Positions 1 through 64,000 of a stretch of 64,000 nt of DNA are shown piece after piece. The DNA lies in assembly GCF_041956535.1 (NCBI RefSeq), contig NW_027192193.1:1293192-1357191 (forward strand), read 5' to 3'. Position 1 is the first letter of the stretch. Every line of letters begins with the position of its first letter. The notes under the pieces were generated by a model. The model searched no databases. It worked only from the letters and a program-made list of their open reading frames with translations, and was not told the origin of the DNA. Made by a program: the position numbers and the translations under genes. Origin of the DNA: Calcarisporiella thermophila CBS 279.70. Its lineage: Eukaryota > Fungi > Calcarisporiellomycota.

Positions 1-1397
1 GCACTAGAGAGTCGACTAATCGGCTCGAACTGCAGTGAAATAAGAAAAAAAAAAGGGAGAGAGAGGGCATGAGATTTCACATTAGTGATGGACGAGTAAG
101 GCTGCGCATGGACGTACACTAATTTTGAAAAAGAGCCGGATGTCCTTGGATAAATCATAGATTCGCTGGACTACCTTCTTGAATACGGAGTCTTCGAATA
201 GTCCCTAAGGAAGTCGATTAGCAATTCCTGATCGCTTCCAACTGTGCCAATGGGGGTGACTCACTTCGATAGAACGGTTAAATGCCAACCGGTATTCTGA
301 GTGGGCGACTTGCTCGTCCACCTCAAGCGTATTCTTTATTATTTTAGAAAACTCCTCTAGAGTTTCGGGGGGGAATAGATAAATTTGTCGGTGTGAAAAC
401 CTAGATTTGACCCGCTTTTCCAAGAGTTCCAAGGCGTCCTGTCACGAACAGAAATCAAATCTAATACTCGGAACCACTCCAACCAAACCGCCACGCAATG
501 CTTACCAGGCGACAGGTCAGCCCAATGATGGCGACGGGATTTTGGCTACTCTGGGCGACGTCAAAGAGGTTGTAAAGCAGAGCTTGCTTCGGATGTTGCG
601 CAAAAAGGTCGAATTCATCCAGCACAAAGATAATGGGGATAGTTTGGTGAGAGCCTTGTTTGAGAACGGAGAGCAAGTAGCTCATCGATTCAGCAAACGA
701 CATCTATATACGGTTTTAGGATCAACACAATAATGATAAAGAGAATTCCCATTGAAAATTACCGAAGTATGCGTCTCCATTTGTTGTTCGACGCGCAGCT
801 GCCTTATAATCTCACGCAACGCCAAGCGATCGTCAGTGAGAACCATGCCGTTCAAATAGACCACGAAAAAGTCCCTTTGAGATGATCGGGGATCGACGTA
901 TTTGCCCTCGATGTCCGCAACGACCCTATTAATGAGCTGCATTCATGGTTAATGCAATAGTTTTCGTACAAAGGCTGAAGGCGCTAAACCATGTTACCGA
1001 TGTCTTTCCAGTGCCTCGATTTCCAATTAGCAAGCAAGAATTACTCTCGCCATTCAAAACGGTCTGCTCGATTAAATCATATAGCTTTCTAATCAAGACG
1101 AAAACACGCGTCAAGAAAAAGATCCCAGGCATTGCTAAAATAATTAACGCGTCACCTATACTGTGCATCCAAATTAATCAGTTGCCGAGGTGTCTCTCTT
1201 TCAGCTAGCCGTCTTAGGATGAGCGAGCGTGCCTGAGCCACGTCTTTTGCACTCCAATTAGCAGCTGTAGTGTTAACATTGGGACCGGGCTCATCTTTGT
1301 CTATAGTATCGTTAGAAGAAGGAGAGGGAGAATCATCTTGGAGGCGAAATCGTTTAGGGGAGAGAGAAATGTCGTCGTCTATTGATCGTTTTGACAT
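1..1397 (-). CDS. ORC4: Origin recognition complex subunit 4 (AAA+); multi-exon, 3' end runs off the window
   Basis: Spliced ORFs give [17 protein letters not shown] (Walker A), [25 protein letters not shown] (ORC4 Walker B region) and [20 protein letters not shown] at 1397. Confidence 0.93.
1106..1154. promoter_or_regulatory. Two ACGCGTCA (MCB-like) motifs inside ORC4 intron 1
   Basis: ACGCGT at 1106-1111 and 1147-1152, within the predicted intron 1089-1155. Confidence 0.35.
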
Positions 1398-1902
1398 GGC
1401 ATTCAAGTCTTTTCATCAAAAGAAGGGGGGTTTCGTGTTTTTTATAGAGTTTATTAAGGCAACTTTCTCGAAGGATGGCGCAGGTCTATTCAAGACCAAC
1501 AATTTGCTCAACCGACTCCCTGGGCTTTCCAAAATTTGGAGAAGTGGGCTGCGTGACCAGTGGTTTGGTCGAGTGAATTGCGTGGAGAAATAAAGTTGAG
1601 GAAATTTTCTTGGGAGAGCCATTTGTAATGATTTTTCTCTCTTTCTGTTTTTCCGGCCAGTAAATGCCATTGGATCCCCCATTTCTCTAGCACTCTCTCT
1701 CGCCCCTCTTGCTCTCCGCCCCCTTCTTGATCCTCCGTTCCTCGCTGCATTGGCTGTGATTTTGCCTCTCCCTTTGCCTCTCCCCTCCTCGCGCCATTTC
1801 GTATACCATTTGAATTAGCTCCTATATCACGGTTGTATCCGCGCCCCTCTGCGTAATCCCCTAATCTCCGTCCACCTGCTTTAATCTCTGTCTTCTCTGG
1901 CA

Positions 1903-2175
1903 ATGGTGTACGCTCCCAGCTACATTTGTTCCGATTGCGGCATGTATGTCCCTATCCATGACTGGACTGCTCATGTCGCGTCGGTCCACAGCATGTTCCA
2001 CTCCTACTACTATTCCTGCCCCGGATGCGCCGCAGTGTTCTACGACGCAGATCAGGCGAGAGAGCACTGTAAATACGAATGCACCATCTATAGTGCCATG
2101 TGGGCCAACCAAGTCATTGCGGCCAACGCTACGTACCAACAGCAGTCTAGAGCCATGTGTTGCACGATTTTGTAA
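1903..2175 (+). CDS. Small (90 aa) two-zinc-finger protein with C-terminal CC-CaaL prenylation motif
   Basis: YICSDC-x11-H-x4-H and YSCPGC-x3-F-x8-H-x4-C; ends MCCTIL*. Coding-like C-ending codon usage, pyrimidine-rich leader, AT-rich 3' flank. Confidence 0.7.
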   Translation: MVYAPSYICSDCGMYVPIHDWTAHVASVHSMFHSYYYSCPGCAAVFYDADQAREHCKYECTIYSAMWANQVIAANATYQQQSRAMCCTIL

Positions 2176-2561
2176 AAGTTTGAATATTGTATGTAAAGTA
2201 TATTTTTAGGCCACGGAAGCCTTTAGTGTTATAGTATGCTCGGCGCGAAGATCTGCCTGATACTATATTTATATATATATGTGTGTGTGTTTACCTTGCA
2301 CCTTCACTTTCTTCTTGTTTGCCAATATTTATGCCAGATAGTATTAACTTAACTGTAATCTCCCTCAATTGTTTGTTCGATTTTCTCCTTGAATCTTTTA
2401 GGAATATTGAATCCTCTATTACTAACCTAACCCATTCCAAATGCCCAATTGCGGATGCTTTTTCATTTTTTTTCTTTTTATGCCTCGAACTTGGGCTTCA
2501 CCCATGTAATTTCTCGCTCTTCCTTTCTCTGAAAACTTCGAGCTGAAATCTTGCAAACATC

Positions 2562-3829
2562 ATGACCTCTGTCCTCGATCAAATTAAGCAATGGACCACT
2601 ATTGTTGCCGACTCGGGCGACTTTGAAAGTAGGCGACTCTGTCTCCAGGGAATGGGCGCCCAGGAACTTAACTCGTTTTGGTTTTCCCATTAGCCATTTC
2701 CGCCTACAAGCCTACCGATGCTACGACCAACCCTTCGCTCATTCTCGCGGCTGCCCAGAAGCCGCAATACGCAAAATTGATCGACGATGCGGTGGCGTAC
2801 GGGAAAAGAAAGGGCGGGTAAGTAGCCGGGGGCTTTGTGACATCGGACGAACCACTCTCTCACTCCTCGCGTCCTACAGAAATATTGAGGAGCAGGTTGA
2901 ATGGGCCATGGACAAGGTCCTGATCAACTTTGGATCGGAGATTCTCAGGATTATTCCTGGGCGCGTCTCCACCGAAGTGGACGCGCACCTCTCCTTCGAT
3001 AAGGACCGGTCCATAGAGAAGGCGAAGCGGCTGATAGCCTTGTACGAAGAGACTGGGATCGACCGCAAGCGCATCCTTATCAAAGTGGCCTCCACATGGG
3101 AGGGAATCAAAGCGGCCCATGAGCTGGAAACTCAGCACAACATCCACTGTGAGCTTGACTTCTCCCTAACCCACCTTGAAGACCGCGGTGGCAAAAATCC
3201 CCCGCTCTAACCTTCCCCCCCCCTTCCCCTTGTATGTACTCGTAGGCAATCTCACCCTTCTGTTCTCCTTCCCTCAGGCCGTCGCGTGCGCCGAAGCGGG
3301 CGTCACCCTTATTTCGCCCTTTGTGGGCCGCATTCTGGACTACTACAAGGCCAAGACGGGGAAAAATTATACCGCGGAGGAGGACCCCGGGGTTTTGAGC
3401 GTACGCCGCATATACAACTACTATAAGCAGCACAACTACAAGACCATTGTGATGGGCGCATCGTTCCGCAACACGGGTGAAATCGAGGCCCTCGCCGGGG
3501 TGGACTACTTAACTATCTCACCCGCCCTTCTGGAGGAATTGCAAACGACCAAGAAGCCGGTGGAACGCAAGCTAAGCCCTGAGAACGCCAAGGCATTGGG
3601 CGGGGAGAAAAAGGTGTCCTTCATCAACGATGAGCCCAAATTCCGCTATGAGCTCAACCAAGACGATATGGCGGTGGACAAGCTGAGTGACGGAATTCGC
3701 AAGTAAGTTCGAGCAAGGAGTCCTTGTGAAAATGAACCATGCTAACCACCCCCATCCCATTCATTGCACAGATTTGCACAGGATGCGGATAAACTGCGTG
3801 ACATTCTGCGCAAGAAGCTTTCGGCCTGA
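2562..3829 (+). CDS. TAL1: Transaldolase (multi-exon)
   Basis: [39 protein letters not shown] (Schiff-base Lys), [31 protein letters not shown]. Confidence 0.97.
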
Positions 3830-4153
3830 AGGCCGTGCCCTCTCCTTTTTTGCCATTAAAAGGGTACAATAACAAGCAAGATAGTATTTTATCATTGGTG
3901 ATGAAAAAGACGTAGTAGAAGCAGTATCGTAAGATATAAATCAATCCATCAATAAATATACATCTATTCACTTGGTCTCTTGCGTGAGCTTAAATATACA
4001 AGATGTCTATGCCTTGTTATCCGGAATACATTCCCACGTTCGTGAGCGATATATAATCTACAGCCTTCTCCAGCGCCTGCATTGTCCATTCTAAAATATA
4101 ATCTACATTGACAACAAGAACTGGAGATTGTCCTCCTTCCCCCCCCCCCCCCT

Positions 4154-5771
4154 TCAAGCCTTTCCGAGGTATTTTCTGTCTTCCCACGAGGCTGGGCTCA
4201 AGGCATACTCGTCAATCTGAGAGGGGAGCAGCGTGTCGTCGTCGGTATAGTTGGTGTCCGTAATGCTTCGGCATACCAGAAACGCCATGGGTAGGGAAAA
4301 AAGTAGCAAGGCCCAGTTCAGGAGCAGCTCACCAAGGAAACTGATGCTGCTGGCATCGATGGCCCACGAGATGGCGCCTCCGGCCGACTGGATTCCCTTG
4401 TAAAAACCGGCATACCGACTCAGCTCCATGGAATCGTTGGACATGGCGCCCATAAGCCAGTAGCAGTACACTTGGAAGACCGAGTCGCAGATGCCGAAGA
4501 GCACGTACACAAAGAATTTCTCGGCGCTGGATCCAATAAGAGCATTCAGTTAGCACTAGCACCCACGGCCTTGCAATCAATGTATGCCTTACAAATGGGG
4601 CGACTCCCAGTCCACCTCCGGCTGCTTGGTCCCTTTCGAGAAAGTTAGCTGCCAAAACAGAGCCGCGCACCAGGTAGCACTGAAGGCGATGCCCACAAAC
4701 GCCAGGCCAAAATACGCCCGTCTCCGCCGGGAAAGGGACCCCGAATCCAGAAACACGCCGAATGCAAGTGCGCCCACAATCTGAGCAAACCAATAGAAGG
4801 TGTTGTTGAGCGCCCGCGTTCGCACACTGTTCAGGAGGGAGGAGGGGGAGAACACGATGAGTTCATGTTAAACAAAAGAGGATGGAGAAAGCGAGATAAA
4901 ATGCACCTGAAATAGAAGCCATTGATATGAAGTTGGTAACTGTAGAAGAAATTCGAGGTGAAGAAGAGGGGAAACAGCAGAAGCAGCCGGCGATTGGTCA
5001 TGAGCTTGGTGATGGCCACCAGTTCATCCCGCCAGTAGGGGTGCTTTGCCAACAGGATCGTGGATCCATCTCGGCGGCGCACTCTATGCGGGGGCACGAG
5101 GACCAAAGTAAGCACAACTCCAAGACTTATCACGAGCATGATGCCAATGTAGGTCACGTTGGTGACCGCACCCGAGCTCTCCTTTTTGAAGTTGAAGGCA
5201 AGAACCGCAAGCGCGCCGATGACGGCTCCGAAATTAAAGATCATCCAGAACACTCCTATATAGCGCCCTTTATTGCGCTCATCCGGGTACGACATCATGA
5301 TTTGACCCTGTGCTGCCCAGAGTAGAGCTGCGCAGATTCCAAGATAAGCGCCCGCGCTTATCATGAACGCAGAACTGCGAGTGCTATTGTATGCGAAAAG
5401 CGCCCCCACGTAGAGGAGATAGCCGGTGCTTCCGATGAAGAGGGTGGCTCGGGGACCAAGCACATTGTTGATCCCCCCTGCTATTAAACCGACTATGGCG
5501 AAAAGAGCATAGAGCACCGCGTTGGCCTTGGACACGACCTCCACATCCTTTTCAAGTTGGCCGGCTCCGCCCATTCCTGAATGAATGATGAGCAATAAAA
5601 AAACAAGTCAATGTCAAGCAATGTTGGAAGAGGAGGAAAGACGAGCAAGCACCGACCGTTGATGGCATTGAACATGCCCGGGCTACAAAGGGTGATAATG
5701 CTCAAGAGCACAACCTGGACAAATGGCAGGCAAAACCACTTATACAGACGCCATTTTTCGATTTGTATCAT
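4154..5771 (-). CDS. MFS transporter, UNC-93-like/DUF895 family
   Basis: LCSPGMFNAINGMGGAG, LLWAAQGQIMMSYP, GVFWMIFNFG, SNFFYSYQ, RTRALN, YAGFYKGIQSAGGA; many hydrophobic segments over 4 exons. Confidence 0.9.
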
Positions 5772-6551
5772 TATATCTCCTAACCGGAATATGACGAGAA
5801 AAAAACAACGGGAGAGAATGGAGAGTGAAAATAAAGCCCAGTGCAGACCAAGTCTAAAATATATATATCTATTTATTTGTGGATGCATAGGATGCGAGTG
5901 TTCGAAGAATTTCCGAGCACATGGTATGAATTTCGAGGGAATACCATTTCGGGAATATTAGACGGGTCGGTTCATTTACGTAATGGGAAGAAAACCGCAT
6001 AAAAGTACTACAACCCACAAAATGCAAGGGGGGATATTGAAAGACAATAGCAGTGTGCACAGACACATGAAATGAGCAGGGGAAGAGAAAATGGAAACGT
6101 CTTTTTGGAGCTCTCCAGCACAGAGGTGGCCCGAAGTTTGACGCAAGTATCATTATTCCTCATGGGTCTTGAGGGACCATCGGCTCGACTCTTCTCGACG
6201 TTTTGGCGAAATCGACTTGATGCATTTATCAGTTTATCTCATTCCCATGAGGTGGGAAAACAAACAAACAACCCTTGATCTGTTTGGACTAGCCGTGGTG
6301 TAGGAGTAGGAGAGCGATAAACCACTCTAGGCCATGGATGGTAATTACGGGAACAAGAGCTTGCCTACACCATTTTACTAAAGTTGGCCTCCCAGGCCCA
6401 GTGCTGGTCACAACCCAGCTTTTCTGCGTCCGCTAATTATAGAACCACAGTGGCTGTCCTTTTCCATATTTACTCTTGATATTATGAAATTAGATTGATA
6501 CAAAATAGGAAATAAACACAAGTCTAGTCAACAGTTAAATATGTGGTTGGA

Positions 6552-8339
6552 TCATTGTTTCTCTTTCCGGATATCTCGAAAATGAAATTTGGGACGTCGC
6601 CTCTTCTCCATCTCTTTGCGCGTCGGCGTCCGCACCCATTTGAAGAGCAACCACCCCAGCAACGAGACGGTGCCCAAGATGAACAGCTTCAGGTCGATCT
6701 CATTGGCTTTGATGTATGGCATCCAGTTGCTTGCGAGCACCCTATGGGTTGAAAACCCCTTCAGTGGACCCGGCTCCAAACGTCCATGGTCGGTCCAGGC
6801 CTCGTGGTGATACATCATCTCCTCCACAAGGTCGGCGGCATGTTGCTTACTGCTTCTCGCCCGCAGCCGCGCCAGCAGCTTCATCCGCTCCACGTTGCGT
6901 TGGATTTCCCCATCCTCATCGGTGAGGATGCCGGTGACAAGGGAGAAGACGTCATGGGCCGTGAAATGGAGCCGGTCGAGCTTGCGCCCGATGCCAGCCG
7001 CCGACATTCGAGCGGCGTTGAAGAGCTGGTCGGCGAAGAACGGCAACACGATGACCGGTTTGCCAGCGTAGATCGCCTCGTTTCCAGACTCTCCCCCCCC
7101 GTGGGTCACAAACAGCCGCGTGTGCGGGTGGCCAAGGAGGGCCCGCTGCGGAGCAAAGGGAATAAAGTAGAGGTTTGGGTTTCGGTTTCCAAGCAAATCG
7201 GTGATGTTTCGTCCCGCCGCCTCACGGGGAAAGTTGGCGATCGAGGTCTGGCCAATCGACCAGACGATCCCGTCGATTCGGCCGTAGTCTACCGCACGAA
7301 GCAGTCCGTTCAGCAGCGCCTCGGACTGCTTGAGGGAGAGATGGGCGTGGGTCCCGAAGGAAACGTACACCGTGCGGGGGTGGAGCTCCAAGAAATCCGC
7401 AAGATCCTGAGTGAGCGGAGGGTATGTGTCGGCGAGCAGCGGGCCCACCAACTCCACGGTGGGGGGAATTGTGCGGGCGGGCTCTAGCCCCCAGAAGCTA
7501 TTGATGAGAAAGAGCTGATTCGGGAGTCTGGGCTCCTCCACATGGCGGCCAAGGCCGGCCTTGGCGCGCATGCGGTTGTAGGAAAGGTGGTATCGAATGA
7601 TTTCGGGGATAAGCAGATAGGGCTCAAACCAGATGCCAAGCCGTTGGAAAAAGCTCAGCGACTCTGTCGTGGTGGACTCGACCATCACGTTGGGTTGGAA
7701 GCTCTCGCGTGGGATCCCTGGAGAGAATGAGCAAGCAAGTTAGATGGAGCGGGGAGGGGAGGGGGAGGGAGGGGATGGCCCTGTGTTCCCCCTCAAGCAC
7801 AGGAGAATCCAATACTCACTGAATGGCATATTCGGGAACATGAAGATGAACGGCACTTTCAATTTGGCAGACAAGTCCTTGCAGGGATCGACCAGGTAAT
7901 CGCATACCAACACGTCTGGCCTTTGCCGTGAAAATTCGTCCAAGAGGCGCAGATACACGCGGTCAAACGAAAAGTTGAAGTCGGTTTTTGACCGCAACAT
8001 GGCGCGGAACTGTTCATACATTGTCGTCCAGTTTTGCAATGAGGCGTATATGTTCCGCTCTCGCGCTTTGTCAAGGCCTGGTCCTAGGTCGATGAGGCGG
8101 TCGAAGGCGCTGTCCGGCGCCCACCGAAGTTGATCGGTATAAGTTCCAAAGAGCACCGTGTGATTGCGCAAACGCAGCTCTTTCCCAACCTCCAGCAATG
8201 GGGTGGCATGACTGCGACCTCCCGAGAGAGTGACGAGGGCGACGGTTTTCGGGGGGAGCGCAGCAAGGTCGGGGAGCCTTGAGGCTACGGACACTAGGCC
8301 GATGGCGAGAAGGAATGATACGAGATGAAGCAGATGCAT
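6552..8339 (-). CDS. UDP-glycosyltransferase (GT1) with signal peptide and C-terminal TM anchor; 2 exons
   Basis: N-terminal hydrophobic leader, GGRSH, VYVSFGT, FAPQRALLGHPHTRLFVTHGGGESGNEAIYAGKPVIVLPFFADQ (UGT signature), C-terminal TM followed by a basic tail. Confidence 0.93.
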
Positions 8340-8850
8340 TTCCCCGGATGCAGATGAATGAGCGTGAGGGGCATTAGGGGAGAAAACGGCAGCCCAGTGG
8401 AGCCCTCCAAGTATAGCATGATCGGAGAATTAATATGCAATTAATTTGTTGTGATCCCTCAGTTGGAAGTTGCCTTATGCACGCACTCTGCTCTGCCCGT
8501 GGGGCCAGTCACACGTTCGGCCGCCTGCAAATGCGGGGGCATTTGATTCCTTTTTGTTAGAGGTATCAGATTGCAGCTTGTTTTCGCGCAATTATGCACA
8601 AGCAATCGGGTCTATTCGCCAGTTCGAGTGTTTTGCCTTTTGTTTATGCCTTGAGCTAAGATTGAGACACCTAGCCATCCCAGGCCTGAGAGTTAGTGCG
8701 CTTGTCATTGTTTGAGGGGAGGCGGCCAGAAGGTTTTCCGCGCGGCTCCCATATATAAGCTCCTGCCGCTGAGCCTGCCCCTTCACTCCTTTAATCTTCC
8801 CATTTCCTCTCTCCTCCACGGCATCCCCCGGAACACTAGAGCCATTCACC

Positions 8851-8916
8851 ATGACTAGGGATCCTTATCCGCCTCTTCCTAACATCCCAATTCCACCGCG
8901 GCCGCAGAACCCATAG
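8851..8916 (+). CDS. Candidate 21-aa proline-rich micropeptide MTRDPYPPLPNIPIPPRPQNP
   Basis: ATATATAAGC at 8751-8760, CT-rich leader, CACC-ATG start context, TAG at 8914-8916. Confidence 0.4.
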   Translation: MTRDPYPPLPNIPIPPRPQNP

Positions 8917-10434
8917 CCGAGCTTGCCGGTCGTCCTGCCTCCAGCGAAGTCTCCAATGAATGCGACAAAAAGAACTAGCGGTTTTGTTTATTCCTTAATC
9001 CCTCATTTTCTGTCCATTATGTCACCTATTTCACCATTTTTTATACATAAGTTTCTTGCAATGAACCCAACTGGCATGCCAGTCGTTTGCTTTTCCTTTG
9101 GAAATAAAAGTCTTTTCTCCCCTCTCGTAATACAAGCCAGAATACGGATCCGGTGGTCGTGGGCATAGAAATGAAATTGGAGGCGAATCTGGGCGGTTGA
9201 TGCTCTGCGGTCTCCTCGGAAACAAGCTTTCCCAGAGAAAGGGCAAACCCATTTCGAAAAAGTCAGCCACTATTGCCTCAAATGCTCTCTTTGTTGATCG
9301 AGTCTGCGAGACCGAACCTGTCAAATCCACCCCTACTGCTGGCTGTTCCTGCGCAAGCCATATCACCAATTTTGTCGGCGCCAATATGATCCAAGTGTAT
9401 TCCTGGACAAGTGCTCTTGCTCTGTCTTTCTGAATACAGCATGTGCATAAACTCCCTCCATGGCACGCACCATCGACAGCGCAACTGACTGGCCCACTCC
9501 TTCACGTACATACTGCGGGGAGCCGGATATAGTCTGGCCGTAATTCCGGTTATTCTGCCCGCCGCCCGTCCGCAGACACCGATAATTAAATAAAAAAAAC
9601 TCGAAAACAGGGAGCCCATCACAACATCTATATTGGCCATCTGCTTTACTCTCCGTGCAATCTCCGCTATGAAGCTCGAACCCCGAGGCCAGAGTGGTAG
9701 AGCACCTACCTGGACAATTCCCGAGCAAAAGCTGCAACGGTTGCATGCTGTGCACGAAGATCCAGTTGTTAAGCCGAAATGTTTTTATTTTGCAAATTCG
9801 AATGGGCTTTTTTCATCGCCGTTATTTAGGTTGTTGTTGACGTTGCTTTAGTATAACAAAATAAAGCTTCTCGCTCCACTCAGTCGACCTTAGATGGGCT
9901 AAGTTTGATGGGGAGGCCCGCAAATGGTAAGAGCAGTAGACAACATGGCAAGATGGCTTCATTAGCATCAGATAGTGTGTTTTGTTTTCCGGTTAGGAAA
10001 AGCTGTTTACCAGCTAAGCAAATATGGCGATCTCTTTCTGAACGACAAGGCCCAAGAGTGCACAATCAAGGAGATCTCGTCAGCGGGCGGACTCGGCTTG
10101 ATATTCTCAGAGTAGGATCGATAAAAGACATCGTGCCGTCTCCCCGCTTTGACTAGCGTAGGTCTCTAAAGTGATGGAGCTGTGCCACCTTTTTCTATTT
10201 CAACCCTGCTCTCCTTTCTTACCACGAGCCTTAGAGCCATCCCGAATTGCACCTTGTGCTCTCCAGTTCCGCCTATGCCACGGAGGCTTAGCAATGAGAA
10301 AATGCGAAAGAGTAGATGCGCTTCCCAATTTTTGATGGGGGCAAATACTTGGTACCTTTTACCCCCTTCTTTTAGAGCAGAAAACGAGGACTTTATAATT
10401 TATACATCGACACGCTTGAAACATTAAACATCGG

Positions 10435-13400
10435 ATGCAGCGCGCACCTCACCGCAAAGTTTCCTATGTCATCCGGTACGGCGACGAGGAGGCCGCCCAC
10501 TGCCTCGGGATCAATTCCCTCGCCCTCGACCCAACCACGAAAGGCGGTTTGCTCTACACCGCTGGACGGGATGGCGTCGTAGCATCGTGGAATCTCAATC
10601 TCCCCGCTAAAGGGCAGAAGTTTGCGGATGACGAGGACGAAGTTGCAATTGGGCAGATGATGTGGAGAGTCGACACTGAGGCCTTGGAGGTAAGCGGGCT
10701 CAATGGAGAAGTAGATGATGGAGATAATGGCTAATTACTTCCCTCTCCTCCTTCCTCCCCCTCGCCCTTCTCATACTTCGTATTTCTGTAGGCACAATCT
10801 CCCAAATCGACATTCTCACAAGCGTTTCAAGGCCATACCGACTGGGTGAACGATATAGCATTATGTCATAATAACCGCATTCGTAAGAACCAATCAAACA
10901 ATCTGAATGGGGCTATTTTGTCAATGTAACCTCTTGTGCCATTATGTTGTAGTGATTTCTGCATCCTCAGACCGCACATTAAAGCTTTGGCTTCCATTCA
11001 GTGATACCCCTACTGTTTCTACTACTATTGGTCATCATTCTGATTACATCCGATGTCTTGCCCACGCGCCGGGAGCTGGTTGGGTTGCAAGTGGTGGGTT
11101 TGATCGCAAAATTTTTCTCTGGGATATTCAAGAGGGCAGAGAGAGAGCCACAGGCGTCCTTAGTGAGAATGGATATGGCCCTATATGTAAATGAATGCGT
11201 AGTTCTATGTCTTGGTTACGGGCTGGATGCTAACACGTTGTCACATGGTAGCGGCCATCGCAGAGGGATCGCCAAAGTCCTCCATATATGCACTCGCCTG
11301 CAACCCAACGGGCTCCATCCTCGTATCTGGCTCGCCTGAAAAAGTGGTGCGGGTCTGGGATCCAAAATCTGGAAACCGCATCACGAACTTTATGGGCCAT
11401 ACGGATAACATCCGATCTATTCTAGTGAGCGATGATGGCCAGCTGGTATGCGAACCTGAATCTGCCGTCGTGGCTAGTGAATTTTTCCATTTTACCCACT
11501 CGCCTCTTGTTCCTCCCCTGTAGATTCTATCCGCATCATCCGATAGCACCATTAAACTCTGGTCTCTCGTTGCACAGCGCTGTATCACCACCTATACCAT
11601 GCATTCAGATTCAATTTGGTCGCTTTTTTCAAACCATCCTCGACTAGAGGTGTTCTATTCGGGATCGAAGGATGGCTGGGTGTTTAAATCCGATATATTG
11701 CAGCGGGGCAACGACGGTATCCCAACCAGCGAGGCTGAGGAAGGAGAGAGTATTGCGCTCTGTAAAGAGAGCACGGGAGTGGTCAAGGTACATCCATCTA
11801 TCTGACGATTGATGCCACTGATGAAGTGCATTGATCATGGATGTATACATGTTCTAAACCGAATCTTCTAACTAGTTGGCTGCGCTCGACGACGTTTTCG
11901 TCTGGACCGCCACCTCCAAATCCAGCGTTAATCGATGGGTAAATGGGCCCGTTGGTTCATCGGGGAGAACACTCGTGCTAACTCTCTATTGCATCCTTAG
12001 CGAGATATTCCCCCCTTTTCCAAGCGTTTATTCGACGATCTAGAGGTCCCGACCCAATCCATCGTCAAGTTGGCTAATCCCGAGGCCACATTTACGACGG
12101 CAGACCCTGAGAAATTCACTGTGTACTCGGCCACCTCCATCCTTTCCATGTCGCCCCTGCCCTCGAACCTCGGCATGGAGTTCACCGAGACGCTTACGCC
12201 GGTGCGTGATGCACCCGACTACACTATCCCTGGAAAACACGGCTTAGTGAAGCATTTCATCCTCAACAACCGGCGTCACGTGCTCACGCTTGACACGGCT
12301 GGCGAGGTCGCTCTGTATGATATCATTCGATGCGTGCGCGTGAAAGAACTCGGGCAACGGGATCTCGAGGATGCGGCCAACGAGCTCTCCACGCTCGAGA
12401 GCGTAGCGAATTGGTGCACCATCGACACTAGGATTGGATCCCTCACGATCCACCTTGACGAAGCCCGCTGCTTTGACGGAGAGGCATATGCGGATGAGGC
12501 CGAGCTTGAGGAGGGCGAGATGGATATGCGCGACGACCAAAGGATTAATCTGGGGAGGTGGGTGCTTTCCAACATGTTTGCCGAGTTCACAGAGGAATAC
12601 TGCCGCATTCACATGCTTGGCCATGAGGTGGCACGCCAGCAGCACGAGGCTGACCTGGAGCAGTTTCAGACCTCCCAAAATGCTTCCGACGCCCTCGCCA
12701 AGGAAGCTTCGTCCCAGCTTGGATCCGACTCCTCTCTCACCAATGCGACCACCGCCACCACCTCTGCCATTCCCACCCCCATGATCATTGGGGTCGCGAC
12801 CCCCGCTGTCCCCGGAGCTGCAACCCAGGCCCCTCCCCCTTCATCCACGGCTACGCTCCAGCATCCAGCCCCGATTCCCACAACCGAGTACAGCTACCCA
12901 CCCAATACGCAAGCGATACCCCAAACCGCTCCGCCAACCCTGTCCAGCCCTGAGACGGACTATTTTTCGAGCTCTCACTATGTCTCTCAAACCCCTTCCA
13001 CAGCGATTCCGGCGGCCAACCTCCCTGCGGTTGCTGGGCGTCCAGCCGCGCCGTTCACAACGCAGACGCCACAGCAAACTGCCGCACCCCAATTTGTTAA
13101 CGCCGCGGTCCAGCCACCTCCCCCCGCCTTCATGCAAGGCGCTAATACGCCCGCCACCACGCTCATGGGCAAGATCAGGAACCTGACCAAGCTGACCCGG
13201 ACGCCGAGTGCTGAGATCAAGTTCGAGGCGCCGACCTCCCCCCCGGAAAGGCCAGATGAGGAGCCGTCCGTGTCGCAGGGGAATGTCCCCGGTGGCGAAG
13301 GACAAGCGGCCATGCAAGCGAACCCCGCCCCCTCCTCCCTGGCGCCAAAGTTGCAGCCGGAAGCCCAGGGCGCGGGTGATGGGTCTGCGCCCAGTCAGCC

Positions 13401-14211
13401 CAAGTCCCAGGCTCAGTCTCAACCACAGCAAGCCCAAGCTCCCCCCGCCTTCACCTATCGTCCGCCGTTTGTCCCCCATAATCGCTTGGACCTTGTGAAC
13501 CCTCCGTTCCAGCCTGCTCTCCCGGGCGATTACCCCCGCCTGAACATCCCCTCTTCCACGATTGTGTGCATTTCGGAGGAGTCACCCGAGGCGAGCGCCT
13601 CGGTGGACCTCTATCGTGGCACCGTGGGCGAGCTCACCCGGGATATTGGCCTCGTTCAGCAGGCTGCCCCCGCTTGGCTGCTGGAGTTCTTGGTGAAGTC
13701 TCGCGTGCCTCTGCGAGAGCCCATGAAAATCGGGTTCACACTGCGCCCCCACGAGAAGAGCGGGATGGCCGAACTCCCCAACGGCAATTCCCGCCTGACC
13801 GCGAATCGGATGCTGAGAGTGCGCAAGCTGCTGCAGTACGTTGTGGAGAGGCTGGAGTTGGAGTACCCACGCAGCCCAGCCGCGCCCGGGCAAGAGCAAT
13901 CGCAACCCGAACAAGCAGAGAACGGCGGAAAAGAAGGGTTCTCGCTGGCCCCCAACCAGGCTCCATCCCAGACAAATAGCCAGGCCTCGAAGGAGCCCGA
14001 GAAACAGGGCAAGGAGAATGCAAGGGAGTCGGAAAAGAAAGGCGCGGAGCCTTCAAGCGAGCCGCTCCCCGAGGTCTGGTTGGAGCTTGTTTGCAATGAT
14101 CAAGTGCTCTCGCCTACGTTGACGCTTGCCTCTATCCGACAGCACGTGTGGAAGGCTGGTGGAGACGTGGTGATAACGTATCGGTATCGAAAACCGTCCA
14201 GCTCGTCCTAA
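10435..14211 (+). CDS. WD40-repeat deubiquitinase cofactor, WDR48/UAF1/Duf1-like (C-terminal DUF3337/ubiquitin-like region)
   Basis: [108 protein letters not shown]. Confidence 0.92.
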
Positions 14212-14706
14212 ATTCCCCCCTCCTGTAAATTTTCTCTTTTTCTTTGTTTCGAGCGTAATCGTGTATTATCATCTTCTTATTTATTCCTGTTTTCCTTTTT
14301 TTTTCTTTCTCCTTTTCGAAATCCTTCCCTGAGGAACCTTTGATATTTATGGTGGAGTTCTAAAAGAAGCGATTTGCTTTTTTATTCTCTCCTTCAGCGT
14401 TCACTTTCTTTTTTTTTCCATTTTGATGAGCGACTGTATGATTATCGACGCTTATATTCCTGCAGCTTGATGGAAGCGGAATGTAGAGGATGATTTTCGT
14501 TTAATAAATCTGGACTGCCAGCAAAATGAGACTCCGATAGTGTCCTCCGAAGCCGACATCGGCCTGAATTCCATTTTCACACACTCCTCTATTTTATTTG
14601 TCAACACTGGATAAATTCAGCTGCTCCCCTCCTAAAGTTCAACGCCCTTATTCTTCTCAGAAATATTCCACGCTCATCGGCAGCGTGATTAGAGAAAAAA
14701 AAAAGA

Positions 14707-16585
14707 ATGGTGAGGTTATTTAAACGTGCCCATTCTGGTCCGCAATCCAGCGCGACCGAGAAGAGCGAGTCCGACTCTCTCCCTGACTTTAGTGACGGCG
14801 CTACCCTTATGGTGGAGGAGAAACGCTTGCTCCGGAAAATTGACCGCACTCTACTGCCTTATCTCGCCTTCCTCTACTTGTTAAGTAATCTGGACCGCTC
14901 GAACATTGCCAATGCAAAAGTGGCAGGTAAGTGGCCCTGCGGAAGAAGTCTCGGAGCTCATTGAATTAAATTGGGGGATGCGAATATTTGGACTGTAGGC
15001 TTGGGGGAAGATCTTGGGCTTGTGGGACTTGAATATCAGTGGTCGCTGAGTATTTTCTTTCTCGGGGTATATTTCTTAGGCTTGCACGCCATTCCTTTGG
15101 CCTCCTCTCGACAGCCCTAATGCTATCTGCTTTGATATCACTTTCTAGTATGTGCTCTTCGAGGTGCCTTCCAACATAGCCCTCCGACGCTTCTCCCCAT
15201 CAAAATGGCTGTCTTTCATTATGGTTGTCTGGGGGCTCTGCTCGTTCGGGATGGCGTTCAGCCAGAATTTCGCCGGCCTCCTCTCTACCCGCCTACTCTT
15301 GGGCTGTTTCGAAGCAGGGCTATATCCTGGTGCTATCTATCATATTTCTTTCTGGTACAAGCGCAACGAGCTGGCTTGGAGGATGTCGTTGTTCTTTGGG
15401 GCCGCGGCGCTATCGAGTGCATTTGGAGGACTACTGGCGTATGGTAATTTTGTTGGAACCGTTCCGGATATGACCCCCGGTGGGCTGGTGCAAAGATTCT
15501 CATCGATTCGTCTACCCGTAGGTCTACTGCGCATCAATGCCGGAGGTCTTGCTGGCTGGCGCTGGATGATGATCATCGAAGGTGGCCTAACGGTGCTGGT
15601 CGGCGCTTGCACCTATTTTGTGCTGCCGGACTTTCCTGAAACGGCCACGTTTCTGACGGAGCGTGAGCGTGCCCTGGTGAAACACCGCATCCAGATGGAC
15701 ACCAAGGCGCTCCCCATGCAGGCCGAGAATGTCTCTGGGTATATTCGTGAGGCTTTTTGCGAAGTTCGGACCTACCTGTTTGCTCTTGTGTATTCGAGTG
15801 CTTTTATCCCGCTTGTTAGCCAGGCCCTCTTCCAGCCCAGCATTATTCATAGCTTTGGCTTCGATGAATTTCAGACGCAGCTCTTGGTAAGCTAGCAGCT
15901 CCATGCACCCTGTAGCGCGAGAAACCTCTAACGCTCGTTACTTTTTTTTTCAAATAACAATGATGCCCCCTTCTAGCTCATTCCCCCCTCGGTCTTTGGC
16001 TTTCTCTTAACTCTACTCAATGCTTTCCATTCCGATCGCCAACACGAGCGCTGCTTCCATCTCGTCGCTTGCATGCTGATCTCCATGCTTGGGTATATCC
16101 TCCTTGCCGCGGTGCGCTCTACTGGAGTTCAATATTTTGCCACTTTCCTGGCGTATGGCGGGCTTCTTGCGTCCTGGCCAGTTCTGAGCGGATGGTGCTC
16201 GAGCTGTTTCGTCCCATACACGAAAAGAGGAGTGGCGATTGCGTTTATGGTCAGTGTGGGAAATGCGTTCGGCGTGGGGGCTCCCCAGGTCTACCAACCG
16301 GACGACAAGACCTTTGTACGGGGACATTGGATTTGTGTAGGGCTACTAGGTTTAGCCATTGTTTTGGTGTTGGGTCTAAGAGCCCACCTCGCCTATTTGA
16401 ATCGCGCCAGGGCCAAGAAACAGAGCGTCTCACCGGCAAATGCCACGCCCAAGGCCAAAGAGAAATATGTTGGGGGTGAGGGGCAGAGAGAGGAGGAGGA
16501 GGTGGTGGAGGCGGAGAGAGAGGGGGACGGGCAAGAGATGGAGGCAGCGTCAGACAGAGACATTGGCTTCCGGTTTATTCTATAG
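14707..16585 (+). CDS. MFS transporter, Dal5/anion:cation symporter family (TNA1-like)
   Basis: EKRLLRKID, LDRSNIANAK, LFEVPSN, RLLLGCFEAGLYPG, WYKRNEL, AFGGLLAYG, GWRWMMIIEG, LPDFPETA, D..FRFIL end. Confidence 0.92.
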
Positions 16586-16795
16586 ATCTCTAAATTGTGC
16601 TATTTATTCTTAGTTTGTATATTCGCATGCTAATTTATTAAACATAATACCAAATAGTTTTTTGAAAACATCTGCACAATTATGAATACAATATATAGGC
16701 GAGATGGCTTGTGTTGCCACCATATAGCACAGTGGTGAACAGTCCCACGAGTGGCATAAGAATGAAAAGATGGAAAACTCCATTCGAATGATGCA

Positions 16796-17553
16796 TTAGT
16801 CCTCTTTTCTCGACTTGACAACAATTACGGAGCAAGGAGATTCGCGAACACATCTATCGCTCACACTTCAGAGGAGCAATCCAAAACACGCATCAATACT
16901 CAGCATTGGGATAGTGGTCAAATGAGTGTGACTAACCTTTTCAATATCGTCCTAGTTCGTGAAAAAAGTAGCAAAAGATGGACCGATTAGTGGAAATACG
17001 GGATGGATGCTGCCCATTCAGTGAAGGAATACTACATACCGTTGCATCTGCCCGAGATTCCGGCTCCCCACCAACAACACTTCTGGCTCCTCTTTCACGG
17101 CTAGCTCGGGCAACCTTGAAGCGGGATCGCCCTCTATAATTCGCATTTCGTTGGAAATGAATTGCCGGTTAAGTAAGTCGACTACGGGCTCCACCAATTC
17201 TTCGGCAGCTTCACGGGTGCGAAGCCGATACTTCGAGGGGTTCGAAGATGACCAGCCTCCAAATGGAGGCACATTTTGAATATGGATATTGGAGTAAACC
17301 GTGGCAACGATCACATGGTCCTGTTCAGGTTGGATTAGATTTTGAATAGCCCTGTTCGTAGAGGTAACATTAGTTGCGGATCAAAATACAAGCAGAGGAG
17401 GGAATTATTTGTACACTACCATTCTACCATGTGTTGCGACGCTGGACTCGAATCATAGGCTAGAATTACTTTACGTTTGGAAGTTTTTGGCATAGAAGTT
17501 GTGGTGGGTGATTGGATTTCTTCTGTTTGAGTTTGTGGACGGGATTGTTCCAT
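16796..17553 (-). CDS. Universal stress protein (USP) family, including a ~15-nt internal exon
   Basis: RKVILAYDSS, EGDPA, LLVGSRNLGQMQRTILKSVSDRCVRESPCSVIVVK after splicing. Confidence 0.85.
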
Positions 17554-18150
17554 TTTGCAATGAGCGCCGTTCTCGCGTTCATGTGAAAATTGTCGAGATT
17601 TTTTTAATTAATGACCCTATACCGTTTCTCTTAATCGATTTTCTCACCCGGCTTCGGCCACGATCAATTTTGACTACTCTTTTAGGGTGGCAAATATATC
17701 GGTATGTAACCTAAATCAGCAATATGTAACCTAACCTATATAGATCTTCATAGCTTTAAGAGCGTCACACAATATCCGAACCTCTGTTTCATTTCACTGC
17801 CAAGAAAGAGCTCGAAATCAAAGAGGGGCATATTGGCCAACCGGCAGATAGTTTACTCCAGAAGAACCCGTTTTCCCTCACCCGCGTTTCCCTTAACCCA
17901 CTTTCTCGGACTTCAGGTCTGTTGTGAGAGGCATGCACAAATACCTTGTCCCCCAATAAGTTAACGACGGGAGAGGGAAGGATTCGTTTGTCTCTGTATA
18001 TCCTCCTTTACATGAACAACTCGGAATTATGATCTCCAAATCGCTATAGAAAATTCGTTTGTTGTGCTTCGTGTTCATTCATTATTCCATTTTGCATTCC
18101 TTAGCATTGTTGTTTCGCATTCACTTTTCATTTAGCATTCATATCCAAGA

Positions 18151-18933
18151 ATGAAAGCCCTAGCCTCATTACTCTTCTTTCTTGTCGTCATATCTGTTAT
18201 CCGCGCCGCCCCCACTACAATTTTACCATCTTCAAAATCAACCGCGGAGATCTGTACCTCCTGCCGATCGCTTGAGCAACTCTCATTGCGCTGTGCATAC
18301 ACAACGCCTCAATTTCTTTTTCTCTCACATTCACACCAGCAAGTTTCTCTGCTTCAATGCCTATGTCAAGATGAGACGGAGTTCTATGCCGCGATGAACC
18401 AGTGCTATTCCGGGTGCTTTTCACGAGCGGTCAAATCGAGAACAAAGTTCGGTGAATTGTGTGGCCTAGTAAAAACGGCAAACGGGGGAAAACACGAACA
18501 GGAAACCGAGGACTTTATTGCGACTTCGGAGCAAGCACCAACAGAAGCCAAGGATTTCCAGGCCCCTGCTAAGAGTCCAAAGATGCACAAGAATCTTTCT
18601 GAACAAGCAGAGCAAGACTTAAAGGATCCTTTAAGCTTCATTTACCATAGGGAGAGAGAAGTCGACGAAGGCAGCGAAGCTACAAAGTCGCCTTGGCGTT
18701 CGGGACTAGTTGGTCTCCACGGGGATGGAATATCGATGAGATGGGCTTGGGTGCTGCTCGTCGCAGTGGTACTGGTCCTACTTTTTTATTTCTGTAAACC
18801 ACGCTATCACCTTGTTGGCATTTTTTCTTTGCACCTGCATTCATTATTGCATTGCACTCATTCTCATTTTCTCCTCACACAAGAGATAACCAAAATATCC
18901 AAATGTTTATTCGCTTTGCTAGATTGTAATTAA
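18151..18933 (+). CDS. Secreted/type-I membrane protein with Cys-rich ectodomain; unknown function, 3' end uncertain
   Basis: Signal-peptide-like MKALASLLFFLVVISVIRA; C-x2-C...C...CLC...C-x3-C...C cluster; TM segment WAWVLLVAVVLVLLFYFC. Confidence 0.65.
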   Translation: MKALASLLFFLVVISVIRAAPTTILPSSKSTAEICTSCRSLEQLSLRCAYTTPQFLFLSHSHQQVSLLQCLCQDETEFYAAMNQCYSGCFSRAVKSRTKFGELCGLVKTANGGKHEQETEDFIATSEQAPTEAKDFQAPAKSPKMHKNLSEQAEQDLKDPLSFIYHREREVDEGSEATKSPWRSGLVGLHGDGISMRWAWVLLVAVVLVLLFYFCKPRYHLVGIFSLHLHSLLHCTHSHFLLTQEITKISKCLFALLDCN

Positions 18934-19915
18934 GCATATTTATATCCATTGTTATTATCGCTTTCCTGTCCTTTCGCATCTGCATTCCACTCATGCTCTT
19001 AATAATATCCCTCATTCTCTCAACCTCCTAGCCTCGAAGTGAAGAGGAAAAGCTTATTGGCCGAACCCTTGGATTCCGCAAAATATATCAAGAGTAAATT
19101 TTCTTTTCCTCCCACCTCTAATACTTGAGCAGGCGGTATATACTAATGGAGACTTCCATCACATCACTTGAATGGCACTCCGCATTCGAGCTGGAAATCA
19201 GAATTCAGTGTCCACAAATAGACTTGTTCCCAAGGTTGTGGGGAAGGCAGTACAAAGAGGCAGGGCAACTAAGGTACTGTCAAAGCTTCCGAGTGTTCCC
19301 GGATCCATTTATGATTAATGGTCTAAGAATTGCAAAACGTGCAACAGGTGCCACGGGAAGATCACGCTTGGCTAAGAAAATGACAAGAGGTTCAGCGCCC
19401 GTGCTAAATGGACATATTGAACGCATGCTTTATGAATCCACGGTACACTATTGTCGTATCATGGGAATGTGGCCATTCGAATTGAATCATAAGCTCGTGA
19501 GATCGCAAGCGAGCCACGAATAGACACTCCGGAGTGTCCCTGACGTGGAGCTAACCTTCTCTCGTCTAGGAATATCATAGGATGAGGAATATTTGACGCA
19601 AAATGAATAGGTTCTGGTACTGGCGGATATAGAGTTGAGATGCTTATCTCTTTCAATAGAGTTAGTGTTCAAGTATTTGAAAGCCACAGTTCAAACAGAA
19701 AAAAAATTGTAGGCCAAAACGAATCAACTACGTATAACATTTCAGTTGTTATCTTGCGCAGATAGCAGAGTGTGTGTTCTTTTTTCTTTAGCCCTTTCTT
19801 CTTGAATTCCTACTCCACATTTCTAACTCTCCGTATTAACATTCGTTCTTTTCTATGCCAAATTTGTTGTCCGCATCGATCTCCAGCATCTAATTTGAAT
19901 CGTTTCCCTCGTATA

Positions 19916-21135
19916 ATGAACATGACGGGCAACATGCCCATGGTTGCCATGAGCAGCAGCCTGCGCTCCACTCACGATAAATCACAGAACATGCTCACTG
20001 CTTCCTTTCCGCCCTACCCCACACCAAGTGACATGAGCGAATTGGATGCAGCGGGCGAAGGTGTTTTTTTTTTGATCTTATTCTCTCTTAGATGAGTGTG
20101 ATTAACCACAGGATTTCATCTCTAGATTACAAGTTCAACCATGGACAACTTGGAGGAAGCGGCTTTCTTGTCATTCCTGCAACTCCATCTGAAATGCCCG
20201 CAACTCCACTTCTTAACGACAGTGAGCAGCAATGGTTTTCAGAGTTTCTTGATCAAGTCGACGTTGATCAAGATTTTGTGTTTAATTTCTCCCTCCCCCA
20301 TCTGGGATTGATGCAACCTCCACCAGCACCTCCAACCTTACACTCCCCCCCACCTCCTCTCCCACCCTCTTACACCTCTATCGCTCATGCTAAGGGGACA
20401 AACTTCTATCAGCAGCCATCGCACCCCTTCACTCCTTGCAGCGAGGCTGGTAAACACCAGGAACGGTCGCACTCACCCACCGCTACAAGTAGTGCGCTCC
20501 CATCACCAGACTCTAGATCTAACGCGGCTGTTCCTCTTTCTCTTAAGCGCAGACTTCCGTCCGAAGAGCAGAAGGACCACACAAATACAAAATCTCCCAG
20601 CGACGAAGATCCTGAGAAATTACCGGGTGCTCATTCTCCCTCACCGCCCACGAAAAAGCCATGCACATCCTCACAAAGTCCCACTCCTTCTCCACGCATT
20701 CCATCCTCTACCCACCCCGATCCTTCCCAATCGCCAAATAGTGTCAAATCAAACCGTCGCTATCGTGAGCTCCTCACGGAAGAAGAAAAGCGTGCAAATC
20801 ACATTGCATCCGAGCAAAAGCGCCGCAACCAGATCCGGGCTGGGTTTCGAGATCTAACCGAAATCGTCCCCTCGCTGCAGAACGTAAACAGCTCAAAGAG
20901 CACCATTCTCTTCACGGCAGTAGAATTCATACGTCGGCTGGAACGGCGGAATGCCGTACTGCGAGGGAAAGTGGAGCAGCTGGAGGGAAGAATTAATCTA
21001 GGAAGGGAGAGAGGATGGGGCCACTTGCTTACCCTATCAAACCATTCGAATGATCCTCAGAGACTGCCTTCCCGTCCCTTTGGCCCGATGGAGTCGCTGG
21101 AGAGGGAGCGAAGACTGCCGAGGGAAACCTCATAA
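19916..21135 (+). CDS. bHLH(-ZIP) transcription factor, Mlx/Ino2-Ino4-like; 2 exons
   Basis: RELLTEEEKRANHIASEQKRRNQIRAGFRDLTEIVPSL...SKSTILFTAVEFIRRL followed by a heptad; N-terminal acidic motif LLNDSEQQWFSEFLD. Confidence 0.88.
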
Positions 21136-21858
21136 CGATTTTAGCTGTATCTGATTTCAGTTTCCTTTATATCTTTATACTTCTATGTACAATCGCTCTT
21201 TCTGCCAATTGATAATATTTCTTTTTAATACTCATATTTCTTGTTATTATTTTGACTACTTTTTTCTCGTTTCCTCTTTTAATCTTAATTGTAGATTTTG
21301 CCTTTTTTTTATTTCAATCTGATATTGACAGTTTTCCTTATCCCTAATGGTAGCATATTTATTATTGCTTTTTTTTTTCCTGACTTTGCGACACAAATCC
21401 GCAAATGGTGCATTCGAGAAAATTTCCCCTTAGCTCATCTCTACTTTTTCAGATTCCTCTGCTTCCAAGTCGAAACCGAAGACTCTCCGACGACCATATT
21501 CACACTCCTCTTCATTTATAGGTACACAAGTGTTGTGGTCCATGCCCCTTTGTTGACGGTGACATTTAATATTAGAATCAGCAAGGAATTTGAATTCCTT
21601 GTTTTATTTTTAGTTGAAACCGCAAATTAAGAAAATGCACGCTGCGTCATTGACGTAATGGACTGAGCACATGAAACTAGGCGAGCAGAAGCAATTCTGG
21701 TTGTAAGGAAGGCCCAAGGGTAGAAATATTCTGGCATGTCTTCTGACTCGCTTCGGCCTCGGAGCCCAATATGTACGAAAGAGACCATTTGATTGAGCTG
21801 CTATTTTCGGGGAAGCCGGTCTAACTATCTTGATTTCGGATCTAACTCTCAGGGGAGA

Positions 21859-21900
21859 GGAGCAATGAATGTCTAAGGAGCAATGAATGTCTAAGGAGCA
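21859..21900. repeat. 18-bp tandem repeat (GGAGCAATGAATGTCTAA x2.3)
   Basis: Direct reading of the intergenic sequence. Confidence 0.85.
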
Positions 21901-22311
21901 GAAGAGAGAGGGCTTTAGTGAAGGCGCAACAAGATGCATGGAGAACACGCAGAGAGTTGTTGGCCAATTCGGTTAAGACTTGTAAAGTTAGCTTGAAATA
22001 GGAATTTGAAAAGTCTATCGACCAGAGTTACAAACCCCACCCTCGGGGCCAAACGAAAATTTTTGGCTAAATAGTAAGGATTGGAAAGATAAGGCGATTA
22101 ACCATGTTAAGAAGAGGGCCTAGAGGAATATTCCTTCATTTCTAATTAACTGTCGAATAGGGATGGAACTGATCATTGTTGTACACGGAAAGCTTTATTC
22201 TTTCTATTCTAAGAGGGAGTGACGTCAGTCTAAGCGCTCCGTTTTGCTCTGAGCCTTCTCTCTTTGTCTGCTTCTCCAGGAAAACAATGCCAGACACTGG
22301 GTACTAACCAC

Positions 22312-25300
22312 ATGGACTCAAAATATAATCAGGTGGTAGACGAAAGAACACGTCTCCCCGCAACTGTGGAGCCTTCTCCCATCAAAGTATCACTCGATAA
22401 ACCGCTCCCATCCCCGACGCATTCTCCTCTTAATCATTCGACGCATAGGCGAAGTGAGTACACAGTGGCCCCGTTGATCCTGAGGGGGTGGGGTAGTAGG
22501 ATTTCTAATCATCATTTTATTTGTGGATGTATTAGCCCCATCTAATGCAAGCCAAGTATCCAATAAGTCGTTACCACCAGAGCCAAAAACTCCTGAAAGG
22601 CTATATGGCTACGGCCGGATGATGGAGAGTGCTGGCCTGCCGTCAACCAAATCTACACCCCATTTGCCACGAAATTCGAACGAGCTAGAAAATATGGATC
22701 AACTCCCAGGGTTACCAGAGAAGCCCATCAGCCGAACTCATCAACGAGGTATGTGTTTTGGAACATCCCCGTTGGGTTGCTCTTCTTTACTTTCTTACAG
22801 ATGTCTGAATGATGACGCTGGAATGTGTTGTACTAGCTCCTTCAAACGGAAGTCAGTTCTCCTTCACCATATCACTCGCCCAAGAAAGCATCCCGCCTAC
22901 ATTTAATGATTTTGATGGGGTGCATCACCCCGCTTCTCAACTCGCGCAGCCACCTCTTCCAAAAAATAAAATCGGTGGTATTGCACTCCGTCGAAGTAAA
23001 TGTCTCTGCGATTATAACATGATAGGCGTTTCGATGATTAACTTGTATATAATTTGCCAACCACCTAGTTCCCTCGAATAGCAGCCAGCTTTCCACCCAG
23101 CTCTCACCTATTAATACCCGTCGGTCGTTCGAGAGCCTGCGTTCAGCACGCATGATCCAGGCTACGTCTACAGACCGTACACACTCCCTCTCCTCCAACT
23201 ACTCGCTTGATATTCCTCCCTCTGAGCGCTCGCTTACCCCGACCAGGCTTCGCGCGCCCATCGTTTACCCTGCCCTTTTGTCTCGTGTGGCATTGGCTTT
23301 TCGCCAACGAATCACACTCAACACACGAAACAAAGACTCGCTATCATACACGGATTGTTTCGACGGGCGTGAGGCGGTGGATGTTTTGGCGCAGATTATC
23401 AGAACCACCGACAGAAACCTGGCTTTGCTAGTGGGGCGAGCATTGGATTCGCAGAAGTTCTTTCATGATGTGACCTATGATCATCGCTTGCGGGATTCCG
23501 CCACGGAATTGTACCGACTGCGAGAAAATGTCACCGTTGCTCCACCGTTACCCCCAGATGACGACCTTCCCCCCGAGAGTCCAGTGACGCCCTCTCCTGA
23601 ACAATTGCTGGAGGAAGAGGGGGATCTTCCAAATGGTGTTTTTACACTGTTGACAGATTGTTACTCGCCCACTTGTACACGATCTAAACTCTGCTATAGC
23701 ATTGCTTGCCCAAGGCGCTTGGAGCAGGTAAAGATATTGTTGCTTCATTGGCTGTATTTGGATTAAACACTAGAAATTTACTAATTCGAATCAATATTTT
23801 AATTTCGAACTTTAGCAAGCGAGGTTGAATTTAGGTGGTGGCCTTAACCGCTCGGTTAGCCAGATGTCCAACCATGAAGTTCAACAGGTAAATTATCAAA
23901 AAAAATTGGTACATATTCCATACTTCTATAATTCTCACTTTTGTAATTTTTTGTCTTTTTCCCGCTTTCGAAATTTTGTCTCTAGGATCAACGGCTGTGG
24001 ATCCATTCTGTACCAAAGGAAATTGCTGACTCGGTATCTTCGGAGGAGCGCAAGCGCCAAGAAAATATTTTTGAACTTATTTATACAGAAAAAGACTTTG
24101 TTTCTGATATGGAATACCTTCGTGAGGTACATTTCGATTCCTTTGCTATTTTTGCGCGAACACTGTTTACTAACGAATTGAGCAAATTTAGTTCTGGATT
24201 AGGCCTCTTCTCACTACCAACATCATACCGGAGGATCGTCGTGACAAATTTGTGCACGATGTATTCTACAATATTCTCGAGGTGCATGCAATTAATGCTC
24301 GTATGTGCGACGCGTTGCAAAAGCGCCAGAACGCCTATGCGGTGGTGGATCAGATTGGCGATTTGTTGCTTGACCATGTGGTTAATTTCGAACCCTTTGT
24401 GCGCTATGGTGCTCACCAAATGATTGGCAAATATGTATTTGAGCGCGAGCGAGCAGTGAATCAATTATTTGCACAGTTCGTTCATGAGATCGAGCGCCGA
24501 CCCGAGTCGAGGAAACTCGAATTGAACGGCTACCTTACCAAGCCTACTACACGACTTGCGCGGTACAACTTGTTGCTTGGACAAATACTGAAGCACACAC
24601 CGGAAGGGCATCCGGACCACGTGAATATTCCACGAGTGATGGAGATCATCCGAGAGTTCTTGAACCGCGTCAATGTCGAAACGGGTAAAACGGAAAACCG
24701 GTTTAACTTGGAGCAACTCCACGAGCGCATCGTGTTCAAAGCTGGGAGCGAGCCGGTCGACCTTCATCTTCTGGATAGCCACCGACAGCTGATCTTGAAA
24801 GGGCCTCTGAATCGCAAGGGCGGCGATCAGAACTCGGATTTGCAGGTCTTTTTGTTTGATCATATGCTAGTTTTTACGAAGATCAAGATTATCCACAAGT
24901 TTGAGCAATATCGCGTCCACAAATACGTGAGTGATCATGAGCCCCCTTATCTCACCGCCGCCAACGAGTACATTTGACTAATATTTTTCTACTGTTTTAT
25001 TTTTTGTCACCATTGCTTTAGCCTATACCATTGGAGCTTCTCCAAGTCTCATGCCCTGACCAACATCACCACGGTCGTCGCCCAAGCTCCATTCTTCCGT
25101 ATAGTCGCAGCACCCCCAATATTGCTACCCCTCCCACTACTACCAAAACCGAGATGAAGACAGGATATCCCATCATGTTTGTCCACCTTGGTCGCAAGGA
25201 GGCCACTCCACTCACCTTGTACGCCCCAACGCAGATGGGTCGCCGTCAGTGGTTGGACAAGATTGAGAAGCAGAGGAAGATGATTTTCGAGCGGACACGA

Positions 25301-26660
25301 ATATTTGCCACTAACAGTCTATCTGAAAAGCACTTTCCAAGTCACAACAAGGTCAATTGCTCGACCACCTTCGGTAAGTTTAATTATTATTTGAGAGAGG
25401 GTCTCTTCAGATTCTTTCATTAACACGATTTTTTTTCCATATATACAGAGAATGGAAAAAAGATTATTTATGGCACAAATTTCGGTTTGAGTGTGGGCAC
25501 ACCCGGGAGCTCGAACAAGCAACTTCAGTACGTCCTCACGATCGAGAAGGTCTCACAGGTCGAAGTCATCGAGGAGGCACGGATTGTCCTTGTTCTAGCA
25601 GATAGAAATCTTTATTCGTATCCTCTCGAAATTCTGGATCCTGACGACACCAACCCTGCCAATCGACGCGGCCGTCGAATAAGCTCTCACGTGTCCTTCT
25701 TCAAATATGGAACTTGCATGGAGAGAAATTTGATCTGTGTTGTGAAGAGCAATACGCTAAGCACAACGATCAAAGCTCTGGAGCCGCAGCTGGTGTCTGG
25801 AAGCCGGAAGAGCAGGCCGAGTTTGGGGCGACTGTTACGCGGAGGCAACGATAACCTGAGGATCTATAAAATACTGTATATCCCAACCGAGTCCACCTCC
25901 ATCCACTTTCTGAAGACAAAGCTATGCGTCGGCTGTACGAAGGGATTTGAGATCGTCGACCTGGAGACCCTCAATACCCAAGGCCTCCTGGACCCCGACG
26001 ACGAGTCCCTACATTTTGCGCAAAAGCGAGAAAATGTGTGCCCGATAGCTATCTACCGCGTTCGGAGCGGAGAGTTCCTGCTATGTTACGACGAGTTTGC
26101 TTTTTACGTGGACAAGAATGGAAGACGCACTCGCCGTGACTGGCTGGTCTCTTGGGAGGGCCGGCCGACTGCCTTTGCCTTCTTGAGCCCGTTTGTGGTT
26201 GGATTTGAGCCGCGGTTTATTGAAGTCTGGAACGTGTACACCGTAAGTAGCCTCATATCACAGTGGCTCGAATTGATGTAGTGATTGACTGAACGTTTTA
26301 TGAATCAAATAGGGCGTAAGAGAACAGGTCATTCAAGGAACCAACATTCGATGTCTCACTCCAAATGTTCTCCATGGGCCCATTCATGCTGTGATGGACG
26401 ACGGCGATTGGCAGTATGTCTTTTCGCTCTCGCTCTCCGAAAAAGGAATGGAGCTAGCCGCAACGACCATAGAGCGCTCAAAGTCGGCAGGTACGACAAC
26501 AGGAAAAGGCGGCTGGAAGAGCAAGAAATTGCCAGCGACCCCCCCCTCTTCGACGTGGAATCCGAATGCGGTCCCTCCACAGCCACCTCCTCATCGGGCG
26601 GTACCAACTTCGGCCCTGAGTATTACTTCAGAGGGGAGTGATACTTCACCCTTGATCTGA
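22312..26660 (+). CDS. ROM2: Rho1 guanine nucleotide exchange factor (DEP-DH-PH-CNH), multi-exon
   Basis: VYPALLSRVA, TDRNLALLVGRALDSQKFFHDVTYDHRLRDS, PNGVFTLLTDCYSPTC, ERKRQENIFELIYTE, SRKLELNGYLTKPTTRLARY, FLKTKLCVGCTKGFEIV (CNH). Confidence 0.95.
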
Positions 26661-27047
26661 GTCCTAGCTATTTGATTTTTTTTTGTTTTGCTCTGATTCC
26701 ACTTAAAGTTTAGAAAATAGCTTGATTTATATACTCGCGATTATTTTTTTCTCATATAATCCTTTTTTTTATTTTTGAGATTTTATATTACCATATATTT
26801 GTACATCAATTTACTTCTCTCATCTCCATCCTTTTCTCCCGTGCTTTTCTTTTACACATTTTTTTCTATATCTGTTTGTTTTTTTATTTTAATGTAGAGT
26901 AAAAAAATATTGATTAAAATATTAAGTGTTTGATTGATTTCCATTTTTTTTCTCACCATAATCTGCTATTATTTGCCGAAATATATATTATTCATGCTTA
27001 TATACTGATAAGAAACTTTGGCAATATACACAAACGTAGAGTGTAAG

Positions 27048-28140
27048 TTAAATAAGTTCCGTGTCGTTTTCTGTGACTTCACGTTCATCCCAAAACCCAT
27101 CGTCCACTGTCATAATTTTTTCCGGGTCGAACGATTGCCAGCAGGTGTCATTGAAGACACAATTATCTTCAAAGGAAGAAGGGAATTCTACACACTGTAG
27201 GAGTGTAAGAGAGGGGAGTAAGTAGGGTGCCTTGCGATTTAGCGTTGCTTCCGTGTTACTATACATCCATAGAGAGTAGGAGAAAGGGGTTTAATTCAAT
27301 CAGGGCGAACACGAGAAACGAGGTGGAGAAAAGTGACCTACTTTTCAGCATACTTTTCAATTCGATTACCGATCAAGACGAGCTTTTCCAACTTTTCCTG
27401 TGACCAGTTTGAGCCTAGTAGGTTGCTGTAGAGTGTCTGGCTACAGTGCGGCATATAGAAAAGAGTGGGGAGGGATATAGGTCTTTTAGCACGCTAACAT
27501 CATAAGATTACGGCTGTCAGGAGATAGTAGCATAAATAACTGAACACAACCATAACATACCTCGTTGGTAGGTATAAGGAGCATGTCGTAATGTGCGAGA
27601 ACATCATGGTCTTCAGTCGTGAATATAGGGTCATAAATATATACCTTGCCTGTTATCTATTAGAACAGAAGCATATAGGCATCCTTATCAATTTCGGATA
27701 CTTTTTGTTTAGCTGGAGGGTTACCTCAAGTATTTCACGAAGCTTCAATAAGAGCGCAAACTGGAATTGTGATATTCGCGAACTTAGAGTGCCAATACCA
27801 TAGCATACAATGTCGTGAAAGGGCAATTTGCACACTTTGGTGGCAAGAAGATCTAAGAACACAAAGTCATAAATCAATGAAATGCCAAAATTGACACAGC
27901 AAAACAGAAGGAGAAGAGGAACAATAGGAGGATACCGAGTAGCTCGCTATAGAATTTGCTTGCAACCAGCGACTCTATTCTTGACTCGATGCTTTCCTTT
28001 AGAGACACTGTTTGGGGTTGTTTCCGGCGGCCTCGCTTTTTATTGATAACTGGCTTATAATTAAAGGCACCATTCGTTGGCGTTGTGGTAGCTACTGCCG
28101 CTGCATCTGTTGCAGTCGACACATGGTTGAGGTCCTTCAT
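27048..28140 (-). CDS. SRR1-domain protein (SRR1/Ber1-like)
   Basis: DIVCYGIG, SQFQFALLL, IYDPIF, TLFYMPHC...LYSNLLGSNW, LIGN, VFNDT. Confidence 0.88.
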
Positions 28141-28324
28141 TTTAAGGTGGGGATATGCAATATGGGGGAATGGGTGCAAATAAAAGTTATCTGGGGGGTG
28201 GCGCAGACGGGCTAGCCCAGCCACATAATGTCACTCCTCGTAACCATATATTCATTCTACGGCTTTTTGGCCTGGGCTTGGATCAGTCGGAGACGCGGTT
28301 GATTTTGAAGAAGCAAGATTCAGG

Positions 28325-30523
28325 ATGGTTCGTGGAGCCGAGTTCAAGAGTGACATATATGAATACCTCGAGGCACTTCCCACAACAACCTTCCAAAGAC
28401 TATTCTTGAAACCAGCGACATGTCTTGCTATTTTCAGGTGAATTCTCTGATAAATAATAATTTTGAAGAGCAAACAAAAATGGAGATTAGAGGTGATTAA
28501 AACTCATTTATCTCATATCATTAAAGACTGCTTCCGAGCCTAGCACGGCAGTTTGTCATGGCAATGCTCTACGTTAAACAGCCGATACCAATACAACAAT
28601 TGTCGCGGTGGGTTGTTGTTGAAGCAGCCAAGTAAGTGGAATGCATCTGCCTTTTTCGCCAATATAGTCGTAATAGATTCATCGATTTCTTTAAATTTAG
28701 AAAGCGATCGGACAGCTTGGCCAAATTAGCCAAGCTTCACGTTGTAACGGAGAAGAATGGCATGCTTGTAATGGACGAAACTTTTCGGCTTCAATTTCAA
28801 AACGCTTTAACCGGAGGGTAATGCATACACGCATTTGGGCGTGATTATACTTTTAAATCAATGCGGTTTTTATAATGGTCATATATTTAATATATTAGAG
28901 GAACGGATCAGAGCTTTGGCCTTCCATGTTCTTCAGCGGACAAGCATAAAGTAGATATCGAGTTTTTAGATAACTACGCGAATCAGCAGTGGAGTGTGAG
29001 TTAATGTATCAAGAGAATGTACTCAGCAGCTCCTTTATAGCTAAAGTGAATATAGGCCATTTTGCATTTCATGGTTGGCACTACGACAAGCAAGCGGCCA
29101 AGTAAAGGAGTTTTAAAACTCATGAGGCGCTCTGGGCTTATGGCCGAGTGAGTGAAAGAGCGGCAGCAATGAGAACCTAAATATAGAGACTGACTCATAT
29201 TCTGCTGTTAAAGTTCGGAAGGATCATCCGGTCAGAGAATTACACATAAAGGCTTCCAGTTCTTATTACAAGACGTGAATACCCAGGTCTGGGCGTTTTT
29301 ATTGCAGTATCTCGATATGGCAGAGGTAAAAAGAACACAACCTAGGATATCAGTTCGCAAGAGGGTACCTAGTATTAATTCGGTTGGACATCAAACTAAC
29401 TCACTTTTGTATTGATTTGAATCCTGCAGAACTTGGACATGGATTTGGTCGAAGTTCTTAACTTCTTTTTCCAGTTGGGAAGTCTCGAGTTGGGTCGGGA
29501 TTATTCAGTCGAAACGCTGACACCTACTCAAAGACAAATGTTAGAGGATCTGAGGGACTACGGAATTGTTTACCAGCGAAAAGTATGGGAGAGTTAATCT
29601 AGTATGTTTTTGCAAGAGCCAGTTGTCATATGGCCTTTATGATTTCTAGGGAAGTTCGAGACGATATTATCCAACACGCCTAGCCACTACACTCACCACT
29701 GGCAGCACTCCATTCGTTAACGGCAAGGGCGTGGGGCCCCACGATGACTCCGCAGCAGGGAGTGGTAAAGCGACGACAGAGCTTGAAGCAGATGCTGGCT
29801 TTTTAATCTTAGAGACAAACTATCGGTTGTATGCATACACAGGTATTGCTCTATCTTTGCATATTTTAGCGCCAAGCAATATTGTAATTCTAAGTTTTGT
29901 TATGGTAATTACTAGATTCCACTCTGGTTATTTCTATATTGAATCTATTCACGAGTCTTAAAACGCGTTTCCCGAATATGGTTGCGGGGATGATAACACG
30001 TGATAGCGTTAGATCCGCTCTTTCAAAAGGAATTACCGCGGACCAAGTAAATAGCAGCGTTTGAGAGCGTTGTTGCCTTTATATCAACCCTGTCCTCTTA
30101 CTTCTCGTTTTTAGATTATAGCTTATTTGACGACCCACGCGCACTCGCAGATGCGGAAAAAGGTAAGCAAATAACATCCAAGTCCCTATTCGTATGCTTA
30201 TTCGATGTGATTCGCTGATTTCATTTTAGTCACCCGTCTTACCCCCCACTGTGGTTGACCAAATTCGGCTTTGGGAAATGGAGCTCAATCGCATGCAGTC
30301 CACCCCCGGCTATCTCTACCAGCAATTCAATACGCGCGCCGACTATGAACTTGTGGTCAAATACGCGTCCGATCTCGGTGTATTGCGGTGGAGTAGCGCG
30401 AAGTTGCGTATGTTTGTGGTAACCGTGGAGGGACATGAAATGGTAAAAGCGTTTATTAAAAGGAGGATGAAACCCACCGGGAACGGGACGGCTACCGCCA
30501 CAGCCAGCCCTGCACCGTCGTGA
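28325..30523 (+). CDS. TFB2: TFIIH subunit Tfb2/p52, many exons
   Basis: [95 protein letters not shown]. Confidence 0.95.
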
Positions 30524-30890
30524 CACAGACTATCTGTTTTCAGCTCCACTAACTTAGCCTTGAATTCGTTTTTTCTATTGCATTTATTTTTTTCCCTCTT
30601 GCATATCTCTTCCTCCTCGCCCCTCAATTTCTTCCTCCTTATCCACCACTCTCCATTTTCTACGAAAAGGCTGAGAATAATGAAAACAGAAGAGCAAAAA
30701 AAAATTCATTTATATATTATTTATTTAATAATAATAAAATGATTGCATTATATTGTCGCAATTTTTGATGGTTCCAAAATTGAATCAAAAAGATAGCAGA
30801 TAAAAATCAAAAGTCGAATAAATAGCAAATCGCATGAATATATCACATTAAGAACTAAAAAGCATATCTTTCATTAAGAGTAGATTTCAG

Positions 30891-32280
30891 TTATTCGTAT
30901 CCCTTCACCATTTCTTCAAACTGCCCTTCCATCTTACATCGCTCGGAACACACGCGGAAAAGCAGCGGGACATCAGCATTGCTCAGCAATCGTGCGGCCC
31001 AAACAAGCACTTCCAGTGCAGGGGTGACAAATATTTTTTCACAGATCGCGCATCTGTTTGTCTCTGCAGCATCGATTAGGGTGGTGTGTAGGTGACGGGG
31101 GAGATCGCGTTTGATGAGGTGTGAGGATTTGCAAACATCACGGTCTCCGTTTAAAATCGTGCGCGCTGCCTGTTCCCACAGACTTGTGGGTGAACAGGCC
31201 TGCGTGTGGACACGAGTTTTGATGGGGGTGGTAACCGAGGCTCCATTATGTACAAGGTTGGTTCCCTCCTCCTGTTGATCGGTTTGTGATTGAGAGTTGA
31301 TGTCTTCTATCATCGGCTGTGGCTGCTGCTCGTTATCTGCCATCGAAGGGGTGTCACGCTGTGTATCATCGGGAGGGGGAGAGAGAAGGGGGTTGGGTGT
31401 CAGGGTGAGTATTTTGAGCTTTTTTAGCCGTAGGATCTCGGCAGGCATATATGTCTAATGGTGGTGGATTAGTGTCCAGGGCGTATAAGAAGAAGTATCG
31501 TCGATATTCACATACCAATCGGTTGTTACCCAACGATAACTCGACGAGGTTCGTTAACAGTCCAATTTGTGGTGGCACTTGTTCCAACTTGTTGTTTCCT
31601 AGATACAGTTCGTCAGCACGAATATGTTGCATACATTGAGCAACGCTTATCTGGACTTACGTAGACTTAAGACACTTAGATTTCGTAGTTGGAATAATTC
31701 TGGACTAAGGGAGCGGAGTGAATTTGAGGAGAGAAAGAGCTTGAGGGTGTTGTGACAAATGACGTCCTGTGAAAGAACAAAAACATGCTGTAACTCTGCT
31801 ATCTCGGGTGGTAACTGAGTCAGATTCATATCACTATCGAGCAGTCATTTAGCGATCTTCCTGAATACACAATGTGTTTGATTCGCGATCTTACCTGAAA
31901 TCGATATGATCAACGTTGTTTTCAATCGCATAGTTGATGGTTTCGCGTATTCGTTCTTCCACACTTCGCAGAGTAATGAGTTTGAAGCTTGGTACTCTCT
32001 CTAGTCTTCTCCTTAGCTGGGCAGGCGATGGAGGGGGTGACCAGTTATTGGACGAGGCGGAGCGCTTCAATCCGCACTGAAAAAAATCGTGCGAAGTGTA
32101 GATTTGGGACGGAGGTGTTGAAGAGCCATCAAAAGGAATTAAATTTTCATGATGTGAATGTTGTGAGATTGTGGGGACTAGTTGGGGCACGGTCTCTTCA
32201 CGGCTTGCTGATTCCATAGAGATTCGTCTCGGTTTTTCAAAAGGCCAGCGCTCTCCGACGCTAAATGGGTGGAACGACAT
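30891..32280 (-). CDS. Leucine-rich repeat protein with C-terminal Cys motif
   Basis: LTQLPPEIAEL, LFLSSNSLRSLSPEL, LSLRNNKLEQVPPQIGLLTNLVELSLGNNRL; C-terminal CAIC...RVCSERC. Confidence 0.85.
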
Positions 32281-32541
32281 TCTGAATGATCTTTGCACTG
32301 CTGGTATATACTCTTATATGAGCTGATATATTACAACCGATGTTGATGATGTTAGGGTTTGGATTGTAGGCATATAGTATCTTGAAAAGATGGAGAAAGT
32401 ATGAGTAGAGGAAACTGGCGTTAGCATTTCTGGTTTAAAAATCTTTGGGCTATCCAACCCGTAAATATCCGAGATATCTTCATATGAAGTCACATTTAAT
32501 ATGTTGATGCTGAAGAATTACGGGCCAAAATAAAGAGGACC

Positions 32542-33497
32542 ATGGTACCTCCAACGCGGTACAGAAGATTATTATGCAATGTTGTACCGCTACTATTCCA
32601 ACATGGCAGGCAGAGCCCTCGTAATATTTACGAGAGGGGATTTCGAATGCAACTGACTAGTGGAAGAGACAATGGTAAACTGCTACATGTCTCGAGATTC
32701 TGTCTGATAGATCATGTCTAATTATTTTTTTTTAAGTTGCCAGTAAAGCAGAAAAATGTGATCGAATTGCAGAAGGAAGTGTTTTGGAAAGAAGACCCAA
32801 GAAACTAAACGCGGTAAATTGCACAAGCATCTGTTTATATATTCATTTTTCAATTAGTAATAGGTAGTTTATGTAGTTGCCCTCCATGCCAGAGACCGAC
32901 GTGCAAAGATTATTTAAAGGTCCATTTTCGACAATTAGCATGGAATGCTTCAAGCTAGCAGTGCTTGCTTGGCCAGAGGGTGTTGTCTATAAACGTACTT
33001 GCAAATTGTCCAATTCTCTATACCATTATTTTTACCGAGCCTACTTTCTATGTAGACAAGAAAACTGGCGAACCAGTGCCGTATCGTGTTGCGTTTATTA
33101 CCACAAAGAAGGAGGTGAGTAAATCAGCGGTTGTAAGGCATCGTGCAGGAAGACGAGTTCGTGAAGCGGCGCGGCTATTTTTTCCCAATCTTGCGCGTGA
33201 AGGTAGGAACACTGGGATCCATATTTCTTTCATATCACTTGGATTTTAATTCGTCTTTAATACACAGCACATGATTTCTTCTTCTTTGTCAAACGCAGCG
33301 CACTTAGCGCCGAGTGGACTGAACTGGTTGAGTCGATGAGAAAGGCATTGCTCGATCCTAAGCTATACGGAAGGAAGAAGAAGTCGAGCGTAATAGTAAC
33401 GCGGGGAGAAGCTGGGCCGTTACCCATGGCAACTTCGACGAGGAATCGCAGTTTAGGCAGTGGGATACGAAACAAAATAAAGAAAACACAAATATAG
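32542..33497 (+). CDS. rnpA: Bacterial-type ribonuclease P protein component (RnpA/C5-like), nuclear-encoded, putatively mitochondrial; 5 predicted exons
   Basis: Predicted exons 32542-32674, 32737-32813, 32877-32994, 33056-33202 and 33268-33497 join in frame (234 aa). They encode DVQRLFK...FKLAVL...YRVAFITTKKEVSKSAVVRHRAGRRVREAARL...HDFFFFVKRSALSAEWTELVESMRKAL. The N-terminus is Arg-rich. Confidence 0.8.
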
Positions 33498-33607
33498 AAA
33501 ATAGACGCTAGTTGTATTAATTTAGACTCCTACAAAATCGATTCGAACAGCAACTTAATTCACTGCGAAACTTCGACCTTTCTCTCTAAATTCGTAAAGA
33601 GCGAGAA

Positions 33608-35123
33608 ATGTCACTTGCAGTAGGAAACACCCCGCTAATTGCGCTCAATTTCGAAACAGAAAGTTCCATCGAAATTCTCGCTAAACTTGAATACCAAAAT
33701 CCGAGCGGCAGCATCAAAGATCGCATTGCACGATGGGTATTAAATGGTAGATTAAACATTTAATCATCACTCTCTATCTTATCTAATCTGGATATATATA
33801 CTATTGATTGGTCTAGATCTTCATGCTAAAGGAAAACTCTCCCCTGATGCTACGTACATCATATCAACTAATGGAAATTTCGGCATCAGTGTTACTCTTC
33901 AACTTTCCCGACTTCTTCGCCCTGCGAATAAACACAAGGTGATTTGCGTTGTCCCCGAGCGCACAAGCACCGATGCAGTTCGCATTCTGAAAACGCTTGG
34001 GGTTGAGATAGTACGTACTCCCAATGAAGCTCGACCAGATGCTAATGAGGGAAGTGCCGCAGTCGCCTATCGACTTGCCCAGCAATTCAGAAATGTCGTA
34101 GTCTTGGATGAGAATAAATGTTGTGGCTTTGTGGAAGCATATAAGCAACTTGCCGACGAGATATACGAGCAATGCGATGGGAAGCTTGACAAATTGTATG
34201 TTGGCGTGAGCACTGGTGGAACAATATCGGGCCTAGCTACCCTCCTTAAGGAAAAAATCCCAGATTTGCAGGTCGTTGGTGTCGAACCTGCTGGATCCAA
34301 GATTGGTGAGAACGGCGGCTCCAGTTCCCAGCAACAATTCCACGGAGGTGCCCCAATATCTAACTGGAAGGTCGAGGACATCGGGTCGCTTTTCGAACCC
34401 CCTTGTCTGCGACGAGAGGTGGTGGACACATGGGTCAAGGTCTCTGACAAAGACGCTTATTCTATGGCTCGAAGACTTATCCGAGAGGAGGGACTCCTTG
34501 CTGGCCCTTCTTCTGGTGCTGTTGTGAGCGCTGCTCTCAACTCCACCCAGCAATCTGCGTCTCGCGTTGTCGTGGTTTTTAACGATAGCGCAAGAAATTA
34601 TACCGGAACGCTGCTCTCTGATGAATGGATGCTTTCTGAAGACTTAATGGCGGAGTCAATGGCCCGCACGATTGCCTATCTTGAAAGTGAAAGGTATCGT
34701 GCTGCGAGTGTCGAGGATCTCCAGCTCCCTCCTGCGGTCACAGTTTCTCCTACCTCAACCCTGGCACACGCGCATGACACCATGATGGAAAGAGAGTTCT
34801 CGCAGCTGCCGGTGCTCGACGCCGATCGCAAACTTGTTGGCTACATATCGCTCGATACCATTGCAACACATTTGAGCGATGGGAGCGCCAGTCCCACTGA
34901 CGAAGTCTCGAAATGGATGATTTCGTTCCACAAGCGAGGGCGTGGAGGACAAAAACGGGAATATACGGTCATCACTCCTGATACGCCTCTATCGCAACTT
35001 GCCAAATTCCTGGAGCATCATTCATTTGCGGTGGTGACCGATTCCTACGATGTAAGATGGTGTCTGGGGATAGTAACCAAATTTGACCTGTTGACCTTTT
35101 TGAATCGGCGCGGAGGAATGTAG
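33608..35123 (+). CDS. Divergent cystathionine beta-synthase-like protein (fold-type II PLP domain plus CBS-domain pair); 2 exons
   Basis: VGNTPL, KLEYQNPSGSIKDR (PLP Lys), GVSTGGT, VVGVEP, MARRLIREEGLLAGPSSG; C-terminal FSQLPVLD...LVGYIS and LGIVTKFDLL. Intron about 33747-33816. Confidence 0.85.
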
Positions 35124-35553
35124 AACTAGAGGTTCTTGGGGGCTCATGTGAATACAAAAATTATAATAAAATGGAACAAGCATATATATATATTTTTCAA
35201 ACTGAGGAAACTTGAAGAGCATAAATGATTGAATTAGAAAGAGAAAAAGTGAATAGGAATATAAAGCCTATCCTTTTCATGAAATATATGTAATATATGT
35301 AAGAAGAAAAGGGGGAAGAGAAATAAAACACATCAAAGTAATGGGTAAAAGTCCGACTGTACAGATATAGATTATATATTCAGCACTTTAAAATGGTAAA
35401 GAGTCGTTGGCTTTAGGAAAATAATAAAAAAGGGGGAAAATACAGGCAGCTATAATAAAACAATGATAGAAAAATGAAAGCAAAAGCAAAATGAATGAGA
35501 AGATTATTATAGTTCCAGAGTGATTGATAGGCTAAATTTTTGGATACTATTTA

Positions 35554-38099
35554 TCAGGTAGGTAGGTGTGAGATATCTCCCGCATTGAACAATAATGTTT
35601 CCAGCCAGTAGAGCACCACATTTGCTGCACGCCGGTCGGGTCCACCATCGTAAGCAAATGCGCCATACGCGCCCCCCGGCATTCCCGAATGGCCACCATT
35701 CGCATCTATCAAGTAAGCAGAGGTGACCACCCCGCAGAGATAAGCTGCGAGCCCATAGAGGGCAAAGAGCGTCGTGTTGCTCACAAGTTCCTGGCGCATA
35801 CGAATAAAGAGTGGGGGCGCACGAAGTTTTGCGGGTGTCGACAAGATTTGTTGTCGGAGGGTAGGATTGTTTTTCTGGTCAGGGGTCTGTAGGGTGAAGA
35901 GAATTGAGATGGAAAATTTAGCATTTTCGTTAAAAACCAAAGTAGGCTACGAATATACATTAGCACTGGCAGTTATCCTTCCCCTTCGTAGGCGCAAACT
36001 TTGTATGCCCTTCTTGACCAGCTCAACACTGCCACCCATGGTGGAAAGGCGTCTTCTAGACTCTTTGCCCTGTGTCTCAACCAAACCCTGCAAGAGTGCT
36101 GCTTGAAGATCTAATTCTCTCGCCAACATTTGATATTGAGCATCAAAAGCCGCTCGACTTCTGCTAGATTGCACAGAAACATCGCGATGAGAAGAGCCTG
36201 GCTCACTCATGATGGTGACCTCTCCTGCATCTCCATCAGTGAGATTTCTGCGGGCCAAATTGGAAATATCGCTACTATCATCACACTGAACCCCTATATC
36301 GACGGTCTCCTTTGGTATCGGCCCACCTTTCGCATGTATTTCACGTTGCAGGCGCTGGATTTCGTCGTGGAGGGAACGTCTCTCGGCTTGTGCGTGGGTT
36401 CGGAGGTCCGCGAAGTGAGCATTTACTATTTTATCCATTGGTTAGTTGTGGTACTAACATGCAAACAAAGTGTACATACAGATATCGCTATTTTCTTTCG
36501 CGATCGGCACCGAGTTATCTCTTGTTGTTTCTATCTCATGTATCTCTTGATCCTAATATAATAAAAAATATTATATCCATTGGTATAATAAAAATCCAGA
36601 AAGTTTATGAAAATACCTGTGGGGGAACTATAGTTTCCATATCATTGATATCTGGAACCCCGATGTTAGCTTCATCCGCAAGAGTTTTCACTGTATTTCC
36701 TTGCATTCCTCTGCCACTAACAGTGAGCTCTTTAAGATCCATCTGTAACTGGTCGATCATATGACGCAATCGACTATTTTCTTCCTTCTGCTGTTGTAAC
36801 TCTTTGTCATATTCCTCGAGCGCTTGAACTTCATTTTCCATCGCATATAGCTCCTGCTCCATCTTTTGCTTTTCAGCGGTCCAGCGTTTCTGCTCCGACG
36901 CGAATCCGGCAATGGCAGATTCAGCATTATTCAGCTCTTCTTCTTTCTGGCGGAGAATGTCTTGTAGTTTTTCAGCCTCATCTAATTTATTTTATATAAA
37001 AACATTTAATAAAATTAGATTTCAAAATATAAGATAAACCCATACCGCATTTCTCTTCATATAGAGCTTTTAGCTGAAAATAATTTTCTCTTTGAGACTC
37101 GATTTGATCTTGTAGTGATGATATATCATTTTCCAACTAAAAAAGGTAGAAATTTAGAAAGGTGGAGCAAGTATACATAAAATATTATTATTAAGTTATT
37201 TACCGCTGAAATTTCCTGAGTGTTGACTTTTTCTTTACTCTTAAACTCTTTTACTTCTCGTTTTTTTGCCGCTAGCTCCGCCTTGAGTTCATCGCGCTTC
37301 CGCTCTAATTTACCGATCTTTTCCTCGTGGTGTCTCACGACTATAGCCATCCTGCGCTCCTTTTCTTTAGCGAGACGTACCATATCCGAACGAATACGAT
37401 TCATCTCTACAAGATGGTCGGTCGCATCATCTTCCAAGCCTTCTTTTTTATCACCGAAGATCTCAAAACTTGCTCCAATCCCTTCAAAACTTAGATCCTG
37501 CACGTTGGGATCTGCAGTTGTCATTTCCGGTCGGTAAGAAGGGGAAGTAGGGTGGATTTCAAGTGAATGATTAGGCGATCGTGGGGAGGAAGGAAAATAA
37601 TTATCGTTGTCACTCTTAACAACAAAACAGCATTAGTATAGCTATTTTCAAATAAGCTAGTACATAAGCACTTGCAAGTTACCTGCATTGATGTATTTGC
37701 AATGTTTTCCTCCCAGCTCTCATCATAGTGATTTGAAGGTTTTGATGGTCTCCGTGTCCGAGCACCGGTATGGATAATAGGAGCTGTCCTTTTTCTCTCA
37801 GAGAATATCGATTCTTGTGGCAAATCTTGGTTGATAGGAGCAGATGCCGCAGGAGAGGCGGAGGATACTTCGTGTAAACTAACAATCACTTGTACAAGAT
37901 CATCCACAGTTACTTCGAGCTCTGGATTCATTGTAGCGAAAGAATGAATAATGTCTTTGAGATCGTCGGTGAATATAATGACATTCTGCTTTAGTTCATA
38001 TCGCTCCACAAGCGGCAAAAAGTCGCGCATCACGATACGACCACGCCGTTGTGTGTCGAATTCGTTGAATATTGTGTGTATTTGCTCGCGTATTGTCAT
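35554..38099 (-). CDS. EF-hand + coiled-coil + C-terminal TM protein; KASH-like outer nuclear membrane protein (Kms1/Kms2/KASH5 architecture)
   Basis: N-terminal IFNEFDTQRRGRIVMRDF (EF-hand-like), long heptad-rich exons, TM LFALYGLAAYLCGVVTSAYLI, short tail ending HLPT*. Confidence 0.65.
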
Positions 38100-38111
38100 C
38101 AGTTTAAATCT

Positions 38112-38187
38112 ACGCGTTATGGAGGAAGAAGAGTGAGCAATGAAAAGAGCTGGAGCATAATAGCAAAATAAATTTATATTAACGCGT
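38112..38187. promoter_or_regulatory. Two perfect MCB elements (ACGCGT) upstream of the KASH-like gene
   Basis: ACGCGT at 38112-38117 and 38182-38187 in an AT-rich promoter/5' region. Confidence 0.45.
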
Positions 38188-38573
38188 TCTACCTTTTTCA
38201 CTTTCTATAATTAAAACAATTGAGGAAATAAAAATAAAAACTATTTCTCCCTCCTCTTCCAGTAGGATAGTGCTCCAGCTAGGAACAGTAACAATTAAAG
38301 ATGAATCGTGTTATTAAAAGCGGGAGAGGGATGATGGAATCGCTGTTTTTGTGTGTGTATTATTGTTGGGGGATTTGATTAAGTTTAGGCGAAGGAACAC
38401 GTTCCTCGTGACGTTCATTTGGGGTCGTTGCATCACCACCCCATTTTCACTTAAAACAACTAAAATTACTACCAGCAGAATTGCTCTATATTGTTTGACT
38501 CTAATAGTCTACAGTACCATCTAGATACTGGTTTGATTCCCTGTTGTGTTTATTATACACCAATTCGTCTCTT

Positions 38574-39439
38574 CTAATTATCCTTCAACTCTCCACACTC
38601 AACAATTTCCACTTTGGCAGTGGGGCGTCCTTGAGGCGTGCCAACTTGCTCAATTTTCTTCAACACGTCTTGGCCCTCTGAGAGCTGTCCGAAGACGACA
38701 TGATTTCCGTCCAGCCAAGGGGTCTCTTTGAACGTGATGAAAAACTGGCATAAAAAAAACAAAAATATAACGTTCAGAGCTACGTATTAAATCAAATTTT
38801 CATTTAAACAATAGAAAAAGGATACATACCTGACTACCATTTGTGTTCTGTGCGAGGAAAATATAATGGTTAGAATCGCATTAATAGCCACATTTAGATT
38901 CCTAGTATACCAAATTACCTTTCCAGCATTTGCCATAGAGAGAACGCCTACGCCGTTATGCTTGAATTTGAAATTTTCACTAGAAGGGGATATTTCTATC
39001 AGTTTTAAAGAAGTTGCCCCGAGTATTAATTGCTCTTACTCTTCAAACTTTGCACCATAGATACTTTCACCCCCAATTCCACTTGCATGGGTGAAATCTA
39101 ATAGTAAACATAATTAGTCACTTGCCTTGCCTATTAAATGTATTGTGGCTATTCTAACCTCCTCCCTGAGCCATGAACCCTGGGATGATCCGATGAAAAA
39201 TGCTATTTTTGAAGTGAAGTGGCTTCCCTGACAATCCAACACCCTAACGTTAAATACACTACGCGTGAAATCTTTGTTTTTTTTACATACTCAAATAAAT
39301 GCATTACCTTCTCTCCAGTGCACAGCGCTCTGAAGTTCTCGCTGGTCTTTGGAGTCTCATTAAAGAGCTTGAACACCATACGGCCGGCATTCTTGCCGCT
39401 AATGGCAACGTCAAAGAAAACTTTACGAGCAGCCGCCAT
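38574..39439 (-). CDS. Cyclophilin-type peptidyl-prolyl isomerase, about 6 exons including an 18-nt exon (NTNGSQ)
   Basis: [64 protein letters not shown]. Confidence 0.96.
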
Positions 39440-39677
39440 TCTTTAGATAATAATTGAAATGTATGTATACCCAGGGTAAAGCTGTTCATTATTTTGCTTG
39501 CCTCGGTGCTGCGCCACATATTGTATACTACTTTATTTTGTGGTTTCACCTTGGGAAAAAATATTCATGATGAAGATGGAGAAATAATGATTCTTTTCAC
39601 AAATAAGAGGGTTTATATTTGTCTTTATAAGGAAGAGACATAGTGGAGGTTCAATAAAAAAGTGAAAGAAAAAAAAT

Positions 39678-40624
39678 TTACGCCTCAGTCTTGGCCTCAG
39701 CAGGAGCAACGTTGAGAGCACGCTTCTCAGCAATACGCTTGGCGCGACGCTCACGTGCGGCCTTTGTCCTTGCACGAACAGCCTCAGCTTGCTCACTAGA
39801 GTAGCGAAGTAAAATGAAAAAAAAAACAGTAAGGAACAAGCCATGAAAGAGTGGTAAGCTAACAACTGATACGTACGCAATAGCACGGGCACGGTTCTTC
39901 TCAGCCTTAGCCTTGTGGATGTACTCCATCAACACACGTTTGTTCTTGAACACGTTACCCTTGGACTTCATGTAGAGCTGGTGGTACCTGTAATTGTAAG
40001 AAAGAGCATATTAGCCGGAATATGATAAGTATAAACAAATGAGGGTATAGCTTACAAGTGCTTATCGATCTTGCCAGACTCACGGTATTTACGGAGCAGA
40101 CGACGCAAAACACGCTGACGACGCATCCAGAGAACCTGGGTAGGCATACGTGCGTCGGCAGTACCCTTACGCTTACCGTAGCCAGTGTGGCGACCCTTGC
40201 GCTTGGCAGCGTGTGTCTCGCGCACACGGGAGCGGGAGTGCATAACTTGGGGCTTGCGAATGATAAGACCATCCTTGACGAGCTTGCGAATGTTCTGGCC
40301 TATTGATGGTTAATGCAGGGTAAATGTACATATTTTGCTTTGAAAATAAAAAATGCAGTGATACATACGGGAGTTGGCATTGGCGATCTCAGTGGCCTCG
40401 TTGGGATCGAGCCAAACCTTCCGTTTGCCACACTTGAGCACAGAGGCGGCCAGGCGCTTTTGCGTCGTCAGATTCACCCTGGAATGAAGAAGGCATCAGT
40501 AAACAAAACTAATCATCAGATTACAATCGCCCATCTGATTGTATCCGCAGCGCTTGCGAAAAAGGCACATATGTGGCAAGGAGAACGGCAGCGGAAAGTG
40601 TGCTCGTATTTGAAAGACTTACAT
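39678..40624 (-). CDS. RPL19: 60S ribosomal protein eL19; start codon split by intron 1 (AT|G)
   Basis: [67 protein letters not shown]. Confidence 0.98.
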
Positions 40625-40696
40625 TGTTGATTAGTCTCTAAATCCTCCAAATAACACTAGGGGGGTTCAACCGAGACGCGGGGGGAAGAAGGAAAC

Positions 40697-40710
40697 AAAA
40701 AATTTTTCGA
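40697..40710 (-). promoter_or_regulatory. RRPE-like element (GAAAAATTTT) upstream of RPL19
   Basis: Minus strand reads CGAAAAATTTTTT about 80 nt upstream of the ATG. Confidence 0.35.
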
Positions 40711-41269
40711 ATTGTTTGTGGTTTTAATGTCATGCTTTCGTCACTTAGAAATTCATAAACCTACAGATTTCAGATACTTCAGAAGTCACAAAAAACTGTT
40801 GAGAAGACCGGACTCGTACTCCACGACTTTTTTTCCACCTGCGAACATACTGAACCAAGTCGCAAACACGCGTTTTTGTTTGAAAAAAACCTCTTTGTCT
40901 CCGGTCGTTTTCACCTCCTTCACCTCTATTCTGCCCTGTTCCTCGACTCATCTCTAAGTCGCCACAATTGGAACTCTTCTACTTCGTCTCCGCTGCTTGC
41001 GCCCTTTTTTCTCGAATGAACTTGGCCGAAGAAAAGAGGGAATCCTCAAACCTCCCCGTTCTCTCCTAGTTTTTCGTTCTGGGCCCCATATCCTCCTGTT
41101 TGCTAACAAGAACACTCTTATTAATCTTTCACACTCACCTCAATTTCAATTTCGAGGCGCGGAAAACTTTCCTTGGAGCAGTTTCTCCATCTCCTGCATT
41201 TCATCTCCTCCAACTTCTCCATTCGTAAACAGGCTTCTTTCCTGGTAGCTTTTTCCAATTCAGTTGCTC

Positions 41270-43180
41270 ATGTGTAAGTTTAAATGTCATTTGTAATGTT
41301 TAATTGCAGCCAAAGCTTCATCATGTAAATCATGTGAATTGTGGGCGCGAACCTTTTTTTAGAAATCTTCTTTAATAATTCTGATATCTGCTCCTCTAGT
41401 AGCACAGCGTCGCAGTCATCGCAATTCGCAAGGTGTACGACACAATGGTCGTTCATCTGAATACCGCTCGGCTGGGGATTCTCGTGAAGATTTTCAGCAA
41501 TCAGCAGATGCTGCAATTGTAGAACCCGAAACTGTAGAGGAGGAAGACAGCGATGATGGTGGGCAGACACGTTGTGTATGTGGGGAAGCACGTGAGTGAT
41601 TGGTTGTGCTGCCATGCATTTGACTATATGCGTGAATTGACTTTTGTGAGCGTAATGTAGACCACGATGGTATAATGATTCAGTGCGAGGAATGCAAGGT
41701 ATGGCAGCACTGCATTTGCGTTGGTATCGTGTCAGAGAAAGGGATTCCCGACCTATACTACTGCGAAGTGTGTAAGCCGGAAAACCACATCATAGTCAAG
41801 GTTGGCAACACTGGGTAATGCGGCTTGCGTATATTGCAATGATGCCCTCGACTTGTTTTTCTCACCGATCTCTCTATTGTTAGCCGCAAGCGGCACACAT
41901 ATAAAGATGGCAAGCACCAGAAGTCGCCAGGAACCAAGCGCAGCTCTTTGAACGGCAAAGGCACGCCCTCTTCTAACCAGGAAACAGAAGCTCCCAAGTC
42001 CAGCACCTCTCCACCCCCTATTGGTCGCACAAGTAAGCGGAGAAAGAAATCGAGCTCCGAGGAGAATCTCAATGATAGACCCGAGAGGGATATCCTGGAC
42101 ACCAAAAAAGACGGTCTCGCTTCTGCAAAGCAAAACAAAAGAACGGCGCCAAAGTATGCCGAGTCTGACCGGCGGAAGCGCCCTCGTTCGCCTGAGTCGC
42201 CAGCACAATCGTCGGTAAACGATGCGGCTACAAACGACGACGAAACAAGGTCGGCAACCGACGCGAGTCCAAAAGAGCAGAGCGAGTTGGAGGAGAATCC
42301 TCCAACGAAACGCAAGCGCCGCACTTTGGATAGAGATAGCGTGCGATCGTACTCGGGTGCTTCGCCGGCGGACACAGAGGAACCCTACGCCCTTGAGAAG
42401 GAAGAACGGCCTTCATCAGAGTCCCATTTGAACGGAGATAAGTATCCTTTGAGGGCTACAGGAGAAGAACAGATGAATACGCGACACTCTGCAACCAAGA
42501 ATAAAAAAGGGAGCAACCATAAGCGTCCCACCAATAGCAAACGGTCGAATCCCTCGCGCACCGCCACTCCTCAACCCGATACAACCCCGCAACTTCGATC
42601 CGCCTCACCTCCTGCCAAAGTGCGATACCCGTCGGAAAAGATGTCGTTAGACGACATGAATAAACGCGCTACATTAATCCTCGGCTATCTCTCCAACCTT
42701 CGAATGGAGAGAGCAAAAGGCCAGCAGACCAAATTTCCCACCTGTCCTGGCGACATTAATGGAGCTGCGAACGAGAGAGCTAAGGAAAACGCTGAGGCTG
42801 AGAGAATGAGAACAAGACGACGGCCGGGAGACTCCAGCAATGGATCCACAACTACCCTCAACGACTCAGATTTGCAAGCGGACTCCAAGCGGCTGTCCCC
42901 TTCTGCGCACTCTTCTTCTTCGACTATGTCATCCACGAGATCCACCTCCAAACATACAAATGAGGAACAGGCTACATCCGAGGAGGAGCCGAGTATAATT
43001 GATATGCTGGATGAGTTGACGCAGCAGCTAGTAATGTTTCAAAAGCGATTTGGACACCCAAAAGAGACTGGGCACCATCACTTCACACGATTTTCTGAGA
43101 TTGCGAACGGAAACATAAATAAACTAAAGCAGACAAGACACCCTTCGCAAACTTCGAAGCCATCGAATCGCGGGCGATAA
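41270..43180 (+). CDS. PHD-finger protein, Cti6-like (Rpd3L-associated)
   Basis: TRCVCG...IMIQCEECKVWQHCICVG...YYCEVCKPENH; C-terminal PAKVRYPSEKMSLDDMNKRATLILGYL and MLDELTQQLVMFQKRFG. Confidence 0.85.
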
Positions 43181-43475
43181 GAAGCACACGCAGCCATGAA
43201 TCGCAAACGGCTGAGAGATCAATGCATATACCATTATTTTATATGTCTATACGTTTATAACCCTCATATCCTTATTATTTCCAAAAAAACACCACCCCTC
43301 AAATGGTTTCCTATTTTGCTTTTCTATTTCATATATATACGTTTTACTCTTGCTTCTCTCCATAATCTTTTCGATTGTACATTTTTTTTTCTTCTTCCTC
43401 ATTTATCTAATAATAGCAAGGATTACGTGGCGTGATCCAACCGTGCACATAACCTAACCTATGGTTAGCAAATCA

Positions 43476-43532
43476 ACGCGAAATGTTAGAAATCGCGTAA
43501 AATTTAAATTCGTTCTCGTTCGCGCTCGCGTG
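43476..43532. promoter_or_regulatory. Cluster of CGCG (MCB/SCB-like) elements in the RNR1 promoter
   Basis: ACGCGAAA, TCGCGT and CGCGCTCGCGTG within about 60 bp, 130-190 nt upstream of the ATG, in AT-rich context. Confidence 0.55.
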
Positions 43533-43663
43533 TTTTTTTCTTGCTCTTCATTCTCGCCCATTCTATCCTCGTCTTCTCTTCATTACAATTCCATACACGA
43601 TTCTACATTATCATTATCCCTTTCATAAAAAAGACCTAAGCAACATATATAGCCACGATAATC

Positions 43664-46519
43664 ATGTACGTTTTCAAAAGAGGTATATTACAAATGTGTT
43701 GCAAGCTATTTTTGTTTACGCTTCATTTATACCGAACGTTACTAATTATATTAATTCTAATTTCCCTTCTAACCGAATGATTATTGCCGTATGATATTAA
43801 GATGGTAGATATTTCTTGACCGGACGGATTTTCTTGACTCTGCTCTAAATGTGATTTTTATTTTTGTAACAGGAACCAAAGAACGAGTAGCCTTTGACAA
43901 AATAACTGCTCGCATCAATAAGCTATGCAATGGCCTTGATATGAACTATGTGGATCCAGTAGCCATTGCTCAGAAGGTAATAAATTTTTGATACCTCTGT
44001 CACTGTTATTGATTTATTTGACCCTGTTTCTTCTTCATTCTAGGTGGTTTCTGGGGTTTACCAAGGCGTGACAACTGTGGAGCTGGATAATCTGGCCGCA
44101 GAAACAGCTGCTTACATGACCACCAAGGTATTTGATTGGCAACCTCTCTCACTTCATTTTCCTAGTTAATTAACAGTGCATTGTTTTATTTAGCATCCAG
44201 ATTATGCCCTCCTTGCTGCTCGAATTGCCATTTCTAATCTCCAGAAAGAAACCAAGAATAATTTTTCCGAAGTGGTCAAGGACCTTTACGAATATACAAA
44301 CCCAAAAACTGGTACCCATTCTCCTATGATCTCGAAGGAAACCTACGAAATTGTACAACGTCATGCTGAACGTCTCAATGCTGCACTGGTGTACGAGCGT
44401 GACTTCAACTACAACTACTTTGGGTTTAAGACATTGGAGCGCTCCTATTTATTACGCATCAGTGGTCGAGTTGCTGAACGACCCCAGCACATGTTGATGC
44501 GTGTTGCTGTTGGTATTCATGGGGAGGACATAGATTGCGCAATTGAATCATATGAGCTTATGTCCCAGAAGTACTTCACGCATGCTTCTCCCACTCTTTT
44601 CAACGCAGGCACTCCACGTCCACAACTTTCGAGCTGCTTCCTGGTGTCAATGCGTGAAGACTCAATCGAGGGAATTTATGATACACTGAAAACCTGTGCA
44701 ATGATATCCAAAACAGCAGGTGGTATTGGACTCAACATCCATAACATTCGCGCTTCGGGCTCCTACATGTAGGTTCATATTCTTTTTTCACGTTTGAATC
44801 CAGCTTATACTTACACTTTCTCTCTTGCTCTCATCGTTATAGCGCGGGAACTAACGGTTATTCTAATGGCATTGTACCCATGCTCCGTGTTTATAACAAC
44901 ACTGCCCGGTACGTTGATCAAGGAGGCAATAAACGTCCTGGGGCCTTTGCCATCTATTTAGAACCCTGGCACGCTGATGTGTTTGAATTCCTCGACCTAC
45001 GCAAAAATACCGGCAAGGAAGAGCAGCGTGCGCGAGATCTCTTTTACGCACTGTGGATTCCTGATCTCTTTATGCGTCGCGTTGAGGCCAACGAGGATTG
45101 GTCGCTCTTCTGTCCAGCGGAGGCTCCTGGCTTGTCTGACGTTTGGGGCGAAGAGTTTGAAAAATTGTACGAGAGATACGAGAAGGAAGGTCGTGCGCGA
45201 AAGACGTTTAAGGCGCAAAAGCTGTGGTACGCGATTCTTGAAGCGCAGATCGAGACTGGAAACCCATTCATGCTCTACAAGGATTCTTGTAATCGTAAAT
45301 CGAACCAACAAAACTTGGGCACAATTCGTGGCAGTAACTTGTGCACAGAGATCATGGAGTACTCAGCCCCCGATGAGGTTGCCGTCTGCAATTTGGCAAG
45401 TATTGCGCTTCCTTCGTTTGTTGTGGATCGAAAGCATTTCGACTTTGCGAAGCTGCACGAAGTCACCAAGGTCGTGGCAAAAAATCTAAACAAGATCATC
45501 GACCTCAACTACTACCCTGTCGAAGAGGCTCGGCGTTCCAACTTCCGCCACCGCCCCATTGGAATTGGTGTGCAGGGATTGGCAGACGCATTCTTGCTAC
45601 TTCGCCAACCATTCGACTCCCCTGAAGCCAAGAAACTCAACACTCAGATCTTTGAGACCATCTATCATGCTGCGGTCGAAGCCTCGGCGGAACTGGCCCA
45701 GGAGCAAGGGCCTTATCCAACCTACCACGGCTCCCCCATTTCCCGGGGCATTCTTCAGCCCGACATGTGGGATGTCGTTCCCAGCGATTTGTGGGATTGG
45801 GACGCACTTCGCGCTCGCGTCGCGCAGCATGGTGTGCGCAACTCACTTTTGGTTGCACCAATGCCCACGGCAAGCACCAGCCAGATCCTAGGGTTTAATG
45901 AATGCTTCGAGCCGTATACCTCGAATATTTACACAAGGCGTGTGTTAGCCGGTGAGTTCCAGGTGGTGAATCCGTGGTTGCTCCGCGACCTGATCGAACG
46001 TGGCCTCTGGGATGACCGCATGAAGAATCGCATCATCGCAGACAACGGGAGTGTGCAAAAGAGTAAGTGTTCCTTGCCTATAGTTCTCTCCTGCCCGCCC
46101 CTCATTGACTCATTGCCTCTACCTTAATCAAATCACTAGTTCCAGAGGTACCCGATGATCTCAAGGCTTTGTACAAGACGGTTTGGGAAATTTCACAGCG
46201 TGTTATCATTGATATGGCGGCTGATCGTGGAGCCTATATCGACCAAAGTCAATCGCTCAACATCTTCATTGCTGAGCCGAATTATGCTCGACTTACGTCC
46301 ATGCATTTCTACGGCTGGAAGAAGGGCCTGAAGACCGGAATGTATTATCTTCGAACCAAGGCTGCTGCATCCGCGATTAAGTTTACAGTGGATCAGCTCG
46401 CTCTGAAGCAGACCAACAGCAATGCATCGACAAAATCGACATCAGAGGAAGAGGAGAATCAAGCGGCCATTGCATGCTCCCTAGAGAACAAGGATGCCTG
46501 TGTCATGTGCAGCGGCTAA
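43664..46519 (+). CDS. RNR1: Ribonucleoside-diphosphate reductase large subunit (class Ia), multi-exon with a 3-nt microexon
   Basis: ATP-cone [76 protein letters not shown], terminal CVMCSG. Confidence 0.99.
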
Positions 46520-49028
46520 TTCACTTAATTATATAGACATATTTGGTTGTTATTTTTTTGAATTTGTAGTTTTTTTTTTTCCTCTGGAGCTATATGCAGT
46601 AAGATGCTCCGACTTTTTACATATATATATGTATATGTATACTCATATATACATATATTTCTGAAGTATTAGTATTAGCATGAAAACATAATAAATCCAG
46701 TAAATTCCGTTTCTACTTTTTCCTTGAGTTTATGCAAGAAAAATGGCTTGATTCTCACCTCAGACCGGCCTTTTTTCAGTTTGCACTTGCTTCATTTCTA
46801 TTCATAAGAAGAGGACGCCAGTTGGTTAGGTAAGGGCGTGATTATGCAGCCCAAGAAATCGCAACCTTGGCGATAGTTGCCTATGAAGGCAACGGAAACC
46901 CTAAAGCTTTTTTCCATGACCAACGTGATCAGGAAGATGAATTGGCGTGAAATATCTCGGGAAGCTTCTGGAGCAAGGCTAGGGTTATACAACAGACTAG
47001 CGAAAGAAAATTGTGATTTCTGAACCATATTCTCACCTTAGCAATATAGGCTTTGCTTATTGTCTGAGCGGGTGGTCTTTTAACCGTCAGGGCATTACAA
47101 GCAGCGGCCATTGTGTTAGGTCAGAATGCCATCGACTGATGACATGGTGTCGAGGCTTAGTGCTAGAGGACAAGATATTTCGCGCCGGAGTTGTGGATGA
47201 CTCCATCAATATCGCTAATTTCAAGGAATATTCCGTCGAGTGGTCGCAGGAGGGTACTAACGTCAGGTTTTCGGAGAAGATGCCCTAGGCAAGATGGAGC
47301 TGTAACCGGGGGTGTCTTTGTCAAATTCTTGGCAAGTGGCTCCTGCGTCATTATGAGAAATGAGAAAGTGCGGCTGCAATGAGAGCATCAGGGCCGAGCC
47401 CCAATGCGTGCCAATGGGAGTCTCACGGCATTAGCCCAATCCTGTAAGATATTTTTAGTCCATTTATGTGCCCATTTCTTTGGTTAGAAGTAGTGGACCC
47501 CATAAGTAGAAAAGAGTTTGCCCGTGCGATTTACTTGACTTAACTCTCCCACTGTGCTCCGTGGTGACTCATGTGTCTAGAAGGTTTGAAATGGAATCTT
47601 CCAATAAAATAGAAATAGTATCAATTTTAGCATAGGATAGCCTGGGGACTCTAATCACGAAAAAGTTCAATCTACAAGAGCTCCCTTTGTCAAATATTAT
47701 CCGTTAATAAGCCCTCTTTCCCTCGCGGGACCTTGTGCTGAGTGTTTTGGGCTTGTCAGAAAACTATTTTCTTAGAAGTCGAAGAGTCATTAAGGAAGGG
47801 CTCCGAGAAAGTCGTGACGAGAAAAAAATGCACAAACTCTATCCTCATGAGACTATCATTTTAGCGGTCAACCTTTAGATTTGGCTTGGAGAACTTGAAC
47901 GAAGCTCATGTCAAAAAATGGGGAGCAGACGGTCACGAGAGACTCGGCGATCAGATATTGATGGGAAGCAGTGCCATATGAGAGAAGAGTTGCTCCATCT
48001 TAGAATGGATATTAGGGCAGGCCTACAGCTCATTTGCTGACGATATTGCGTGCGTTAGTGTAAGAATAGAGTTGAAAGGCTGTGGGATAAGCCTCTATCC
48101 TCTTCTAATGGGAAGAAAAGCCTGCCACCACAACCTACGCAGCTCTACAATGCAACGGTTTTGCTTCGTTGTAGTATTGCATGGGTGCGGCTGAGGGAAC
48201 GCTCAGACGCGTCCCATGGGAAAAGAAAGCGCCTGCTTTATTCAATATACTAAACTACACCCCTTGCTTTACCATGTTCTCTTCTGTATATTATCCTCCT
48301 CAGGGCAGGTTCCTAGAGGATGGCTATTGGAGAGCGAGAAATCACGAGAGGATGTCAAACCTCCTCACCATCAGAGCACTCTTAAATTCTCTTGGATTCG
48401 GGCAAAATGCTGAGAGAATAGGATGTTATAAGCGTCCCGCTTATGGCAAAACAATTATTTCCAGCGTGGAGATAGTTTAGGTTCATTGCATCAACGCCAT
48501 AAAGGTCATGCGAGACGGGTAAAAAGTATAAGCTTAAACGCATCGCCAACCGAAATAGGGGGCGACAAGCATGAAGCTTAAAACCGATTTTGAATAGCGC
48601 ACGATGCTAGAGCCAACCGAAGTCATGCACATGCCAACCCCATATTGTGAGATTGATCTTCAGACGGGTTTTACCGGAAAAGGCTAGGATTTAGTAGAAA
48701 TAGCATCTGGTGTATTGAATGACTAGTACAGGAAGAGACATAGCAAGGATGCTTATTGAGAGAAGAGAAAATACAGGAGAGAAACAAAGAAAAAACACAC
48801 ATAGTAGCAAGCAAAACTCTGGTATAAATGATGTGGTAATATTCACTGACAAAGCGTAGTTGGAAACATTTAGGATATACAATTGAGAAAAATAAAACAA
48901 GCCAAGATCAACCAAGGTAATGAAAAAGGCTATTTCAGCGAGGGGTTGGTTGAGAGAGGTTGGAGGGAGGCAGCGGCGGTCTCCTACACAGCCTCCTTCT
49001 GCTCCTTCTCCTCCTCTGACATTTTAAC

Positions 49029-49133
49029 CTATTGCTGGACTACTGGTGCTGTTCGAAGGTGGATAATCCGGAGGTGGTAACGCAACTGCTCTGCATCTGA
49101 GAACTGCTGGGTGCAAAGATCACACTTATACAT
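49029..49133 (-). CDS. Candidate 34-aa single C2H2 zinc-finger microprotein MYKCDLCTQQFSDAEQLRYHLRIIHLRTAPVVQQ
   Basis: Perfect Y-x-C-x2-C-x3-F-x5-L-x2-H-x4-H consensus starting at Met; CATC-ATG context; TATATAAGC about 170 nt upstream (49298-49306) followed by a pyrimidine-rich leader. Confidence 0.7.
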   Translation of the reverse strand: MYKCDLCTQQFSDAEQLRYHLRIIHLRTAPVVQQ

Positions 49134-50688
49134 GATGTATTCGTTGGTATTCTTGGTGTTAATGTTGAGTGTAAGAGGAGTGAAGGCAACGAAGGATGTG
49201 AGAAGATAGTAGAGTGATCAAAAATTGGTTGGGAGGCAAATGGGAGGGGAAGGAAAAAAAGGTTAGGAAACAAAATCAGAAGTGGAATGGGAGACGGGCT
49301 TATATATCGGAGAAAGTTAGTTTCTTGTATACGGCTGTATATTGAGAAGGGCTGAATGGATTCTGGTACCGAAAATAATTGCGTGTTACCGAGGGAATAA
49401 TAATTTAACACCATCTCCTAGCAATCCGAACTCCATTGAATGATGTCACGCAAGTTTTTGCAATGCAAATTTTTAGAAATGCCTCTAGATTCTATTCAGC
49501 GAGCCTCTATGCAAAAACCGGTTAAAATAAGGCCAACAGAAGCAAAGAAACTCTCTCTCCCCCCCTCTCACTTTCACTATTGAACGAGGGAGAAGGGAGC
49601 AGAGAGGACGGCGACATTCTCAAGCATGGCCAGAATTTTCCTTAGCCGAGCTAAAACTTAAAATAATGGGATTTTTGTTTTCAAAATAACTCCCGAAACT
49701 TGTACGCTATCTTAAATCAGTCAGGTGGCTATTTCATCATCCAGCTGTCATTGAAAGTTGAAAACGTGGCCGTTCGCTGTTATACCTTAGGTCACACTCA
49801 ATAATAAAAAAGAGCGCGCAAGGAAGCCTCGTGGTTGTCGGTGTCAAAATATCATATTTACAACAAAAAGCCTCAAATTGGTATCGAAACTCTTGGACAC
49901 CATAGCTCGCACGAGGGCGATAGAATTCCGAAACAAAGACGGGGAAAAGGGAAGCAAAGGAAGGGGGATAAAATAAACCCGATACGCCTGAATCTAAAAT
50001 CCAACAGAGCAATGCTGGGCCATTGAGCAACATATGGGGCCGGAGGTTGTGCGAGTGGTTCAGTAGCATATTAGTGGTTTATTAGTATTCCATTAGTCCT
50101 CCGAAAACTGGGTAAACTTAGGTGGGTCTTCGAATGCGATTTGCCCTGCTAATTCTTGGTATAAACAGAAGTCTTGCAGAGTCCAAGCCACATATAGAAT
50201 GGCTTGGCGTGTGCTTTTGACTGGAGCATCACCAATGGAGGGATAGGAGGAGCTGATTTCTGGGCTGGAAAAAGCAAGCCTTACATTGCAGATAGACTTT
50301 AGATCCAGTCTCCTTTGATCATTGCCTGGTGTGTAGTAGTCACGCGCGAGGAGCTTGGACAACATTTTGTTGTCTGTTAGCTAATCATAATCAAAATGTT
50401 AATCAGAGGGTCGCCAATCTGCATCGCTCTTTAACCTTTTTTATATTGGCAATCTATACCAGTCTGGCTACACATTCCAAGCCATTTGTCAAATTGACTC
50501 ATATTTGACTAGATCAACTTCGAAGGAGCCAGTTGGAAGGCATCTGGTCACCATTTCATCAAAATAGGCAAATATCCACCTGAGTAGAGTTTAGGAAACC
50601 TTGGGGTATATAAAACCCACTCGAGGAAAAATAAAACATAAAAAATCCAGTTCATTGCCACGATTTACTTGAATAATAAAATTAGATA

Positions 50689-51193
50689 ATGTCGCAAGCA
50701 TCTCTCCCGAAAGAAGAGCGCAGAACACTCGCAGGAGGATGTCTGTGCCGAAAGGTCCGCTACACCATTACGCTTCCGGCAGGCTTCAATGACGTTGAGA
50801 ACAGCTGCTATTGTCACTGTAAGAGCTGTCGAAAGAGCTGCGGAGGCATGCTAATGGGTAAAGCAAAAAGAGGGCACTTTGGGTTAAAGTGCTTTTCAAT
50901 ACTTTATTTTTCTTCCCCGTTTGCTAGGTTATTTTTATGGATTTGCCGAGAAAGACATAGAGTATGAAAACACTCAGCCAACTGCATTCGAGTCTTCCAA
51001 AGGCATTTTCCGTGCATTCTGTCCATGCTGTGGTTCTCAAATCTATGTTAAATTCAACATGAATGGCACTGATGCCTACGGCTTCACGGTTGGAAGCCTG
51101 GATGATCCGGATAGCGTTCGCGTTGAACGTCAAGCCATGACCGAATTTGGAGTGAAGCAACTGAAAAAATTAATGGGACTAGAAACCGCTTGA
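50689..51193 (+). CDS. GFA/Mss4-like (CENP-V family) zinc protein, copy 1; 2 exons
   Basis: GGCLC, CHCKSCRK, ESSKG..RAFCPCCGSQI, GSLDDP; TATA near 50608. Confidence 0.92.
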
Positions 51194-51854
51194 AAATTAA
51201 GCTGATTAGATTGATATGGGCGTTGGTTGGAGTTATTCTGTTAATAATGCATTAAGTGGGACAAGAGACAGAGATATACCTAATGAGTTTTTACAAATTT
51301 TTGATCGGATAAAAAAAACTAATTTTCTACTTTACAAAGACGCTGTTTTAAGAAAGAGGTTACAATGACGCGTAGCTGATATATTTGGACTATTATTATT
51401 AGAGTAGCTCGCTGTAGAAATGCGAATGGAAGTGACCAAGAAGGCTTTGAAAAGGCTGGGGTCTAAATCATTTACATTTAGAGCAAGTCAAATGAGCTCG
51501 AAATAAGGAATGAGGCAATGAGTCTAACCATAACCTTAAGAATAAAAGAAAAATGAATTAGTCTTCCTTGACACAAACGCCAAAAGACACGTCTATTTCC
51601 AGGGATTATGCATTAAGTATTTTTCGGGTTTTATATGCTATCCAATTAATACAGTGCTGTGTTTAGTAATTATGAAAATGCGAGTTGACGTGGCGCCTGA
51701 AAATAGTCAAATTGAAGGGTCAAAATTCATGATTAGTCATACGAGGTTATATACCGAAAAAAAAAGAACAAATTGTACGTGGGAAAATGGCCAATTCAAC
51801 CTATATATAGAGGCGCCAAATGCTGAAGAGCGAAGCAGAGTACACGTTCAAAGC

Positions 51855-52355
51855 ATGTCTCAAGCTTCTGGTATCTTTGATCAACCCAAAACACTTGAGG
51901 GCGGTTGTCTCTGTGGTGAGATCCGGTATACTTTCACACTTCCTGCTGGCTATGATTTGAAGGAGAAGTGCGAGTACTGCCATTGCATAATGTGCCGGAA
52001 AAGCTGCGGGGGCATGATAAGCGGTTAGTCCTTAAGCTCTGAATTCAGGAGAAGCCCTCTTCATCTCTTGGTCTATTTTTTCACAGCATTCCTCAGCGGG
52101 GTTCCTGCCGACAGTGTGGTCTTCCACAAATCGCGCCCGTCCGTCTACGAGTCTTCGAAAGGTTGCCACCGGGGATTCTGCCAAAAGTGTGGAGCACAAA
52201 TCTACTTCCAGCAATACATTGACTCCCCCCAAACCTATGGCTTCACTGTTGGCAGTCTAGATGATCCAGATAGCGTGACCGTGTATCGTCATTCGTTTAC
52301 AGAGTTTGGGGTAAAGGGGCTAAAAGAACTGATGCACGTTAAAGAAGATATTTGA
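51855..52355 (+). CDS. GFA/Mss4-like (CENP-V family) zinc protein, copy 2; 2 exons
   Basis: GGCLCGEIRY, CHCIMCRK, YESSKGCHRGFCQKCGAQI, GSLDDP; TATA near 51802. Confidence 0.92.
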
Positions 52356-53313
52356 AAACACAGAGTTGTATTTTTGAGGAAGAGTCGCGATACTATTATG
52401 TACATCAAGTCAATGTATAGGATTTTCTTAGGCCATGATAATAGGATCAACGCGAACAGATTTTTGAAATATCGTCCCAAGGAATTGATGATGGGTTATT
52501 ATCTAAATGCATCGTTTCGCGAAAGGGATATTATAGTTGAAAATAAACTGATGGAGCTCGACTTTGCTTTCAAATTCGAAATGAATTTTGGGTTAATCAA
52601 AAGTGAGATGGAGGCAATAAAAGGTGACTAGTAATTGAATTTTGTCGCGAGGTAAAACCTCGCGTATAAAGAGAGTCGCCTGATTAGGTGGGGAATCGAT
52701 CTTGATTGATCCGAGACGATTCGAAACAATCCCAGGATATCTCCATTGGTCCTGGACCATAATGATTATTTGTAAGAGTATATCTTACTTGGTTAAGTTT
52801 CTGCGCAAGGATGCCGGTAACGAGAAGTTATGATGGCGAAGCTTGACGATTTTCTATTACATGAGAGGAGAGGGAGGGGGGTTATCGAGCCCTATCTCTC
52901 TTTAACGAAGGAGTCTTCAAGAGAGACGTCAGCGGAAGGTTAATTTTACAGATTGAACTTGTCACTAAACCCAGGTTTTCGGCCATTGAGATATTACCAG
53001 CGCTAAGTGGTTGCCTAATCTGACCCTTCCGAGTTGGCCGACGGTGATTTCATTGGAGAGCAAAAGCGGATTCTGAGCACGGGTGCCCGTCACTATCGGG
53101 GAATAGAATTTTATTTGACCCGGTAGAAATTACTGAGCTTGACCAACCAAGACCTTTTGTTTGTTCGAGCTCTTTGATAAAGTGTCTCTTCAAGGGGTAT
53201 TAGCACGGCAGCACTTTCCGCTCTCACCGCTCTTTTCCTTTTTACCTCCTTCCCTCTCCTCCTACCTCGCTTCTCTCACCTCCCCTTGTCTCCTCGATTC
53301 CCAAAAATCCACT

Positions 53314-55200
53314 ATGCGGTTGTCGATTGTTGGCCTTGTTCTCCTGGCCGTCAGCTGCTGCACCATGACGAATGCTGCAGCAACGCCCGGCAAGCGATGC
53401 AAACCGTTTAGCTTATCTGAAGCAACCATCCCAAGTCTCCAAAAGGCTCTCGACAAAGGCGTTATCACCTCACGCCAGATCCTTGATTATTATAATGAGC
53501 GTATCAAGCGGTTTGACGGCACCTACCACGCCATTTCCGAAATCAATCCAGACGCATATACCATTGCTGACCAGTTGGATGCCGAGCGCAAGCAGAAAAA
53601 GATACGGGGGCCTTTGCATGGGATTCCGATTCTGATCAAAGATGTAAGTTAACGTAGGAGTTGGCAGTAGTAGAAGTGGCATTAAACATCGTTTCCTTCT
53701 CCAGAACATCGCTACGGGTGATTCGATGGAGACGACGGCCGGCTCGCTGGCACTTTTCAAGAATGGCTGCAAGGTTTGTCTTCTTTCTTGAGTGCACCGA
53801 ACCAAACTATTCCATTAAACCTGTATCTCTTGATAGCCGACGCGGGATTCTACCATTGCCGAAAAGCTTCGCAGTGCCGGTGCTATTATCATGGGAAAGG
53901 CGTGTTTGAGCGAGTGGGCTAACTTCAGGACACTCAATGGCTCCAATGCTCCTTATGGTGATCCCGATGGTTGGAGTGGACGGTGTGGACAAACGGCGAA
54001 CGCCTACAACATTAGCGAGTCTCCAAGCGGATCCAGTGCTGGCTCAGCCGTTGCTGTTGGGGCCGATTTTGTCACTGCATCTCTCGGAAGTGACACGGAC
54101 TCCTCCATTATTGCTCCTGCCTCTCGGAATGCCCTTGTCGGGGTTAGGGTAAGTTGGGTTGTTTTGGGCTCAACGATAAGTGGGTCAATATTAAGTCAAG
54201 GCCAAATTTTTGTGCGCATGTATAGCCTACATTGGGTCTGGTCTCGCGTGATATGGTTATTCCGATCGCTCATTCATTCGATACTGTTGGCCCTATGGCT
54301 CGCACAGTTGAGGATGCTGCGATTCTTCTGGAGGCCATTGCTGGCTTTGATAAGAGAGATGGGCCAACCAATGCTCCATCAACTGAGAACTATACTGTAC
54401 CAAAATATACGTCATTCCTCAAGAAGGATGGATTGCGTGGAGCACGCATCGGAGTTCCTCGACATGTATATTTCGATAATTTTCATCGTCCGGAAGAAAA
54501 ACCAGTGATTGAGGCAGCCATTGCTAAGCTAAAAGAACTTGGAGCGATCATCGTTGATCCTGCAGACATTCCTACCGCAGACGAGATGGCAGACACCAAA
54601 CCTCACGGCAATGGCTTCGAGCTTACGTCGCTGCTCTTTGAATTTAAGCAGGATGTCACAAAATACTTGGGGCAGCTTCCGCAGGAATGTCCCATGAAGA
54701 ATCTCGAGGATTTGATAAAGTTCAATAATGAGAATGCAGAAAAGGAGATGCCATTCTTTAAGCAGGAGATGTTCGAGCTTGCACAGAATACAACCGATTT
54801 AAATGACCCCGCCTATCAAGATTCCATTAAGAATGTGAGAGAACTTTCAACGAAGAAGGGTATCGATGCTGTCATGGATGAGCATAAATTAGATGCATTG
54901 ATCGAGCCAGTGGATTTGAAATTGTTACCCCCTCAACCTTGGGCAATGGCTGGGTAAGTGGGATAGACACATTTACATATGTCCACCTTCATATTGGGGG
55001 ATTCCGTACTAAACTGGCTACCGCTTTTCATTAGATATCCTATTATCACAGTTCCGGTGGGATATGACTCTGTCGGCGTACCGTTTGGCCTTGGATTCTA
55101 TGGTAGGCCCCTCTCGGAACCGACTCTCTTCAAGTTCGCCTATGCCTATGAGCAGGCAACCAAGGTTCGGAAGCCACCCGTGCTGAAGCCAAGCGCATAA
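53314..55200 (+). CDS. Secreted amidase-signature family enzyme (peptide-amidase-like), multi-exon
   Basis: Signal peptide; RGPLHGIPILIKDNI, TTAGS, GKACLSEWANFR, PSGSSAGSAVAV, GSDTDSSIIAPAS, DTVGPMARTV, AGYPIITVP. Confidence 0.93.
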
Positions 55201-55752
55201 GCTCAGCAGTGCTAATTTTATCCTTCCAAGTCAACTTTAGTTGTATAGACCTTTTAGTGTTTATATTTTCATCTATTTATTAACTCTTCTTGCAAGGTTG
55301 AATTATCGACCTCGTTCTATTTATTAACTCCACAAGATGCATTTCATTCTCCTCTTATTCAATAATAAACTAGTTTGCCATTTTTATTTTCTGGTTTCAG
55401 AAATATTTCACCTGGCTCCGTCAGCAATTACACATCAACCAACAGGGAGAAGGTTCTCATTTCCTCGTCGGTGTTGTCTTTTTTTTTTTCCAAATCCTTT
55501 AAAAAAAAATTCAGTTCCTCGTTTCGTTCTCCCATCTGTTATATATCATTTATAGTCATCTCTAGAATATTATATATCCTTTATACATACTCAAAATATT
55601 AATAGGCTTAATGTGTTACATTCCGCACATGCCTATTCTTCCATGCTATAATCCTCCCCATTCATCATAAAAACTCCTTCAGGTACATAGAAATTCGATC
55701 ACATCTGTACATTCTCTTCGAAGCTTACTTCTTTCTTCATGCAATAGAAATC

Positions 55753-58700
55753 ATGACAAACACGTCAGCAACTAACAAAGATGCTGCACAGACGTCCGTC
55801 CAAGTTGGTGAGTAGTAGAAAAATATGCATTTTTAAAGCATCCTTAATTATAACATCGATCAAACATCATTTCCTTCATCCTGTATAGCTCTTCGCATCC
55901 GTCCTCTTACAGAATTAGACCGCAATCAACCACGTTTTTCAAAGCAGAAGGCCACGGAAATTCTTGCCGTCACCGAAGCACATAATTCAGTCACCATAGT
56001 ACCTTACAACAAACAATTTACATTTGACCATGTGTTTGGAACTGACTCGACACAGGAGAGCATCTTCGACACTTGCGTACGGAATTTGCTCCAAAAATTT
56101 ATCCAAGGTGAGAAGGCTTTTTTGTTGGTATTTAGTTGGTCGAGTATCCTTATCCACTTTTTATTCTCCCCAAGGCTATAATGTCACCATATTGGCGTAT
56201 GGCCAAACTTCCTCGGGAAAGACATATACAATGGGCACGGCTTCCGGAGCAATGAATGAGGCCCCTGAAACAATAGGCATTATTCCACGTGCTATTTCTA
56301 CTCTCTTTGAAAGCCTTAATGCCCCTTCTCAGCCGGCTGCCCAAGGACGGCCTTCTACTCCCGGGCCGCAGGGAGGAAGTGCCATTCCCACCCCCACTCG
56401 AAATGGACGCGCAACTCCCACTCGTATGCAGCGCCCCATGTCTATGCCAGTCTTTCAGAATTTACCATCTGGCGGTACCAGCAACAATAACAATAGCAAT
56501 AACCCCGGCAATTCTAATACCAAAACAACGATTCGTGTATCATTTGTCGAGATTTACAACGAGGAGCTCATTGATCTTCTGAATACCGATGGCAGCGAGC
56601 GCTCCAATGTGCAGATAAGAGAGGACAATAAAGGGAACATCTATTGGACGGGCGTGCGTGAAGTGATTGTGAATAGCCCGCGAGAAGTAATGCAATACCT
56701 GGCTATAGGATCACAGAATCGCCAAGTGGGCGCGACTGATATGAACGAAAAATCATCTCGCTCTCATGCAATATTTTCCGTAACACTTCGGCAGGAGAAA
56801 TGGTCAGGAAGCGGCGGAGGAGCAAGCATAGCAACAATGGCTGCAAATCGTGCACGGCCGTCGAGCCCCACACCTGGTCGATTGGGTACACCACGACGCG
56901 ACTCTTTAATGGCTGAACGCGCCTCGTCGCGGCTGAGTAATGTAGATGATGGGGAAATAACTGTCATCAACTCCAAGTTCCATTTTGTGGACCTGGCTGG
57001 TTCTGAGAGGGTAAGCATCTAGATATTCTATGCATTCCCTTTTTTTTAAAAAAAATATATGGCTCGATACTTAACTCTCTCTTACATCTTCTATTTTCTA
57101 AAGCTCAAGCGGACAAGTGCGGTTGGTGAAAGAATCAAAGAAGGGATAAGCATCAACGCTGGTCTCCTAGCACTAGGCAATGTGATTTCGGCGCTGGGTG
57201 ATGCATCGCGCAAGGTGACGCACATACCTTACCGAGATTCGAAGCTCACACGTTTATTGCAAGATTCACTCGGTGGAAATGCACAAACGTTAATGATTGC
57301 TTGCGTGTCGCCTGCTGAGTATAATTTGTCGGAGACCGTGAACACAATCAAATATGCTAATCGTGCGCGCAACATCAAGAATACTGCCACGCTTAATCAT
57401 GAAACTCTGCTATCCGACAATGTAGATCACTTGAAGGCCCTGATCGCTAAGCTGAAATCCGAGCTTCAAACTCTCAAAACTAGCGGTGACCAGTCGACCC
57501 CCCATCCTGGTGGCTCAGCACCTGGAGATGAGAACAGGGAGAAAAGTCGAGATGATCAAATGGTGGAGCAGTTGGAGAGCCAGATGGAGGAGCTTCAGTT
57601 AAGTTTTGCAGAGCTATCGGAGCGGCATGTCCAAGTGGAGGCCGAGCTGAATCGATACAAACGTATGCAAAGCAATACTGCGGGAGCACAAGGCAATAGC
57701 GCCTCTTTCCAAGAAATGGTGGAGCCAGTTGTGCAACAGTACGAGAAGGAAATTACATCGCTCGAATCTGAGCTCGCGCTAACTCGTGCAGCCCTTCGGC
57801 ACTCTGAAGCAACCCTGGAGGAATACGAGGCTAAGCTGCGTCACCATGAGGTGATGAACGAGCATCAACGTCACACGATTGCCGATTTGCGCAATAAGTT
57901 GGCAAAACAGCGTGAACGTGACAAGACTTCTGACCAGTACATCGGCCAGCTTGAGACGCAGCTCTCTGAAATAACTCAGGAGCATGAGCGGCAAAAAATA
58001 GAACTTCTCGAAATGAGGGAAAAGTTGGCCCATTCTCGCGAGGTTGGGACCAACAATGAAGACTATATAGGGGATCTGGAGACTCGGCTTACAAAAGCAC
58101 AGCAGGATGCCCAACATGCCGCGGAACTCTACCGACAGTTTGAAAACAAGATCGAGGAACGTGAGGCCATGATAGAGGATTTGAAGGAACGCATCAAGCG
58201 TGCCGAGAATCTTGACCTCCAGAAAATGATGCTGGCTGAACTGGATGAGCGCGACAAGAGTATCCAAGTTTTGGAGCGTGAGCTTAAAGAGGCACGAAGT
58301 CAACCCCCCGCTACTAATGGCATAAATGGAAACGTTTCCTCTCCAGCTGGGAATAAAGAGGAAAATAGCGGGAATTCGACCGAAGCCGAGGCTCTAAAAC
58401 AACGCATAGCAGCTCTTGAACAGCAGCTGACAGCTGTCCAGAAGACGCACCAAGACACGCTCAAGAATACAACTGAGCTCACGAAGAAGTACGAGGATTC
58501 TCTTGCAAAATCTGCCCAGCTGGAGGCTGCTCTTCTTGATGCACAGCGTGTCGCTGCCAGTAGCGAAGAAAAGGAAGTGCTCAACGGGGCAAGGCGTGAT
58601 CTCGATGCCGCACTCGCAGATAAAGAGGGCCTGGCGGCGCAAATGCACCGACTTCGTCAGGAAAATGAGGAACTAGATGCGCAGATTGGGGAGCTACATA

Positions 58701-61374
58701 CACGGATCCAGGAAAAGGCGGCGGAGCATGCATCTGAAACCGCAGTGTACCAGGCGACCATCTCGAGACTTGAAACCGAGCTTGTCTTGGTGGAAGAACA
58801 GCATGCGCAGGCGGTCCGCCAGCTTGATATTAAGGGTCAGGCGGAGGGAGAAGACGCCGAGGAGGCGAGAGAACAGGCTTGGCAGACTCAACTCCGACTC
58901 GAGAAACGAATTCGTGAACTCGAGGGTGAGTTGGTAATGGCTCGGGAGCTTCATTCAAAATCACAGGCTGGCCGGGAGGAGGCTGTCCTTGCCGCTTCGA
59001 TGGCGGTTGCTGACAGTCAAAATCGACTGCAGCAGCTGGAGGAGGAGAAGGCAGTTCAAGAAAAGCACCTTGTGGAGCTTCGCACACAGTATTCGGATCT
59101 TTTGGCTTCACTTGAAAAGAATGTTTCCACGCTTCCTGATACACATACATCCTCCCTCGAGTCCGTGCAAAATAGTCTGAAGCAGCTGTCTGAGTTACAT
59201 GAGAAGTGCACGCACGACTTAGAGACGCAGACAGCTCTTGTTGCGAAACTGAAACAGCGCTTGATGGAGGCGGAGATCGGCTCACAACGTGCGCTTTCTG
59301 CAAAACTAGAGGAAAACGAGAAGCTCCGCCTCGACCTCAACGCATTGCGCCAGGTTGAACAAAACCAAGAGGCTGTCATCCACGCACAGGACGAGGAGAT
59401 CCGCGAATTACGCGCGGAAGTGGAGCGCCGCGAGGAGCGAGTACGCATTATGGGTTCACAGTTTGATCAGGTGCGGGCGGACATTACTGAGATGGAGCGA
59501 GAGAAAAATAGCTGGTTTGAGGATAAGGAGACGCTTGAAAAACGCATTCACGAATACGACACGCGGATTGAAGCACTGGAGGCCGAGCTGGGCAAGGTTG
59601 AGATGCGCTCCAGGGAGAGCGAGTCGGAGCTCAATGAAGCCCGCTCTGTATTGGCTCGCTCTGCATCAGAACTTGCGGGTCTGCAAAAGGCGATCCAGCT
59701 CCTCGAACAAGAGAAGCAGGAGGCCGCTACTGAACGGGAGCGGCTCCGACAGCGGAATGATGAGCTCGCAGCCGAATTTGATCGGATGACATCGGAAAGT
59801 GATGCTCTTAATATTCTCCAGGATAACTTGCAAAAATCTCGGGCGGACCTACAGGCTTGCGAGGCTCAGTTGCAGGAGGCTAAGGGCCAAATCTCAGAAC
59901 ATGCAAAACGCAGTGCAGAGCTGGAGGCGATGAATCACCAGTTGACGGTGTCGGCAGAGAACAATCACAAGGTTCAGAAGAGCAAGGTGGCTGAGCTCGA
60001 ACAAAAGTTGAGCACGCTCGAGGAAGAGCACCAGCGTAACTTACAAGAAGTGGTTGAGGAGATGTCAAGGGTGGAGGCGGAGAGGGATGCGATCCAAGAA
60101 CGATTTTCGCTGCTTCAGAAAGCTGCAAGCGAAGAAGAAGAAAAAGGGGTGAAATTAGAAGCGGAGCTAAATCAGTTGCGCCTCTCCTTGACACAAAAAG
60201 AAGAGATGCATACGTTAATTGAGGTAAGTAAAAAATAGAAATGACCTCGCGATAAGAGTTTGGCTTTGATTCCTTATCATAATTTTACCTATGCTGAATC
60301 ATATCTCAATTAATTTTCTAGAACGAAAAGTCTTCACTTTCGGATAAGATAAGCGAGTTGCAAACCACTAACGCAAAGCTCCAGGAGCGTCTGGAGAAAT
60401 TGGAGCAAGAATATACTGAGCTTAAAACGCATGCTGCCAAGGATGCAAAGGAGATGCAGGCGGAGATGCTACAGCTTATGGAGGAAAACGAGCGTCTTGT
60501 GAAGACGATCGAGGACCAGGAGCGAGCATCGAGCTACATTAACACCCCACCGCAAACCCCTCGATCAAACGGGGCTGCCGTTCCACTTCCGCCCTCAGCG
60601 ACCTCAAATCTCAATCAAAAACTTGTGCATTTACAGAACACAGTGCAACAACAAACAAAGATGCTCCGGGCTTTGGAAGAGCGCAATGCACAGCTTGAAC
60701 GAGAGCGGCGCGCAATGGAAGAGTCCATCTCGGATGAAAGGCGTGCATCGAATAGTTCTTCTGCAGCAGGAGTTCGCTCTTCATCTCGCACCAGTAATGG
60801 CCCCTCGCTCCCACCTCCCACACCTCCCCCCAATAATCCGCTACCCCCTCCCCCTCCTACCGCTTTTGCCCCCCCATCTAGCCCCCCGCCCCAGCTTACT
60901 ACCGCCCCCATGACATCGCGACCAGCAGCGCTTCAGCGCGCCGGCTCTCTCAACTCTGTTGGATCGGCTGGATCTACCGATTCCATACAGTATGAGAAGA
61001 CCGTGGCACAGATGAATAAGCGCATCTCTGGCCTTGAAGCTGATCTCCGTGCCCACCAAGAGATAGTTCACAACGTCGAGTCGCAGCTCCAGCGTACACA
61101 AACACAGCTCCGTGAGTCTCGAAAGGACAACGAGGTGCTTGCGCGCGACAACCAGGCCCTTGCCGAAGAGGTGGAGGCGAGTAAGGGGGATCTGGAGCGG
61201 ATGAGAAAGGAGTTTCAGGATGCCATCACGTCCTACGAATCGAAATTGCGCACACTCGAGGATCAGGTATCGCAGGAGCGAAAACAGAGAGAAAAGGCGG
61301 AGCGAGCTCGCGGGATTCTCGAAAATCGAATCGAGGATCTTGTACAAAAGAAATCCAAGTTTATTTGCTTCTAA
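55753..61374 (+). CDS. Kinesin with long coiled-coil tail (kinesin-4/KIF21-like)
   Basis: [71 protein letters not shown]; over 1000 aa of coiled coil; ends KKSKFICF. Confidence 0.95.
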
Positions 61375-61714
61375 TCAAATACGCTCCTACTCTCACCCCC
61401 CCCCCCCACCTAAAAAATAAGCCTTTCGCTTTTCATTTCGATGGTTATTGTCTTTTGTTATTGTCCTTAATATTTGGTATTATTATTTTGATCTATATTT
61501 CATTCTATATATTATCTGGTACCAATTTTCTCTTCACTGTGTTCTTTTTCTTAGTGCGCGTTTTTCTATTTCCTACTCTCCCTTTCCCCTCCAACCTGTT
61601 ATTCAGTGAAGTAATTTTCGTGCATTTTTTTCTTTGAATTATAAATATCCCCCCATCAAATTCTCCTTCAATTTCTCAGGAAAATGAAACTATCTTTTTG
61701 TCTTATCTAATAAC

Positions 61715-62869
61715 ATGGAATTTAAAAATCAAGACGCCATGGTTCAATTAGGAGAATTCAGTCCTATATGGAACTTCATCTCCGCACACATATCCCCTTC
61801 AGCTTCGTCTGCTTTGCATCTGCAACCCAATTTGAGAGAATATGAATACGAAGCGAAGAGAGTCGGAGATGTTGCGTATGATCTGGGCGATTTTGAAGCG
61901 GTCTTCAAGTATCTTGAGCAGGAGCGTGCCTCCATTGCTAATGCAAGAATAAAGACAACAAATCAGAACATGCTCTACTCATCAGATCCTCTAGCTGTCC
62001 AGCTGTCGTCCTCCATTTCTAGTCCATATAAAATGGAGCCCGGCTTGATCCCCCTTCAGATTATAAAGAAGAGCAAACTTAAAGCTGTGCTCGACAACAA
62101 GAAGCGGTCATCCAAGAAGAAGTTGTTACAGCAGGAGTCGATATCCACTACAGGTGTGGCTAAGGAGGAGAGCATGTTACCCTCAACCTTATTATACCCT
62201 TTAACCATATCAAGCTATTTTCAATACTCATCGATTCTTCCACCCCCACTTTCGCGATCGGAAAATGACTCCGCTCACATTTTTATCGACAACTCGAATA
62301 TCGTGGTCGGCATGCTGACCCACTGTCCACCTAATTCTCGCCCAAAATTGCGGTACGATTCTCTCTTTTGTATACTGGAACGCGGTTGGAGGGTCGCCCG
62401 TCGCATACTGGTTGCCTCAACTCCTTTGTATCAGCCGCTGCAGGGAGCGGAGCGTGCTAACTATAGCGTGTCTGTGTTGCGGCGGGTTGCTCAGCGGAGC
62501 CCCGGTTTTTCTTCCTCATCCTCGTCTTCCGAAGACAGTCCCAGCTCACTAGCCACGACTTCTAGGCGCAATACGGAGCAGTGCGTGGATGAGCTTCTCC
62601 AGCTCAAGATATTCGAATCACTGTTGGATCATGCACCAGCGACGCTCGTGCTCGCCACAGGAGACGGTAAAACTGGCGAGTTTTCAAGCGGGTTCTACCG
62701 TGCAGTCGTTAGAGCGCTGGAACGAGGCTGGCGGGTTGAAATAGTAAGCTGGCGACATCAACTGAGTAAAGTGTACTGGGGTGATGAAATGATGCAATGG
62801 GGAGAACGGGGCCAATATGGCGTGGTGCTGCTGGACTGGTTTGAAGAGGAGCTCATTCGAAAGCTGTAA
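61715..62869 (+). CDS. NYN/LabA-DUF88 (PIN-like) domain protein, single exon
   Basis: HIFIDNSNI, EQCVDELLQLKI, LVLATGDG...F...RALERGWRVEIVSW acidic-motif pattern. Confidence 0.8.
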   Translation: MEFKNQDAMVQLGEFSPIWNFISAHISPSASSALHLQPNLREYEYEAKRVGDVAYDLGDFEAVFKYLEQERASIANARIKTTNQNMLYSSDPLAVQLSSSISSPYKMEPGLIPLQIIKKSKLKAVLDNKKRSSKKKLLQQESISTTGVAKEESMLPSTLLYPLTISSYFQYSSILPPPLSRSENDSAHIFIDNSNIVVGMLTHCPPNSRPKLRYDSLFCILERGWRVARRILVASTPLYQPLQGAERANYSVSVLRRVAQRSPGFSSSSSSSEDSPSSLATTSRRNTEQCVDELLQLKIFESLLDHAPATLVLATGDGKTGEFSSGFYRAVVRALERGWRVEIVSWRHQLSKVYWGDEMMQWGERGQYGVVLLDWFEEELIRKL

Positions 62870-63299
62870 AATCGTACATATCCATGTGTATATAGAGCAC
62901 GCTTTTAAATTTTAAATTCAGAGTTACTGCTTCATTTGTTTTTCTAGTGTCACTTATGTTTCCTTGGTGTGTTTTTATTTGCACTTTCTTTGCTTGAGGG
63001 TACTTTATTTTTCTCTTATCTCGGATTCCCAATTTACCAGATGGTTTTCTTAATTTTCAACGTTGCTGTAATTTAATGTCATATTTATGCTTCGTTTTTG
63101 TCCAATCCTCCTACGATGTTTGGCTCATTCTACATTGTTTTTCAAAATTTCCATTTGCAATCGATTCAATATCCGATTACTCGAACACTCGAAATTACAT
63201 TTTCATATGTTGACATTCTAGAGGAAAAAGATTTTTCCTTAATGCTTATTTTTTATTTTCAACCATCTCGATCTACATTATTCATCAATCCATTGCATC

Positions 63300-64000
63300 A
63301 TGTTTCGCTTGCCATTGCGCTCACTCTTATCTTCTGCTCGTCCTTTCAGGGCTCAAGCACCTAAACCCTACTCAAATACCAGGAAATATTTTACCTTAAA
63401 CAATACATTTTCTCGACGATCCAGTAAAATAGCGGCTTCTGCCATCGCCGGAGCAGCGACCCTCGCCGCCCTTATAACATACCCTAGAAACCCATCCACC
63501 CACTGCCAGCATCAACAAGCGTCTATTGAGCCCGCCTTTTCTGAACCTGAAGTTGAGGCTCAACTTGAATTAGAGCGGGAGCAGCTCAGCATTGTAAAAC
63601 AACTCCGTGCAAATGACAACTATACTATATATACTCCACGAGCCCTCGTAACCTCGGAAGAGAAGCCCTATCAACTTATAATTCACAGTCTTCGTGGAAA
63701 AGATAAGATAGCACTACCTCCACTCACGTTTAGGAGTAGAGATGGGACTGAGGCGGTGACCATTGTGCATTTGGGAGAAGCCGTCTGCGGTCACAAAGGC
63801 ATTGTACATGGAGGGCTTCTTGCAACACTTCTAGATGAGGCGTTTGCTCATGTGGTATGACTAATTTTTCTACTGCTCAAGACTACTAAGATCTGATATA
63901 AAACTGACAACGTATCCTATTCACTAGGCCATTCCCAACCTACCTGGGAAAACTGGTTTCACGGCCAACATGAACATCAACTACCGACGTCCGTGTTTCG
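63300..64000 (+). CDS. Hot-dog-fold acyl-CoA thioesterase (THEM4/Fmp10-like) with mitochondrial-type leader; partial
   Basis: HLGEAVCGHKGIVHGGLLATLLDE, next exon GFTANMNINYRRP; Arg/Ser-rich N-terminus. Confidence 0.9.

Follow-up and report, generated by a model that had tools for sequence, protein, structure and literature searches.

Structure of the locus

A spliced gene for a bacterial-type RNase P protein (RnpA) is located on the forward strand at positions 32542-33497 of the fungal window, the window being the whole 64,000-nt stretch of DNA that was analysed. Its 705 coding nucleotides, corresponding to 234 codons and a TAG stop, are distributed over five in-frame exons of 133, 77, 118, 147 and 230 nt, and the four introns that separate them are 61-65 nt long, all of the GT..AG kind with the first one ending in AAG, and have a GC content of 25-34% as against 40-50% in the exons. 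The features of the locus are compiled in Table 1. The sequence-only reading of this DNA had proposed five GT-AG exons joining into 234 amino acids, and this structure is borne out by the coordinates, by the open frame and by the junctions of an independent public gene model (P0001), which contains the identical four introns and splits the same three codons. A homologue on an environmental contig (L003) lends further support to introns 2 and 3, since the sequence spliced at their junctions is represented there by a single uninterrupted ORF. The motifs on which that reading relied are likewise present in the translation, exon 3 encoding TDVQRLF, exon 4 RVAF..RHR..REAAR and exon 5 both HDFFFFVK and WTEL.

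Table 1 Coordinates of the RnpA gene, its exons and introns, and associated features in the window
Feature	Positions	Strand	Remarks
Exon 1	32542..32674	+	Start ATG; Arg-rich N-terminal extension (possible presequence); last base opens a split codon
Alternative start, Met36	32647..32649	+	P0001 begins here (MQLTSG); context tttcgaATGC, less favourable than at the first ATG
Intron 1	32675..32736	+	62 nt, GTAAAC..TTTAAG, 31% GC; junction also in P0001
Exon 2	32737..32813	+	Linker ahead of the RnpA core; KKL motif aligns with P0003
Intron 2	32814..32876	+	63 nt, GTAAAT..ATGTAG, 25% GC
Exon 3	32877..32994	+	N-terminal part of the RnpA core: helix-1 region and first strands
Intron 3	32995..33055	+	61 nt, GTACTT..ATGTAG, 34% GC; contiguous in L003
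Exon 4	33056..33202	+	Central strand and long RNR-motif helix; PF00825 on the exon alone; pLDDT 90-95
RNR-type motif AVVRHRAGRRVRE	33127..33165	+	His replaces the usual Asn
Intron 4	33203..33267	+	65 nt, GTAGGA..ACACAG, phase 1
Exon 5	33268..33497	+	Last strand HDFFFFV, C-terminal helix WTELVESM, basic tail, TAG stop; helices modelled
'Intron' of the public model	33451..33599	+	149 nt, GTTTAG..GTAAAG; joins the RnpA gene to the next gene and removes the RnpA stop

The contig that carries the gene is longer than 1.3 Mb, and the gene is embedded in it among eukaryotic genes. Its upstream neighbour is a divergent ORF, while the downstream neighbour (33608-35123) encodes a PLP-dependent enzyme with a PALP domain and two CBS domains, an architecture that resembles cystathionine beta-synthase. 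Nine ATGs, each opening a short frame of 2-10 codons, are found in the divergent intergenic region at 32299-32541 (about 244 nt); two of these (32501 and 32507) are placed just upstream of the main ATG and would constitute uORFs if the 5' UTR extends to that point. Across the whole 64,000-nt window no Rfam family was detected at the gathering score, nor was any tRNA gene.

Start codon and putative presequence

The ATG at 32542 is set in a strong context (aggaccATGG, with A at -3 and G at +4), and an in-frame TAA is found 45 nt upstream of it. It is the position and the context of this ATG that assign the first 35 of the 234 codons, exon 1 having no homology support and the public model P0001 beginning at Met36. 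By composition count, seven Arg, no Lys, no Asp and a single Glu are present among these first 35 residues, in agreement with the Arg-rich, acid-poor extension described in the earlier reading, and R-x-F and F-R-M occur near residues 32-36 of the N-terminus as counted from this putative start. Read from the first ATG, the N-terminus has the composition of a putative mitochondrial presequence; if translation were to start at Met36 as in P0001, the presequence-like part would be lost.

Membership of the RnpA family

Profile searches were conducted with the exons singly, and the whole-domain work was done with residues 1-190 of P0001, which is devoid of the first 35 codons. The HMMER comparison with the Pfam family PF00825 (Ribonuclease_P; gathering cut-off 22.3 bits), by which the sequence-only reading had proposed to check its assignment, gave scores above the cut-off both with exon 4 alone (27 bits) and with P0001:1-190 (45.3 bits, E 9.9e-12, with an alignment extending from position 32 to position 105 of the 109 in the profile). 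When the entire 28.2 Mb assembly was scanned in six frames, exon 4 was the sole place at which PF00825 was recognised (27.2 bits). The NCBIfam equivalog model for rnpA (TIGR00188) aligned residues 44-151 of P0001 to profile positions 13-104 of 111 with 30.8 bits, below its cut-off of 38.35, which implies that the protein is homologous to this family while its divergence is too great for automatic assignment of the same function.

A profile built from three eukaryotic sequences only (alignment A1), namely the window protein and the two homologues described below, retrieved eight chains from the PDB, all of them RNase P protein, with a best E of 1.2e-4, and each of the 114 profile hits among 5.8 billion proteins carries PF00825, the few named ones being alphaproteobacterial. 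Searches with a single sequence were too weak to detect the RnpA family in this case: phmmer with P0001:1-190 matched no RnpA among the PDB sequences, a word-indexed search with the single sequence yielded no match, and the 48 residues of exon 4 compared with 1.84 billion representatives returned only P0001, the two homologues and two chance hits to repeat proteins. The protein belongs with bacterial RnpA, the RNase P protein also called C5, and the bacterial-type identity claimed at the outset is upheld by the Pfam match, the profile search of the PDB and the predicted fold.

Predicted fold and RNA-binding helix

The AlphaFold2 model reached pLDDT values of 80-95 over residues 71-160, and the region of helix 1 and the cleft was modelled with low confidence (pLDDT 52-67 for the part encoded in exon 3). 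The alignment supplied to the program (A2) had 50 rows, 47 of them bacterial and mostly bacterial RnpA, which is a caveat on the modelled fold. When the model was compared with the PDB by Foldseek, each of the best 16 matches was a bacterial RNase P protein, with some 110 aligned columns and TM scores of 0.66-0.76 by target, after which the matches drop to E values of about 0.2. The predicted fold is the alpha-beta sandwich of RnpA. A fold search of the Atlas returned bacterial rows only.

In the RNR-type helix, none of the 50 rows of A2 departs from V100, R102, R104, R107 and R108, and these five residues, one Val and four Arg, are shared by all three eukaryotic sequences; R110, A112 and A113 of the RNA-binding helix are also kept. 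Position 103 is Asn in 100% of the 47 bacterial rows and is occupied by His in the window protein and by Ala in P0005. Conservative replacements are also seen in several further columns that hardly vary in bacteria (G87A, T89I, V128F and R132K).

Eukaryotic homologues and a shared intron

Two homologues were identified on environmental contigs, P0003 (encoded on L003) and P0005. The region of L003 that matches exons 2-4 is one uninterrupted ORF, followed by an intron of 75 nt (721-795) whose aligned codon and phase (phase 1) are identical to those of intron 4 in the window, and the translation beyond it resumes with FDYTIIVR, which corresponds to HDFFFFVK. The homologue sharing this intron position has only 38-46% identity. 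In P0005, an insert of 24 residues (53-76) beginning with Val falls exactly at the spot of intron 4, and is probably an in-frame intron that was read through by a prokaryotic gene caller. Beyond the RnpA core, the frame of L003 (798-1400) goes on for at least 170 residues until it runs off the contig, and the second half of this extension abounds in Pro, Ala and Arg; the tail of the window gene, in contrast, is short and basic.

Further leads came from the Atlas. A structure search pointed to a cluster from Zoopagomycota with 77 proteins of 254 residues, 82% of which carry PF00825, and feature leads with scores below 0.9 pointed to a cluster from Basidiomycota (98 members, PF00825 in 18%) and to a cluster from Ascomycota bearing no Pfam family. 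Should these leads prove real, the family would have a wider spread among fungi than one would gather from the literature.

Phylogenetic origin

For the phylogenetic placement, RnpA sequences were drawn evenly from five groups, comprising the Alphaproteobacteria (the class of the Phenylobacterium genome, 30 genomes), the Pseudomonadota, the Cyanobacteriota, the phylum of the Clostridia and a small-genome class. For the last group 31 genomes were searched, the starting genome plus 30 drawn from its class; all measure 0.6-1.7 Mb, sizes that are atypical for Gammaproteobacteria, and the record title of the starting genome, "Nevskiaceae bacterium", seems at odds with its classification in the collection. 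The maximum-likelihood tree was calculated under LG+C20 from a short alignment of 115 rows and 131 columns. The three eukaryotic sequences formed one clade on a long stem, with support of 99/90 in this careful tree, and that clade fell inside a set of 53 rows with support of 100/98. All 30 of the evenly drawn Alphaproteobacteria belong to this set, together with 14 selected Alphaproteobacteria and six rows of the Pseudomonadota sample, and on the other side of the 100/98 branch stand the Cyanobacteriota, the phylum of the Clostridia, the small-genome class and the remaining Pseudomonadota. Within the alphaproteobacterial-side set, the tree gives no supported position for the eukaryotic clade.

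The placement rests on the maximum-likelihood tree, as raw score comparisons did not discriminate between the groups: the phmmer median was 14.3 for the evenly drawn Alphaproteobacteria, as against 15.6 and 16.6 for two outgroups. A motif scan of the genome collection, whose hits were nearly all alphaproteobacterial, was set aside because its pattern had been drawn from alphaproteobacteria-like hits. The comparison with alphaproteobacterial RnpA that had been suggested along with the first description locates the gene on the alphaproteobacterial side. As judged from the tree, the gene is of alphaproteobacterial ancestry and likely descends from the ancestor of mitochondria, and the combination of a shared eukaryotic clade with this placement fits such descent rather than contamination.

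Proposed role and alternative explanations

The window contains a spliced nuclear RnpA gene of alphaproteobacterial ancestry, and the most likely reading, to which we give a probability of about 0.65, is the inference that its product serves as the protein component of an RNase P ribonucleoprotein in mitochondria. The parts of the earlier interpretation that stand firmly are the nuclear and spliced nature of the gene, with its contig of more than 1.3 Mb and eukaryotic neighbours, its RnpA family membership and its alphaproteobacterial kin (100/98); the mitochondrial role is carried forward at the probability just given. According to the proposed scheme, an RnpA gene of the alphaproteobacterial ancestor of mitochondria would have come to reside in the nucleus, and its product, translated from the ATG at 32542 with an Arg-rich presequence, would be imported into mitochondria. 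By analogy with bacteria, the basic RNR-type helix would bind a bacteria-like RNase P RNA encoded in the mtDNA and the central cleft could hold the 5' leader of precursor tRNAs, whereupon the P RNA would be able to cleave these precursors at physiological salt.

The genome was also interrogated for other components of such an activity. No match to PRORP (PF16953) was obtained in the genome and only sub-threshold matches of 16 bits to RPM2 (PF08579), and hence no other known mitochondrial RNase P protein is seen there. COX1 and cytochrome b had no match in the 28.2 Mb assembly, which implies that the mtDNA is absent from it, and the lack of a match to the bacterial-type rnpB model (RF00010) in this same assembly is accordingly uninformative with regard to a mitochondrial rnpB.

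An unlikely alternative, albeit the one that survives best, is that the gene is a genuine RnpA descendant which has been reused, its product serving as an RNA-binding protein of RnpA fold in some other mitochondrial or cellular RNA task with no part in RNase P. The divergence of the protein could be read in this manner, with its score below the TIGR00188 cut-off, the change of RNR to RHR and several altered columns that are near-invariant in bacteria, and so could the long N- and C-terminal extensions, which are absent from bacteria. The Basidiomycota lead cluster, with PF00825 in 18% of its members, would agree with it as well, inasmuch as no mitochondrial rnpB was reported in Basidiomycota in a review of 2012 (PMC3790967); were those leads real, an RnpA-like protein need not be tied to rnpB. 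However, the Atlas feature leads score below 0.9 and are leads only, and all three eukaryotic sequences have kept the one Val and the four Arg that never vary in the P-RNA-binding helix, within what is predicted to be the whole RnpA fold. The failure to find any other known mitochondrial RNase P protein in the genome, and the precedents of Ostreococcus and Andalucia, in which RnpA is paired with organellar P RNA, also speak for a subunit of RNase P instead of a reused protein.

It is quite improbable that an alphaproteobacterium passed the gene horizontally to a fungal lineage at a later time, in place of inheritance from the endosymbiont. Such a transfer would be compatible with a eukaryotic clade placed among Alphaproteobacteria whose exact position is not given by the tree, and with the very patchy distribution of RnpA in eukaryotes (PMC7050145). 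Against it, four introns, one of them common in position and phase with a homologue of 38-46% identity, speak for a long past in eukaryotes, the three eukaryotic sequences are united in one clade on a long stem, and the Zoopagomycota lead cluster has 77 members of which 82% carry PF00825.

We regard it as very improbable that the true product is a fusion of 668 residues, consisting of the RnpA domain and the downstream PLP-dependent CBS-domain enzyme, although P0001 itself is such a fusion model and only 110 nt lie between the TAG at 33495-33497 and the next ATG at 33608. P0001 (668 aa) reads ..TSTRNR-KRE-MSLAVG across the fusing intron, which is 149 nt long and has the donor GTTTAG, whereas the four other introns of the gene measure 61-65 nt and have GTA-type donors; with more than twice their length and a different donor, it is probably an annotation artefact. 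Moreover, the PALP match of the downstream protein starts at its residue 2, so that this protein is complete alone, P0005 terminates with a tail of comparable length, and the extension in L003 is a different one. In the public annotation, the RnpA protein is hidden in a chimera with the neighbouring enzyme gene. Finally, bacterial contamination or a dead pseudogene is practically negligible as an explanation, seeing that spliceosomal-type introns interrupt the frame (the four introns had been cited against contamination from the beginning, and the gene structure and contig context agree), that the contig exceeds 1.3 Mb with eukaryotic neighbours on both sides, and that the conserved motifs stand in a spliced frame that runs for 234 codons without a stop.

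Relation to known RNase P proteins and significance

Compared with bacterial RnpA/C5, especially that of Alphaproteobacteria, the window protein presents the same domain and predicted fold, the helix with R102, R104, R107, R108 and R110, the strand with D126 and the C-terminal helix. It differs in being encoded by a nuclear gene with four introns that is not placed beside rpmH, in having an N-terminal extension of about 75 residues and a basic C-terminal extension of about 45 residues, in the RHR that stands for RNR, and in its score below the equivalog cut-off.

Whether genes of this kind had already been described was left undecided in the sequence-only reading, and it can be answered in part. 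Nuclear RnpA is already known in prasinophytes, by Lai et al. 2011 as referred to in PMC4919922 and PMC7050145, and in Andalucia godoyi; what is new here, according to our literature search on RnpA and fungi, in which no report of a fungal RnpA was found, is the fungal case. In Ostreococcus tauri, the nuclear bacterial-like P protein acts together with organellar P RNAs (PMC4919922). Like the window gene, the prasinophyte gene is a eukaryotic nuclear RnpA gene, and its protein works with an organelle-encoded bacterial-like P RNA. It differs in being green-algal and, going by these secondary accounts, in that the organelle served is not settled, and that biochemistry and E. coli complementation have been carried out, whereas the fungal gene is known from sequence. 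In the jakobid Andalucia godoyi, a mitochondrion-targeted RnpA coexists with a P RNA encoded in the mtDNA, and this is regarded as a rare ancestral feature (PMC7050145). Its gene is nuclear and highly diverged, as is that in the window, and the Andalucia protein has predicted mitochondrial targeting and a bacterial-type P RNA in the mtDNA as its companion; the two organisms belong to different supergroups. The same paper counts RnpA among ancestral features that eukaryotes have lost or show in a highly punctate pattern, and it names no fungal case (PMC7050145).

Two other proteins are known for the same task in other mitochondria. Rpm2 of S. cerevisiae (PF08579) is a nuclear-encoded subunit of mitochondrial RNase P that acts with an mtDNA-encoded RNA, which is the role proposed for the window protein, but it is unrelated to RnpA in sequence and has a mass of about 105 kDa. 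PRORP/MRPP3 (PF16953) does the same work in animal and plant mitochondria, but as a protein enzyme without RNA, and PRORP has been reported as absent from fungi (PMC10941002).

In the review of 2012, all zygomycete mtDNAs sequenced up to that time had rnpB, most of them with a near-consensus structure, and, yeast apart, no protein of the mitochondrial RNase P of fungi had been identified, zygomycetes and Aspergillus included (PMC3790967). The known protein partners are confined to budding yeast, in the form of Rpm2, which is unrelated to RnpA, and a nuclear RnpA in a fungus would be a concrete and testable candidate partner for the bacteria-like fungal mitochondrial P RNAs. It would also extend the eukaryotes that keep RnpA from prasinophytes and Andalucia to opisthokonts and help to date its replacement by Rpm2 or PRORP. 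We lean slightly towards the broader proposition that early-diverging fungi keep a two-part mitochondrial RNase P, composed of an mtDNA-encoded P RNA and a vertically inherited nuclear RnpA. If true, opisthokonts would have their first such case, the long-missing protein that goes with the bacteria-like P RNAs of zygomycete mitochondria would be identified, and RnpA would have given way later, and independently, to Rpm2 in yeasts and to PRORP in animals.

Apart from the mitochondrial activity, a nuclear RNase P RNA (RF00009) was located on another contig at 1040035-1040348, with 102 bits over the full length of the model, which indicates that the organism also has the usual nuclear RNase P.
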